Shown piece after piece: positions 1-64,000 of a stretch of DNA of 64,000 nt. The stretch is from Sedimentisphaerales bacterium (lineage in GTDB: Bacteria; Planctomycetota; Phycisphaerae; Sedimentisphaerales; SM23-30): assembly GCA_963666285.1 (NCBI GenBank), contig OY762711.1; one strand, written 5' to 3'. The number at the start of each line of letters is the position of its first letter. The first letter of the stretch is position 1. The notes beneath the pieces were generated by a model, which saw only the letters and a list, made by a program, of their open reading frames with translations, did no database searches and was not told where the DNA came from. The position numbers and the translations under genes were made by a program.

Positions 1-2
1 AA

Positions 3-413
3 GAATGGGGCATCAAAAAGGCACTCATCCACGGCGGCTCCAGTTCTGTCCTTGCTTTAGATCCGCCCAAAAATTCTCCCGGATGGCCGATTACCCTATC
101 CCACCCGGAAACCGGCGAAACTGTTGACAGGCTGAACCTGGCTAACGAAGTTATCAGTTGTTCCGGCATGCGATATGGCCGTCATATCATCAATCCGGAA
201 ACCGGTATCCCTGTGACAGATCGCCAGTTATGCTGGCTCCGTACCAAACAGACCGCTGCCCTGGCCGATGCCTTATCGACAGCCGTTATGATCATGCCGG
301 AGGATGATGTCAAACTGTTAATTGAATCCGTACCCGATATCTCTATCAAAATATATCCAACAGAAAACGCCGACCTTAATGTTGAACCGATAACTTTTGG
401 CATCTGGCAATAA
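3..413 (+). CDS. apbE: FAD:protein FMN transferase (ApbE family), 5'-truncated by the window edge
   Basis: Frame is open from nt 3: EWGIKKALIHGGSSSVLAL..GWPITL..ISCSG..HIINPETG..AALADALSTA, which are typical ApbE motifs. Confidence 0.85.
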   Translation, partial: EWGIKKALIHGGSSSVLALDPPKNSPGWPITLSHPETGETVDRLNLANEVISCSGMRYGRHIINPETGIPVTDRQLCWLRTKQTAALADALSTAVMIMPEDDVKLLIESVPDISIKIYPTENADLNVEPITFGIWQ

Positions 414-523
414 GTTGGGTAGAATTATTAATTGACAATCAATTTGATTCTGTGTTTTTTTAACAGTTCGATATGCAAAGCTTTTAGAACAGGCCGCGTC
501 AGCGGACACCATATTTACCCTGA

Positions 524-580
524 CTAATACCCAATACCTAATAACTAATACCTCTCAAACTGACCATCTGTCAGTTTGAG
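524..580. repeat. Heptamer tract (ctaatac-like x4) followed by 27-bp REP-like palindrome CTCAAACTGACCATCTGTCAGTTTGAG
   Basis: Palindrome at 554-580; related copies at 12559, 13284, 21298 and 37468; it supplies the stop codon of the GT2 gene. Confidence 0.85.
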
Positions 581-1311
581 TTATTTATTACTGTCCTGAA
601 TGTCCTCTTCAGCCACACAATATCTTTCAGTATTTTATAAATCTCTTGTGACGGCTTCAACCTGCTGTCCAGGTCGCAGGTCCAGTTAATAGGAAATTCA
701 CTTATACTGCACCCTTCAGATAATGCCAGTAAGATAATCTCGACATCAAACATAAAACTGTCTATTTTACTCTGGCCGTACAGCTTTCTTGCTATATCGC
801 CATTATAAACCTTAAAACCGCATTGTGTATCTGTCAGGTTGCCCAGCTTTTTGATATCATGGATCAGGAACCAGTGAAACATTTTCGAACATAACTTGCG
901 GTAAAAACTCTGTGGCCGGTTAATATGGCATTCTGACAGCTTTCGCGACCCGTGAGCTATCTGGCAATCTCCGTTGCGGATAAGTTCCAGCCCCAGGTTG
1001 ATCTCATCAAACGGTACACAGCATCCGCTATCGGCAAAAGCGGCATACACACCCTTGCTCGCTATCATGCCTTCTCGAACGGCGCAGCCTTTACCCATAT
1101 TTTTCTCAAGTGTGATTACCCGGCATTCTGATGCCACTTTTTCGCCTGAACTTTTAGCCGATTCGCTCGTGTCGTCGCTGCTCCCATCGTCAACAATGAT
1201 AATTTCACCCTCAATATTATTTTCAGACAAATATTTATCCGCTTTAATAATATCGAGATGGATTTTGTGCTGTTCGTTTAATGCGGGTATTATTATTGAC
1301 AGTTCAGGCAT
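571..1311 (-). CDS. Glycosyltransferase family 2 (dolichyl-phosphate glycosyltransferase-like)
   Basis: LSIIIPALNE, IIIVDDGSSD, NMGKG, DTQCGFK and FMFDVE motifs. Confidence 0.9.
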   Translation of the reverse strand: MPELSIIIPALNEQHKIHLDIIKADKYLSENNIEGEIIIVDDGSSDDTSESAKSSGEKVASECRVITLEKNMGKGCAVREGMIASKGVYAAFADSGCCVPFDEINLGLELIRNGDCQIAHGSRKLSECHINRPQSFYRKLCSKMFHWFLIHDIKKLGNLTDTQCGFKVYNGDIARKLYGQSKIDSFMFDVEIILLALSEGCSISEFPINWTCDLDSRLKPSQEIYKILKDIVWLKRTFRTVINNSN

Positions 1312-1530
1312 GGATTATCCTTACAATACTTTTATCATTATTGTTATACCAATTATACATATATAATTAAGTTTAACAACAATTATCCCAACTATTAAGA
1401 GACTCAATCTGTATAAACTGTAGGCAGACAATCGCAAAAGCTAATAAGATGAAATACCCGTCTAAGATAGAATGCCACCTTGCGAAGCTTTTAAAATAAC
1501 CTCAACTCTTCAGTCTTAGTTTTTCACTTA

Positions 1531-2895
1531 TTACAGGTCGTATTCCTTAATCTTCCTGTATAATGTTCGCTCGCCGATACCCAGCATCTTTGCCGCCTGC
1601 TCGCGGTTGCCGTTCACCATCTCCAGTGTACGCTTTATGGCTGTCTTCTCCAGCTCTGTCAGGTTGATTCCCGCCAGGTTATTCAGCTCTACTTCGGTGC
1701 CGGTATTCTCGTGGATTTCAATCGGCAGGTCGGTTATATCCAGCAGCTCGGAATCTGCCAGTACTACCATCATCTTAACACAGTTTCGCAGTTCGCGTAC
1801 ATTGCCAGGCCATTCATAGCTCTTTAAGATCCTCATCGCCGATGGTGTAAAACCCTTCACGTTTCGATTCTCAGTTTCGGCAAATTCTTCCACGAAATGA
1901 TTCAGCAGCAACGGGATATCTGCTCTTCGCTCCTGCAGCGATGGTATCTGGATATTTACCCCGCGAATACGATAGTACAGATCCTGCCTGAACTCTTTTT
2001 TCTCGATCATTTCTTCCAGGTTCTGGTTGGTTGCACTTATTATCCGCACATCAACCTGCGTTCCCTTGGTTGCTCCCACAGGGATTACAACCTGGTCTTC
2101 CAATACTCTCAGCAGCTTCGCCTGCATATTCTGCGGCATATCGCCTATCTCATCCAGAAACAGCGTGCCGCCGTCCGCCATCGCAAAGAAACCCTTACGT
2201 TCTGTCTCTGCCCCGGTAAATGCACCCTTAACATGACCAAACAGCTCACTTTCCAGCAGGGTATCACTCAGACCCGCACAGTTTACCGGCACAAAAGGAC
2301 CATTTTTACGCGGTGAATTATAGTGGATAGCCTCTGCACACAGTTCCTTACCGGTTCCGCTTGGCCCTTGCAGCAATACAGGAACACTAGAATCTGCCGC
2401 ACGGTTCAGTTTATCCAGTACCTTCAGCATAGCAGGGGACTCACCAATCACCCCGGCAAAGTCAAATTTCCTTTCCAGCTGATCCTGCAGCCTGCGGTTA
2501 GTTCGTTCCAGCTGTATCTTCTCTGCCGCACGATTTACCACCGCTCGCAGCATATCCAGGTCAATTGGCTTTGGGATATAGTCGTATGCGCCTTCTCGTA
2601 ACGCTTCTTTACAGGTTTCTATCGAGCTGTGTGCTGTTATCAGCACCACCGCACAGGAACGCTCGCTGCCCGATACTTCCTTCAATATCTCAAGACCGTC
2701 AATACTGCCGCCCAGCCTCAGGTCGGTTACAATTACATGCGGGTCACCCAGTCTGAATATGTCCAGACCTTCCTCACCGCTTGTTGCAATCGTAAGCTCA
2801 TAGCCCTCTCGCTCCAGTGCTTCGGCTAGTGCCTCGGCATGAGCTTCTTCGTCTTCTATTATCAATACCGGTATTGTTGTATCTCTTTTTGTCAT
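1531..2895 (-). CDS. Sigma-54-dependent response regulator (NtrC/AtoC/ZraR family)
   Basis: Receiver domain, Walker A GPSGTGKE, GAFTGA loop, WPGNVREL, C-terminal Fis-type HTH. Confidence 0.95.
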   Translation of the reverse strand: MTKRDTTIPVLIIEDEEAHAEALAEALEREGYELTIATSGEEGLDIFRLGDPHVIVTDLRLGGSIDGLEILKEVSGSERSCAVVLITAHSSIETCKEALREGAYDYIPKPIDLDMLRAVVNRAAEKIQLERTNRRLQDQLERKFDFAGVIGESPAMLKVLDKLNRAADSSVPVLLQGPSGTGKELCAEAIHYNSPRKNGPFVPVNCAGLSDTLLESELFGHVKGAFTGAETERKGFFAMADGGTLFLDEIGDMPQNMQAKLLRVLEDQVVIPVGATKGTQVDVRIISATNQNLEEMIEKKEFRQDLYYRIRGVNIQIPSLQERRADIPLLLNHFVEEFAETENRNVKGFTPSAMRILKSYEWPGNVRELRNCVKMMVVLADSELLDITDLPIEIHENTGTEVELNNLAGINLTELEKTAIKRTLEMVNGNREQAAKMLGIGERTLYRKIKEYDL

Positions 2896-2899
2896 AGCT

Positions 2900-3775
2900 C
2901 TATTTATTGTGTTTTACCAGCGGCAGGTTAATGGCAAAGCTCGTTCCTTTGCCGGGCTCGCTGTGTAAGGTAATATTACCATTCATTTCTTCTATTATTC
3001 TGCGGCATGTCGGCAGCCCCAGACCTGTTCCGCCCGAACGGGTCGTAAAGTACGGGTCGAATATCTTTTCCTGGTTTTCATCGGTTATCCCCGGTCCGGT
3101 ATCAATGATTTCTATATGCAAATCATCTCCGTCAGGCATACTTTTTATAATGAGCTCGCCGCCGCTTTCAGACATCGCCTGGGTGGCGTTGATAAACAGG
3201 TTAAGAATTGCCTGCTTAAAATGTGCGGCGTCTATTTTGCACAATGCCTTGTCCATGCCGATACTTCGACGTATCTGAACGTTCTTTGTGGTTGCCTGTG
3301 GCTCATAAAAGTCTATCAGGTCGTCCAGAACTTCATTTACGTCCTGTTCCGATAGATGCAGCTCCATCTTCCCCGCATACTGCATAAAATCATTCAAGGT
3401 ATCGCTTAATCGATCACTTTCGCCGGTAAGTGTCTTTATTTTGCGTAGTTGACGACGGAATTTCTTTTCCGGTTCCGTAATCAGCGAAAAATCAAATCCA
3501 TCTTCAACACTGCCGTCCTTCAAAAGGTATTCGATATCTTCATGCAGCAGCTGCAGGTTTACCTTTATTATAGACAATGGGTTACGGATCTCATGGGCCA
3601 GGTTGCTTGTCAAATCGCCCAGGTTCGCCATTTGCTCGGCCTGCTTCAGCCGGTCGCTCAGCTGGCGGCGGGTTTCTTTCAGTCTGCTTATATATCTCCC
3701 GGCATAACGGCTTCCTGCCCAGAAGCCGCCGAGCGAGCCGACAATTATTCCTAATAAGATATATATAGTAGTCAT
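2900..3775 (-). CDS. Membrane-anchored sensor histidine kinase, cognate to the downstream regulator
   Basis: N-terminal TM helix, LAHEIRNPL H-box, N box, DTGPG, GTGLGL. Confidence 0.93.
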   Translation of the reverse strand: MTTIYILLGIIVGSLGGFWAGSRYAGRYISRLKETRRQLSDRLKQAEQMANLGDLTSNLAHEIRNPLSIIKVNLQLLHEDIEYLLKDGSVEDGFDFSLITEPEKKFRRQLRKIKTLTGESDRLSDTLNDFMQYAGKMELHLSEQDVNEVLDDLIDFYEPQATTKNVQIRRSIGMDKALCKIDAAHFKQAILNLFINATQAMSESGGELIIKSMPDGDDLHIEIIDTGPGITDENQEKIFDPYFTTRSGGTGLGLPTCRRIIEEMNGNITLHSEPGKGTSFAINLPLVKHNK

Positions 3776-4272
3776 AGTTTCCGTAACATATTAATCGCAA
3801 AATGCCCTTTTTTCAAGCAGAATAACACTCAACCAAAACCGCTGGTGAACTGCAATTATACGGTCAATCATATGGTTTTTAACGATAAACGTCCTATAAC
3901 CTTGCTAATTGAGCTTATTTTATTTTTTTTTAGCCCGGATTGAAGTTTTTTTCACCTTTGAGACGCTTTCAAGGCTGACCGTTTCGTCACAATCGTTACA
4001 GTTATACCGGGATAATCGTTACAGTCGGCTCGACATTTGAAACATTCGTTACAAGTGGAACTTTTGCAAGGGCTGAGTTATCAAATCCCCATTTTCAGTG
4101 CTGAAAACGCTGTTTTTTTTTATTAAGGGTACATACTTACCTACCGATAGATTCTCTGGACAGGGGAGTTAAAAAAAGCTTATGCTTCTTGAAGCTTAAG
4201 CGACTTGTTCAAAAACCAGGCAAAGGGAAGAGGAAAAAAGTAGAAAGCATCCAGGACAGGAGAAAAGAGAAT

Positions 4273-5952
4273 ATGAGTTTTGCTTTAGAATTGTTGGGTA
4301 AAGGTCTGGAAGAAGATTTAATGCGGTTTATTCTGCCGTTTGCAAATCCTCTTTCAAACGACGACCTCGAAATGCTTCAGGAAGCAATAGACAAACAGCC
4401 AAATCATATTGCCAACCAGTTGCGGCTGGCAATCCATTTCGTACAGAGTGGCAGTAATGACAAGGCTGAACAGGTCTTTGATGCTATCTTGAAGTACAAC
4501 CCATCGCATCTGGATGCTCGTCTTGCCAGGGCTTCTATGTATGCAGCAGGCGGTGAAATCGATAATGCTGTTAATCAGTTGGAAGAAGCTAGAAAACAAT
4601 TCCCTGATGATGTGAGAGTTCTCTACGGCATCGCGCATTGTCTTGAACGCGAAGGCAAAATTGATGAAGCTGTAGAATATTATACCAGGGTTGCCGGCGC
4701 AAAAAGCTATCTCAAAGAAGCCTGGGAGCGACTGGCTGCTATTGAACTTCGCAGGGATAATTTACCTAAGGCTATCGAATATTGCTGTGAACTGAGAGAG
4801 CGATTCCCGGAAGATTCTTGGTTTTATATGATTCTTGGTCAGCTCTATTTTGCCGTTGAAGATTATGAACAAGCCATGGAAAGTTTTGAAAGAGGGCTTT
4901 TGATAGAGCCGGAAAACTTTGATGACCGCGATGATGACGTCGAAGCTCTTGTTAGAGAAGGGCAGTTTGAACAGGCGATTGAGCTTGTCAAGATGGCTAT
5001 CGAAGAAGAGCATGGCTCTTTCCCGACTACTTTTGTCAGGCTTGGTGATCTATATTGCCAGATAGGCTCCGATCAGCATGCGGTATTGTCTTATAGCCGG
5101 GCATTGGAAATCTATCCTGGATACCTTGAAGCTGCTGTTAAGCTTGGCACCCAGCATATGAGAATGCACCGTTATTACAAGGCGGCGGAATCATTTAACA
5201 ATGCTGTTGAGATTAACGATAGAATCGTCGCGGCCTATATTGGCCTCGGTGCTTCCCAGTTCCTCGCCGGTCGTCCGGAAGCTGCCGAAGATACCTTTGA
5301 TCTCGCTTGTGCGCTCGAACCAAATACCAACCTGCTGTTTGCAGAGATTAACCGGTTGCATATTAAGCTTGCCATTCAGAATTCTGAAATAAGCGATATT
5401 GACGAAAGTCAGGTCGGTTACGATGGCAAAGATCTGCTTGATATCCAGTTTGCCCGTTACAGACGAGGTTTGGATGAATGGCCGAATAAAGCCGAGCTGC
5501 ATTATAACTATGCTTTGCTTCTCAGGGGCAAAGGGATGGTTGACAATGCGATCAGGCATTATGGCAGGGCTCTTGAGACTAACCCGTCTTTCCAGCGTGC
5601 CCGCTTCAAGCTTGGGTTGGCTTTGCGTGAAAAGAAAAAATACCAGGAAAGTACTACCGAGTTTATAAAAGGTATGCAGATCAGTAAGGAACATTGCGAG
5701 CTCCATTATAAGCTTGCCCTGATGTACTGTGACAAGCTCCAGTTTGCATTAGCGGTTGAACATGTTGAAACTGTTCCCGATGCGATGGATGTCGGCATTA
5801 GTCTAGGTGCAAATATCAACCTGGCTCTGCAAAATATGGGACTGGTCAACAGGGCAGAGGCTACCTGGCGTACCGTGTGTGAACTGGACCCGCAAAGTAC
5901 TCTGGCATTCCATTCGCAGAGAAAAGGACATCTCAGTCACAATAGTCAGTGA
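4273..5952 (+). CDS. Tetratricopeptide-repeat protein
   Basis: Many TPR-like helical repeats (A..Y.RALE..P); ATG at 4273 preferred over the TTG at 4189. Confidence 0.85.
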   Translation: MSFALELLGKGLEEDLMRFILPFANPLSNDDLEMLQEAIDKQPNHIANQLRLAIHFVQSGSNDKAEQVFDAILKYNPSHLDARLARASMYAAGGEIDNAVNQLEEARKQFPDDVRVLYGIAHCLEREGKIDEAVEYYTRVAGAKSYLKEAWERLAAIELRRDNLPKAIEYCCELRERFPEDSWFYMILGQLYFAVEDYEQAMESFERGLLIEPENFDDRDDDVEALVREGQFEQAIELVKMAIEEEHGSFPTTFVRLGDLYCQIGSDQHAVLSYSRALEIYPGYLEAAVKLGTQHMRMHRYYKAAESFNNAVEINDRIVAAYIGLGASQFLAGRPEAAEDTFDLACALEPNTNLLFAEINRLHIKLAIQNSEISDIDESQVGYDGKDLLDIQFARYRRGLDEWPNKAELHYNYALLLRGKGMVDNAIRHYGRALETNPSFQRARFKLGLALREKKKYQESTTEFIKGMQISKEHCELHYKLALMYCDKLQFALAVEHVETVPDAMDVGISLGANINLALQNMGLVNRAEATWRTVCELDPQSTLAFHSQRKGHLSHNSQ

Positions 5953-6046
5953 TAAGATTTTTTGATTGAAATTGATACCAAACTTTTCTCTTTGTTAGAG
6001 TTTGGTTTAACGAACCATTAGCTTTTTTGTACCACAATTCTTTTTG

Positions 6047-6082
6047 AGGGTCGGCAATTTAAAACTGCCGACCCTTTTATTT
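6047..6082 (+). terminator. Rho-independent terminator
   Basis: agggtcggca / tgccgaccct stem followed by a T-rich tail, downstream of the TPR gene. Confidence 0.8.
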
Positions 6083-6136
6083 TAATCAAACCAATTATAT
6101 ATTGAAAACTCTATTTTGCGTCAGCTGTCTTTATAA

Positions 6137-6201
6137 AAAACTAATCTGAGTTAAAATTAGTTTTGTTTTTATGATTATCCGAAAGATATTTGATCTTTGA
6201 A
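6137..6201 (+). repeat. ~65-bp direct repeat, copy 1 (copy 2 at 11225-11290)
   Basis: aaaactaatctgag..aaaattag..tttatga.tat..gaaaga.at.tg.tctttgaa is shared by both copies. Confidence 0.75.
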
Positions 6202-7401
6202 GCGGTTGGTCATAGGATTTCAAAAGAAGTGAGCCAGAATTCTACTGTAACTTCATATAATGAATATTGTTACAGTGGTGACCGGATTATTGCTGAGTAT
6301 GAAGACCTTGATAGTGACAGTTTCTGTGATGAATTAGCCAGAAAATATATTTATGGTCTGGACATTGATGAACCGATATGTATGATTGTTTATGATGCCT
6401 CAGGGATTGAAGATGGTCTATATTTCTACCATCAGGATGCCCTGGGCAGCGTAATAGCTCTTTCAAAATATGATGAGATTAATGGCTATGCCTCTGTAGT
6501 TGAAAAATACGATTATACCCCGTTTGGCCTTACTACTATCTACTCCCCAGGAATCAATGGAATATGGGGAGATTCAGATGATTTAGATGATTTGACAGTT
6601 TCAAATTATGGTAATCCTTATCTTTTCACAGGTAGAAGATGGGACCAGGAAACCGGCAAATGGGATAGTACAGCAGGACCATCAGGAAAATGGGTTGCTG
6701 ATACAGGGTTGTATTATTATCGTGCCAGGACATATGCTCCTGAATTCGGCAGATTCCTCCAGCCTGATCCTATTGGTTATTCCGATGGCATGAATATGTA
6801 TGCCTATGTCGGCAATAATCCAGTTGGATTTGTTGATCCGATGGGTACTAGTAGGGAGTATTTGAGATTTTTTAGAATAAAGCCAGCATCTGTTCTAATT
6901 ACTGCAACAGAGAGTGGTAATAAAACTCGTCTCAAATTAGTTAGTGCGACTGACATTGTCAATACGATGGAGAAATCTAAAGCATCAGGCGACAAAATAA
7001 CATATTTTGAGTATATTGGTCATGGAGATACTAGTGGTGGTGGTTTATCTGTTAATCAAAAAGATGGCCTACCTACTGGTATTTGGACTTTTGATTACGA
7101 CACTTATGCAATAAGTGATACAGAAAATGTTGATGTTTCGCATATGAACTATAATATTAATGATTTGGCGAAATTGATCAATGATGCTTTTGTTAGTGAT
7201 CCAACAATGATTTTAGGAGGATGTTGCACAGCAAAAGGTGACAACAGTATTGCATATATATTAAAAAAGATATTACCAAGTGCAGATATCTATGGTTACG
7301 ATGACATTGCACAGATAAATACTATACTTGATAAACACCGCCCTAAAGAAGAAACAGGCACAAAGTACATTAAAGTTGGAGCTGACAAAAAATGCGAATA
7401 A
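6190..7401 (+). CDS. Orphan (5'-truncated) Rhs repeat-associated core protein with C-terminal toxin domain
   Basis: YFYHQDALGS, YDYTPFG, FTGRRWD, GLYYYRARTY, GRFLQPDPIG, NPVGFVDPMG; lacks a signal peptide and the main YD-repeat body. Confidence 0.88.
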   Translation: MIFEAVGHRISKEVSQNSTVTSYNEYCYSGDRIIAEYEDLDSDSFCDELARKYIYGLDIDEPICMIVYDASGIEDGLYFYHQDALGSVIALSKYDEINGYASVVEKYDYTPFGLTTIYSPGINGIWGDSDDLDDLTVSNYGNPYLFTGRRWDQETGKWDSTAGPSGKWVADTGLYYYRARTYAPEFGRFLQPDPIGYSDGMNMYAYVGNNPVGFVDPMGTSREYLRFFRIKPASVLITATESGNKTRLKLVSATDIVNTMEKSKASGDKITYFEYIGHGDTSGGGLSVNQKDGLPTGIWTFDYDTYAISDTENVDVSHMNYNINDLAKLINDAFVSDPTMILGGCCTAKGDNSIAYILKKILPSADIYGYDDIAQINTILDKHRPKEETGTKYIKVGADKKCE

Positions 7402-7820
7402 AAATCTTTCTTTTAATTACGTCACTAATTTTATTGTTTGTGATTATTATGGTTGTATTTAATGATGCTGATAGTATATATAAACATAGAGTCGATGGAA
7501 CCAAATTTTCATTGTATTATCTGCGTTCAATGATTATATGTTATAATAAAGAAGAGGGCATTTATCCTAAGTCGCTTGCGGAAATGCAAAATTATTTCAA
7601 TGAGAAAAAAACTAATTCATTTAGAAATAATAATAGTGAATATATATCAAGTAAAGATGGTTGCGACAAAGAGTTTGATTCTCTAGATGGCAATGGTGGG
7701 TGGTATTATGATAATAATACAGGGCTTGTTAAGGTAAATATTACTAAGCCTGTAAATTATTATTTGCAATCCAAATCTTGGTTTTGTAGTAGTGATGATG
7801 AAATACCAAGTGAGTGGTAG
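7392..7820 (+). CDS. Putative immunity protein with N-terminal TM helix and pseudopilin-like features
   Basis: Overlaps the Rhs stop codon; AT-rich; LRSMIICYNKEEGIYPKSL and GGWYYDNNTG. Confidence 0.6.
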   Translation: MRIKIFLLITSLILLFVIIMVVFNDADSIYKHRVDGTKFSLYYLRSMIICYNKEEGIYPKSLAEMQNYFNEKKTNSFRNNNSEYISSKDGCDKEFDSLDGNGGWYYDNNTGLVKVNITKPVNYYLQSKSWFCSSDDEIPSEW

Positions 7821-7857
7821 ATAAATCAGCAAGAGATAAATTAAAGGTGTCTGACAC

Positions 7858-8060
7858 GAATGGCGGTAGATTAAGGGAATTAAAGCTAAAAAGCCTCCAT
7901 GAACGATAATGGAAATATCACAATACTATTATCGAAACGGAGGCTCATATGTCTGAAAAGGATTTCGGCAAAAACAGCATCAAAGCTTTAAGAATTCACC
8001 AGAAACTTGAATCATCTATCCTTAATTCTATCCGCAAAGTATTACCAGGCTCTATAATAC
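7858..8060 (+). mobile_element. IS4-family left-end remnant (TIR plus first ~35 transposase codons)
   Basis: gaatggcggtagattaag resembles IS4-type TIRs; hairpin agcctcc/ggaggct covers the RBS; short ORF 7949-8095 MSEKDFGKNSIKALRIHQKLESSILNSIRKVLP. Confidence 0.55.
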
Positions 8061-8075
8061 GAAAGAAAATAGATA

Positions 8076-8960
8076 ATGAAACGAACAAGTTATAAAGATG
8101 ATGATATGCAATTTGAGATATTGAGCTATTCAGATAAAAAAGTTGTGTGGGTAGATTCAGATAGAATTCAAGAGTGTATGGATTATTGTATAAAAAAGTC
8201 ACTTGATGGTGTGGCAATTTCTCCTCATAAAAATTATAAAAAAAATGATATAGATTTTTTAGCTAATTATCAAGAAGATATTTCTTGTGTTATTATTCCT
8301 TCAGGGAGTGATATTGATATTTCCGTATTAACAAAAATGGATAAATTGCATTGTGTTTCTTTTTCGGGCAATAAACAAGAATTAGATTTTTCAAATAGCA
8401 AATTAGAGCAAATATATATAGAATGGCATAACAAGGTTAAGTTGCCTGAATCCTCTTATTTATTAAAGAAGCTCTATTTGATGAACTATAAGCCGAAAAT
8501 TAAAAACCTGTCATTACTTGGTGAATACCCCTCTTTGGTAGAATTAAGTCTTCGGCAAGCAATAATCAATTCTCTTGAAGGATTAAACAAACTTAAATCG
8601 CTGAATTGGTTACAGGTTGCGCATGTTCGAAATATTGAAACCCTTGAAGGACTTGAATCTAGTTCTCTTAAATGTTTAGAAATTGATACTTGTAAAAAAA
8701 ATACAGATTTTGAAAAAATAGCAAGATTACGTAATCTTGAAAAACTAATATTGTCAAATTGTGGGAAAATTCCAACCTTAAAATTCATTTCAAAAATGAA
8801 GAACCTGAAATTTCTTTCTTTTGAAAATAGTGAAATTGTTGATGGAGAACTTAGCTATTGCCTTGGACTGGATTATGTTGGTTTTAACAATAAAAGACAT
8901 TATACACATACTTTCGAACAGTTTGAAAAAAATAAAACTAATATTAATTTTTTTGACTGA
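8076..8960 (+). CDS. Leucine-rich-repeat protein, probable orphan immunity protein
   Basis: Repeated LxxLxL motifs (LKKLYL, LVELSL, LEKLIL, LKFLSF); located in the Rhs locus. Confidence 0.8.
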   Translation: MKRTSYKDDDMQFEILSYSDKKVVWVDSDRIQECMDYCIKKSLDGVAISPHKNYKKNDIDFLANYQEDISCVIIPSGSDIDISVLTKMDKLHCVSFSGNKQELDFSNSKLEQIYIEWHNKVKLPESSYLLKKLYLMNYKPKIKNLSLLGEYPSLVELSLRQAIINSLEGLNKLKSLNWLQVAHVRNIETLEGLESSSLKCLEIDTCKKNTDFEKIARLRNLEKLILSNCGKIPTLKFISKMKNLKFLSFENSEIVDGELSYCLGLDYVGFNNKRHYTHTFEQFEKNKTNINFFD

Positions 8961-9447
8961 ATGTATTGATAATGTTTTTTCTGTTTTGCTTTTAAGTCAT
9001 TAAGGAATGATAATATTAGTTGGAATAGAATGAATTATTACTTTGTAATTGTCCTTCAATTTTAAATATACATAGTGATTTGGGGAATGGGGCAGCTATG
9101 GCTCACGCTGCGATAAGCAAGAAAGGATGCGAGTAATATGAATACTATGAATGGTTGGATTAAGCAGATGTACTGGTTCAGCGTGAACTGGACAAATCCG
9201 TTTCCAATTTAATAGACTTTACGTCTTGATTTTAACAACATGTTTTGCCTTCGGCAAGGCTTTATTTTACAGGTTTTTTAAGGCATTACAAAGCTCTGAA
9301 TGATCTTTGAAAATGGTGGCAGCGTGCAACCACCACCATAACGACAATTCGTCGCTCAGTTCCGGCTATCCCTGGCAGGTTGCACCTCTGCAGAGCCTGC
9401 TTCCGTTTCGCCGGACAAATGCATTATCAATTACATCATTCAAACTG

Positions 9448-10400
9448 TCAAGCTGATTTCCGTTTCTGTTTTCGGGCTGCTCTGGCTGCTTCCAGCTTCC
9501 TGTCACGTTCGGCATGGATCGCCTCGGCTCTACCCTCAAGCTTATCAATCGGAGTAATATAACCTATCGCACTATGCAACCGTTTATTATTATAATGGTC
9601 AACAAAGTCTGTTACCAGACGCCGACCATCTTCCAGAGATAACGGCGTTTTTGGTCTAATACAGGTACTTTTGATAGTTTTATGATACCTTTCCAACTTA
9701 CCATTACTCTGTGGATAATACGGCGAGGTTCTTACATGTGTCATGCCGCTGAGCCTGATATATTCCTTGAAGTCTTTCGATATAAACTGCGGTCCATTGT
9801 CAGAGATAATCCTAGGGTTTTCATCCGGGAACTTCTCCCTGGCTTTCTGCAAAATTATCTCTACATCGTATTCTTTCATTGCTTCACGGATCTCCCAGTG
9901 AACAATATAACGGCTGTAGCCGTCCAGAATACTGCACATGTAGTAAAACGTGCCGCAAATATTGAGGTAAGATATGTCTATATGCCAATGGTCATGAGCC
10001 TGTATCGGCTGAACAAAACCGGTGCCTTTCTTGCTGGCTTTACGGTTCCACCTGTCCATATACCCGGCATCTTTCAATACCCGATATACGCTGGAAGGAC
10101 TTACTGCTACAATATCGGCATCCATCATCATATAACACAATCTGCGATAACCTTCTTTCGAATATCGGCGGAAATAATCTATTATCGTCTGTCTCTCGGC
10201 TTCGGTCAGCCAGAAATCTCTCGGTATCAGACCATTATGCTCGTTTTCCATGCCGTATCGCTTCTTCCAGTTATAATATTTACTGCGGGATATGCCCAGC
10301 CACTTTATCATGACCTTGGCAACAATTTCAGTTCGGTTGGTCCAGTAGCCTACATAGTCAACTACCTGATCACGAACATCAGGTTCAGCCCAGGAACCAT
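9448..10400 (-). CDS. IS3 transposase OrfB (DDE/rve domain), probably expressed via -1 frameshift; 5' boundary approximate
   Basis: WHIDISY, SDNGPQF, PQSNGKLERY; A8G slippery run at 10417-10425 on the minus strand. Confidence 0.9.
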
Positions 10401-10724
10401 TTAGTCCTCGCCAAGACTTTTTTTTAGCTTGATATGTGACTCCATAATCTCGGCAATTACTTCATCCTTTTGAGTTATCTTTGCCTGAAGTTGTGCATTT
10501 TGACGCTCTAATCGTTTATCATAAGGAACTTTTCGGCTCTTGGCCTGTTTTGTAAATGCCGCAGCTCCATTTTCAAAAAACTGCTTCTGCCAATTGTAAA
10601 ATACATTAGGATTTAGACCGATTCGCTCGCATATCTCTGACACCGGAACGTTATCAACCAAATGCTCTTTGAGTAACTTTACCTTCTCTTCTGCTGAATA
10701 ATTCTTACGCTTTGCCATGTACAT
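10401..10724 (-). CDS. IS3 transposase OrfA (HTH)
   Basis: RKNYSAEEK..VSEICERIGLNPNVFYNWQKQ followed by a coiled coil. Confidence 0.9.
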   Translation of the reverse strand: MYMAKRKNYSAEEKVKLLKEHLVDNVPVSEICERIGLNPNVFYNWQKQFFENGAAAFTKQAKSRKVPYDKRLERQNAQLQAKITQKDEVIAEIMESHIKLKKSLGED

Positions 10725-11224
10725 TTCCTTTCTGCTAGACTATACTAACAATAATTCAGGAAATGTCCAATTCCAACTGAAGCAATACACAGATAGTATA
10801 CACCCTTTTCTTTTTTACATTAATTACGTTAGCTTCCGTTGTATTTAGAAAATACGAGGGAGCATATGATTTGAATAATGAAAAGTGGATTATTAGTATT
10901 TCAGCATGTGTTTTGATAGAAATATTAAATCAATTTTTTTTTAATTCACCTCGCAAGGAAATGAAAAGAATTATTTTTCTCTAATATTTTCATGTGCATT
11001 GGGAATATATGTTTATTTTGTCTTAAAAGATTATAATTCCAATAATGTCGAAGACGTTAATAAAAGTGATTTTCTAGTTGCAGATTGGTTGAGATTTACT
11101 TTTCTTTGGCTGTTTGTAAGTTTTATGCTTGCTTGGTATGGTTTCTTAACAGATATTCGTTTTTTAATGTTGAGTGGTAAATATCAAAAAAAATAGACAA
11201 TTATGATAAGTTGTTGTCGTCCTC

Positions 11225-11290
11225 AAAAACTAATCTGAGGCAAAATTAGCCTGGAATTTATGAATATTTGAAAGAAATATGCTCTTTGAA
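11225..11290 (+). repeat. ~65-bp direct repeat, copy 2
   Basis: Matches 6137-6201. Confidence 0.75.
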
Positions 11291-11611
11291 AAGTTGATAT
11301 TGCTAGTGGAAGCTAGAGAAAATAATGAAAGATTTCAGAATATTGCTCAAATTATACTATATGGGCGTACATTCTCCGTATGGTTGAATTACCATTGAGT
11401 ATATATCAATAATCAAGCAGCTCTGTTGTAAACGTGATGCAGGCCGCCAAGTATTGGCTTTTTGAAGATTTTGCCTTCAGTTTTGATAGGTCTACCTTAT
11501 TGTACTAGGTATGCTACTTTATAGCATATTGATTTAGTTTGCTTTTCTTTTTGGTATAAGTTAAAATTTATTGTATTGAAACTGCTATTATTACAAGGCA
11601 ATTAAGCATTT

Positions 11612-12214
11612 ATGACAGAAAATAAGAAGCCAACTTGTTATGTTATTGCAGGGCCAAATGGGGCTGGCAAGACTACTTTTGCAATGAAATATTTACCGGG
11701 CATTGCTGGCTGTAATAATTATATAAATGCTGATTTAATAGCTTATGGAATATCTCCTTTGGATTCTGTTGCTGTTCAATTGGAAGCAGGGCGAATATTC
11801 TTAAATGAAGTATATAAGAATATTGAAAAGCGAGTAGATTTTGCCTTTGAAACTACTCTTGCTGGTCGCAGTTATATAAAACTGTTGAAGAAGTTAAGAG
11901 AAGAAGGATGGAATATTGTTTTATTCTTTCTATGGATTCCTGATGCAGACTTTTCCAAGGATAGGGTCAGGCAGCGTGTGGAAGAAGGAGGGCATGATAT
12001 TCCTGATGAAGCGATATATAGAAGATATCCCAGGATTATGAATAATTTGCTTAATGTTTATATTCCTTTGTGTGATAAAATAACCTGCTATAATAATTCA
12101 AATCCTGAGCCTGTTTTGATTTTTGAGATAAATGAAGTGGGTTCAAATATAATTGATAATAATATTTATAATGAGATTATCAGGTGTTCAAATGATTTCA
12201 AAAGAACCAAGTAG
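11612..12214 (+). CDS. Zeta-toxin-like P-loop ATPase/kinase (COG4185-like)
   Basis: IAGPNGAGKTT, INAD, FAFETTL, RV..GGHDIP. Confidence 0.88.
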   Translation: MTENKKPTCYVIAGPNGAGKTTFAMKYLPGIAGCNNYINADLIAYGISPLDSVAVQLEAGRIFLNEVYKNIEKRVDFAFETTLAGRSYIKLLKKLREEGWNIVLFFLWIPDADFSKDRVRQRVEEGGHDIPDEAIYRRYPRIMNNLLNVYIPLCDKITCYNNSNPEPVLIFEINEVGSNIIDNNIYNEIIRCSNDFKRTK

Positions 12215-12371
12215 AATGTCTTTAGAGGGCTTAGATTGTCTAAAGAAGGCTGTATTAGAAGAGCTTAGAAAGAAGGCTCTCCTGGGGCAGTATGCTATTA
12301 TAAGCCGTAATGGCAAGGCATGCCGAGTACCTGCTGAAGAGGCTCTTAGGATTGCTGAGGGTAAGAGCTAG
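12192..12371 (+). CDS. Small partner protein of the zeta-like ATPase (possible antitoxin)
   Basis: Overlaps the ATPase 3' end; AVLEELRKKALLGQYAIISRNGK is typical of small genes following this ATPase family. Confidence 0.6.
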   Translation: MISKEPSRMSLEGLDCLKKAVLEELRKKALLGQYAIISRNGKACRVPAEEALRIAEGKS

Positions 12372-12492
12372 CCTTGTCTTGACTATTTCTTTTAGATAAC
12401 ACTCTATTTGTGAATGACCTATTGAGAGATATTCAATTTTGTTCTGCTCACTAAAAAAATTAGAATTTCATTCACCTGGAACAATCATTACA

Positions 12493-12585
12493 TCCCCTGA
12501 GTTTATCGAAGGGCTGCGGCTTTCTTCCCTTATGCCTTATCCCTTATCTCTTATGCCTCTCAAACTGACCATCGGTCAGTTTGAG
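12493..12585. repeat. Composite repeat: CCCCTGAGTTTATCGAAGGG REP-like unit, cttat(gc) heptamers x4, and the 27-bp CTCAAACTGACC palindrome
   Basis: Read directly; palindrome at 12559-12585. Confidence 0.8.
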
Positions 12586-12599
12586 TATAATCTGTTATT

Positions 12600-13139
12600 T
12601 CAACAATGTTTCTTGCTGCCAAAAAAAGTCAGGCATATTACCAGCATACCCGCAGATATACCAAGCAGCCAGTTTTTCGTCTGCTCTTTGTTTAATATTA
12701 TCCTGGCATATTTACCCCAGAACGGGAGTTTCTGCTCTTTGGGAAAGTCATCTGCTGCGAGCAAAACGGCATAATTAATATCCTGCCATTGCCGTTCCGG
12801 CTGACTGCCTTGCTCTTCTGCTTCTGAATCTTCTGATGTGATGTAATTCAGTGTTATCCGAGCCGCTCTTTTTACTATGGCTTCGTTATCCAGGTTTGTC
12901 AGCAGTTCTGATTGCTGGTCGCGTATTTCTATTAGTTTGCTGTTTTTGTATTTCTGGATCTCTAGTGCCCGCGCATCTGCATAATGGCGGTCTATTTGGC
13001 CTGCCAGTAATACAATTGCCGCAGCTGCCATTGCTGCTGTCCCGCAGATATAAAATGCCAGATTCTGGATAAAAACTCCCAGATCATGCTTGTATTTCAT
13101 TTTTTCTGATTCATTCATCTGCACTATTGTCATATACAT
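12600..13139 (-). CDS. Membrane protein with weak FtsB/DivIC-like coiled coil
   Basis: TM helix, coiled coil, then NEAIVKRAARITLNY; second TM at the C-terminus. Confidence 0.5.
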   Translation of the reverse strand: MYMTIVQMNESEKMKYKHDLGVFIQNLAFYICGTAAMAAAAIVLLAGQIDRHYADARALEIQKYKNSKLIEIRDQQSELLTNLDNEAIVKRAARITLNYITSEDSEAEEQGSQPERQWQDINYAVLLAADDFPKEQKLPFWGKYARIILNKEQTKNWLLGISAGMLVICLTFFGSKKHC

Positions 13140-13340
13140 TTTTTATTTTGTGTCGTTTTTTTATGGTCCTGTTTGTAAAGCTTTATGTCGTAATAAATTA
13201 CAGCTTTAATAAGCAGTTTGAACTATTGTTTTAGCCTTTAAAACAAGGGCCGCCGCTGGCGGGCAAACTCCATTAATATCTTCCAAACTGACTATTGGTC
13301 AGTTTGAATATTTATCGGCTATAAGTTATTACTACAGTTA

Positions 13341-13400
13341 ACTATTGCAGTTTTTATGTCGCTAAAATCGCCTAAAATAGCCTTCCTGCAACACTTATGT
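13341..13400 (+). repeat. Partial copy of dispersed repeat family B
   Basis: gcagttttta..cgcctaaaa..gccttcctgcaacactt shared with 32579-32757 and 46268-46475. Confidence 0.75.
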
Positions 13401-13532
13401 ATCTTCTATGGAGTATTGTAATCGATAAAATGTTTTTTTTGAAATCTTTTTGCTATGGCATCGACTTAAACATTGGCTGGCGAAGGTCGCCGGTTAAACT
13501 TTGGAAAAAAACTGTTTTTAAGGAGATATATT

Positions 13533-14399
13533 ATGTTTAAGAAAATGTTTAAGTCCAGTGTATTATTGTGTTTAGCTGTTTTCCTTGTTGCCGTCCTGTT
13601 GTTCGGCCCTCATGCTATGGACTACGTTCGCGGCACCGTAAATCATATTCAGAGAGGTGTTGCCAATAATGTTCCTATCGATTTTGAGCTGGAACGGGCA
13701 AAAGACATGCTCGAAGAGATTATCCCTGAGATGCGTGCCAATGTTAAACTCATCTCCCAGGAAGAGGTCGAAATTGCCGCACTCAAAACTGAAATTGACA
13801 GCTCTGTCAAACCGCTTGCCATGGAACGCCAGGCCATTGAAAACCTGAACCAGCAGCTTTGTCTCCACAAGGCCAGCTATCAGGTTGGCGGCCATCAGTT
13901 CACCAGGCAGGAACTTACAGATGATCTGGCCAGGAGATTCGAACGCTTCAAGGAATCTGAAATGGTCAGACAGAGTAAGGAAAAAATGCTCAAAATTCGT
14001 GAAAAATCACTTTCTAACGCTATAAAGACCCTCGAAAATACCAAGCAGAACAAACAGCTTCTTGAGAATAAAATCGCTTCTCTGGAAAGTCAGTATCGCC
14101 TGATCCAGGCATCTTCTGTTGGCACAGAATATAGTATCGACAATAGCAAAATATCTCAGACCGAGAAACTTATCGGGCAGATCAAGAAACGCCTCGATGT
14201 TGCCGAACGTGTTCTGGCTAATGAAGGAAAATTCCTGGAATCTAAGACTACTGCCGAATTTACTGTCGAAGATGCTGTTAATGAAGAAGAGCTGATCGGA
14301 CAGATTCGTGACTATTTCAATAGTGATGAACCGGCCGACGAGCAGCTCAATACTAACTCTGCGGTTCAGGAAGCTATTGTGGTTGCCGAGGTTCGGTAA
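13533..14399 (+). CDS. Membrane-anchored long coiled-coil protein, PspA/IM30-like
   Basis: aggag RBS, N-terminal hydrophobic helix, VPIDFELERAKDML followed by ~200 aa of coiled coil. Confidence 0.6.
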   Translation: MFKKMFKSSVLLCLAVFLVAVLLFGPHAMDYVRGTVNHIQRGVANNVPIDFELERAKDMLEEIIPEMRANVKLISQEEVEIAALKTEIDSSVKPLAMERQAIENLNQQLCLHKASYQVGGHQFTRQELTDDLARRFERFKESEMVRQSKEKMLKIREKSLSNAIKTLENTKQNKQLLENKIASLESQYRLIQASSVGTEYSIDNSKISQTEKLIGQIKKRLDVAERVLANEGKFLESKTTAEFTVEDAVNEEELIGQIRDYFNSDEPADEQLNTNSAVQEAIVVAEVR

Positions 14400-14606
14400 C
14401 CACAATGCCTCTTTATAGTTGTACCTCTGGTAGTTTTTGTGTAAAATATCGTGTCGCAATGGGTTAGATTTTTTAGTTTTAATTGCTAATATCAATTTAA
14501 GAAATTTAATATTGAGTTTAGAGTATGTTTCAGATTTAAAATAGTTATGAGCCAAAGGCCAATACATTAACTCTACACTCTTCACTTAGTTCTTCACTCT
14601 ATTATT

Positions 14607-16115
14607 ATGTATCTTATTCGGTTAAAACAAGTTAAGCAGGCTTTCGATGCCGGAAACATTGATCAGGCATGCCAAATGCTCACCTCTGATGACTATCTCT
14701 GTCAGCGGAAAGAGGGCAAAGAGCTTCTGAACAAGCTTGCCGATGCATTTATTTTGCGAGGCAATAGCCATCTTGATTCCGGTAGATATCTTCAGGCCCG
14801 CCTCGATTGCGATAATGCCAAAAAGTGCAATATCGATAACACGGGTATTATTGTGTTAGCCGATAGCATTGAGGCTGCCGAAAAAGCTAGCTTGAATCGC
14901 CAGAGACATAACGAGGTTAATCTCATGGAAGCTAGAGATCACCTGCAGAACGGCAGGCTTACTATGGGGATGAAGATTATCGATGATAATGAAAGTATGC
15001 CCGGTGCTTCTCTGCTGCGTAAACAGGCACAGCTGCGTCAGCAGCAGCTTCAGGACATCGCTGATAAACTGAAAATCGCTTTGGATAATAACGATACAGA
15101 CTATGTCCTGCAGCTCATCGCCGACCTTAGCGACCGCGAAATGACCTCTGGTAAAATGACAGCACTTGTCAAATCCGCTCGCGATATGGTTCTGGCCCAG
15201 ATCAAATCTGATTTCGCAGCCGGTCGTCTTGCCAGGCTCGTCGCTTTACTCGAAAAGTCTAGGGTTATTACCGCCGATTCGATTGAGTTTGCCGAATGGC
15301 ACGAACTTTTGAACTGCTATCGACAGGCATCAGAATATATCGAATCCGGCAATTATCGTAAAGCTCTTCAGTTGCTGAACCGGGTAAAGTCTATTGTCTC
15401 TGATGCTGACTGGCTCAATAAACTGTTGGATAGTGTCGAACGTGCCATAGATGCTATTGATGACATCCAGTTAAATACTCCGGTTCTAAAAAACAGTAAT
15501 CTTAGTCAGGCTAAACCGGCCCCTGATAAAGTTCGGGCCGCCAGGCCTGCTCCGGTTAAGGAAGTTGTCAAGCAGACTATGGCTAATAAAATATTGAATA
15601 TTGATGGTGCCGGTTCTTATATGCTTTTTATCAGTGATAAAATTACAATTGGTCCTGTCAGCTCAATCGAAAAGAAAGATATCGCTATTATTGCATCGTC
15701 CAATTCACCCCTTATCGAAATTCATAAAGACGAAGATGACTATTTCGTTCGGGCTGCTTCCGGCGAAATTATCGTAAACGGAAAAAAACATAAAGAAGCT
15801 TTACTGAATAATGGTGACAAAATAGCTGCTTCGGACCGGTCATACGTAAAGTTTAACCGGGCCAATCCGGCTAGTTCTACTGCGATTATCGACTTGGCTG
15901 GTGTTCGCCTTCCGCAGGCTGATATCACTGCGGCGATTATGGCTGATAATGAAATTATAATCGGCTCGTCTCCTTCAGCCCATATCAAATGCAGAAACTG
16001 CAAAAGCGATATAGTATTGAAGGTTAATGCAAATGGCGGGCTCGAAAAAGACGGCCTGGAGCTTATTTCAGGTACTAATGTGGAATATGGTAATGTAAGG
16101 TTGTGTCTGGTATAG
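14607..16115 (+). CDS. Helical-repeat protein with C-terminal FHA-like domain(s)
   Basis: Alpha-solenoid N-terminus; ITIG..IIVNGKK..LLNNGDKI and IIIGSSPSAHI resemble FHA strands. Confidence 0.65.
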   Translation: MYLIRLKQVKQAFDAGNIDQACQMLTSDDYLCQRKEGKELLNKLADAFILRGNSHLDSGRYLQARLDCDNAKKCNIDNTGIIVLADSIEAAEKASLNRQRHNEVNLMEARDHLQNGRLTMGMKIIDDNESMPGASLLRKQAQLRQQQLQDIADKLKIALDNNDTDYVLQLIADLSDREMTSGKMTALVKSARDMVLAQIKSDFAAGRLARLVALLEKSRVITADSIEFAEWHELLNCYRQASEYIESGNYRKALQLLNRVKSIVSDADWLNKLLDSVERAIDAIDDIQLNTPVLKNSNLSQAKPAPDKVRAARPAPVKEVVKQTMANKILNIDGAGSYMLFISDKITIGPVSSIEKKDIAIIASSNSPLIEIHKDEDDYFVRAASGEIIVNGKKHKEALLNNGDKIAASDRSYVKFNRANPASSTAIIDLAGVRLPQADITAAIMADNEIIIGSSPSAHIKCRNCKSDIVLKVNANGGLEKDGLELISGTNVEYGNVRLCLV

Positions 16116-16274
16116 GTGCCAGGTGTAAGGTTATATTTAACAAGGAAACATTATTATGGGTGTAAATGTTACCTTGCCAAGCTTTAAAACCTGGTTGCAT
16201 GACAGCACCTTAACTTATATCTTGTTACGGCAACTGTGCTGACAGTTGCAAAATTGTGAAAGACGAATAATGTG

Positions 16275-19200
16275 ATGGAGCATTTTATATATCAACATGG
16301 TGACCGCCCCTTAGAGGGCTATACAATCCAGCGGGCTGCCGGCCGCGGTGGTTTCGGCGAGGTATATTATGCCATAAGCGATTCCGGTCGGGAAGTTGCC
16401 CTGAAGGTGGTCAATAATTACGAAACGATCGAGCTGCGGGGCATTACCCAGTGCATGAACCTCAAAAGCCCGCATCTGGTTTCGATTTTTGATGTCAAAT
16501 ACAATGAAGCCAATAAGCCATTCGTTATTATGGAGTATGTCTCAGGTCCTTCATTGCGAGATCTGCTGGACCAGGCTCCCAGCGGGCTCGGCGACCAGAA
16601 GGCGGCTTTCTTCCTACGTGAAATTGCCAAGGGGCTTAGTTATCTGCACGAATGCGGCATAGTTCACCGCGACCTCAAACCCGGCAATATATTCTACGAA
16701 AACGGATATGTCAAAATCGGAGACTACGGACTTAGCAAAGCTATCAAGCATGGCTATAATAGTAACCAGACTATCACTGTTGGTACTGTTCACTATATGG
16801 CACCGGAAATTGGTGCCGGCAATTACGACAGCTCGATCGATATTTACGCGCTGGGCTGTATGCTCTATGAGATGCTCACCGGCAGCGTTCCGTTTTTTGG
16901 CAGTTCGCCCGGCGAAGTATTAATGAAGCACGTTTCTTCTCAGCCGGACCTTACCGATATCGATCCAACATTTGCCAGGGTCATTACTAAAGCTCTTGCT
17001 AAGGATCCTAACGAACGTTACCAGACTGTCCAGGAAATGGTCGAAGATGCCTTTGGCCAGGAACATATCAAAAACAGCGTCTCCCAGTTCAGGGCTGATG
17101 ACCTTTCTATGATCGCCGGTCAGGTCGCCCAAAAGATCAAAGAACGCCAGACCAGCCAGACTCGTCAGGCATCTGCCCAGCCGTCTCCGGTTGAACCTGA
17201 ACCTGCCCGGTCGGAAGATAAACGTGATTTTACCGAGCCGGATCTGCCCGAAGAAATCAACCTTTCGCCTGAAAAGGCTTTTCGGATCAAAGTACGAAAA
17301 TATGACAGGTTCTCTATCTTGGGCCGGTTATTTTCCAGTGTCATTCCAATTATCATGATGATAATTGCTTTTGCCTTTTTAATCTCCGGCATGAACCTGA
17401 GTCATTTTTATGGTATCGGTGATGGCGATGATAAACTTCTGCTGATCTTTTGTCTTGCTGCTATGCAGATTGGTGCTCTTACCGGACTTTTCTCCGGTAA
17501 CAGGCTGATTGCCGGCAAAACCAGCGATCCTGTATTAAAGAATTTCGCCAGAATTGTGCCGGCTGTTCTCCTGGCAAACTTATTTGTCTTTCCCGGCTAT
17601 ATTGATGACCCGGAATCGTTCGGCCCGGTAGTCGGCATACCATCTTGCGCCCTAATTATGCTGGCATTTATGGAAAAGAAACAGTGGCTTTCTCCCATGA
17701 GAAAACGGCAGATTGACATTGGCCATATCTTTGGCAATTGCATTTTAATGTGTATCTTGGCATTGTTTGTTCCTCGTATGGTCGGGCTGAATTTCGAATC
17801 AGTACAGTTGTATTATGCCATCTGTCTGTTTGCCGGGGTATCTTTATCTGCCCAGATTATTGCTCCTTTTATCGAACCGGCTGATCGCCAGGCATTCGAA
17901 ACCGACGATACCAACTATGCCGCTGTGTGTAATAAAAGGCTTCATCACGACTCCAGGGGCCAGGCCCTTCAACCCGACTGGCTAAAGGGGCTCTGGCGTG
18001 CCGTTTCCGGGCTGCTGTTGACTACTGCCATAGTAATGATTTTTGTTGCTGATGAGTGTAATTACGGAAGTGATTGTGATTTGGCGGTTGCATTTTGTGT
18101 GGGTGCTTTTATCTTGTTCTTTGCCTCGCTCAGACCGTCTTTCTGCAAATATTATAAAGGGCTCGGCAAAAGCCTGGTTAAGCCGCTTATACTTATGATT
18201 TCATTTGCCGCCTCATATATTGGCTTTTTTGGCATGATCATTATGAATGAGGGCGCGTTTTTGTTATTTGCTATCCCAGGCATCCTGATCTTCTGGATAG
18301 CTCTGTTCATGCCCGCACGCATATTCGATACCGCTGCCGACAAATCAGGACGAGCCTTTGCTGCCAAAAAAGAAAATAGCCCAAACGCCTATCCCCATCA
18401 GAAAATTATGCCCAAACCGGACTGGCTCAAGGCTACCTGGTATTCGATTTCGGCCATTCTCTTTTCCCTTATGGTATCACTATATATTGCCATTGGCTTT
18501 TCCGGTGAAGAGGATTTTTGCATTAGTATGGGAATTGCCGCTAATATACTGTTTATCTATTCTCTGTTCTATACCTTATCCGGCTCTTACAAGGGACTCG
18601 GCAAGAGCCTGATAAAGCCGGCATTGTTAATGTTTCATTTTGCTGTTGCACATTTATTTTTCACTCTGCTCGCTCTCTCTGGCCAGGAAGAATTTACCGC
18701 CGGTGCTGTCCCGGCAACTATCTTGTTCATTGTCGTTCTCTTTATGCCCGGCAGGGTATTCGATACCGCTGCTGAAAAATCCTCGCGATTAGCTGCTTCT
18801 GCTTTCAGACATAATAGAAATATAAATACCTCAAAAATATCTACATCTAAACGTGGCGTAGCTCTTCTGTTAAGCTTCATTCCTTTAATGTCAGGTTTTG
18901 TCGGCCCTCATGGTATCCATCGGTTTTATGTCGGAAGAATCGGTACCGGTATTCTATGGCTGGTTACAGGCGGGCTCTTTGGGGTTGGCCAGTTGATTGA
19001 TATAATTATGATTCTTACCGGCAGTTTTACCGATAAAAACGGTAAACCGCTCCTGATTTGGTGGAATGAAGAGCCTACCCCTGAATATTATGAAAAGGCG
19101 GCTCATACCCGCCATACCGGCATAAATAATAATAACAATTTCGCCGATAATGTGATGAATGATGTCAGAAGTACCGTTGAGGATATCAAGGAATCTGTTC

Positions 19201-19892
19201 GCTCTGTTACTGCTTCGGCAAAAGAAAAAGTAGCTACTGTAAAAGAACAGGTTGACAATAACGAATTTGTCGAAGATAGAAAGCAGAATGGCGAATGGTT
19301 CTCTCATGGTTCAAACTATTCAACTTACCGTGAACCGATGCGGCCTGGTGCTGCTCTACTGCGGCTTATCGGCTTTGTTTTCCTGTTAATATCTACTGTT
19401 GCCGCATTTGCCTGGGCTGCCAGGCTTCCGATTATTGTAAAAAATATTCCTGATATCTCTTCCGGCATTGATACAGAGCTCGGCGGCCCTCAGATGTGGA
19501 TGTTTATGGATAAAATCATCGTCATTATTATGATTACCGCTATGCTGCTTTCGATGCTCTTTACCTCGCTCGGCCGCAAGCATAAAAACGGTTGGCATAT
19601 GCTGCGTGGCATCATTAGTATCGGAATGGTTGCCATCGTTGCCAATAGCTGGGCTGGTATTACAGATTCCAAACTGAACAATAATTTACCGATGTTCTCT
19701 CCCAGCGGGCGTATTCCAAACGATATTATGAATTTATTCTTTAACTCTCTGCCTTCTGGCGAAGGGTTGATAACTATATTAGTCTTGGCGGTTATTGCTA
19801 TTGTGCTTTTTGCCTGGCCCGCCAGGAAACCGCAGCCTCAGCAATTTGAAAATATCTTCAGGGGCAGCGAGACTGTAGGCAATGGAAACTGA
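16275..19892 (+). CDS. Hanks-type Ser/Thr protein kinase with multi-TM sensor region and TM2 (NINE) domain
   Basis: [29 protein letters not shown]; many TM helices; [30 protein letters not shown]2 motif. Confidence 0.92.
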
Positions 19893-19919
19893 AACTGAGT
19901 ATTTCCAAGTTGAAGAAAA

Positions 19920-21326
19920 ATGGATGTGATTACTATGATGATAGCACCTAAAGGAATAATTATGGCACCTTTATTTATACTATTGATTTTATTATTACTC
20001 GTCGGCTTGATCATTCTTATCATCAAAAAGCCGAAAGTTTTATTACCTTTTCTTATTGTTGGATTGATCTTAATTGCTGTTATGTTCTTTGGCTATTCAG
20101 TTAAGGTCCCGGATGCCAGGCATTCTCAGCCGTCCGCTTCGGTTGTTGTTCAGTCGCCGGACACTGCCGCTGCTGCTCCTGTCTCGTTTCCCGATATCTG
20201 GAAAACCGGCATAGAAACCGAATTCGAAGTTGCTGATTATACCTCTATCGAAGCCGCCGCCGCCGGGCTTGCCAAAAAGATAGCTTTAGAGGGTTATTTG
20301 AACGACGCTATCAAAAATAACGGCCCAGGTGAGGTTAAATTCCTGACCGATATCCAGGTTTGCGGTGAAATTAACACCGGCATAGCAGATAATATGACTG
20401 TACTCGAAGCTGCCGCCGATTCTTTCAGAAAATACGCCGCACCTTCGATAGATTCTGAACAGGCTCCTGGTATTGTTTCTGGTGTCGAACCTGTAAAAGT
20501 CACTGTCAGTCCCGCTATCCCTGCCAACCCGCTTTGGGGCGCCAAAAACGGGGCGGTACTGGTAAAGATTACCGCACGGATTAACAATTCAAACGAAATC
20601 GATAACGCTCTCACTCGCCACGGAATTTTATCCATGCAGGTTCAGGCCAACAGTTACCAGCTCGACAATTCCGCCGCTTTTTCAGAAGCCAACTGGCTTG
20701 TTAAACCGGAAAATTTCGCTCGGCGTATCCATCCCAACAATACCTGGCTTATCGGCTATTCGCAAACCGCATGCAGCGACCCAGCCGAAGCTCGCAGCCA
20801 GGCAATTGACGATGCCGCACTCAGGATCGCTAAAAATTTCGGCTCTGATATTACCTTTGACAAATCCGACATCAGCAGGTTGAGTCTCATCAAGGACACC
20901 TATACCCAGAAGCTAAGGGGCAGCCAGGGCGATATATATCGCACCGCCGTTCTCATCAGCGGCCAAACTTCTGTTATTAGCAACAATTTGACCGCTTTAC
21001 GCAATTCTCATACACAACAGGTAACTACAGAACAGGTACATAGGCAGAACAGCATCCTTTCCGGTTGGGCCTCTATCGCAATCCTGGTCGCTGCTATTTT
21101 CCTCAGCTATTTCCTGCTCGATTTCGTCACAAAGGGCTACTACAAGGGCCGGCTTGTCCTGGTTCTTATCGCACTCGCCGTTCTCGGCATAATTGCAATT
21201 GTGTTTATCAGCCGCCAGAGAGCCGGAATTATGGCCTATAACAATCACACGGTCAATCACTCCGTATACGGTCAGGTAGATGAAAACAATATGCCTTTCA
21301 AACTGACCATCGGTCAGTTTGTGTAA
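19920..21326 (+). CDS. Membrane protein with large extracytoplasmic domain; start codon uncertain
   Basis: TM pairs at both termini; follows the kinase after 27 nt. Confidence 0.7.
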   Translation: MDVITMMIAPKGIIMAPLFILLILLLLVGLIILIIKKPKVLLPFLIVGLILIAVMFFGYSVKVPDARHSQPSASVVVQSPDTAAAAPVSFPDIWKTGIETEFEVADYTSIEAAAAGLAKKIALEGYLNDAIKNNGPGEVKFLTDIQVCGEINTGIADNMTVLEAAADSFRKYAAPSIDSEQAPGIVSGVEPVKVTVSPAIPANPLWGAKNGAVLVKITARINNSNEIDNALTRHGILSMQVQANSYQLDNSAAFSEANWLVKPENFARRIHPNNTWLIGYSQTACSDPAEARSQAIDDAALRIAKNFGSDITFDKSDISRLSLIKDTYTQKLRGSQGDIYRTAVLISGQTSVISNNLTALRNSHTQQVTTEQVHRQNSILSGWASIAILVAAIFLSYFLLDFVTKGYYKGRLVLVLIALAVLGIIAIVFISRQRAGIMAYNNHTVNHSVYGQVDENNMPFKLTIGQFV

Positions 21327-21599
21327 ATATTAAAACACGAGCAGAATGAAATCTGCCTTAAGCGGAGCGAGTCACCTTATAATTATTGGTGTGAATTCGT
21401 GTCCATCCTATGAACCGGAGCATTTCAAGTTGTTTTTCTTCTTTTTTACATTTTTATCAAATTTCCTGGGTTTTTGCCCCTGTAGCTTCGTCGCCTCGGC
21501 GTCAGCTCTCACCCAAACATGGGCTGATGCCGATGGCGTAAGAAGTTACAGGGGCTAACCCTGTTAGCTTTTGAGCTGAGGCAGAGGCCTCATATTTTA

Positions 21600-21785
21600 T
21601 TAACTGAGCTGCTTTTGGCAGGCATTCAACGACCTAACCTCCTATTCGTACTCACCTTATTCGGCGGCACATTAAACTTTATACAGACCGTAACTCCCAT
21701 TCTTCGTGACGAGGTTTTAAGTAAACTTAAACTTCAATTGACATTCACCGGGATCTTACGGCATAGTCGCTCAGCCTTTATTATA
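21600..21785 (-). ncRNA. Predicted seek/bridge RNA of the IS1111-type element; boundaries approximate
   Basis: Stem ccgtaa..tccc / gggagttacgg encloses an internal loop with UGUCAAUU and CACGAA matching the two target flanks. Confidence 0.6.
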
Positions 21786-21792
21786 TTGTCTT

Positions 21793-22851
21793 CTATGCAG
21801 CCTGATTTATCATTTCTGCGTTAAACATCTCGCCTGTCTTCAACATGGCTCTCATTATCGATGTTAACTTACGTGCTACCGCAACTATCGCTATCTTTTT
21901 CCTGCCGTCCTGACCGGCCATGACCCGCTCATAAAACTGCCTTATCGCCGGGCAAAACCTCACAACACGCCAGCTTGACTCACATAATGCCCATCGCACT
22001 ACCTGCGGACCATGCTTGCTGATATGTCCCAATCTGCGAGTCGAACCGCTCTCATCCAGCTTTGGCGTTAAGCCAAAGTAGGCACTGTATTGCTTATAGT
22101 TACTAAACCTGTCTATATCATCTGTATAAGCAAGCATCGCCTCAGCTGTCCTTGGACCAACCCCGGGAATACTCATCAATAATTCAGCTCCAGGATTATC
22201 TTTTATCTTCTCATCCAGTCTGGCTGTTATCTTATCTCTTTGATTCTCCAGTAATTTTAACTGTTCAAGTAAATCTTCCAACTGAAGACTCCACAGTACA
22301 TCTTCTTTTGACTTTGTTAAGCTCTCCATCCAGACTCGATTCTTCTTGCTCCACCAGGTGCCTTTATGCTCTGGCACTAAATAGCCATTGCTCTTTATCA
22401 ACGCTCTTATCTGATTCTTGGTCTGACCAACTTTACGTACCGTCTTCTGGCGATGCAATATCATCTGACGCCATTGCCTTACCGCCTTATCTGGCATATA
22501 AACACTTGGCAATTCATCAATACTGTACAAAATTGCCATCTTACGCGCATCTATTCGATCGTTTTTCTTATTGGTACGATATATCCAGGTAGCTTTGGTG
22601 GGATTCACTACCTTCACTTCATCCACCAGGTCAACTATCTGATCATATATCCAACCGGCCAAACCGCTAACCTCAAACGCCACAAATACCTTATTCTTCT
22701 TAGACTTATGCTTTATCAAAAAATCTTGCAAACTGCCAATGTCAGGAGGTAATGTCGCGTACTTCTCTGTACCATTTTCATATACCATTGAAACTGTTTT
22801 CTTGCTATCCATATCTAATCCGATATACTTAATCATAACTGGGGCCTCCAA
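21793..22851 (-). CDS. IS110-family recombinase/transposase
   Basis: IGLD, AFE, KNDRIDA (DEDD RuvC-like); SIPGVG; LDESGS serine motif; AVARKL. Confidence 0.95.
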   Translation of the reverse strand: MEAPVMIKYIGLDMDSKKTVSMVYENGTEKYATLPPDIGSLQDFLIKHKSKKNKVFVAFEVSGLAGWIYDQIVDLVDEVKVVNPTKATWIYRTNKKNDRIDARKMAILYSIDELPSVYMPDKAVRQWRQMILHRQKTVRKVGQTKNQIRALIKSNGYLVPEHKGTWWSKKNRVWMESLTKSKEDVLWSLQLEDLLEQLKLLENQRDKITARLDEKIKDNPGAELLMSIPGVGPRTAEAMLAYTDDIDRFSNYKQYSAYFGLTPKLDESGSTRRLGHISKHGPQVVRWALCESSWRVVRFCPAIRQFYERVMAGQDGRKKIAIVAVARKLTSIMRAMLKTGEMFNAEMINQAA

Positions 22852-23147
22852 TAAGGTTTATTGTTTGTGCTTCGAGCACGTTTAAAATAGGACGTCGTAT
22901 TATATTATACTCGATCCTGAATTAACCGGGAGGCTCCGGTTACCATAGCTTATTCGTGGTTTAGCTCTTTTATATTTTCTTTTTACATTTTTTGTGTATT
23001 TCATGAAAAAGTTTCACCCACCGCAGACTGACCGGTGTTTATCGCGGTTAAATTCCAGGCATTTTCATATTGTTTTCTCCTGAACTTCCGTTTAAAATCT
23101 CTTTTCGGTTAAGAATTTCCAATTTTGCACAAGGCGTTAAAATTCAA

Positions 23148-23515
23148 CATTTTACCCCTAAATTACTTCTTCGCCGTGATAGCTCCGTAAGCGTCCGTGG
23201 CCGTTTACAGCCTTTCGCTGCCTGCCGCGCTGCCTCCGTTCGACGGCGTTTAACGTCGTAAAGAGGCCAAAATTCGGCTTTTTCGCTGTTTTGGTAGCAC
23301 CAGTACTGAACATTACATTAAAATAATTCTACTCAATAGCAAACTCAATTTTCCTTCCATTATAAAAAGGCCTACCCAGGTTCTGGACAGGCCTTTATGT
23401 AAAAGGAAAAAATCAAATTATGTAGTCTGACATATACTTACTATCTAGTCATTCAGCAAACCAGCATGGTTTGCTCATTTCCGAGCGATAGCGCGGCCTG
23501 TTCCAGGCTTTGCCT
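23148..23515 (-). repeat. Dispersed non-coding repeat family A, copy 1 (~325 bp plus a ~45-bp hairpin insert)
   Basis: Near-identical reverse complement of 45064-45387. Confidence 0.9.
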
Positions 23516-23539
23516 AGTGCAAGCTGTGCAACCTCTCAT

Positions 23540-25681
23540 TTACAACTTCAGCATCTTTAACAGATCGGCATTACCAAGCGAGCCTAGCGAAGTTACGCCA
23601 GACGATAAAGCTAAGTTGTTTATCACCGGCGTAGGATCTATTGCATTAATAACAGTATAAGATTTCGACATACTCGCAACAGTAACACCACCCTGAGATA
23701 TCGCAACACCCGCGGTTACTGAACCAACCGTACCGGCAATGGTCGTAAAGTCTACTTCTTCAGGCATCGCAAACTCTATATCCTGATCACTTAAACTGTT
23801 AGCCGCTAAGTTGGTATCGTTAGTAGAATTCAAAACTGCATTTAATACATATTCTAAATCCAGCTCTAAATCACTACTATCATCCGAAAGACTTTCTACT
23901 CTGCCATAACCATCTAATGACAATACCAGGTCATATGCGGCATTAAGAGAAGCATAATCGTGATCAATATCGTCCTTGTCACGGTTAACATTTGCTATCG
24001 ATTTTATTCTCGATCTATACGTAATATTTTTATTATCATTAACTTTATGATTTATTGTCGCTACATTTTCATTACCAGCCCCAACCAACTCTGGTTTGGT
24101 ACTATCATCCCCTGTAGAATGCCTGCTTTTTGAATCGGACGCATGATTCTTTTCTCTAACATGCTCACCTTCTGAAACCTCTTCTGATGGTTCCCCATGG
24201 CCCATCGGACCATGACGATCTGGAGCCATCTGAGTTCCTGTTGTCACATTATGATCGTAAATTCCATGGCGATCTATATGTCCGGGAAACCTGCCTGGTT
24301 CGTCCATAGGCATATCACTAAGAACTGCCCCTTCTCCAAAAGTTACAGGCATTGGCCGTCCTGGCCCCGCATTGGAGCCAATTACATTTGGAAACGCAGG
24401 AAAACCTGGCATAATTATAAATTCGCCTTCTTTTGGCATCATAACCATTGGATTAAAATCATTTGGTATAATACCAAATGGTAGCGGCACAAACATATCG
24501 TCACCTGGTAATAAGCTCTCATCTTCAGGAGGAGGTGGAACAAGCCCTTCCGGCTGAAGAGGTGGAACCAGGATATCTGAAGTAAAATCTTCTACTAAAC
24601 CGCTATCGGGATCGGTGCCTATAAAATCAATTTCTCCAGCTTCAAAACTGTCAACATCAACACCTGGCTCCGTACCTGCAGGATCCATTATTACATCATT
24701 ATTATAAACATCCCCTGCATCAGAAGTTGCATCATCATCAACAGAATCATTTGAATTATTATCTGCCGGCTCCTCGATCATACTGTCTATTGGCATAACA
24801 ACAATCGTACCGATTGACATATTACCGTTACTGTCGACAATTGTATATGATATCGTATCTGCCTCATTGAAATATGCCGGCCTGATATAGACTGTCCGGC
24901 CAAGATAATCTGATGATATATAGCCAGTTGCTGGTTTATCAATTGTCACCAACTGTATTTCATCACCATCAGGGTCATAATCATTTGATATTATACCATC
25001 CAGAACCACTGTACTGCCTTCATATAGAATCATATCATTTACAGCTACTGGTGCATCTTCTACCGGGCTGATGTCTATTGTTACCGTTGCAATACTTGTT
25101 CCGCCTGATGTGTCTGAAACAGTATACGTAAATGAATCAGTGCCATAATAATCCTGGGACGGTGTATATACAAATGTTCCATCCCCAGAATCAACAACAT
25201 TACCATGCTCCGGCTGAGTAACAGAAATTGTACTCAGATCAGAAATGTCTATATCAACATCATTTACAAACATATCTGTAAGCATAACAGAGGTATCTTC
25301 TTCTGTAACATAACTGTCATCAAAAGTTTCAACAGATATATTTTCATCATTTAAAACATCCACTCCTTCAATACCATGAGAAAACATTGCCAACAAATCT
25401 ATTTGTTCTCCTGTTTCACGAACAAGTTCTTCAACTCGGTCAAGAATATCTAATGGAGAATGATCGTTGCTGTTGAACATAAGTATATCATCAGCATTTG
25501 ATACATCTTTTAATGTTTCAGAACTATTTAATGTTTCATCAACAAGAGCAATATCCCACCCTGAAGCGTTTAGTAAATGACGTATCTCAAGAGCTTCGAT
25601 ACTCAGCTTATGACTAAGCTTGCCGGATGCTATCTCTTCTGTTGTTCTATTTAATTGTTTTGCTTTTCTATTTTTTCTCAA
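23540..25681 (-). CDS. LEPR-XLL motif extracellular protein with partial DUF4347 and cadherin/Ig-like (Big) domains
   Basis: LSIEALEIRHLL; LAMFSHG; VTEEDT..NDVDID..PEHG..FVYTP..GTDSFTYTVSD; APVAVND. Confidence 0.8.
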   Translation of the reverse strand: MRKNRKAKQLNRTTEEIASGKLSHKLSIEALEIRHLLNASGWDIALVDETLNSSETLKDVSNADDILMFNSNDHSPLDILDRVEELVRETGEQIDLLAMFSHGIEGVDVLNDENISVETFDDSYVTEEDTSVMLTDMFVNDVDIDISDLSTISVTQPEHGNVVDSGDGTFVYTPSQDYYGTDSFTYTVSDTSGGTSIATVTIDISPVEDAPVAVNDMILYEGSTVVLDGIISNDYDPDGDEIQLVTIDKPATGYISSDYLGRTVYIRPAYFNEADTISYTIVDSNGNMSIGTIVVMPIDSMIEEPADNNSNDSVDDDATSDAGDVYNNDVIMDPAGTEPGVDVDSFEAGEIDFIGTDPDSGLVEDFTSDILVPPLQPEGLVPPPPEDESLLPGDDMFVPLPFGIIPNDFNPMVMMPKEGEFIIMPGFPAFPNVIGSNAGPGRPMPVTFGEGAVLSDMPMDEPGRFPGHIDRHGIYDHNVTTGTQMAPDRHGPMGHGEPSEEVSEGEHVREKNHASDSKSRHSTGDDSTKPELVGAGNENVATINHKVNDNKNITYRSRIKSIANVNRDKDDIDHDYASLNAAYDLVLSLDGYGRVESLSDDSSDLELDLEYVLNAVLNSTNDTNLAANSLSDQDIEFAMPEEVDFTTIAGTVGSVTAGVAISQGGVTVASMSKSYTVINAIDPTPVINNLALSSGVTSLGSLGNADLLKMLKL

Positions 25682-26075
25682 TAGTCTTACCTCTGCTATC
25701 CATTGATATTTAGATACTTACAATTTATTATGCGTTCATGCAATGAATATCTGTATTAAAAGATTAATATTTAAAAAGATAATTTCAAAATCGTCATAAT
25801 ACTATTCCTAAATTACCTGGACGACATTGGCTGTATAACTGCTATTAGCAATACAAACAGCCTAAAAAAACAGCCAGAGGTCCTATAATTTCAATTTGGC
25901 ATTGAATCTTAACCATCAAACTTCTTTGATATGATTAACTTTTTTTTAATAAAACACAGCATAATACGCCCAATAACTATGAAACATTTGTCATAAATTC
26001 ACCCACCAGGCCATTATAGCACTCTTGTTGCGTAATAATATAAAGGCAAACATTAGCAAAACCGATAGGCAAGAT

Positions 26076-28547
26076 ATGATTAAAATTAAAATAAATCCGT
26101 CTTTTGCCATAAGCCTGGAACTGGCTCTAATTGCAATGAGTATATCATCACTTATATTCACTGTCGGTGTATTGCCTAAAGAGCAGCAAAAAGAACAACT
26201 GTGGATAAACCAGCACAGTAAAGCACTTGCAGTGCAGTTTTCATTGGCTATACAGACTGGTAACGAAAAAACAATCCAGAACCTCGTAGATTTATCGTTA
26301 AAACAGTACCCTAAACTGCAATCAGTTGCTGTTAAAGTTAATGATATAACCGCAGTCGAAACAGACGGTCATGATGAACTCTGGAATAAAAAATCTGAAC
26401 AGCAAAAACAAAAAACCAATATAACTTTTGAAATTCCCAGACCCAAAAGTACACCTGTTGAACTCCAACTGTGCTATGTCCCTGACGAAAAAAAATGGTA
26501 TCAGACCGATAGCTTCAAATTGGGAACATCAGTCTTATGCGGAACATTTGTTTTATATCTAATTTTAATCCGAAAAATGCTGAAAAAAGCCATTGAATCC
26601 GGAGGGCAAAATAATTCGGAACAGGTTAATGAAATATTTAACACAATGACAGAAGCAGTAGTTGTAATCGATGACAGAGAGAAAATATTACTGGCTAATA
26701 ATGAATTTCTTAAACTTACTGAAAAAAGTTTTGATAAAATAAAAGCTGAACCACTTAACAGCTTTAACTGGCAGGATCCGCCGGAAACTATGCCTTGGAC
26801 AAACGCCCTTCAGGAAAAAGAAGGTATCCGAGGAATCCAGCTATCTGTAAAACCTGAATCAGGCGATAATAAAATACTTATCGTAAATTCTACTCCAATA
26901 AAAGATAATGATGAAAATATTAGCGGTATTATGGTTACAATGAATGATGTAACCAAACTACATAAGCAAAATGAGAAAATTAAGGAGGCGATGGTTGAAC
27001 TCAAAAAGAACCATCAGAAAATCCAGGCTCAAAATGCCATCCTTAAGCAAATGTCTATGCAGGATCCTCTTACTGGATGCCTTAACCGCCGGGCATTTTT
27101 TGAAACATTTGACAAGGAATGGAACGGCTCAAAACGATATGGATATGATCTTAGCTGTATAATGCTGGATATAGACTTTTTTAAGAAAATAAATGACACA
27201 TACGGACATTCAAAAGGTGATGATGTTCTTAAGACTGTTTCTAAACTAGTTATAGAGAACGTAAGAAAATCTGACCATGTTTGCCGCTATGGAGGCGAAG
27301 AATTCTGCATTCTTATGCCGCACACAAACATTGAAGCCGCGGTTACAGCTGCAGAAAAAATCAGGTTATTAGTAGAAAGCAGCTTACCAAGCCAGATAAA
27401 TACAACTATCTCAATGGGTGTTTCCGCTGGAAGTTTAGATGCAGCAAGCCCTCAAGAATTAATTGACCAGGCTGACAAAGCACTATACCACTCCAAAAAC
27501 AACGGCAGAAACCAATATACAAGGTGGGACAGGCTGCCTTTAGAAGAGCTGAATAACAATAATTTGAAAGTGGAAAATCCAGTTATCTCAAAGGATGATG
27601 CTCGAAGATCAACATATCTGGAAATCCCTTTCCAGGCCGTAAACGCTCTAATCAGCGCTTTGGAACAGAGAGATGCCATGACCGGCCTCCATTGCCGAAA
27701 AGTTGCTGATTTATGTGTGTCATTAGCAAGAGGGCTTTTGAATCAATTCGACCTGTATGTTCTTGAAGTTGCTGCTCTACTGCACGACATCGGGAAAATT
27801 AGTGTACCAGATTCAATATTGAATAAGCCGGCAGCTCTAACATCTGAGGAGCTTGCAATAATGAACTATCACATCCAGAAAGGTGCCCAACTTCTGGAAG
27901 ATACCTTCCACTCAACGGAACTCACCGGTATTATTAAATATAAAAGTACCTGGTATGGCGGCACACCTGATAAACCGGAACTACCAAAAGGTGAAATGAT
28001 ACCAATGCGGTCCAGGATAATTTTTGCTGCTACAGCATTCGACTCAATTACCAGTTCAAGCAGCTACAGACAGGCTCGCACCCCACAGGAAGCTATTGAA
28101 GAGATGAAAAATAATTCTCCTAAGCAGTTCGATCCGGTTATTGTCGCAAGACTTGCTGAAATAGTATCAGCAAAAAGCGAACACAGAGCTATCGCTGAAC
28201 AAAACGAAAACGACATCAAAGCTCTGAGAATTGGTCTTGAAATTGAAAAGCTCATATGTGCTATTGAAGCTGAAGATTTCTCCCTAATGAGTGAGCTCGC
28301 TGCAAACCTAGCAAAAGATGCAGCCAAACTTGAGATCCCCGAAGTGTCTGAACCTGCCGCAGCTCTTGGCGATTCTATCAAAAAGGGTTTGCATATGGCC
28401 GATATTTTACCAATGGTAAACAGCATCATAACTGAATGCACTCATCAAAGTGAAAAGTTGATAAGGAATGCCGGTTTTGAAATTCAGGCAAAAGTAGAAA
28501 AAGAATTTGCACAATCTAAAAATGGCAAGTCTGATGATTCAAAATAA
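26076..28547 (+). CDS. Membrane diguanylate cyclase (PAS-GGDEF plus degenerate HD-GYP)
   Basis: Two TMs, PAS, DPLTG, DIDFFK, RKSD I-site, GGEEF; LLHDIGK present but HHE and GYP motifs altered. Confidence 0.9.
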   Translation: MIKIKINPSFAISLELALIAMSISSLIFTVGVLPKEQQKEQLWINQHSKALAVQFSLAIQTGNEKTIQNLVDLSLKQYPKLQSVAVKVNDITAVETDGHDELWNKKSEQQKQKTNITFEIPRPKSTPVELQLCYVPDEKKWYQTDSFKLGTSVLCGTFVLYLILIRKMLKKAIESGGQNNSEQVNEIFNTMTEAVVVIDDREKILLANNEFLKLTEKSFDKIKAEPLNSFNWQDPPETMPWTNALQEKEGIRGIQLSVKPESGDNKILIVNSTPIKDNDENISGIMVTMNDVTKLHKQNEKIKEAMVELKKNHQKIQAQNAILKQMSMQDPLTGCLNRRAFFETFDKEWNGSKRYGYDLSCIMLDIDFFKKINDTYGHSKGDDVLKTVSKLVIENVRKSDHVCRYGGEEFCILMPHTNIEAAVTAAEKIRLLVESSLPSQINTTISMGVSAGSLDAASPQELIDQADKALYHSKNNGRNQYTRWDRLPLEELNNNNLKVENPVISKDDARRSTYLEIPFQAVNALISALEQRDAMTGLHCRKVADLCVSLARGLLNQFDLYVLEVAALLHDIGKISVPDSILNKPAALTSEELAIMNYHIQKGAQLLEDTFHSTELTGIIKYKSTWYGGTPDKPELPKGEMIPMRSRIIFAATAFDSITSSSSYRQARTPQEAIEEMKNNSPKQFDPVIVARLAEIVSAKSEHRAIAEQNENDIKALRIGLEIEKLICAIEAEDFSLMSELAANLAKDAAKLEIPEVSEPAAALGDSIKKGLHMADILPMVNSIITECTHQSEKLIRNAGFEIQAKVEKEFAQSKNGKSDDSK

Positions 28548-28550
28548 GAT

Positions 28551-28586
28551 AACTCAAACCAGCGTATTAAAAGCTGGTTTGAGTTT
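28551..28586. terminator. Hairpin between convergent genes
   Basis: aactcaaaccagc / gctggtttgagtt. Confidence 0.75.
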
Positions 28587-28598
28587 ACATTCTATAAT

Positions 28599-29915
28599 TT
28601 AACGTTGTTTCTGTCGTCGAGACTGACTTTCACGCATAGACTTCCTTTGGTAGTTCCAGTTTTCACCTTCAAGGTTTTCTGCATCATCCCTGTTTTCCTC
28701 GGCATAGGATTTCAGCTTTTCACTACCAAGTGTACTGTAATTATCATTCAAATAGCCAAGATTATAATTCAACATCTGTTTGGCTTCCTGTACTTTACCG
28801 GCATCTCGTAATTCGAGAGCTTTTTTGTTGTTCAGAATAGCTATTTGCTCGACAACATCAGCAAACATCTTTTTGTTTACACTTGCATCAGATTCTTCCT
28901 TGGATTCAGAAAAAGTTATCTGGGCAGCTATCCCGCTTTTGCCGGGCTTATCTGTCAGCATATCAAGATAATTGATTCTGGCCAGGGCAAGCTCACGAAC
29001 CTTATCTACCTCATGAGCAGGAACCTCAACCTCCAGAATCACATATTTTTCATGTTCGCCGTAGATGTTATTGATCTCAACAGAAGCTGTACGGCCGCTA
29101 ATATCACCTTCCCTTCCAAGCAAGCGAACAGGACGCATACCTTCACCGCAAATAATCTCAATCTTCACATCCTGGGCAACTACCGATAACGCTCTGCCAA
29201 ACTCATGATCAAACACAGACGCAAGCTCGTCGGCATCTTCGGCGAAATAATGCCCGCCATCACTCTTTTCTGCCAGCCTGCACATCAGGTCTTCATTATA
29301 CCCAAGTCCCAGGCCAATTGTCGTAACTGAAATACCTTGATCGACCAGCTTTGCCCCCAGCTTACCAAGTTCCTCAGGTGTTTCCGGACCCACGTTTGCA
29401 AGACCATCGCTCAGTAAGACAACACGATTAACATATTCCCTGGACGAAAACTTTTTTACCTCCTCAGAACCGGTCTTAACACCATCGTACAAAGCGGTCG
29501 AACCACCGGCACTTATCTGCCTTATCTTGTTGATTACCATCTCCCGGTCGGTCATTTTTGTTGCAGGCACAAGTACTCTGACCTGACTGTCATATAAAAC
29601 TACAGATACAATATCACTCGATTTTAAACGATGCAATGCCAGGATGGCTGCTTCTTTAGCTTTCTGAATCTTTTCTCCGCTCATAGAACCGGACTTATCA
29701 ATGACTATCGCAATATTTACCGGACAACGTTCTTTCTCCTGTTGTACATGACAACCGGTAAGTCCCACTCGCACATAAGCTGTTTGCTTCTGGCCGGCTA
29801 AAAGAACTGACCTATCCGACTCAATTTTCAAGTCAATCGAATCTGCCAGGCTAAAAGAGGCAGTTAAAATAAGCGACGTCAGCAAAAACATTATCTTGTA
29901 ATATAAATTCTTCAT
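28599..29915 (-). CDS. Secreted von Willebrand factor A domain protein (YfbK-like)
   Basis: Signal peptide; MIDAS DKSGSM; GSTAL; LLSDGLANVG. Confidence 0.9.
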   Translation of the reverse strand: MKNLYYKIMFLLTSLILTASFSLADSIDLKIESDRSVLLAGQKQTAYVRVGLTGCHVQQEKERCPVNIAIVIDKSGSMSGEKIQKAKEAAILALHRLKSSDIVSVVLYDSQVRVLVPATKMTDREMVINKIRQISAGGSTALYDGVKTGSEEVKKFSSREYVNRVVLLSDGLANVGPETPEELGKLGAKLVDQGISVTTIGLGLGYNEDLMCRLAEKSDGGHYFAEDADELASVFDHEFGRALSVVAQDVKIEIICGEGMRPVRLLGREGDISGRTASVEINNIYGEHEKYVILEVEVPAHEVDKVRELALARINYLDMLTDKPGKSGIAAQITFSESKEESDASVNKKMFADVVEQIAILNNKKALELRDAGKVQEAKQMLNYNLGYLNDNYSTLGSEKLKSYAEENRDDAENLEGENWNYQRKSMRESQSRRQKQR

Positions 29916-29943
29916 AGTATTTCCTTTCCTGTTTTTATTAACC

Positions 29944-31638
29944 TTATTGCCAGTAATAATGCCATTTATAATCCAGTGTTATATCCTGTCCGGGAGCAAG
30001 TTCAATTTCCCAGCTAGCCCGTCCAACACTATTGAAATGATACCACCACCATGGCCAACTGCACCAGTTCCACCAGAATGGCAGGCCATCTTCAAAAATC
30101 AGACCATCATAAGAATGTCCTAATTGCATGATCTCACCTGATTGACCTGCTTCATCCATATTACCAAGAACCGATCTCTTAATAAATACTTTAACCATCT
30201 TATCACTATAGTTAGTCAACTTAACATCACCAACCATATTGACCTTGGAATAGAAATCATAATTCCATTTTACAGCCTTATCTTCTATGCCTTCCTGTTC
30301 ATTGCCGCTTTTAACCTTGATATTAACAGCTGTAGTAATTTCCAAGTCACCTTCGCCGCCAATCGGGGTATATTTCATCATGCTTTGAGATAGCACCATA
30401 CCATCTTTTAGAATCGTAGCCGGTGCTGTTGTTAGCGGATACTCTGCTTTGTTATCCAGCCGAACCTTGTGAATCACCTTCGGGGCATAAAACTGCTTGG
30501 CAATCTCTAAATGCTGCTGACTGTTGAAATTTCTGCGCATCTCAAACGGAGGCTGAAAACTGATATCTACAGTATAAATATCGGCATAGCTAAGCTCGTA
30601 TTCAGCTATTGGTATTACCATCCGCTCTCCTTTTTTAAGATTTAGATTATCCAGCGAAAAAACAAACATATCTTCACTTGTGCCAGAACCTTTCAATTCC
30701 GGGCCAAGCTCAACTGATTCTTCGTTTTGCGGTTGATAAAAATCATTATCGAATCCACTATAAGCTACCTGCGACATAATAGAATTTGAAAGCATCATAG
30801 AAGTACGGTTGTTGTCATATCTATTCATACGCCTCGATAACTCAGCAGTGGTTTCTTTGAGAGAAATTGGATCAACCATATCCTTGAATGCAAAACTTGG
30901 CACTCCCACAACCAGATGTGCCTTAACATTATTCAGGTCAATAAGTTCGTTTACTATTGTACCCTGCAATTTAACTATAGCTTTTCCTTTACCATCAATC
31001 TCGATACGATAACCAGGGATCCATCGCAGGCCCTTCTGGACATATGCCATACCGATATTTGCTTTTTGTATAGCTGAACTTTTATGCTTCAGTTTAATTG
31101 TCATCAAATTCTGCATTTCTGTTACAGTCTGATCATATGTCGGCATACCCAGGAATGTCACATTCTGTATCTGACTAATTTTAACTGCTTTTGTACCTTC
31201 CCGCTGTTTCAGCAACACAATCTGATCGCTCAGTATCTTTACAATTTCCGCTTGATACGCCTGTTGAAATGATTGTTCCTTCACTAATATCGGGTTATTG
31301 ATATTAAGTTTGAGTAATTCAATAAGATTTGCGACTGTCTGGTTATTCTTCACCTCATTTTGACCGGCGATTACGCACTGAATTGCATTATCCGGGTCTG
31401 CTGAATAAGCCCAGAAAGTACCAAGTACAGGCTGGGGCAGCTCATCAAGGACAATATCACCGGATTCGTTAGGCTGAATATATCCTTCATGCAAAACAAA
31501 TGAATGACCATCCTTAAATACCGTTATCTCTTTAACGGGAAGCTTATCATATACCCTCTCAACATTTGCGGCTTCTAACAGACAGCTCATTAGAAATATT
31601 TTCAAAACTATGGTCATAGCTATTTGGGTGCCTTTCAT
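29944..31638 (-). CDS. DUF4139-like secreted protein
   Basis: Signal peptide, ITVFKDGH, GLRWIPGYRI, A.LQGTIVN; Trp-rich C-terminus. Confidence 0.7.
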   Translation of the reverse strand: MKGTQIAMTIVLKIFLMSCLLEAANVERVYDKLPVKEITVFKDGHSFVLHEGYIQPNESGDIVLDELPQPVLGTFWAYSADPDNAIQCVIAGQNEVKNNQTVANLIELLKLNINNPILVKEQSFQQAYQAEIVKILSDQIVLLKQREGTKAVKISQIQNVTFLGMPTYDQTVTEMQNLMTIKLKHKSSAIQKANIGMAYVQKGLRWIPGYRIEIDGKGKAIVKLQGTIVNELIDLNNVKAHLVVGVPSFAFKDMVDPISLKETTAELSRRMNRYDNNRTSMMLSNSIMSQVAYSGFDNDFYQPQNEESVELGPELKGSGTSEDMFVFSLDNLNLKKGERMVIPIAEYELSYADIYTVDISFQPPFEMRRNFNSQQHLEIAKQFYAPKVIHKVRLDNKAEYPLTTAPATILKDGMVLSQSMMKYTPIGGEGDLEITTAVNIKVKSGNEQEGIEDKAVKWNYDFYSKVNMVGDVKLTNYSDKMVKVFIKRSVLGNMDEAGQSGEIMQLGHSYDGLIFEDGLPFWWNWCSWPWWWYHFNSVGRASWEIELAPGQDITLDYKWHYYWQ

Positions 31639-31719
31639 TCTTGGTTACTCCTTGTAAAGTTAGATGGTTAATATTTCATCGCTTTCTTTCACTTAATTAT
31701 ACGACAGTAACAAGCAAAA

Positions 31720-31860
31720 CGTGTGTCAAAGGTATGTAACAAATACAAGTTAGAGTTTTACATAAAAGTTACATTTGCTTTATCGCTACATATGGTATAA
31801 TCTAGTAGCTGATTAGCTCTTATTTACACATATGTGACATAGGTAACAGAAATGTAACAG
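31720..31860. promoter_or_regulatory. Putative OmpR-family binding boxes (GTAACA-like direct repeats) in a divergent promoter
   Basis: atgtaaca near 31734, gttacat near 31768, gtgacataggtaacagaaatgtaaca at 31834-31859. Confidence 0.55.
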
Positions 31861-31871
31861 GAACAAAATAG

Positions 31872-32564
31872 ATGGGCTCTAGACATAACATTCTTGTCGT
31901 TGAAGATGAACCGAAAATCCGGGATGGGTTAAAAGATTTCCTGGAATTTCATGATTTTTCAGTAACAGTCGCAACAGATGGCTTGGAAGCAGAGCGGTCA
32001 GTATCAAATAAGCTGTTCGACCTGATACTGCTGGACCTTATGCTGCCAAAAATAAGCGGCGAACAGTTATGCCTGCAATGGCGTCAACAAGGATTGAAAA
32101 CTCCGATCATTATGCTTACCGCTAAAGGACAGGAAAAGGAAAAGATTGCAGGCCTGGATATGGGAGCAGATGATTATGTAACCAAACCGTTCTCACTGGA
32201 AGAACTTTTGGCACGTATACACGCTGTTTTGCGGAGGATCGACCCTTCCCGCTCTGTTGGCACAGTATTTTCGTTCGGCCCGTTCAGTGTTGATACAGAT
32301 GAGTTAAAGCTAAAGCTCAACGGTAACACTAATAAACTAACACCCAGGCAGGCACAGATACTACAGCTTTTTGCTTCTATGCCCGGTAAAATCGTAAGTC
32401 GTGAAGAACTTTACAAAATAGCCTGGGGTGACTCACTCGAAGGTATTGAAACCCGCACCATTGATATGAATATTGCTCGCCTGCGAGACCTGCTAACTGA
32501 AGCGGGAAGTTCAAAGGAACTAATACAGACTATTCGTGGTGCAGGCTATAAATATGAGCGTTAG
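31872..32564 (+). CDS. OmpR/PhoB-family response regulator
   Basis: VVEDE, LDLMLP, GADDYVTKPF, winged helix TIRGAGY. Confidence 0.95.
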   Translation: MGSRHNILVVEDEPKIRDGLKDFLEFHDFSVTVATDGLEAERSVSNKLFDLILLDLMLPKISGEQLCLQWRQQGLKTPIIMLTAKGQEKEKIAGLDMGADDYVTKPFSLEELLARIHAVLRRIDPSRSVGTVFSFGPFSVDTDELKLKLNGNTNKLTPRQAQILQLFASMPGKIVSREELYKIAWGDSLEGIETRTIDMNIARLRDLLTEAGSSKELIQTIRGAGYKYER

Positions 32565-32578
32565 CTGTCTGATAGTTT

Positions 32579-32757
32579 ACTTTCGCAGTTTTTAAGTTGC
32601 AAAATACGCCTAAAAGGGCCTTCCTGCAACACTTTGAATTAGATATACTTTAGAGAATTAGCTCGGAAATACAATTAAATGAAAAGATTTTCATTCACAA
32701 GGCCCTGTTTCGGCCTTTGCGTGTAATGTTGAACAGTCAAAAGTGCGATACCGCACC
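32579..32757 (+). repeat. Dispersed repeat family B between the response regulator and kinase genes
   Basis: Conserved blocks match the reverse complement of 46268-46475. Confidence 0.85.
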
Positions 32758-32768
32758 GATATAATATA

Positions 32769-34802
32769 ATGATAAAAAGATTTACTATAATTTGTTCCAT
32801 TATTGGCCTGGCACTTCTGGTTCTCAGCATACTGGGAATGTCATCGCTTGGCATGCACGCCAAATCACTGCAGTCTGAACGACAGCAGGAATTCTTCTCG
32901 GTCGCCAAAAAAGTGCGTTTTGATGTTAAGAAAAAACTGGACGACTTTTTACTGACCGAGCAAACACGGCCTTATACTGACTATCAATATTACTATGTGC
33001 CAATGACAGCAAACCGAGCCAATGCTCTAGTCAGGAGTCCACTGGCTGACAAATTCTCAAACGGGCTGGCAAATGGATACTTCCAGCTAAACTCAAATAA
33101 CAATATTATCAATCCTTACGCCCAATCAATAAATCAGGCTGCTCCTGAGGTTAAAGATTATCTTACGAATCTATCGAAAAACCTGCTGCCCTCACTAGGT
33201 TACGGTTCAGGACTGCAGGTTTCACGTGTAGAACCAAATAATGAAAATTTAGACTTAAATAACTCACTGGTTGACAGTTATAATTATGCCAGACAAACAA
33301 GCAGGTCAGGATATCAAAATAGCACTAAACAGTCTGAATCAAAAAACGCCTCCAACCGCAGCAAACGATATGAAATAGGACTTGACAATGAAAAACAGGC
33401 TGTTCAGACGCAAAATCTCACCAGAGATAATTATGAGTCTAATATCAATATTAACAATGACCTGGTCCGCTCGCAAATGGCTCAACAGACAATACCGCAA
33501 AACGACAATAAAAGAAAAAATGATTTTGACGAAAACAACAGAACTGACCAAAGGAATCAGAACTCCCAAGAAGAATTTGGGCAATATAATGAGAATAATC
33601 AAAACATACAACAGAGAGCCGGCAATTCATCGCTGATGGGCATGGGAATGAATGCCCTTGGAAGTATGGACACATATCAAAGTGAAGTGATACAGGCTCG
33701 AATAGAACCATTTGTACCAATGACAATAGCAGCCGAAAATGGTACTAATGGCATTTTTTCCGGCCAGGTCTTTATGCTCAGACATGTGCAGATCGAAAAC
33801 AATCATTACCTGCAGGGTTTCAGGCTTGATGAAACAGAACTGCTCAAACAGGTAAAAGAATCTGCTGATAAATTCATGTTAAGGGGGATGGGCTTCAAGA
33901 TATCAAAACAGGAAATACCTGAATCTGCTTATACCGCTGTACTTGATTTTGGCTTCGGGGAACTCGCGTTGAATTTACTGGAACTGCAACCGGAATGGAT
34001 TCCAAACCGGGTATCACAGGTAAGAAACTGGTTTTTTGCCATATTAAGCATCGTCTGGCTGGCTGTAATTATCTCACTGACAATGTTCTGGAAAAATATG
34101 TATGAACAAGTACAGCTATCCCATAAGAAAGATGATTTCATATCTGCTGTATCGCATGAACTCCGCACTCCTCTTACCAGTATCCGCATGTACACTGAAA
34201 TGCTCGAAAAAAACTGGGTAAAGACTGATGATAAACGTCGAGAATATTATTCTAATATGCGTCAGGAAAGCGAACGACTTACCAGGCTGGTAGAAAACGT
34301 TCTGGATTTCTCTCGTATCCAGCGTGGCAAAAAACGGTATGATCTAACTATGGGCAATATAAATGAATGCATTAACGATACCGTTGAGATGATGAAACCT
34401 TACGCAGAGCGAGCCGGTTTTAATATAATCACAGAATACTGCAATTTGCGTGAATTTTCTTTTGATAAGGATGCGGTAGTTCAGATTGTAATAAACCTGC
34501 TTGACAATGCATTCAAGTATGCAAAGGACGCTGAAAATAAAACTATAATAGTACGAACAATAGAAGATAAAAACCTTGCCATACTTGAAGTAGAAGATCG
34601 CGGCCCAGGTGTAGCACGAAGTGAACAGAAAAAGATATTTGAAGAATTCTATCGCTGCGGTGAAGAATCGACTCGTCAGACAACCGGAACCGGTCTGGGA
34701 TTGGCATTAGTTAAACGATTTGCTGAAGCTCATAACGGCTATGCAGAAATCACCAACATAAAACCTAACGGAGCGTTATTTAGAGTAGGCCTGGCAAAAT
34801 AA
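32769..34802 (+). CDS. Sensor histidine kinase with large Asn/Gln-rich extracytoplasmic region
   Basis: Two TMs, VSHELRTPL, NLLDNAFKY, DRGPG, GTGLGL. Confidence 0.93.
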   Translation: MIKRFTIICSIIGLALLVLSILGMSSLGMHAKSLQSERQQEFFSVAKKVRFDVKKKLDDFLLTEQTRPYTDYQYYYVPMTANRANALVRSPLADKFSNGLANGYFQLNSNNNIINPYAQSINQAAPEVKDYLTNLSKNLLPSLGYGSGLQVSRVEPNNENLDLNNSLVDSYNYARQTSRSGYQNSTKQSESKNASNRSKRYEIGLDNEKQAVQTQNLTRDNYESNININNDLVRSQMAQQTIPQNDNKRKNDFDENNRTDQRNQNSQEEFGQYNENNQNIQQRAGNSSLMGMGMNALGSMDTYQSEVIQARIEPFVPMTIAAENGTNGIFSGQVFMLRHVQIENNHYLQGFRLDETELLKQVKESADKFMLRGMGFKISKQEIPESAYTAVLDFGFGELALNLLELQPEWIPNRVSQVRNWFFAILSIVWLAVIISLTMFWKNMYEQVQLSHKKDDFISAVSHELRTPLTSIRMYTEMLEKNWVKTDDKRREYYSNMRQESERLTRLVENVLDFSRIQRGKKRYDLTMGNINECINDTVEMMKPYAERAGFNIITEYCNLREFSFDKDAVVQIVINLLDNAFKYAKDAENKTIIVRTIEDKNLAILEVEDRGPGVARSEQKKIFEEFYRCGEESTRQTTGTGLGLALVKRFAEAHNGYAEITNIKPNGALFRVGLAK

Positions 34803-34920
34803 TTATATTTTCTATATTAATGCAAATCACTTAACAACAAGGCTTAACATATGTTATGATTACTTCTATAACATGATAATTCATCAATAATTACTTTAGC
34901 TCACCATAGTCACTACTAAA

Positions 34921-34971
34921 GTCAAGTTCCGTATTAGGAACTTGACATAAAATTGTATCAGCGAGTATAAT
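34921..34971 (+). promoter_or_regulatory. Sigma-70-type promoter with an overlapping palindrome
   Basis: TTGACA (34942) - 18 nt - TATAAT (34966); IR gtcaagttcc / ggaacttgac covers the -35. Confidence 0.7.
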
Positions 34972-35052
34972 ATATCCAAATACAGAACACAGGTTTCAAA
35001 TACGAACTAACAGTTGTGTTCTTAATTCAATATAGTGACAGGAGAGTATTAT

Positions 35053-37455
35053 ATGAAATCGCTAATTCAAGTTCTTATGCTAATTGCGTTTACCATAACG
35101 TCAACAATGGCAGCAAATGTAATTAAATTTAATGACAATGGCGGATGGTGCTGGTATCAGGACGAAAGAGTCATAGTGCAAGATGGTAAAGTATTTCTTT
35201 CCTCTGTAGCAAGCGAACCGGGCAAAGATGGTTCCAGCCGCAAAGGCGATATCCAGATAAACAGCTATGACATCGTCAAGGGAGGCCCAGTCGAGAATTT
35301 TATTCTTCATAAAAATCTTCAGTCCGATGACCATAACGTCCCGGCCCTGCTTACCCTGCCTGATGGCAAAATTCTGGCAATGTACAGCAAGCACGGCGGC
35401 GACAAAAATGCTCGATATAGAATAACTTCTAAACCCGGCGATATAACAAGCTGGTCTGAAGAACAAATTGTTTCTCGCAGCTATGGAACTAAACATGGAG
35501 TTACATATTCCAACCTTTTCAGGTTAAGTAATGAAAATGGCCGTATTTACGATTTCTATCGCGGCGAAAACTATAACCCAAACTTTTTGATTTCTGACGA
35601 TAATGGTCAAACATGGGAATATGGCGGACACTTGATTAAGAAAGACGGCCAGCGTCCATATGTGAAATACGCGTCAAATAACAAAGATAAAATTCACTTT
35701 GTCACAACCGAAGGCCATCCAAGAAATTACGACAACAGTATCTACCACGGATACATATGCAAAGGAAAGATATATGATTCATTCGGCAAAGAAGTCGGCG
35801 ATTTGTCCAAGGGTCCGGTAGCCCCGGAAGAACTAACAAAGGTATATGCCGGGGATAAAAATAATGTAGCATGGACGATCGATCTGCATCTGGATAAAAA
35901 CGGCAACCCTTACACTGCATTCAGCGTACAAAAAGACAGCGCCGGAATGCCAGTGGGCCAGGGAGGAGAAGACCACCGGTATTATTTTGCAAAACTAACC
36001 GGTAAAAAATGGCAGGTCAATGAAATAGCTTATGCCGGTTCAAAACTCTACTCTCGAGAAGATGACTACACCGGCCTCGTTGCCCTGGACCCTCAAAACC
36101 CAGATCGTATGATCATATCAACTAATGCCGACCCGGTATCAGGAAAAGCCCTGATAAGTAATGCTGACGGCGACCGTCATTATGAGCTTTTTGAAGGTAA
36201 ATCAACAGATAATGGTAAGAGCTGGAAATGGCAGGCTTTGACCAAAAACTCATTATTTGATAACCTTAGGCCGATTATCCCAATCTGGGACAGCTCAGAT
36301 ACTTTTTTAATCTGGCTTCGGGGTAAACTGGACAGTTTTACATGGTACAACCTTGAAATCGTAGGCGTACTAAACCCATCGGTCAATGATCCCGTTCTTT
36401 GTCCAGAAGTTGAACTGAAAAAATATTCAAATGAAATAGAAAAGCCAGCGATCATGGAAGTTATGACAGCTGTTGCTGACTGGCAAATAGCTAATCCAAG
36501 CGGTCACAGACTGACAGATTGGACCCAAGGTGCTTATTTTGCAGGACTTACCGAATTTGCCAAAATGTATAAAAATGATAAATATTTTGACGAACTAAAA
36601 AGCCTGGGTGACAAGACAAACTGGAAACTGGGCAGAAGAAAATACCATGCAGATGATCAGGCAGTAGGTCAAATGTATGTTGACATGTATCTGAAATATA
36701 AAGATCCAGAAATGCTGAAGGATACTCAGGATGTTTTTGATTATGTAATCAAGAACCGCTCATACATGCCGCTGGATCTTCGCAGACCAATAAAGGGTAA
36801 AGACCGTTACTGGTGGTGTGATTCACTGTTTATGGGTCCTCCAGCCCTGGCAAAGCTCACAACAGCAACCGGCGACAGCAAATATATGGACTTTATGATA
36901 GAAGAATGGAAATACAGCTACTGGTATCTGTATGATCAGGAAGAACATTTGTTTTTCCGTGACTGCAACTACTTTGACAAACGTGAAGCCAACGGCAAAA
37001 AAGTATTCTGGTCACGCGGTAACGGTTGGGTAATGGGCGGCCTGGTAAGAGTACTTGACGAGATGCCAAAGGATCATCCGGACCGACCATTCTTCGAAAA
37101 GCTATACAAGGAAATGGCTGAAAAGATCGCTAAAATTCTACCAGAAGACGGGCTGTGGCATTCGAGCCTGATGGACCCGGTAAGTTTCCCATCTAAAGAA
37201 GCAAGCGGCAGTGGATTCTACACTTATGCCCTGGCATGGGGAATCAACCGCGGCTACCTGGATAAGGAACAATATCTACCGGTAGCTACCAAGGCATGGA
37301 AGAACCTGGTAAGCTGTGTGCATCCCAACGGTAAACTAGGTTACGTACAGCCAATCGGTGCCGACCCACGAAAGGTACAATCACATCAGACAGAGATTTA
37401 CGGTGTGGGTTCATTTCTACTGGCCGGGAGTGAAATGTACAAACTGGCAAAATAA
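35053..37455 (+). CDS. Secreted fusion of BNR-repeat beta-propeller and GH88/GH105 unsaturated glycuronyl hydrolase
   Basis: GGWCWYQD, DDHN, SDDNGQTW and STDNGKSW Asp-boxes; HADD, WWCDSLFM, FWSRGNGW, YGVGSFLLA. Confidence 0.88.
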   Translation: MKSLIQVLMLIAFTITSTMAANVIKFNDNGGWCWYQDERVIVQDGKVFLSSVASEPGKDGSSRKGDIQINSYDIVKGGPVENFILHKNLQSDDHNVPALLTLPDGKILAMYSKHGGDKNARYRITSKPGDITSWSEEQIVSRSYGTKHGVTYSNLFRLSNENGRIYDFYRGENYNPNFLISDDNGQTWEYGGHLIKKDGQRPYVKYASNNKDKIHFVTTEGHPRNYDNSIYHGYICKGKIYDSFGKEVGDLSKGPVAPEELTKVYAGDKNNVAWTIDLHLDKNGNPYTAFSVQKDSAGMPVGQGGEDHRYYFAKLTGKKWQVNEIAYAGSKLYSREDDYTGLVALDPQNPDRMIISTNADPVSGKALISNADGDRHYELFEGKSTDNGKSWKWQALTKNSLFDNLRPIIPIWDSSDTFLIWLRGKLDSFTWYNLEIVGVLNPSVNDPVLCPEVELKKYSNEIEKPAIMEVMTAVADWQIANPSGHRLTDWTQGAYFAGLTEFAKMYKNDKYFDELKSLGDKTNWKLGRRKYHADDQAVGQMYVDMYLKYKDPEMLKDTQDVFDYVIKNRSYMPLDLRRPIKGKDRYWWCDSLFMGPPALAKLTTATGDSKYMDFMIEEWKYSYWYLYDQEEHLFFRDCNYFDKREANGKKVFWSRGNGWVMGGLVRVLDEMPKDHPDRPFFEKLYKEMAEKIAKILPEDGLWHSSLMDPVSFPSKEASGSGFYTYALAWGINRGYLDKEQYLPVATKAWKNLVSCVHPNGKLGYVQPIGADPRKVQSHQTEIYGVGSFLLAGSEMYKLAK

Positions 37456-37467
37456 TAGAGTTTACCT

Positions 37468-37506
37468 CTCAAGCTGACAGGTGGTAAGTTTGAAAGGTAT
37501 TAGTTA
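37468..37506. repeat. Degenerate, inverted copy of the CTCAAACTGACC palindrome with heptamer flank
   Basis: Reverse complement taactaatacctttcaaacttaccacctgtcagcttgag resembles 542-580. Confidence 0.7.
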
Positions 37507-37550
37507 GGCAGTGCAAAACCGGTCACTTTGAGTTCAACAATCTGACAAAA

Positions 37551-37588
37551 TGAAAAAGGAATCCGACTTAACCGGATTCCTTTTTTCA
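37551..37588. terminator. Bidirectional rho-independent terminator
   Basis: aaaaaggaatccg / cggattcctttttt. Confidence 0.85.
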
Positions 37589-37628
37589 TAAATATCAATC
37601 ACGCTGTTATCCCTAGTATTTTTCACAA

Positions 37629-38725
37629 CCCGGATTTTTTTCTGAAGTGCAACAAATGTTTTATTTGTAAAACACTTCAGTCGGTGTCCGATATCCCAGA
37701 CACTTTCTGGGACGATTATTGAGTTTATTGACTACTTTGTCAATTTCTTTTTGGCTGACAAGGTTAAAATCTGTCCCTTTAGGGAAGTATTGCCTTAACA
37801 GTCCGTTAGTATTTTCATTTGTACCCCTTTCGCAAGAACTATATGGGTGGGCAAAATACACCCTGGTCTTAAGTTCTTTCTCCAGAGTCTTAAACTCAGC
37901 AAATTCTTTACCATTATCAACTGTCATTGTTTTGATCATTTCTAATGGTATTTCACGAAGCTTACTTATTGAGGCTTTGTTGTAATCAGCTGCTGACTTA
38001 CTGTCAAGTTTGACAGCTACCAGATACCTGCTTTTTCTTTCAACATGGGTAGCAATATAGCTCTTATGGTTTCTGCCAACCATAGAATCTGACTCCCAAT
38101 GCCCAAGGGTACTTCGCTTATCTACATAGTCTGGGCGATCATCAATCATGCGTTTATCCGGTATCTGACCACGTTTATCGCTACTACCATACTTTTTACG
38201 CTTCTTCTTCAAGCCACGCCTTAACTTCATGTATAGCACACCGCCATCAGATTTGTCATTACGAACATAGCGATAAATTGTGCCGGCACAAATACTCATA
38301 TTACTACCATCTGTCAATAGCCTGCCGCTGATCTGCTCAGGTGACCACTCCTGGTTAAGTTTATCAAGAACATGATCTCGAAGTTGCTCATCCTGAAGTT
38401 TATATGGTTGTTTTGAGTTCTCACGCCTCTTCAAATAGTATTTCTGGGCGAGATGAGCCTTATATTCTCCTGTCGAAGAAACATTACGGCAAAGCTCTCT
38501 GTAGATAGTTGACCGGGATCTACCTAGTTTTTCAGCAATTTCTTCCATTGTTTTAGAATTTTCTCGCATTTTTAGTATCACTTCTCGCTCGTCAATTTTA
38601 AGATGTTTGTAGCCCATTACACCTCCGTCCTCTGGCTAGAGTCTTTGTTCGATATAAACTCTATCGGACGTTAAGTGTAGTGGGTTTTGTTACTTACATT
38701 TGTTGCACTTCAGAAAAAATCCGGG
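37629..38725 (-). mobile_element. IS30-family insertion sequence
   Basis: ~30-bp TIRs cccggattttttctgaagtgcaacaaatgt (one-base indel between copies); CAA flanks both ends. Confidence 0.93.
37661..38617 (-). CDS. IS30 transposase
   Basis: LGRSRSTIYREL, WSPEQI, GHWESD, TVDNGKEF, ERGTNENTNGLLR, NNRPRKCLG. Confidence 0.95.
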   Translation of the reverse strand: MGYKHLKIDEREVILKMRENSKTMEEIAEKLGRSRSTIYRELCRNVSSTGEYKAHLAQKYYLKRRENSKQPYKLQDEQLRDHVLDKLNQEWSPEQISGRLLTDGSNMSICAGTIYRYVRNDKSDGGVLYMKLRRGLKKKRKKYGSSDKRGQIPDKRMIDDRPDYVDKRSTLGHWESDSMVGRNHKSYIATHVERKSRYLVAVKLDSKSAADYNKASISKLREIPLEMIKTMTVDNGKEFAEFKTLEKELKTRVYFAHPYSSCERGTNENTNGLLRQYFPKGTDFNLVSQKEIDKVVNKLNNRPRKCLGYRTPTEVFYK

Positions 38726-38729
38726 CAAC

Positions 38730-38758
38730 AAAAAAGGGAATGCTCGAAAGCATTCCCT
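38730..38758 (-). terminator. Rho-independent terminator of the secreted-protein gene
   Basis: agggaatgct / agcattccct stem with an A-run (U tail on the minus strand). Confidence 0.8.
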
Positions 38759-38800
38759 GAATAATCACAATTTTATAATAACCTATTATAAAATATAAGC

Positions 38801-41512
38801 TTATTCTTCGGTTTCTTCCTGCCATAACCAAGCACGAGCAAACATACCAAAGTCAGCAAGATCAACAGATCCGTCAAGGTTAAAATCTGCACGAGCCGGA
38901 TTAAAGGCAACGCTTAACTGAATCAGCTTACCACCAGCATATCCATGTGATGCAGCATCAACAACATTCAATTCAAAATCCTGTTCCATCTCACTTACAA
39001 GAGTTACAGAATCCAACCCACTAATATCATTATTGGCAATCCAGATAATATCAAATGAGTCACCTTCCTGCCCCTGATAACCATCAAGGGTATTAACAAC
39101 AATTGTCAGGTTATCAAGCTTAGCTCCACCATTATATTCACTATCGGCATCGGCACCAACAGTGATTAGAGAAGTACCGTTCTGGTCAAGATTTAAGCTA
39201 ATCTTAGCAGAATCATCTTCAACTGAAAGTTCTTGAATATCAATTGATTCAGCATCAGAACCTGAAATAATGAAATCAGCATTCACATAAAGTTTCAGAG
39301 AACCAACATTTGTCAAGCTACCGCCAGAAATTCCATATTCTCCGCCAGCACCAATACTGCTAGAGCTACCAATTTTCAACTCAAGCCCGTTTAGATCCGT
39401 AACACCACCAGTCTGTTCAACAGAGCCATAACCACTATCAGCATAACCACATAGCAGCCCAGAACCTGTACCTTCAGTTTTTGCAGCATTGAAAACACCA
39501 CCATTTATTGCCAGACGGCCAATAGCAAGGTCACCAACACAAACAGGAGTATCAGTAAAATTAAGTTCTCCATCATTCAATATGACTTCTGCGGTTCCAG
39601 AAGAATCATGACCGACAGAAACCTTTTCAAAACCGGTAAAGCTGGCTGAACCACTATCAACTACAAAATCAGAATCACGCATAATGTAGATACGACGTCC
39701 GGCATAACTATTATTAGTAAATACTGCGTCTCCACCATTGATATAAAACAAGTCGCTTTCACTACTTGCATCTCTACCCATCAACATAGACCAGAAATCG
39801 GCAGTTCCTGTAGTAGTTTCATCAACAACATAATCAACTTTCAAAGATCCACCAGTAAGATTATAAGTACCTGATATACCTGAAGTATCAGTAAACAGGA
39901 ACCCACGGCTAATCTGTGCATAATACTCTCCACCAGTCTGGTTAATTGTCGAAGATGTATTTTTAGAAAGAATAGCATACATAGTAGGTCCGACCAAAAG
40001 TTTACTATTATCTTCAATAGTTGTTACGGTAGAAGCACCTGAACCGCCACCAAAACGGCTACCTTCCGGACATATGAGTTGAGCATTATCCTGCAGGGTA
40101 ATATAGCTACTGTGGTAGAAATTACCAGAAAGATCAATATCTACTATAGCATCACCACCAATTAATACATCATCACTTGCGGTAGGTGCTATTTGCGCAT
40201 CCCAGTTACCTGCTTCTGACCATAAAGTAGTACCTGCATCACCTGTCCATGTCCATAAAGGCCATGCATCTATTACTGAATACTCTGAAGACTGAGAGGA
40301 ACCATAATTATTAGTGGCAATACAACTGTAAGAACCAAATGTTTCATCTGATATGACAACAGATAGAATAGATTCAGTATCAGTAAAGGAAACAGAATAA
40401 TTAGGATTCGTATCCGGATCTATTGCTACATCATTCAAATACCAGGTGACACTATTTACAGATGCCATTGTACTCTCATAAGTTGCTGTAACATCTACAG
40501 TTAATCCTTCTCTATAATGTTCACCCTCTGTAATATCAATCATCCTTGGTACATAATAAACAGTTGAAAAACTCCAAACCGGGCCAAAAATATTATTGGG
40601 ATCGCCAACGGGATATAAAACACCGGAATTACTGTAAACCGCTTCTTCCACCTGCCAATAATAAGTAGTATTATACTCAGTCATACCAATATTATAAATA
40701 CTACTTGCAGCAGGTTCAGCACTATTCAAACAAACCATATTATCTAGCGATGATCCCATATACACATAGAAGTCTTCTGATATAACACCATTTGGATCAT
40801 TTCCAGGCATCCAGGACAAAACTGTTTCCTGGGCTGTTAAACCTGCAACACCATTTTCCGGTGTAGGATTATAAGGCTTTAATGTAGGAATAACCAGCAA
40901 ACCATCATACCAGGTACGATCGCCTGTGACACCATTTAAAGTAAACTCGCCATCGTTAACAAAAACTTTAACACTACCAGAACTGTCAGTAACAACAGTG
41001 CCAACATATACAGCATACATACAAGCTCTATCAACATAGTCCTGCTCTTCTCTAAAAGGATAACTCCCAGTTTCCTCATTATAATATAAACCCAGATTAT
41101 ATTGCATAACTGAGCTATCATCAGCAAGAGTATTGGTTTCAAGAACATAGGAGCCAGACTCAAAACCAACCCTTACACCCCAGGTTGAACCTACTTTTCC
41201 TCCAGAAACAACATATACATCATAAGAAATTAAAGGATTTAACCCGGCAAGAGTTTCTTCAAACTCCTGATTATCTGTCCAAGTTGCCTTACTGGAATCT
41301 GCAAGGTTTCCCTTTGTCCCCCAATCCTTAGTCCTAAAACCAAGTTCACCATCAGAACCTTCATGATCAAAATAAATATAATCTGCAGGACCAATTAATT
41401 CATCCACTGCACTGTGTAAATCACCCAGAGTAGCTCCAATTGCATTAACCGAAACTACTGATAATAATAACATTAACGACACATAAATACTAAACAAGTA
41501 ATTCTTTTTCAT
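38801..41512 (-). CDS. Large secreted protein (Ig-like domain, autotransporter-passenger-like repeats, C-terminal dockerin-like motif)
   Basis: Signal peptide; YYWQVEE..GPVWSF; GSYSCIATN; WTGDAG..WSEAGNW; QTGG repeats; ADFNLDGSVDLADFGMFARAWL. Confidence 0.8.
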   Translation of the reverse strand: MKKNYLFSIYVSLMLLLSVVSVNAIGATLGDLHSAVDELIGPADYIYFDHEGSDGELGFRTKDWGTKGNLADSSKATWTDNQEFEETLAGLNPLISYDVYVVSGGKVGSTWGVRVGFESGSYVLETNTLADDSSVMQYNLGLYYNEETGSYPFREEQDYVDRACMYAVYVGTVVTDSSGSVKVFVNDGEFTLNGVTGDRTWYDGLLVIPTLKPYNPTPENGVAGLTAQETVLSWMPGNDPNGVISEDFYVYMGSSLDNMVCLNSAEPAASSIYNIGMTEYNTTYYWQVEEAVYSNSGVLYPVGDPNNIFGPVWSFSTVYYVPRMIDITEGEHYREGLTVDVTATYESTMASVNSVTWYLNDVAIDPDTNPNYSVSFTDTESILSVVISDETFGSYSCIATNNYGSSQSSEYSVIDAWPLWTWTGDAGTTLWSEAGNWDAQIAPTASDDVLIGGDAIVDIDLSGNFYHSSYITLQDNAQLICPEGSRFGGGSGASTVTTIEDNSKLLVGPTMYAILSKNTSSTINQTGGEYYAQISRGFLFTDTSGISGTYNLTGGSLKVDYVVDETTTGTADFWSMLMGRDASSESDLFYINGGDAVFTNNSYAGRRIYIMRDSDFVVDSGSASFTGFEKVSVGHDSSGTAEVILNDGELNFTDTPVCVGDLAIGRLAINGGVFNAAKTEGTGSGLLCGYADSGYGSVEQTGGVTDLNGLELKIGSSSSIGAGGEYGISGGSLTNVGSLKLYVNADFIISGSDAESIDIQELSVEDDSAKISLNLDQNGTSLITVGADADSEYNGGAKLDNLTIVVNTLDGYQGQEGDSFDIIWIANNDISGLDSVTLVSEMEQDFELNVVDAASHGYAGGKLIQLSVAFNPARADFNLDGSVDLADFGMFARAWLWQEETEE

Positions 41513-42611
41513 TCTATCTATACTCCTCTATGAAAAAAATTATAACTTTACCATTATTCAACAGAATCTAATTCAAATTAACAATACACAAATGTCTATC
41601 AAATAAGGTAAATTGACATATAGGCTTTCCTGCCTACTTTAGTCAGTCATTTTGACTACCATTTAATCAGGTAGAAATATGACATCCATTAAATGGAGCA
41701 ACACACTCCACAATTCAAATCAGAACTTATTCTATTATTACTGACTGATTTAAATAGATGTAACTTATTCTACTAACTGTAGACTTAACCTAAATAATAT
41801 GTCTTAATTCAAAATATACATATCACCCCTATATAAGTACATAATACTTACATACAGGATCAAAATAAGGCGGGTGTCTTTTTGCCTACCTGCGAAAAAC
41901 AATTATCGCAACAAAAAGAACTATTGGGAGGGAAGGTATAAGTTCTACTCTCTACTATTAAACTAAACCTTTGTTCTAATGGCTCGGAAATATTTTTCCG
42001 ATTTATTCCGCACACAAAAGTGATACAGAAATAACATCTTTTCCAATCTCTTACATTTCTACTTTCATATAAAACAAATCAATACATCAAATTTTTATTT
42101 CATCTACTCTCCTCCAAGTTTAAGGTGTCAAAATTAAATTTATTTACTTATACAATTGCACATAAATATCAAACTATCACAGCAACCAAGAAAAGGCAAA
42201 AATGATTAAAACCTTAACTAAGCATATGTTACAGTCATAATTTATGTTTAGTCTGCATATTTGCCATGCCTTCCAGAGTACGGCCTGCACAACCAGATGC
42301 ACAGTAGAGTTAAAAAATATTTTCTTATCTCTACTTCTTATCTACCTTAAAAACCAAAAAGTGTACCCCAAAAATAATATAAAAGTATAATTCTTACAAT
42401 AAGTTAGGTAAAATATCCTGCAAATTCAGGTGGACTAGAAGTAATATTAAAAATTTAATAAAATTGTGTTATTATAATGCTAATTAATATTAACAATCTC
42501 ATTTATCGGCAAGAACTGGTGATAAATATGCGCAAGGTGGTCTTCAATTTGCCATAAATTACTGATATGATGGGACTTTCATATTATAACCATAACAATA
42601 GGAGTTAAAAC

Positions 42612-44273
42612 ATGCCGTATGCAATAGGATTAGATTTTGGAACAAACTCGGTTCGCAGCCTTATCGTTGACATCAGTAACGGAAACGAAGTAGGTACAAG
42701 TATTTACGAATACGAGACCGGTCAGGCCGGAATAGTACTGGACGCAGCAGATCATAATGTAGCTCGCCAGAACCCAGCTGACTACCTGACAGGCATAGAA
42801 AAGACCATAACCGAAGCAATGGCGCAGGCAAAAAAGACGGTACCAGGTTTTAGTGGTGACGAAGTAATCGGTATCGGGGTTGATACTACCGGTTCAACCC
42901 CAATGCCAGTGGATAAAGATGGTACCCCCCTGAGTGAACTACCAGAATTTAAGGGTAATATTAATGCTATGGCATGGCTGTGGAAAGATCATACCTCCTA
43001 TGAAGAAGCGGCTAAGATAACCGAGATTGCCGCAGCTAACCGTCCGGAATATTTAGCCAAGTGCGGCGGAATCTATTCATCTGAATGGTTCTTCAGTAAG
43101 CTATGGCATTGCCTGAACATAGACCCTAAGGTGTTTGACGCAGCTTATACATGGGTCGAGTATTGCGACTGGATAACAGCGGTTCTTACCGGAAATGACA
43201 AACCCGAAGATATTGTCCGCTGTCGCTGTGCGGCCGGTCACAAAGCGTTTTATAACGACAGTTGGGGCGGCTTGCCAGACAAAGAGTTCCTGGCAATGAT
43301 AGATCCTAAAATGGCAGACCTGCGTGACAGGTTGTTTAATAAGACCGCAATGATAGATGAAGAAGCCGGCAAGCTAACTTCAGACTGGTCAGCAAAGCTA
43401 GGTCTTAAAGCGGGCATACCAGTAGCGGCAGCAGCGTTTGACTGTCATCTGGGTGCAGTTGGTGCCGGAGTGAGTCCAGGAACGATGGTAAAGGTAATCG
43501 GTACCAGTACCTGCGATCTTATGGTTTCAGACTCTCCAGAGCTGGCGGATATCCCAGGTGTATGCGGTATAGTTGACGGTTCTGTGCTGCCCGGAACGTT
43601 TGGAATCGAAGCGGGTCAATCAGCGGTAGGCGATATATTCAACTGGTTTGTCAACTATATCCAGCCTAAAGGTGAAGGTCATGTAGAACTGACGAAAAAA
43701 GCCGATGCGTTGAAGCCCGGCCAGAGCGGTCTGCTGGCGTTGGACTGGAATAACGGAAACCGTACTATCCTGGTTGACCAGAGGCTGACGGGGCTACTGA
43801 TAGGTCAGACACTGCATACCAAGCCTGAAGAAATCTATAGAGCACTGGTCGAAGCAACTGCTTTTGGCGCTTTAACGATAATCAACCGAATTGAAGAATA
43901 CGGAGTCGAGATTAAAGAAGTAGTAAACTGCGGCGGTATTGCCGAGAAGAACCCAATGGTTATGCAGATCTATGCCGATATCTGTAACCGTGAGATGAAG
44001 GTATCTCGTTCGGCCCAGACCTGTGCGTTAGGCTCAGCAATCGCGGCAGCGGTAGTAGCGGGCGGTCATCCGGACTTTGCGACAGCCCAAAAGGCAATGA
44101 CGGGTGTCAAGGAAGTGACATATAAGCCAATTCCAGAGAATGCATCGGTTTACGCGAAGCTGTATAAGCTATACAAGCAGCTGCATGACGGTTTTGGAGT
44201 GGCGGATAACAGTCTGAGTATGGCAAAAGTTATGAAAGAACTGCTGGACATAAAAGAATCCGCAAATAGCTAG
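42612..44273 (+). CDS. araB: L-ribulokinase
   Basis: IGLDFGTNSVR, GVDTTGST, LWKDH, YSSEWF, AAGHK, GTSTC, EAGQSAVGD, LDWNNGNR. Confidence 0.93.
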   Translation: MPYAIGLDFGTNSVRSLIVDISNGNEVGTSIYEYETGQAGIVLDAADHNVARQNPADYLTGIEKTITEAMAQAKKTVPGFSGDEVIGIGVDTTGSTPMPVDKDGTPLSELPEFKGNINAMAWLWKDHTSYEEAAKITEIAAANRPEYLAKCGGIYSSEWFFSKLWHCLNIDPKVFDAAYTWVEYCDWITAVLTGNDKPEDIVRCRCAAGHKAFYNDSWGGLPDKEFLAMIDPKMADLRDRLFNKTAMIDEEAGKLTSDWSAKLGLKAGIPVAAAAFDCHLGAVGAGVSPGTMVKVIGTSTCDLMVSDSPELADIPGVCGIVDGSVLPGTFGIEAGQSAVGDIFNWFVNYIQPKGEGHVELTKKADALKPGQSGLLALDWNNGNRTILVDQRLTGLLIGQTLHTKPEEIYRALVEATAFGALTIINRIEEYGVEIKEVVNCGGIAEKNPMVMQIYADICNREMKVSRSAQTCALGSAIAAAVVAGGHPDFATAQKAMTGVKEVTYKPIPENASVYAKLYKLYKQLHDGFGVADNSLSMAKVMKELLDIKESANS

Positions 44274-44374
44274 TTCTTAGAGTGATGAGTGAAGAGCTTA
44301 GAAATTAGAACAAAAAGTTGTGGTGTTCGTCTGCAGTGGCGGACTCACAACTTGTTTTTTATAAGGATAATACA

Positions 44375-45064
44375 ATGAAGCTGGAACAACTACGAGAAGA
44401 GGTATGTGCGGCTAACCTTGAGCTGGTAACACGTAACCTGATCATCTACAGCTGGGGAAATGTGAGCGGAATCGATCGCGAAAAGGGTTTGGTGGTTATC
44501 AAGCCGAGCGGTATCGATTATGCGGACCTGACACCAGATAAGCTGGTAGTACTGGACCTGGAAGGTAATAAGGTTGAAGGCGAACTGAAGCCATCTTCTG
44601 ATACCCCAACCCACCTTGAGCTGTATCGTCAGTTTGAGGGGATTGGCGGCGTGTGTCATACGCATAGTACCCATGCGACGGTATGGTCGCAGGCATGCCG
44701 GGGAATACCGTGTTTGGGGACGACCCATGCGGACTATTTCTACGGTGAGATACCGGTAACGGACGCAATGAGTAAGGAAGCGATTGAGAGCGACTATGAG
44801 CTAAATACCGGTAAGGTAATCGTCGAGCGGTTCAAAGGTATTGACCCGATGCAGATGCCCGCGGTTCTGGTAGCGAATCATGGGCCGTTTACCTGGGGAG
44901 CTAATGCGGGTAAGTCAGTAGAGTCTGCGGTGGTATTGGAGCAGGTAGCGATGATGGCGATTCGGACGGCTGTTATTAAGCCTGAGCTGCCGCCGATCTC
45001 GCAGGTATTACTTGATAAGCATTATCTACGTAAACATGGGGCTAACGCATACTACGGGCAATAA
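44375..45064 (+). CDS. araD: L-ribulose-5-phosphate 4-epimerase
   Basis: WGNVS, IKPSG, PSSDTPTH, HTHS, GTTHADYF, HYLRKHGANAYYGQ. Confidence 0.95.
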   Translation: MKLEQLREEVCAANLELVTRNLIIYSWGNVSGIDREKGLVVIKPSGIDYADLTPDKLVVLDLEGNKVEGELKPSSDTPTHLELYRQFEGIGGVCHTHSTHATVWSQACRGIPCLGTTHADYFYGEIPVTDAMSKEAIESDYELNTGKVIVERFKGIDPMQMPAVLVANHGPFTWGANAGKSVESAVVLEQVAMMAIRTAVIKPELPPISQVLLDKHYLRKHGANAYYGQ

Positions 45065-45387
45065 GGCAAAGCCTGGAACAGGCCGCGCTATCGCTCGGAA
45101 ATGAGCAAACCATGCTGGTTTGCTGAATGACTTGATAGTAAGTATATGTCAGACTACATAATTTGATTTTTTAATGGAAGGAAAATTGAGTTTGCTATTG
45201 AGTAGAATTATTTTAATGTAATGTTCAGTGCTGGTGCTACCAAAACAGCGAAAAAGCCGAATTTTGGCCTCTTTACGGCGTTAAACGCCGTCGAACGGAG
45301 GCATCGCGGGCAGGCAGCGAAAGGCTGTAAACGGCCACGGACGCTTACGGAGCTAGCGCGGCGAAGAAGTAATTTTGGGGTAAAATG
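45064..45387 (+). repeat. Dispersed non-coding repeat family A, copy 2
   Basis: Reverse complement of 23148-23515, lacking the hairpin insert. Confidence 0.9.
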
Positions 45388-45511
45388 GCTATTTTGCCTG
45401 TTGGGCTTACCAGAAAAAACGGTTGGTAATTAAGTCGCAAATTGGTGGTTGCAGGTAACAGCGGGAAGATTTTTTAAGGCAATAGTGAGATATAAATGAG
45501 AAAGAAAAGTT

Positions 45512-46207
45512 GTATGCCGGCGAACGGAAACTTTAAAAATTATGAATGCTGAATTATGAGAGCGACAAGCTAAGCTGGTGCAGTCAAGTCGGCCAATCCG
45601 GCATGGGGAAGGGCTAGCCACTCGTCCATTACAGCACTGGACGTGCAGTGAGGTAACAAGTTGTGCGAAGCTCCGGGAAAGGAGTTTGTCAGCTACAACG
45701 TAAGTGAAGGTATTGAGCCTCGAAATTATTCCTTATCGCATCCTGGGCAGGGTTTTTATTTGCCTGAAGCCAATAACGATATATGCAAAATACGGCGAGT
45801 ATATATCGGGGAGCCGGGGGCTGAGTTCTTAGCTGGTAAAAGAACTGACTTCATTGGAACATCGGAGAACCAAAATGCTCTGAAAGGAAGCGACCAAGGA
45901 GCTGAAACTGTGACGCGTCCGTATGGCATTTTGGTAGTCGGGCTGACTCATAGTAGAGGAGTAAACAGGGTATTGGCCAGGCACTGAACTGGAAGAAATC
46001 ATGAACGTTCCACAGCGTCTTCTATCGGAGACATCTACAAGGCACATTACTTTGCCTTATGTAGCCGTCAAAGTGAGCATTAATGAAGAGCCGGATGAGG
46101 GAAATCTTCAAGTTCGGTTCTGGGAGGGGCATGCGTTTCCTTGCACTAAATATAATGAATCTCAGAATTTGCTAAATTAATGAAAGGAGGCGACATGCCT
46201 ACTCGAC
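45512..46207 (+). mobile_element. Group II intron with internal deletion of the RT/maturase ORF
   Basis: 5' GTATGCCG; domain I/III-like motifs (gagcctcgaaa, ggcgag, catagtag); domain V gagccggatgagggaaatcttcaagttcggttc; domain VI ending cctactcgac. Confidence 0.85.
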
Positions 46208-46267
46208 AGGATGAGAAGAGTTAGAAGAAAGAAGCGAGAAGGGAGAGTTTAAATTGTGAGTATTAGA

Positions 46268-46475
46268 GGTGCGGTTTATGCTTTGCATCATATGTATGTC
46301 GCACTTTTGACTGTTCAACGTTATACGCAAAGGCCGGAACAGTGCCAACTAAGTGAAAAATTATGATGTTGGACTATAGTCTCACGCTTTGTTTTAAACA
46401 TAAGTGTTGCAGGAAGGCCCTTTTAGGCGATTTACCAAAGGCACTTCGTTATTGCAACTTAAAAACTGCGAAAGT
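46268..46475 (-). repeat. Dispersed repeat family B, longest copy
   Basis: Matches 32579-32757 and 13341-13400. Confidence 0.85.
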
Positions 46476-46774
46476 GAATCTAGTGTTAACCTTTTAATAA
46501 ACTAAATCTGTCATTATTAATGATTTGTAAATCAATCTATAGCGATGATTATCGCAGGTATACAAGTATATTGGTGAGGCGATATCCTTGGTAAGCTTTT
46601 CTATGATAGAAAAAGGAATTAACATTATTTGCCCAGGTTAAGTATTTGTTATATAAATATCGATACTTTTTTCTTAAATTATTTTACTTTCCTGAAAATT
46701 CTCTTCTATAATACTGCAAAATAGAAAGTTAAGTACAAAATATAAACTAAAAGACATAGAAGAGAGGAATTTAA

Positions 46775-48145
46775 ATGAAAATTATTGTAGTCGGAATCAA
46801 TCATGCCGGAACATCAGCAATAAGGACATTATTGGCACAGAGCAGAGACCATGAGATAACTGGTTATGACAGGAACAGTAATATTTCTTTCCTTGGTTGC
46901 GGTATAGCACTGGCTGTAGGTGGAGAGGTAGATAATATTGAAAAGCTGTTTTATTGTAATCCTGTGAAGTTGCAGGAGCAGGGTGCTGTAATCAAGATGA
47001 GTCATGATGTAGTCGAGATAGATTACAAGAAACAGGTAGTGAAAGTAAAGGACCTGGAAAGTGGAAATGTATTTGAGGATGCTTATGATAAGCTGATCTA
47101 TGCAGCCGGTTCGTGGCCGATTGAGATCCCCGGAGTGCCGGAGGAAAACCGTTCGCTGGAGAATATCGAGATATGTAAGCTGTTTCAGCATGCAAAAGAG
47201 TTGATAGCAAAAGGTGATGATCCGGCAATTGAATCCGTTGCAGTTATAGGGGCGGGATATATAGGTATTGAGCTGGCAGAAGCTTATGAGAAGAAGGGCA
47301 AGAAAGTAACGCTTGTCGATTTTGAGAAAAGAGTTTTGCCGAAGTATTTTGATACCGAGTTTACAGATACACTGGAAGCGGATATGAGGGATAATGGTAT
47401 TACGCTCGCACTAGGTGAGAAGGTTGTAGACTTTGAAGGTGAGGGTGGAAAGGTAAAGAAGGTTGTAACGGAAAGAGGGAAGTACGAAGCAGATCTGGTG
47501 ATAGAGTGTATCGGATTTAAGCCTAATTCAGAATTGCTGCCGGATGCGGACAAGACGCCAAACGGCGCATTGATAGTTGATAGTCATATGAAGACGAGTT
47601 TGCCGAATATCTATGCGATAGGTGATTCGTGTGCGATGTATCACGCTGCTTTGGACAGGCCGGTACAGGTGGCGTTGGCAACAAATGCAGTTAAATCCGG
47701 TATTGCAGCGGCGAGTAATATTAACGGTAATGGGGTAGTGGCAGTTAATAGCGTAGCAGGAACAAATGCAATATGTGTATTTGATAATAAGCTTGCCAGT
47801 ACCGGCATAAACGAGGAAACAGCGGCTAAGTATGGAATAGATGCGGCATCAAGTTATGTAGAGGATAACGACAGACCGGAGTTTATGAGCTCGTATAACA
47901 GTACGCGGTTTAAGCTGATATATGAGAAGGATACTTTGAGATTGCTTGGCGCCCAGATTGGGTCATATGGTGACAGCAATCATACCGAGGTTATATATTA
48001 CCTGGCGCTGGCGGTACAGCGGAAGCTGACTCTGATAGACCTTGCCTTTACAGATGTATATTTTCTACCACATTTTAATAAGCCGTTTAACTTTGTGTTG
48101 ACAGCGATAATGCAGGTGCTGGGGCTGGACTATTATAAAAATTAG
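46775..48145 (+). CDS. nox: NADH oxidase (H2O-forming type, FAD-dependent)
   Basis: GINHAG, ISFLGCG redox Cys, GAGYIG, IYAIGD, YFLPHFNKP. Confidence 0.9.
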   Translation: MKIIVVGINHAGTSAIRTLLAQSRDHEITGYDRNSNISFLGCGIALAVGGEVDNIEKLFYCNPVKLQEQGAVIKMSHDVVEIDYKKQVVKVKDLESGNVFEDAYDKLIYAAGSWPIEIPGVPEENRSLENIEICKLFQHAKELIAKGDDPAIESVAVIGAGYIGIELAEAYEKKGKKVTLVDFEKRVLPKYFDTEFTDTLEADMRDNGITLALGEKVVDFEGEGGKVKKVVTERGKYEADLVIECIGFKPNSELLPDADKTPNGALIVDSHMKTSLPNIYAIGDSCAMYHAALDRPVQVALATNAVKSGIAAASNINGNGVVAVNSVAGTNAICVFDNKLASTGINEETAAKYGIDAASSYVEDNDRPEFMSSYNSTRFKLIYEKDTLRLLGAQIGSYGDSNHTEVIYYLALAVQRKLTLIDLAFTDVYFLPHFNKPFNFVLTAIMQVLGLDYYKN

Positions 48146-48330
48146 GCAGCTTCAGGGTGGGCAAGAATGTTATGAGCTATAGTATTTCTAAGCCAGTTTT
48201 TCCGGCTTAGAATATATTTGTACTGAATAGTGTGGGCAGGTTGTGTATCTGCCCATTCATTATTATGCCAGCAAGTGTAAGCTGCTGATTGGTTGTGAGG
48301 GTAGGTGTAAGTGGGGATATTGGCTGGAAA

Positions 48331-49620
48331 TTATTTAGACTGTTTAGCAGCATTCAGAATGATATCGACGCATTTTTCTATGCCGTAATGGCTGGAGTTT
48401 AATGTCAGGTCATAGTTTTTGGATTGGCCCCACTGAGTATGTGAAAAATGTCTACAGTGGTTAGCTCTTTCTGTGTCGATATTGTGGATTTTCTTTTCGG
48501 CTTCCTGGGGCGGCAGTTTGTCGATTTCTACGATACGTTTGATCTTTGTTTTCATGTCGGCGATGATAAACACATGTAATGCATTTTTATGATTTAAAAT
48601 ATGATTTGCCAGCCTTCCAACTATAATGCAGGATTCTTTAGCGGCCAGTTCTTTTATTACATGTGATTCTATATGGAATATTCTTTCTATGATAGGCAGA
48701 TCTTCTTCTTTCGCTGTCGGTGTATACCACATATACAGATCATGCAGGATTGGATTATCAATTTTTTGCTCATTATTTTCTATGGTTTTTTCTGAATAGT
48801 TACTTTCCCGGGCTGCGAGCCTTATCAATTCGGAATCGTAATATGCTATGCCGAGGGCCTTAGCAACCATTTTACCAATCAACCGTCCTCCGCTTCCGTA
48901 TTCTCGAGATATTGTTAATACGAAGTTATTTTCCGGGATTTCAACTGCTGTGTTGTTATTAGAGATGGATTCCGGGAGCAGCAGCAGTGTTAGTGGTTTA
49001 AATTTGTACAGAAAAAACTTAACCATAAACCCGGTAATTATCGCTGCAATGATTGTTCCTTCTCTAACTCCAATCAATTCATGTAGAAATACCAGGCACA
49101 ATATGCCTGCGATAACAGCCATTGTTACATCAGAAATAACTCTGATCTCGCCGAATTTTTTTTTTATTACTTTGGTTATTGCCCTTACGAACGCATCGCC
49201 CGGCAACATTACAACATCAGCTATGACCTGAAGATAGGCCCCGGTTGCAATAATCACGCAACCGATAAGTAAAGATAGTATTTGTATGATGTAAATGTCG
49301 GGACTGAATAATTTGAGGCAATACATGGAAAAGTCGATGAAATAGCCGAATGCGAATGAGATAATCGCTTGGAGGATCAGCTCTATTTTATTGGCATTTT
49401 TTCCCAGTAAAATGATTTGGAAAAAAATAAGCAGCAGGCTGAATATTATTGTCCAGTTGCCCATGGTCAGGCTGGGGATTATCAAAGATAGTGTATAGGG
49501 TATTGCCGAAATTGGTGATGTGCCAAGCAGGGCTTTGGTTATGAATGCCACGCCGAATGCAGTAAGGGAAAGCCCGACGAAAAAAATCAGGTATCGTTTT
49601 GTTATTTCTCTTCTATCCAT
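48331..49620 (-). CDS. YczE/YitT-like membrane protein fused to a cytidylate-kinase-like domain
   Basis: LGTSPIS, GVREGT TM motifs; TISREYGSGG..IIVGRLA..YDLTLNS. Confidence 0.85.
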   Translation of the reverse strand: MDRREITKRYLIFFVGLSLTAFGVAFITKALLGTSPISAIPYTLSLIIPSLTMGNWTIIFSLLLIFFQIILLGKNANKIELILQAIISFAFGYFIDFSMYCLKLFSPDIYIIQILSLLIGCVIIATGAYLQVIADVVMLPGDAFVRAITKVIKKKFGEIRVISDVTMAVIAGILCLVFLHELIGVREGTIIAAIITGFMVKFFLYKFKPLTLLLLPESISNNNTAVEIPENNFVLTISREYGSGGRLIGKMVAKALGIAYYDSELIRLAARESNYSEKTIENNEQKIDNPILHDLYMWYTPTAKEEDLPIIERIFHIESHVIKELAAKESCIIVGRLANHILNHKNALHVFIIADMKTKIKRIVEIDKLPPQEAEKKIHNIDTERANHCRHFSHTQWGQSKNYDLTLNSSHYGIEKCVDIILNAAKQSK

Positions 49621-49709
49621 GTTTTTTTGCAGTGGTTTTGTTAAGGTAGGTTATTTAGCGTTTGTTTTGAGTGGTGCTGCGATCTCAAGGGTTGCTATGG
49701 TTGTGTGGA

Positions 49710-50123
49710 TTATCGGCTTATTTTGTCCAGTAAGTCTGATAAAGCAGCTTTTTCCTTTTTTGTCAGCTTTTTCAGCATAACCTGGCTTACATTTGTGCCG
49801 CAGGTTTCTAAAATTGTATATTTTTTGTGCCCTTTAGGAGATAAATGTATATGCTTTGAACGCGCATCATCCTCGTATACCTCGACCTCTAGCAGTTGTT
49901 TCTTTTTCATTCTTTCAACGATATTTCTTGCTGCCTGATGGCTGATTTCCAGGTGATTTTTAAGATCCTGTATTCGGACGCCATGGTTTCTCTTAAAAAA
50001 CAATATGGTTTCGGACTGGTTAGAGGTGAGATCCAGTTTGCGTAAATCTTTATTTCGTGTGTTTATTAGTTTGTTGCCGATTTTAAGGATTTTGCGGCCT
50101 ATACTAAATTCGTCACTAGGCAT
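49710..50123 (-). CDS. MarR-family transcriptional regulator
   Basis: DLTSNQ..HTH..DAR..LSPKG; ggaga RBS before the ATG at 50123. Confidence 0.9.
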   Translation of the reverse strand: MPSDEFSIGRKILKIGNKLINTRNKDLRKLDLTSNQSETILFFKRNHGVRIQDLKNHLEISHQAARNIVERMKKKQLLEVEVYEDDARSKHIHLSPKGHKKYTILETCGTNVSQVMLKKLTKKEKAALSDLLDKISR

Positions 50124-50138
50124 TATTTCTTTTCTCCA

Positions 50139-50185
50139 AATATACAACAGGTTGTATATTGTAGCAAAAATTTACATAATGTCAA
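50139..50185 (-). promoter_or_regulatory. marR-gene promoter with a perfect 10-bp-arm palindromic operator
   Basis: aatatacaac-ag-gttgtatatt (50139-50160) overlaps -10 TACAAT; -35 TTGACA at 50185-50180. Confidence 0.75.
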
Positions 50186-50241
50186 TAAGCTGCTTTGTGT
50201 TATTATATTTGCTCTTAAGGTATTACCATCAATAACTTCTG

Positions 50242-50610
50242 CTATATTTCGTTGTATTTTTTGTTGCAGCCTTTGGCTTTATCGACCGGGTAGCGAGATT
50301 CGTTGAGTTTGAGCTTGTCGTTGATAGCTTTGGTTATGTCTATGTCGGCGGCGTGGGCGAATTCGAACAGCAGCATAGCAATATCAGCGACTTCGCTGGT
50401 GATCTCATTGCGTTTATCTGGATCGTTCATAGTTTCGTTTGACTCCTGGTCGGTATGCCAGCGGAAGTGAGCCATTAGTTCGCCGGTTTCGGAACCGACT
50501 GCCATGGCAAGATTTTTGAGGCTGTGGAATTGCCTCCAGTCGCGGGCATCGACGAAGGCCATTATTGTTTTTTGGATATCCGATATTGTAGTGGTGTTGT
50601 CGTTGGTCAT
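50242..50610 (-). CDS. MazG-like nucleotide pyrophosphohydrolase
   Basis: RDWRQFH, KNLAMA..ETGEL, EVAD, KLKLNESRYP. Confidence 0.9.
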   Translation of the reverse strand: MTNDNTTTISDIQKTIMAFVDARDWRQFHSLKNLAMAVGSETGELMAHFRWHTDQESNETMNDPDKRNEITSEVADIAMLLFEFAHAADIDITKAINDKLKLNESRYPVDKAKGCNKKYNEI

Positions 50611-50639
50611 GGTTTTTATAATAATAGGTTTGTTGATTG

Positions 50640-52367
50640 CTATATTAGTATGGCTTTTCGCCATTTGCGGACGGAGTTAATGAGGAATATGTTATGTGTA
50701 GATTTAAGTTCATCAATGGTAATAACTTTTTCTGTAATTTCGCCGGATTCGAGTAGGTATCTGCGGAATGTGCCGGCGAGCAGTCCGGATGATACCGGCG
50801 GGGTGTATTTTGTGCCATTAATTTCAACTACGATATTTGAAATTGTCGATTCTGTAATTTCGCCATCCTGGTTGTAAAGGATAACATCATCGGCATCGGG
50901 GCAGCTTTGTGCGGCTTTATTATATACATCACGGTTAGTAGTTTTATGGTATAAGAAAACGTTGTTTTTGTCAATTGGTTCGGTGGCAAGTGCAATTTTA
51001 GCTGGGACAGAATTTGAGTTCAGTTCAATATTGAAAGACTGTATTTCAAAGGTATTGTCCTTATCGAGCAGCAGGCGGATACGCATAGGGGTATTAAAGG
51101 ATTGGGCGTAGCGGTTTAGTTCTGCGTTAATGATAGCAGCAGGGAAATCATAGCCGAAATATTCCGCGGACTGCTGCATGCGTAACAGGTGTTTATCGAG
51201 CAGAAAAAAGCCGTCATTTGGGGTATAAAGCATTGTTTCGAGTATCTGGAAGGGTTTGGCTGTAGGCTGGTTGAGCAGCATGGCCTTGAGGCATGCCTCG
51301 TCGAATTCGGCATGAGCGCATGAGTCCCAGACAATGCCGCCGCCGCTGCCGTATTCTACGGAAGAATTCAGTTTGTCGATGACAGCGGTTCGGATGGCGA
51401 CATTAAAGGAACAGTCTCCATTTGGCAGCATATAGCCGATAGAGCCGCAATATAAATTACGAGGAGTGGTTTCTCGCTGAGTAATGATTTTCATAGCAGC
51501 TCTTTTGGGGGCACCTGTGATTGAGGCGCAGGGGAAAAGGGCTGAAAAGATGTCGAGCAGGCTGTCTTCGGTGAAACATTGAACAGTGGAGGTCATTTGC
51601 CAAAGAGTAGGGTATCGTTCTGTAGTGAACATATCTGTTACGCTCACGCTTCCGGTTTTAGCGATTTTCCCCATATCGTTACGTATCATATCAACAATCA
51701 TAATATTTTCGGCACGAGATTTTTCGTCGGATGAGAGGTGTCTGGCGGCAGCTATGTCGGAATGATAGTCCAAACCTCGCGGATGGGTTCCTTTCATCGG
51801 TCGTGAGCAGAGTATTTCTCCTTTTCGGCTGAAAAACAGCTCTGGTGATGCAGAGCAAACGGCCAGATCATTGGTTTCGATATAAGCGGCATGTTTCGTC
51901 GGCTGGCTGGTTGTCAGCTTGTAGAAAAGGCTGTAGCAATTGCCTGAGTATCTGGCTTTGAGGCGGAAGGTGTGATTGACCTGGTAGGTATCGCCGTCTT
52001 CCAGGCGGTTTCGGATATAGCTGATATCTTCCAGATAGCGATCTTTGCTTATAGATGGCAGCCAGTCGATTTGTGGGGCTGGTGCTTCAGGTTGTTCTAA
52101 TGTATCCAGTTCTCGGGGAGCGTTAAAAATGCCAAAGAGGCAATAAGGGAATTCGTTATTACTTATAACTTCCAGGGCGGAATCAAATGCCGGGGCGGAA
52201 TCGTAACTGATATATCCGATAAGGTATTTTTCATGTTTTTTTGCATAATTTTCAGCATTTTGAATGGTTGTGCGGGTGTCTTTGAGTGCGTTAGCTCTGA
52301 AAGTTTTTACAGGCTGATCAAAATTCAGCCATGATTTTGTGTTAGAATTGTATATTATTGCCTTCAA
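50640..52367 (-). CDS. pabB: Aminodeoxychorismate synthase component I fused to class-IV aminotransferase/ADC lyase
   Basis: SASPELF, PMKGT, AENIMIVD..RND, SITGAPK, NVAIRT; C-terminal HKTTNR, GEITE, GLLAGTFR. Confidence 0.9.
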   Translation of the reverse strand: MKAIIYNSNTKSWLNFDQPVKTFRANALKDTRTTIQNAENYAKKHEKYLIGYISYDSAPAFDSALEVISNNEFPYCLFGIFNAPRELDTLEQPEAPAPQIDWLPSISKDRYLEDISYIRNRLEDGDTYQVNHTFRLKARYSGNCYSLFYKLTTSQPTKHAAYIETNDLAVCSASPELFFSRKGEILCSRPMKGTHPRGLDYHSDIAAARHLSSDEKSRAENIMIVDMIRNDMGKIAKTGSVSVTDMFTTERYPTLWQMTSTVQCFTEDSLLDIFSALFPCASITGAPKRAAMKIITQRETTPRNLYCGSIGYMLPNGDCSFNVAIRTAVIDKLNSSVEYGSGGGIVWDSCAHAEFDEACLKAMLLNQPTAKPFQILETMLYTPNDGFFLLDKHLLRMQQSAEYFGYDFPAAIINAELNRYAQSFNTPMRIRLLLDKDNTFEIQSFNIELNSNSVPAKIALATEPIDKNNVFLYHKTTNRDVYNKAAQSCPDADDVILYNQDGEITESTISNIVVEINGTKYTPPVSSGLLAGTFRRYLLESGEITEKVITIDELKSTHNIFLINSVRKWRKAILI

Positions 52368-52606
52368 TATTTGGTAGGTCCTTGTTTAGCATTTTTGTTA
52401 ATATTAGTATGATAGGCGGATTTGTAATATGAAGCAATTAAAATGAAGATGGGCCGGGTTGGTTGTCATGAAGTAACTTGTTTTTCTATAAAAACTTCTG
52501 GATATTCCCTAAGATATTATAGATAATATATCCAGCTTATATTTTTGTCGCAGACTTAACTGTCGTAATGCATTTAACTTATGGATTAAGTTTGAGTAAG
52601 CAGTAT

Positions 52607-52680
52607 GTTCCCGTGGCTCAACTGGATAGAGCGTGGGCCTCCGAAGCCCAAGGTTGGTGGTTCGAATCCACTCGGGAACG
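52607..52680 (+). tRNA. tRNA-Arg (anticodon CCG); CCA not encoded
   Basis: Acceptor gttcccg/cgggaac, D-arm gctc/gagc, anticodon arm tgggc-ctCCGaa-gccca, T-loop gttcgaatc. Confidence 0.95.
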
Positions 52681-53203
52681 TTTTTAACTCTTGTATTTGT
52701 AGTGGGTTATGTGGGTTGAGGTTTTTGTGGTCACTTAGGAAAAATGCCTATTTGCGTCAATTTTGCGTCAGTCCCTTTTTCAATGGTTGGTCTATTGCAC
52801 CTATTTTCTATTATATAACCTCATTATTAGCCTAATTTAAGGGTTTTTAATGAAAATTGTAATGAGATACTTCCACCTTGGACTCTCTGGAGCCCAAGGC
52901 AAAATGATTCGCAATTATTGCCAGAAGTCTTACGTAGAGTTATTTTAAGTTGTTTAACTATAATCTATTACAGTTTTGTATCAACGGTATAGGAAACCGT
53001 TGATTATCTAATTGGTCTTATACATGACTGATTAAGTAAATTGCTTATTTCTAATTGATAATTAAGGCAGTATTTGCTATTATACTTTATATATAAAAGG
53101 ACTTATTGGGTAAGAATTTGGGCAAGAAGGAGTAGGCCGGGTTTAACTTTCATTAATAATATCGTTCGGATAATTTGCTTTACCTTTTTTAGGAGATAGA
53201 AAA

Positions 53204-56200
53204 ATGGGAAAGGTTACTATAAATTTAGTGGTTATTATATTATCGTTTTCTTTTTTGTGTAATTATTCTATTGCCTCCGGCGGCGATCTGGGCGCAACCT
53301 CTGGTGCCAACGGCTCTGAATCAAACCCATGGCTAATTCAGGACTTCGACGACTTCAACGCTTTCTGCTCCGACACCACAAAATGGGCCAGCAATCAATA
53401 TACCCGCCTCGAAACCGACCTCGACCTTGATCCTTCATTGCCCGGTAGACAGACCTACACTCAGGCACCAATAGCCGGTGATACTGATAGTAGTAATTAT
53501 TCACACGATGGAGAAGCATATGTAGGAAATTTTCAAGGAAGCAGCCATGCTATCAGTAATCTTACTGTTGATGGTGCATATTATTGTGGGCTATTTGGCT
53601 ATATTTCTTCAGGCGGTTCCGTCTCTAATCTAAGATTAGAACACGTTTCGGTAAATGGTACTGGTATGAACGTAGGTGGTCTCTGTGGCAGATGTCATGG
53701 TAGTATAAACACCTGTTCTATTAAAGGGGATGTTACAGGCGAAGATTCAAATGTTGGCGGTTTGTGTGGATTTATCCTGGGTAGTGAAATTATATCCTGC
53801 TATGTTACAGGTACTGTTACGGGAAATGGCAAAGTAGGTGGCCTTTGTGGATATGTTTACAATGGAAGTATAAGCGAGAGTTATTCTTCTGGAGTTGTAA
53901 ATGGAGTCTATGCTGTAGGCGGTCTGTGTGGATTTAACTCGGGTAGTGAAATTATCTCCTGCTATGTTACAGGTACAGTTAGTGGTTCAAGTAGAGAAGT
54001 AGGTGGGCTTTGTGGATGGAATAGTGGTAGTATGACTGAATGTTATGCAACCGGGAACATTACAGGAGAAGATCGTTATGTTGGTGGATTGTGTGGTAAG
54101 AGTTCAGGCATAATTGCCTCTTGCTATGCAAGTGGTAATATTGTTGGATCTGATGATTCTGTTGGTGGATTGTGTGGATATAACAATGAAGGAACGATTA
54201 ATAATAGTTATGCTGTTGGGGGGGGTATTGGTTATAGTTATGTAGGTGGCCTGTGTGGAACTAATTATGGTAGCATTATCAATTGTTATGCAAGTGGTTC
54301 TGTAACTGGTGATTTTTGTGTTCGCGGTTTATGTGGTTATAACGCTAGTAGTTCTGCAGAAATAGCAAATTGTTTTTGGGATATTGATACTTCCGGCCAG
54401 TCAGATGGATATTATAATTTCTCTAATAGTCCAGGTGTGATAACAAATGTTCAAGGTCTGGCGACCATTGAAATGCAAATTCAGTCCACTTTCACCAGCT
54501 CCGGTTGGGATTTTATTACTGAAACTAGCAATGGGATAGAGGATGTCTGGTATATGGATGGTTATCCAGTGTTATCTTGGCAAAGTGATCTTGTTGATGT
54601 TACTGTTCCTAAGATAGTAGGAATTAATATTAATCAAGCTGAAATAATAATTGAAAATTCAGGATTATTCATTGGCGATATTTTGTATGAATATAACACG
54701 ACAATTCCTGAAAATAGTGTTATTTCGCAAAGCTTAATAAGTGGAACTGTGGTTGCTGTAAATTCACATGTTGATATTGTTATCTCTCTTGGACCTGCGT
54801 TAATAGGTTCTGGAACAATTGATAACCCATATATTATTAGTAGCTATAATGATTTTCAGGAATTCATTAATGATCCATATTATTGGGCTGAAGGGGTATA
54901 TACATGTTTAATAGCAGATATAGATCTTGCCCCAAACCTTCCAGGACGAGAAGTATATACAAATGCGTTAATTGCTCCCTATACAGGTTATTCCAGTCCA
55001 AGTTTTAATGGCAACTTAAATGGAAATGGCTTTTCAATTGAAGGTCTGACTATCAATGGTGATTCGAGAAGCTATGTAGGTCTGTTTGGTACAATCGGAA
55101 GTGCTGAAATAAAGAATCTTGGTGTCAAAAGTTGTGATATCTCAGGCTATGATTATGTTGGTGGGCTGGTTGGATATATTGGATATCCTGGTATTATTAC
55201 CAATTGCTTTTCCACTGGAAGCATTACAGGTAACGCTAAAGTTGGTGGCCTTATTGGAGGTGGTAGTGATGGTAGTAGGGTAGTTAATTGTTATTCTCAA
55301 GGAATTGTTACTGGTGGCAATGGGGATGTTGGTGGCCTGGTAGGTTTTAGTTTTGGAAATATTACCTCTTGCTATTCGACAGGAGCTGTGACTGGAGACA
55401 ATAATATTGGCGGTTTGGTTGGTATGTTAGAGAGTGGTACTACAACTAATTCCTATTCTAATAGTAGCGTAACAGGCATAAACGCGAATGCTGGTGGATT
55501 AGTAGGGTGTAATTATGGTAATATCGTTAATGGCTATTCTACCGGTAATGTTGAAGGTAGCGAGAATGTTGGCGGTTTGGTTGGAGATAATTCTTTTGGC
55601 GATATCACCAATTGCTATTCTATTGGATCAGTTACTGGCAATGCTCAAGTTGGTGGTCTGGTGGGATTCGAATTATATCAAGTACTTATCACTAATAGCT
55701 ATTTCCTTGAGAATGCAGGCCCTGATAATAGTTTAGGTATGTCACTTAGTGATGAAGCAATGCGATTGCAGAGTAGTTTTGTCGGTTGGGATTTTGTTGG
55801 TGAAGTAAATAATGGGATAGATGATTATTGGCGTATGGATATGTATCCTGCCTTTTGCTGGGAAGAGGTATATGAAGACGGCTCAGAAGAGCATCCGTGG
55901 TTAATTGAGAACTATTCAGAATTTCAGATTTTTATTTCAGATCCAAACTTTTGGTCTGAGGGAGTACATGCAATACTAATGGATAATATTGACTTAGATC
56001 CAACTTTAGAAGGGAGAGAAATTTATTACAAAGCTCCAATTGCACCAGATACAGGTATTGCAACATCATCTTATGAAGGCCTGGCTTATTCAGGTAATTT
56101 TGACGGTAATAATTGCACGATTAGTAATCTCACAATAACAGGAAATCACTATTGTGGTTTATTTGGAAAGATCGATGGAGGAGAAGTTTCAAACCTCACA

Positions 56201-58426
56201 ATAAGTAATTCTAATGTTACTTCTTCTGGAAGGGATTCATCGTTGTTAGCTGGTGTAAATGCCGGACAAATTATTAATTGCACATCCAATGGCGTATTAT
56301 ATGGCAATAGTAGCAATGTTGGTGGAAATATATGTTTAGGTGGTTTAGTTGGAAGCAACCTTGGTTCTATAACCGAATCAAGCTCAGAAATTGATTTATC
56401 AGTGAGAAATACAAGTAATTGTATTGGAGGCCTGGCAGGTTATAGTTCAGGCAATATTCAAAATTGTAATTCTTCTGGAACTATAGATGGGGTTACTTCA
56501 CAGGTTGGCGGTTTAGTTGGAAGAGCAGATATTGGTATGATTAAGGGTTGTGTTTCTTTATGTGAAATAATATCTGGAAGTGGAGAGGCCGGTGGTCTTG
56601 TTGGTTGGAACAGAGGGCAAATTGAATGTAGTGCGTCTTCTGGTGATGTTAAAATTACAAAATATTCATACAACGCTGGTGGATTTGTTGGTAGCAATGA
56701 TGGGGTTATTAAAAGTAGCTATTGTGAAGGAAATATTGATGGATATTACCATTCTGGTGGATTGGTTGGAGATAATGGCGGTGCTGTCGATAATTGTTAT
56801 TCAGCTTCCAATGTATATGGTTATTCTAGTGTTGGAGGACTTGCAGGTGTTAGCTCGGGAGATTTTATGGCTTGTTATTCAATTGGTGCTGTGACAGGTA
56901 GTTATGGTCTGGGGGCAATAGTTGGTGAATATGAATCGGGAAATATAAGAAGTTGCTTCTGGGAAACTAATAGTTGTGAAATTGATACTCCTTCTGGAAA
57001 CTCTAACGAAATTAAAGGTGCTTTAGGCTTGTCTCTAGAGGAGATGCAGTCAGAAAGTACATTTATCGAATATTGTTGGGATTTTACTGGTGAAGATACT
57101 AACGGAAAAGATGATGTATGGTATATGGATGATTATCCAAGATTGAATGACAAGATTGCAAGTATTGAAGTTGGAGACCTTGGTGGAGGAGATGGTTCTT
57201 TTGAGTCTCCGTATTTAATAGAAAACTTTTTTGATTTCATTGAGTTTTGTTCTGATGGGAGTTATTGGGATGATTATGTTGAGTTAAAGTCAGATATTGA
57301 TTTAAATCCAATTTTGAACTGGCGTGAAACATACTCTCAGTATTTAATTGGTTATGAAAACTCATCTAGATATTCTGGTGTTTTTAATGGAAATGGTCAT
57401 GTGATACGAGATCTTACGATGAGAGGTGGGGCTTATCAATGTTTATTTGCAACTGCATCATCTACTGCGCATATTTCAAATCTTGGCCTTGAAAACATTG
57501 ATATTAAGGGAGGTGGAATTGCTGTTGGTTTATGTGGCGAACTGTACGGTGGAATAATTGAAGATTGTTACGTTACAGGAAATATCGAAGTTGGCTACAA
57601 TCCGTACTATGTTGCTGGTCTTTGTGGTGGTAATGAAAAAGGAACTATTACTGGGTGTTATGCGGATTGCAATATTATTTCAGGGGAATTGTCGAATTTT
57701 GTAGGTGTTCTTTGCGGTGCTACAGATGAAGGTACCGTAATCAATTGTTATTCTAAAGGTTCAATCGACTGTGGGCTTAATTCTATTGGTTGTGGCGGTT
57801 TTACAGGTGGTCTTTATTATGGTTATATTAAGTATTGCTATTCAACCGTTGAAATAAAAAACTATGGTGGTGGTTTTATTGGTAATCAAATTTACGATTT
57901 TGATATTCAGCATTGTTACTGGGATGTTGATGCATCTGGTGTTGGTGAAGATGGAGATGATGTTTACGGTGCTTTAGGCAGAACAACAGAATGGTTGCAG
58001 AATGTTGATAATTACCTTGATGATGGTTGGGATTTTACCGGGGAAATTGTCAATGGAGAATTAGATTTCTGGCATATGCAGGATTATCCGGTTTTAGCCT
58101 GGCAGGTAGATTTACCTGAAGGGGTTATTGGTGATCTAAATGGAGATGATATTGTTAATTTGGTGGACTTTGCTGTTCTTTCTTTATACTGGCTTGATAC
58201 GTGCGACGATGATAACGAATGGTGTCATGGAGCTGATCTAGATAGTTCTAGTGATATTGATATATTGGATTTATACTTATTTGCAGAATGTTGGCTGAAA
58301 ATTGAAATAGACTTAAATGATGACGATACTGTCGACCTTGAAGACTTTGCAATACTTTCTGCAAGTTGGATGGAAAATTACAATGTTAATGATTTAGCTG
58401 CAATGTTTCGTTATTGGTTATGGTAA
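53204..58426 (+). CDS. Large secreted GLUG-motif repeat protein with PASTA-like domain and dockerin-like C-terminal motifs
   Basis: Signal peptide; four modules starting G.GS...P(W/Y)LI; many VGGL(C/V)G repeats; VPKIVG..VISQS PASTA; GDLNGDDIVNLVDF tail. Confidence 0.88.
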   Translation: MGKVTINLVVIILSFSFLCNYSIASGGDLGATSGANGSESNPWLIQDFDDFNAFCSDTTKWASNQYTRLETDLDLDPSLPGRQTYTQAPIAGDTDSSNYSHDGEAYVGNFQGSSHAISNLTVDGAYYCGLFGYISSGGSVSNLRLEHVSVNGTGMNVGGLCGRCHGSINTCSIKGDVTGEDSNVGGLCGFILGSEIISCYVTGTVTGNGKVGGLCGYVYNGSISESYSSGVVNGVYAVGGLCGFNSGSEIISCYVTGTVSGSSREVGGLCGWNSGSMTECYATGNITGEDRYVGGLCGKSSGIIASCYASGNIVGSDDSVGGLCGYNNEGTINNSYAVGGGIGYSYVGGLCGTNYGSIINCYASGSVTGDFCVRGLCGYNASSSAEIANCFWDIDTSGQSDGYYNFSNSPGVITNVQGLATIEMQIQSTFTSSGWDFITETSNGIEDVWYMDGYPVLSWQSDLVDVTVPKIVGININQAEIIIENSGLFIGDILYEYNTTIPENSVISQSLISGTVVAVNSHVDIVISLGPALIGSGTIDNPYIISSYNDFQEFINDPYYWAEGVYTCLIADIDLAPNLPGREVYTNALIAPYTGYSSPSFNGNLNGNGFSIEGLTINGDSRSYVGLFGTIGSAEIKNLGVKSCDISGYDYVGGLVGYIGYPGIITNCFSTGSITGNAKVGGLIGGGSDGSRVVNCYSQGIVTGGNGDVGGLVGFSFGNITSCYSTGAVTGDNNIGGLVGMLESGTTTNSYSNSSVTGINANAGGLVGCNYGNIVNGYSTGNVEGSENVGGLVGDNSFGDITNCYSIGSVTGNAQVGGLVGFELYQVLITNSYFLENAGPDNSLGMSLSDEAMRLQSSFVGWDFVGEVNNGIDDYWRMDMYPAFCWEEVYEDGSEEHPWLIENYSEFQIFISDPNFWSEGVHAILMDNIDLDPTLEGREIYYKAPIAPDTGIATSSYEGLAYSGNFDGNNCTISNLTITGNHYCGLFGKIDGGEVSNLTISNSNVTSSGRDSSLLAGVNAGQIINCTSNGVLYGNSSNVGGNICLGGLVGSNLGSITESSSEIDLSVRNTSNCIGGLAGYSSGNIQNCNSSGTIDGVTSQVGGLVGRADIGMIKGCVSLCEIISGSGEAGGLVGWNRGQIECSASSGDVKITKYSYNAGGFVGSNDGVIKSSYCEGNIDGYYHSGGLVGDNGGAVDNCYSASNVYGYSSVGGLAGVSSGDFMACYSIGAVTGSYGLGAIVGEYESGNIRSCFWETNSCEIDTPSGNSNEIKGALGLSLEEMQSESTFIEYCWDFTGEDTNGKDDVWYMDDYPRLNDKIASIEVGDLGGGDGSFESPYLIENFFDFIEFCSDGSYWDDYVELKSDIDLNPILNWRETYSQYLIGYENSSRYSGVFNGNGHVIRDLTMRGGAYQCLFATASSTAHISNLGLENIDIKGGGIAVGLCGELYGGIIEDCYVTGNIEVGYNPYYVAGLCGGNEKGTITGCYADCNIISGELSNFVGVLCGATDEGTVINCYSKGSIDCGLNSIGCGGFTGGLYYGYIKYCYSTVEIKNYGGGFIGNQIYDFDIQHCYWDVDASGVGEDGDDVYGALGRTTEWLQNVDNYLDDGWDFTGEIVNGELDFWHMQDYPVLAWQVDLPEGVIGDLNGDDIVNLVDFAVLSLYWLDTCDDDNEWCHGADLDSSSDIDILDLYLFAECWLKIEIDLNDDDTVDLEDFAILSASWMENYNVNDLAAMFRYWLW

Positions 58427-58444
58427 AGAAAATGATAGTTATTC

Positions 58445-58662
58445 GTGTCCGTTCGGCGAACCACCCGTTGTGAGTTTGTAGAAGTTGCGTTATAATTGCT
58501 TTGCGGGGATTGTCGGCTAATTTATTCTGCTGAAGCCGACCAGTTATTTGGCAGCAGTTCACTCAATTTGCTATATGGTATATCGCTGATCCGGTCGATA
58601 ACATCTTTCAGATACACCTGCGGGTTCAAGCCATGGCGACTGGCACTCTGTAAAATCGACAT
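58445..58662 (-). mobile_element. IS66-family right-end remnant
   Basis: ORF 58662-58522 MSILQSASRHGLNPQVYLKDVIDRI..LSELLPNNW (IS66 C-terminus); TIR-like gtgtccgttcggcgaaccacc. Confidence 0.8.
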
Positions 58663-59003
58663 AACTTATTGAGTACGAAGCATGTATAAAAGTGAAAAAC
58701 GAGGCCAACACTCATCTTTCTTAAATGTCATATCTGTAATAGTTTATAGATTAATTTATCTTGATCACAGTTTTGACCCTACTGACCCACTTTGCCTGTT
58801 TTAGGGAGTGTTGGCTTAAAAATCCCAAGGTGAGAATGCTGTTTTAGTTGTTATTCGTTGTTTTAGTATAATGTAACCTCGATAAGTAGTATGATATTTG
58901 TGGTGATATGGTTGGATTTCTCAATTGGAAATTTAATATTTACCTTGGATTTCTCAAGTAAAAAGTCGATAATATGGTTGGAAAATTCAACTGAGGTCCA
59001 ATA

Positions 59004-60320
59004 ATGAAGCGATTAGCAGAAAAGCAAATACTAAAATGGAAGAATTCAACTCGCCGAAAACCTTTGATAATTCGAGGAGCTCGGCAGGTCGGCAAGACAT
59101 GGCTGGTTGAAAACTGTCTGGCAAAAGAGTTTGAAAATTTTGCTAGAATCGATTTGGAACAGCAGCGATATCTTCACGGCCTATTTGGAGATGACCTTGA
59201 CCCTATTAAGATTATCGAGGAGCTTGAAGGTTCAGTCGGCAGGATAATACCTGGCAAGACATTGTTGTTTATAGATGAGATCCAAGCTTGTCCAAGAGCG
59301 ATAACAGCTTTGAGGTATTTTTATGAGCAAATACCGGAGCTCCATGTAGTTGCAGCAGGTTCATTACTTGAGTTTGCCTTTGGTGAGATATCAGTTCCGG
59401 TTGGAAGAGTTCAATACTTATATTTGCACCCAATGACTTTTTATGAATTTTTACTTGCAACAGGTAAAGATGTTTTGGCTGATAAAATTCTCATGCCGCA
59501 GCAAGAGATCTCACCAACGATGAGCAATCTAATTTTTGAGGAGTTGAAAAGATACTTTTTTGTCGGCGGTATGCCTGAATGTGTCAAGGCTTTTCGAGAT
59601 ACTAACTCCAGGCTTGAAGCTTTTGCTGTTCAATCTGAAATCCTGGATTCATACAGGCAGGATTTTGCCAAGTTCAAGCCTCAGGTTGATAATACTTGTC
59701 TGGATGCAGTTTTTAGCAAGGCGGCTCTTTCAGTTGGTGAGCAGATAAAATATACTCGGCTTTGTGATGATTTTAGTGGGACAACCAATCGCAAAGCATT
59801 TGATTTACTGGTAAAAGCCAGGATACTACACAAAATTCCAGCCTGTGATCCATCCGGTTTGCCACTCGGGGCAACTGCTAGTGGTCGAAAATTCAAATCT
59901 TGTATGCTTGACATTGGACTTTTGCAGAGCCTCTGCCAGATTGATGTTGCCCGTGAGACGGCAGAAAAGGATCTTCTCGCAATATATCGTGGTAAGCTGG
60001 CTGAACAGTTTGTCGCCCAGGAAATGCTTACCTGGCATAATCAGGACTTGTTCTATTGGTCAAGGAATACCAAAAACTCAGACGCTGAGGTTGATTACCT
60101 TGCTATACGAGATGGTAGTATATATCCGATTGAAGTGAAAGCCGGACCGTCAGGCAAGCTAAAAAGTCTTCATATGGTTTTGAAAACTTATTCAAACTGC
60201 CCGCAAGGCTGGGTGTTGTATAATGGTCCACACCAGGAGATTCCAGAACAGAAACTTGTATTCTGGCCGCTTTATGCTACTGCCCAAATGGGTGATCGTA
60301 ATCAATACCCTGAAATATAA
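59004..60320 (+). CDS. AAA_14 ATPase with DUF4143 domain
   Basis: GARQVGKT, FIDEIQ, GGMPE, DIGL, AEQFV, EVDYL..IEVKAG. Confidence 0.9.
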   Translation: MKRLAEKQILKWKNSTRRKPLIIRGARQVGKTWLVENCLAKEFENFARIDLEQQRYLHGLFGDDLDPIKIIEELEGSVGRIIPGKTLLFIDEIQACPRAITALRYFYEQIPELHVVAAGSLLEFAFGEISVPVGRVQYLYLHPMTFYEFLLATGKDVLADKILMPQQEISPTMSNLIFEELKRYFFVGGMPECVKAFRDTNSRLEAFAVQSEILDSYRQDFAKFKPQVDNTCLDAVFSKAALSVGEQIKYTRLCDDFSGTTNRKAFDLLVKARILHKIPACDPSGLPLGATASGRKFKSCMLDIGLLQSLCQIDVARETAEKDLLAIYRGKLAEQFVAQEMLTWHNQDLFYWSRNTKNSDAEVDYLAIRDGSIYPIEVKAGPSGKLKSLHMVLKTYSNCPQGWVLYNGPHQEIPEQKLVFWPLYATAQMGDRNQYPEI

Positions 60321-60337
60321 ATGATAGGCAAATTACA

Positions 60338-60544
60338 ATGGATAACAAACATTCCATATTTTACGATGGTACTGAGGTTAATCCTGATCTTGTATTGAAT
60401 CCTTCCTTGTGTGTAAGTTGTAAAAGAGATGGCTTATCTGGCAAAGAAGATATTTTATGTAAATTGAACCGTCTGGACCAACAGGGTGAAGAAGATTTTA
60501 TTTGCGGTGCGTATGATCCGAAAAATAATGCTGATGATGAATGA
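60338..60544 (+). CDS. Small Cys-containing hypothetical protein
   Basis: CxxC..C..C pattern; closely follows the ATPase. Confidence 0.6.
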   Translation: MDNKHSIFYDGTEVNPDLVLNPSLCVSCKRDGLSGKEDILCKLNRLDQQGEEDFICGAYDPKNNADDE

Positions 60545-60614
60545 TGGAAGTTAATTTTGAATCAAGATAAATATAATCAGCTTGAGAAACTACGTAAAGA
60601 GTTTGCAGTATTAA

Positions 60615-60887
60615 ATGCAAGAAGGCAGGTCAAATCTTGTCATTGCAACAGGTCGCTATTTAGGTGAAGGTTTTGACCATCCCAGGCTGGATACGTTATT
60701 TCTGGCATTGCCTGTGTCATGGAAGGGGACAATAGCACAATATGCCGGGCGATTGCATAGAGACCACCATAGTAAAAGTGAAGTAAGGATATACGATTAT
60801 GCCGACATGAATGTACCTATGTTAGCGAGAATGTTTGATCGAAGGATGGCTGGTTATAAAGCTATTGGGTATGAATTGAAGCAATAA
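60615..60887 (+). pseudogene. C-terminal fragment of an SF2 (Res-like) helicase
   Basis: ATGRYLGEGFD..LDTLFLA..QYAGRLHR (motifs V/VI only). Confidence 0.8.
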
Positions 60888-60911
60888 TGAAATTATTAAC
60901 TTGGAGCTGAA

Positions 60912-63575
60912 ATGGTAAAGAAAGAACTTACATTAAAGGATAGATTGTCAAGGCTTACTTATACCCAGGCGTGTAAATTGCTGGGCGAAAATGGTAGTAA
61001 GCTTATAATGCAGGGTGGAAAGTTTCAGTACAAAAATCTGGATGATATAGTGTATCTGGGTGATGATCTTTTTCGGCTGAATGTGGATGGTGTAGTTGTT
61101 ACTATAACTCTGATGGCAGAAGCTCGCAACAGGTTACATTACAACTGTAATAAATGTAATAGAGTTTGTGAACATGTTGGGGCTGCTTTTTCATTGATTT
61201 TAGAGGAAAAGACATTGCTTGGTCTCGCGAAGCCGCCGGTTAAAAGGGTACCTATTGAAAGCTTAAATGAAACCGAATTGGTAGATATTGCTCTGGAGGA
61301 AAGAGCAGAGCGGGCCAGGACTGAGCGTATGGTGGTAAAAAGCATCAATCCGAAAGTCTTATGGACAGATTATGTTGTAACCAATTCATTATCCGGCAAG
61401 AGTTATCGGGTAGCCTTGCGTGGCTTGGAACGTGGTGATTCGTATTGCAGTTGTCCAGATTTCAGGAAGAATACTCTTGGTACATGCAAACATATAATGA
61501 ATGTGCAGCGTAAGATGGAAAAGAAATTTACTTCTGTTACCAGAAAAAAGGCCTATAAGCAAAAAGTTTTTGCAGTCCATATTTTGTATGGAAAAACATT
61601 GGAATTGAGGTTGCTTGTTCCACAGAATATAGATAGTGATATCAAAAAGATAATCAAACCTGTCAATCAAAAAGCTATTACTGATATTTCAAAGTTGTTA
61701 AATATTGTCCGTAAACTTGAACTATTGGGCCATGGTGTGATCATTTATCCTGATGCAGAAGAATATATTGAGTTCCAACTACATCAAATGCGTATTGATA
61801 AGTTGGTGAATGGGATCAGGAAATCCCCGGCAAAACATCCGCTACGAAAAAGTCTGTTAAAAGCAGAATTACTACCCTATCAGCTTGATGGTATTGCATT
61901 TGCGACTGGTGCCGGACGAGCTGTCCTTGCTGATGATATGGGGCTTGGTAAGACCATTCAGGGTATTGGAGTTGCCGAACTGATGGCACAAGAGTCTGGC
62001 GTTAAAAAGGTTCTGGTGGTGTGTCCAACGTCTCTTAAGGCCCAGTGGCGAAGCGAGATTCATCGTTTCAGTGACAGAGACTGTCAGCTTATCTTAGGCA
62101 GTGTCCCGGAGAGAGTTGGGCAATATGATAATCAATGCTTCTTTACAATATGTAATTACGAACAGGTGTTACGTGATATAAAATCTATAGAATCTGTTAG
62201 GTGGGATTTAATAATTCTTGATGAAGGGCAACGCATAAAGAACTGGGAAGCCAAAACATCTCAAACTGTAAAGGCTTTACGAAGTAAGTATGCATTGGTT
62301 CTGTCAGGCACGCCATTGGAGAACAAATTGGATGATCTGTTTTCTGTTGTTGAGTTTGTGGATGATCGCCGCCTTGGTCCATCATTTCGTTTTTTTAATA
62401 CTCATAGAATTGTCGATGAGAAGGGAAAAGTTCTAGGGTACAAAAAACTTGATAAACTCAGGGAAAAACTTTCTCCTATTCTGCTTCGTCGGACCAGGGA
62501 TAAGGTAATGAAGCAATTGCCGCCCCGAATTGACGAGGTAATCAGAATTGCACCAACAGATGAGCAATTTGAGATTAATCGGTCTCAAAAGATGGTTATT
62601 CAATCTATTATCAATAAAAAGTATTTTTCTGAGATGGATTTGCTCAGGTTACAAAAAGCATTGCTTCTATGCCGGATGGCTGCTGATAGTACATATCTTG
62701 TTGATAAGCAGGAGCCAGGCTATTCTTCTAAACTTAAGTATCTGAGTGAGTTGTTTGCAGAGTTGAATGCAGAAAATAACCGCAAAATAGTATTGTTTTC
62801 AGAATGGACTACAATGCTGGATTTGATTGAACCGATTCTTGAAGCTAATGATATGGGTTTTGTGCGTCTTGATGGAAAAGTTCCTCAAAAGAAACGTGAT
62901 ATGCTAGTGCAGAAGTTTAGAAAGGATCCAGAATGTAAAGTATTTTTAACAACAAATGCAGGATCAACGGGATTAAATTTACAGGTTGCAAATACTGTTA
63001 TTAATGTAGATTTGCCATGGAATCCGGCGGTTTTGGAGCAGCGTATTGCACGTGCCCATCGTATGGGCCAAAAGAACCCGGTTCAGGTATATATTCTGGT
63101 TACTGAGCAAACCATTGAAGAAGGTATGCTTGGTACTCTTGCTTCTAAAAAAGAAGTAGCTCTTGCTTCACTTGATATGAATAGTGATGTAAAAGAAGTT
63201 AATATGGCAAGTGGTGCAGAGGCGTTAAAACGCAAGCTTGAAATCCTGCTTGGTCGTTCCGAAGATGTCCCATTAGATGAAAGTGAACTTGCTCGCCAGG
63301 GATCTATGGTTGAAATAGCAGAGAAAAAGGAAAAGGTTGCGGTTGCCGCTGGTGAAATGTTTACTTCTGCGTTTACTTTTTTGGGCGAAATTATGCCTGT
63401 GCAGCCCGATGATAATATTATGCAGCAGAAAAAAGAAATGATAAAAAAACATTTGCTTGATTGTGTAGAAGAAAATGATAATGGGCAAATTGAATTGAAA
63501 TTGAACTTGCCAGGTAAGGCTGCTTTAGATGGAATAGCAGCCGCACTGGCGAAGCTTTCTAGCATTGGGCAGTAG
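60912..63575 (+). CDS. SWIM zinc-finger SNF2/RapA-like helicase
   Basis: Two CxC..CxH SWIM motifs; LADDMGLGKT; ILDEGQ; LSGTP; WNPA..QRIARAHR. Confidence 0.92.
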   Translation: MVKKELTLKDRLSRLTYTQACKLLGENGSKLIMQGGKFQYKNLDDIVYLGDDLFRLNVDGVVVTITLMAEARNRLHYNCNKCNRVCEHVGAAFSLILEEKTLLGLAKPPVKRVPIESLNETELVDIALEERAERARTERMVVKSINPKVLWTDYVVTNSLSGKSYRVALRGLERGDSYCSCPDFRKNTLGTCKHIMNVQRKMEKKFTSVTRKKAYKQKVFAVHILYGKTLELRLLVPQNIDSDIKKIIKPVNQKAITDISKLLNIVRKLELLGHGVIIYPDAEEYIEFQLHQMRIDKLVNGIRKSPAKHPLRKSLLKAELLPYQLDGIAFATGAGRAVLADDMGLGKTIQGIGVAELMAQESGVKKVLVVCPTSLKAQWRSEIHRFSDRDCQLILGSVPERVGQYDNQCFFTICNYEQVLRDIKSIESVRWDLIILDEGQRIKNWEAKTSQTVKALRSKYALVLSGTPLENKLDDLFSVVEFVDDRRLGPSFRFFNTHRIVDEKGKVLGYKKLDKLREKLSPILLRRTRDKVMKQLPPRIDEVIRIAPTDEQFEINRSQKMVIQSIINKKYFSEMDLLRLQKALLLCRMAADSTYLVDKQEPGYSSKLKYLSELFAELNAENNRKIVLFSEWTTMLDLIEPILEANDMGFVRLDGKVPQKKRDMLVQKFRKDPECKVFLTTNAGSTGLNLQVANTVINVDLPWNPAVLEQRIARAHRMGQKNPVQVYILVTEQTIEEGMLGTLASKKEVALASLDMNSDVKEVNMASGAEALKRKLEILLGRSEDVPLDESELARQGSMVEIAEKKEKVAVAAGEMFTSAFTFLGEIMPVQPDDNIMQQKKEMIKKHLLDCVEENDNGQIELKLNLPGKAALDGIAAALAKLSSIGQ

Positions 63576-63584
63576 GAGTATGAA

Positions 63585-64000
63585 ATGAACTATAAATATG
63601 ATAATTTGGAAAAGAAGGCGAAAAGGAAAGAAAAAGAAAACTGGGAATTTCGCAGTTTTCTGAAGTTTTATGACGGCATGTCTGACGGGGAAATAGATAA
63701 GCTTGTATCTGAAATAACGGACCAGGTTTGGTCATCAATAGATTGCACCGAATGCGGACGATGTTGTATCGGGCTTAAGCCTACACTTTCTGAAGATGAT
63801 CAGAAGCGTCTAGCTGCTAAACTTGAAATTACAATTGATGAATTAAGAGATCAGTATCTGGTTTATAATGACGATGAGTATGAGTCAGGCTGGGAGGTCA
63901 AGGAATCGCCGTGTCCATTTCTTCAGGAAGACAAATGTACTGTTTATGATTCTCGACCGGATGATTGCCGTGGTTATCCTTATCTTTATGAATCGGATTT
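63585..64000 (+). CDS. YkgJ-family cysteine-cluster protein, 3'-truncated by the window edge
   Basis: MNYKYDNL..IDCTECGRCC..PCPFL..CTVYDSRPDDCRGYP; absent from the ORF track because no stop codon is reached. Confidence 0.88.
   Translation, partial: MNYKYDNLEKKAKRKEKENWEFRSFLKFYDGMSDGEIDKLVSEITDQVWSSIDCTECGRCCIGLKPTLSEDDQKRLAAKLEITIDELRDQYLVYNDDEYESGWEVKESPCPFLQEDKCTVYDSRPDDCRGYPYLYESD

Follow-up and report, generated by a model that had tools for sequence, protein, structure and literature searches.

An insertion sequence lies on the minus strand at positions 21407 to 22953 of the window, the whole 64,000-nucleotide stretch of DNA that was analysed. Between its transposase gene and its right end it holds the sequence of a predicted guide RNA, described further below. 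The other features of the locus are:

21407..22953, minus strand: IS1111-type insertion sequence, 1,547 bp including one AT core
21793..22836, minus strand: IS110-family DEDD transposase, 347 aa from the ATG at 22836
22947..22953, minus strand: 7-bp left terminal extension including the AT core; carries the -10 box of the predicted circle-junction promoter
22933..22946, minus strand: left subterminal inverted repeat (9-bp perfect pair 21413-21421 / 22933-22941)
21407..21421, minus strand: right subterminal inverted repeat and 3-bp extension
21423..21428, minus strand: -35 box, 17 nt from the -10 box after end joining
22841..22937, minus strand: leader hairpin, in which 22937-22929 pairs with the ribosome-binding site 22849-22841; fold z -3.35
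21476..21591, minus strand: distal hairpin block between the guide RNA and the right end (inverted repeat I3)
21385..21406, minus strand: target repeat units 2 and 3 with the target-side AT
22954..22962, minus strand: target repeat unit 1

Ends, copies and transposase

Four copies of the element are present in the host genome, all 1,547 bp long, at least 99.2% identical and encoding identical proteins. The copy at C1:5746279 has ~10 transposase-gene differences from the others, all silent. Read depth over the element in one run (X1) was ~100, against ~24-29 over the flanks. The earlier note had proposed an AT core and a target site that is rebuilt on excision. Removing 21407-22953 (1,547 bp including one AT) does restore the site it described, and the coordinates check. 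The same cut is valid for all four copies; three give the exact site and one gives a degenerate unit, CACTG/AT/GGATAC. The ends and the core are set by this comparison of copies. None of the neighbouring genes is interrupted by the element. The neighbours (window positions 16272-21326 and 23540-25681) encode a 1,206-aa Ser/Thr kinase with a TM2 domain, a 468-aa membrane protein and a 713-aa cadherin-like/Ig-domain protein.

The transposase matches the Pfam profiles PF01548 and PF02371, and NF033542 with 217 bits against a cut-off of 140. It has the two parts expected of the IS110 family, a RuvC-like DEDD domain and a Tnp domain with the catalytic serine. Residues D8, E55, D93, D96 and S263 are invariant across 68 homologs, and S263 stands with a GL-P----SG motif. 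Close homologs were found in 24 of the 401 genomes searched (the host counted), all of the host's order; other homolog records are mostly from Phycisphaerae, Sedimentisphaerales or other Planctomycetota.

According to the available part of the seekRNA paper (PMC11187229), IS1111 elements carry extensions of 7 bp on the left and 3 bp on the right outside their inverted repeats. This pattern, without target duplication, is found in all four copies. The inverted repeats are subterminal and within the 7-17 bp range of the group: i) 9 bp are perfectly paired; and ii) 12 bp pair if a 2-nt indel is allowed, with a CAT/ATG triplet extending the match. A long non-coding region follows the transposase gene (386 nt downstream vs 117 nt upstream), and the guides come in the IS1111 order, the top-strand complement first and the bottom-strand complement second. 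These sequence features of the IS1111 group are all present, and the element is assigned to that group from them rather than from placement among the named ISfinder elements. Four exact transposase motifs had no match in six supplement files of PMC11187229.

Joining of the ends would bring the -35 and -10 boxes together. The spacer between them is 17 nt in 57 of the 62 homologous right ends and 18 nt in four, and by analogy with published relatives the circle junction would act as a promoter. No circle junction was present in the assembly, nor among the listed joints and contigs of four runs; contigs drop rare forms. In run X5 a contig of low depth from a related organism crosses the locus with the element missing, but it differs at 13 other letters, and as an empty allele it is only a hint. 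At the left end, the site that is complementary to the ribosome-binding site is present in 58 of 59 left ends, and the leader hairpin may serve as a translational brake. A TATAAT box lies at window positions 22909-22899, and is seen by eye in many relatives; a transcript from this box could be free of the sequence that blocks the ribosome-binding site. The distal hairpin block has a stand-alone copy, 74% identical, on contig C4 (42547-42660), a similar block occurs in one relative (L133), and a shorter hairpin is found at this position in many relatives.

The predicted guide RNA and its target loop

Homologs were kept at 47% identity or above, which gave 83 non-identical loci; a further family search found no new loci. 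From these, nine near-duplicates were removed together with 18 further loci: nine lacking a right end, seven intact ones that escaped the extraction patterns, one truncated and one internally deleted. The remaining 56 RNAs include 42 with a usable right flank (3 were dropped as mis-parsed and 11 lacked one) and 45 with a left flank. Invariance of GAAT and ATAGGAG in the 56 is partly by construction, because both motifs were contained in the extraction patterns. The seven intact RNAs that were skipped all keep the target-loop AA, and one has a changed donor guide. The tree was a quick version. Two loci are unusual: L024 carries an apparent inverted copy of the right end upstream of the gene, and L150 is without half of the target loop and without the left donor guide. 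The RNA and the parts of its target loop are:

21602..21776, minus strand: predicted bridge/seek RNA, its ends placed from the outer helix; fold z -2.43
21737..21743, minus strand: target guide 1, 5 nt plus core AU; reads the window-left flank, with a mismatch beside the core
21700..21708, minus strand: target guide 2 (21708-21703), then a conserved G (21702) and the target-loop handshake bases AA (21701-21700)

The stem that the earlier note had drawn in the minus-strand RNA is in place, with its arms at 21761-21750 and 21698-21688. The consensus layout is a long stem, an internal loop and an apical stem, followed by a second closing stem, a loop and a hairpin. Among the 29 consensus pairs, 18 show two-sided change. 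With two outer helices added, 92.8% of the cells pair, compared with 34-43% when the partners are slid, a lenient control in that the structure was derived from the same sequences. Both guides are open in the centroid fold and in the 56-sequence consensus, lying in an internal loop between covarying stems rather than in paired stems. The minimum-energy fold of the single sequence is the exception, and there 3 nt of guide 1 pair with guide 2. In relatives, two crossing helices can form between the 5' and 3' ends of the RNA (alignment columns 7-19 with 194-215). These helices (77% and 91% paired) may possibly close the guide RNA as a pseudoknot clamp in relatives; in the window element a pseudoknot is not evident, its 9 bp being no better than in shuffled sequence. 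Rfam gave 10 weak matches with E values up to 5, all far below the gathering scores and none relevant.

The two matches to the flanks reported by the earlier note, UGUCAAUU at 21743-21736 and CACGAA at 21708-21703, were both found in place. Taken alone they are weak evidence: by hand arithmetic an exact 6-mer is expected by chance in ~10% of cases in ~390 nt, and a 7-of-8 match in ~15%. It is the comparison of relatives that fixes the identity and register of the guides, each of which covaries with its flank. The match of guide 1 to the right flank is 4.83 of 7 positions (2.78 after shuffling; n=42), and that of guide 2 to the left flank is 4.07 of 5 (2.74 after shuffling; n=45); in neither case did any of 20,000 shuffles reach the observed value. 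The covariation is register-specific, with z above 10 for both guides, and each of the guide 1 positions +1 to +7 is above the null. Off-register controls are near the null (largest z 2.2), and crossed pairings give no match. The loop therefore has the two target-covarying guides of a bridge RNA.

Relatives are kin, so shuffle counts overstate independence and the retargeted elements weigh more. These lie on several separate branches of the quick tree. Fifteen elements have a right flank and a guide 2 that is not of the repeat type; their guide 1 matches 7/7 in eight, 6/7 in three and 5/7 in two, and fails in two. One relative, in four copies (L004, L014, L016 and L018), is retargeted to a different, hairpin-like repeat, with a 10/10 guide match in three copies. 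The window element itself is imperfect: guide 1 matches at only 4 of the 7 non-core positions, with a mismatch next to the core, and no genomic site matches the target loop perfectly. Allowing guide 1 to skip one extra DNA base improves its fit by at least two positions in 6 of 27 repeat-type elements vs 1 of 15 others. This hints that a 1-nt DNA bulge may be tolerated by some repeat-type elements; the same picture would result from weak selection on that side.

The donor loop and the handshake bases

The second loop of the predicted RNA has a similar design:

21671..21678, minus strand: probable left donor guide (AGUUU, one extra base, AU)
21637..21645, minus strand: right donor guide (21645-21640), then a conserved G (21639) and the donor-loop handshake bases GU (21638-21637)

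AUAGGA at 21645-21640 had been taken as a donor-side guide, and this reading held: the motif is in place and tracks the donor end in distant relatives. It is invariant in close relatives. Among 26 elements at 31-39% identity, 17 of which have one common end type, 23 have a right donor guide that follows the right end of the donor; in a stricter window the match is 22/26 against a null of 12.3. The left donor guide had been called not cleanly identifiable. Comparison locates it, probably, at 21678-21671, and the doubt stands to the extent that the evidence is weaker than for the target guides. The match is 3.31 of 4 observed vs 3.10 shuffled (2 of 20,000 shuffles, n=45), the signal comes from two positions only, and the pairing needs a bulge (one extra RNA base) and a wobble pair. 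The donor loop thus also has two guides, a strong right one and a modest left one with a bulge.

Both loops end alike, with five guide bases, an A, a G, two free bases and a closing pair. In IS621 the two free loop bases pair with the other DNA after strand exchange, according to the available part of PMC11208158. In the present lineage the two target-loop bases are AA, and AA also follows the core of the donor in 45/45 elements; both are invariant and fit but cannot covary. The first donor-loop base does covary. It equals the target base at +1 in 37 of 42 close relatives (null 68%, 0 of 20,000 shuffles) and in 19 of 26 distant elements (null 12.0), thus fitting the non-cognate DNA as in a bridge RNA. 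The base departs from the common U on four separate branches, each with at least one matching target change and two also with a mismatch. Base 2 shows no covariation in close relatives (12/42). In the distant elements, 24 of 26 right junctions have G as the second core base, matching the conserved G of the RNA; in the close clade, which has an AT core, this G is kept as a mismatch opposite the second core base.

The +1 base of the target sets the two loops against each other. From the target guide T would be expected, and from the handshake base G; all four insertions have G. Among the sites that depart from the guide by one mismatch, the element occupies 3 of 8 with G and 0 of 24 with T. The hand-computed Fisher p is ~0.01, or ~0.08 with only the 9 T-sites in arrays, for a site set that contains no A- or C-sites and three copies that may not be independent. 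Plain tolerance at +1 is a possible explanation of the G preference. No report of handshake pairing being tested in IS1111 was found in the passages of the openly available literature that were searched.

The landing repeat and the proposed insertion mechanism

The earlier note had named a host intergenic repeat as the target and the flanks of other copies as the check. All four copies are found in one repeat family, where they share both position and orientation, so that the sites are related; the site is CACGA/AT/GGACA in three and the degenerate CACTG/AT/GGATA in one. Five exact empty sites are left in the genome. The insertion point is the first boundary of a direct array of three ~10-bp units, a pattern found in 43 arrays on contig C1 vs one in each of two shuffles. 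By the filter applied, none of the C1 arrays is inside a long ORF. A looser two-unit pattern was mostly noise (89 found vs 61-64 in shuffled C1) and was replaced by the three-unit pattern. The description of the target as REP-like is right as to a dispersed intergenic repeat, but not as to a REP hairpin: the units are direct, with a 10-bp period, and form no stable palindrome. At the five empty sites the target unit has no consistent hairpin (fold z +1.4 to -3.6), and stable folds come mostly from neighbouring hairpins.

A repeat-type guide 2 is found in 39 of the 56 RNAs, spread over the tree, which suggests that the repeat is a long-standing target of the lineage. An association of the repeat with GxxExxY or four-helix-bundle genes was considered and set aside: no common neighbour of the arrays was obvious among the nearest ORFs by inspection, and a literature search on this point gave nothing relevant.

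The repeat is also used by other elements. Two further IS110-family elements of this genome, of IS1111 type and 34% and 24% identical, have the same 7/3 end layout. The first has nine copies, all with the left flank ACCACGA, and the site is rebuilt in eight of the nine. The second has three copies, and all three cut the same repeat unit in the opposite orientation. Their loci are on C1, e.g. 714497, 915068 and 3250489, and 3804251, 5397362 and 6012047. A CRISPR array of 13 spacers lies outside the window (C1:3248290-3250720), after cas-like genes; its repeat is presumably similar to Cas12a repeats. Spacer 1 bears the target repeat, spacer 2 matches C1:5307714 at 25 of 26 bases, and one copy of the 34%-identical element is inside spacer 10, which also bears the repeat. 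Three different elements thus share the landing repeat, and one of them has broken into a CRISPR array at a spacer that bears it. A search of the openly available literature found no report of IS110 elements in tandem repeats of Planctomycet genomes, and on IS110 in CRISPR-array spacers it gave reviews only, available in part.

The earlier reading of an RNA-guided recombinase of IS1111 type is supported by the family match, the copy sites and the guide covariation. The element is very probably an RNA-guided insertion sequence of the IS1111 group; one copy in a site with several mismatches counts against this. Following published relatives, the element would form a circle whose joined ends create a promoter, and the junction transcript would yield the transposase and a ~175-nt guide RNA from the right end. 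The target loop would pair with both strands of the first unit of the 10-bp-period repeat, and the donor loop with both strands of the joined ends. The transposase would then exchange strands at the AT core, aided by the handshake bases as in IS621, giving insertion in one orientation without target duplication. RNA expression, the ends of the RNA and catalysis are expected here by analogy.

A wider reading, which we consider evenly balanced, is that: i) the IS1111 group uses the complete strand-exchange code of IS621; ii) the donor loop here takes part in target choice, as all four insertions have G though T-type sites are commoner; iii) the lineage is specialised on an undescribed 10-bp-period repeat that is the landing pad of three distantly related RNA-guided elements in one genome; and iv) some members may tolerate a 1-nt DNA bulge (9- and 10-bp periods).

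The donor loop is where a simpler account has its best case. A target-only seekRNA (~21762-21687) might suffice, with the protein recognising the ends via the inverted repeats and the donor loop dispensable, as for ISEc11, where the available part of PMC11187229 reports an 82-nt RNA to be sufficient and to promote movement more effectively than the longer form. In the present RNA the target loop forms a stem-loop of its own, of about that size, and the left donor guide gives a weak signal. We nevertheless consider this account unlikely. The donor-loop stems, the right donor guide and the handshake base are conserved, changing in step with the ends and the target, which argues for selection on the donor loop; moreover, both RNA forms may coexist, as reported for another IS110 in a preprint available in part. 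The sequence comparison favours a donor loop that is functional in this lineage, and the covariation falls short of making it required.

The three exact-site copies might instead have spread as one repeat cassette with the element already inside, by duplication or gene conversion. They do have ~14 bp on the left and ~45 bp on the right in common, from the same repeat subfamily. Several positions in these flanks vary from copy to copy, the subfamily also has an empty cassette (C1:4811855) and the fourth copy is in a different unit, so that spread as a cassette is quite improbable; it would weaken the within-genome counts only and not the family covariation. That the guide matches arose by chance, or that the protein alone chooses the target, is barely credible. 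Single-locus matches of 6 to 8 nt are indeed common (10-15% each, by the same arithmetic), but chance would not give register-specific covariation with z above 10 for both guides, nor retargeted relatives matching unrelated sites at 7/7.

The mechanism was already published in 2024 and many such elements are known; the element is a well-supported new example and not a new system. Its interest lies in a difference between the founding papers on the guide RNA of IS1111, which is a target-only seekRNA in one and a two-loop bridge RNA in the other, the handshake pairing having been worked out on IS621. The lineage supplies natural covariation for a donor loop and a handshake base in a right-end RNA, together with naturally retargeted variants, and so offers comparative evidence suggesting that IS1111 elements use the full two-loop bridge design. 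The +1 base offers a one-base test of the role of the donor loop in target choice.

In the comparisons that follow, the cited papers were available in part. The element resembles ISEc11, ISKpn4, ISPa11 and ISPst6 (PMC11187229) in its DEDD transposase with GL-P----SG, its subterminal inverted repeats with 7-bp/3-bp extensions, its long non-coding region 3' of the gene, a top-strand-complementary guide 5' of the bottom-strand one, a junction promoter (here predicted) and natural retargeting among relatives. It differs from them in lineage and in its target, a direct array of 10-bp period where theirs is a REP or attC hairpin. The accessible part of PMC11187229 describes target matches only, while donor guides and handshake bases are also evident here; donor-binding bases in IS1111 RNAs are predicted in the bridge paper (PMC11208160). 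Among short, dispersed, intergenic direct-repeat arrays, the landing repeat is comparable to the TAACTGA repeats (MacGregor 2015, PMC4679880), which differ in sequence and have a period of 7; the main text of that paper does not contain the terms insertion sequence, transposase or IS110. As in IS621 (PMC11208160, PMC11208158, PMC13626964), the RNA has two loops, in each of which a left and a right guide flank a 2-nt core, and the handshake bases after the right guides fit position 7 of the other DNA. In the donor loop, a handshake base (A) able to pair with the element's own donor is absent in 56/56 RNAs, in agreement with the inhibitory G166A change in IS621. The protein matches the IS621 and ISCro4 structures over its C-terminal half only (E 9e-18 and 2e-22). 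Unlike IS621, the element carries its RNA in the right end (the left in IS621) and has long inverted repeats, and its core is AT in place of CT, so that the retained G mismatches here.
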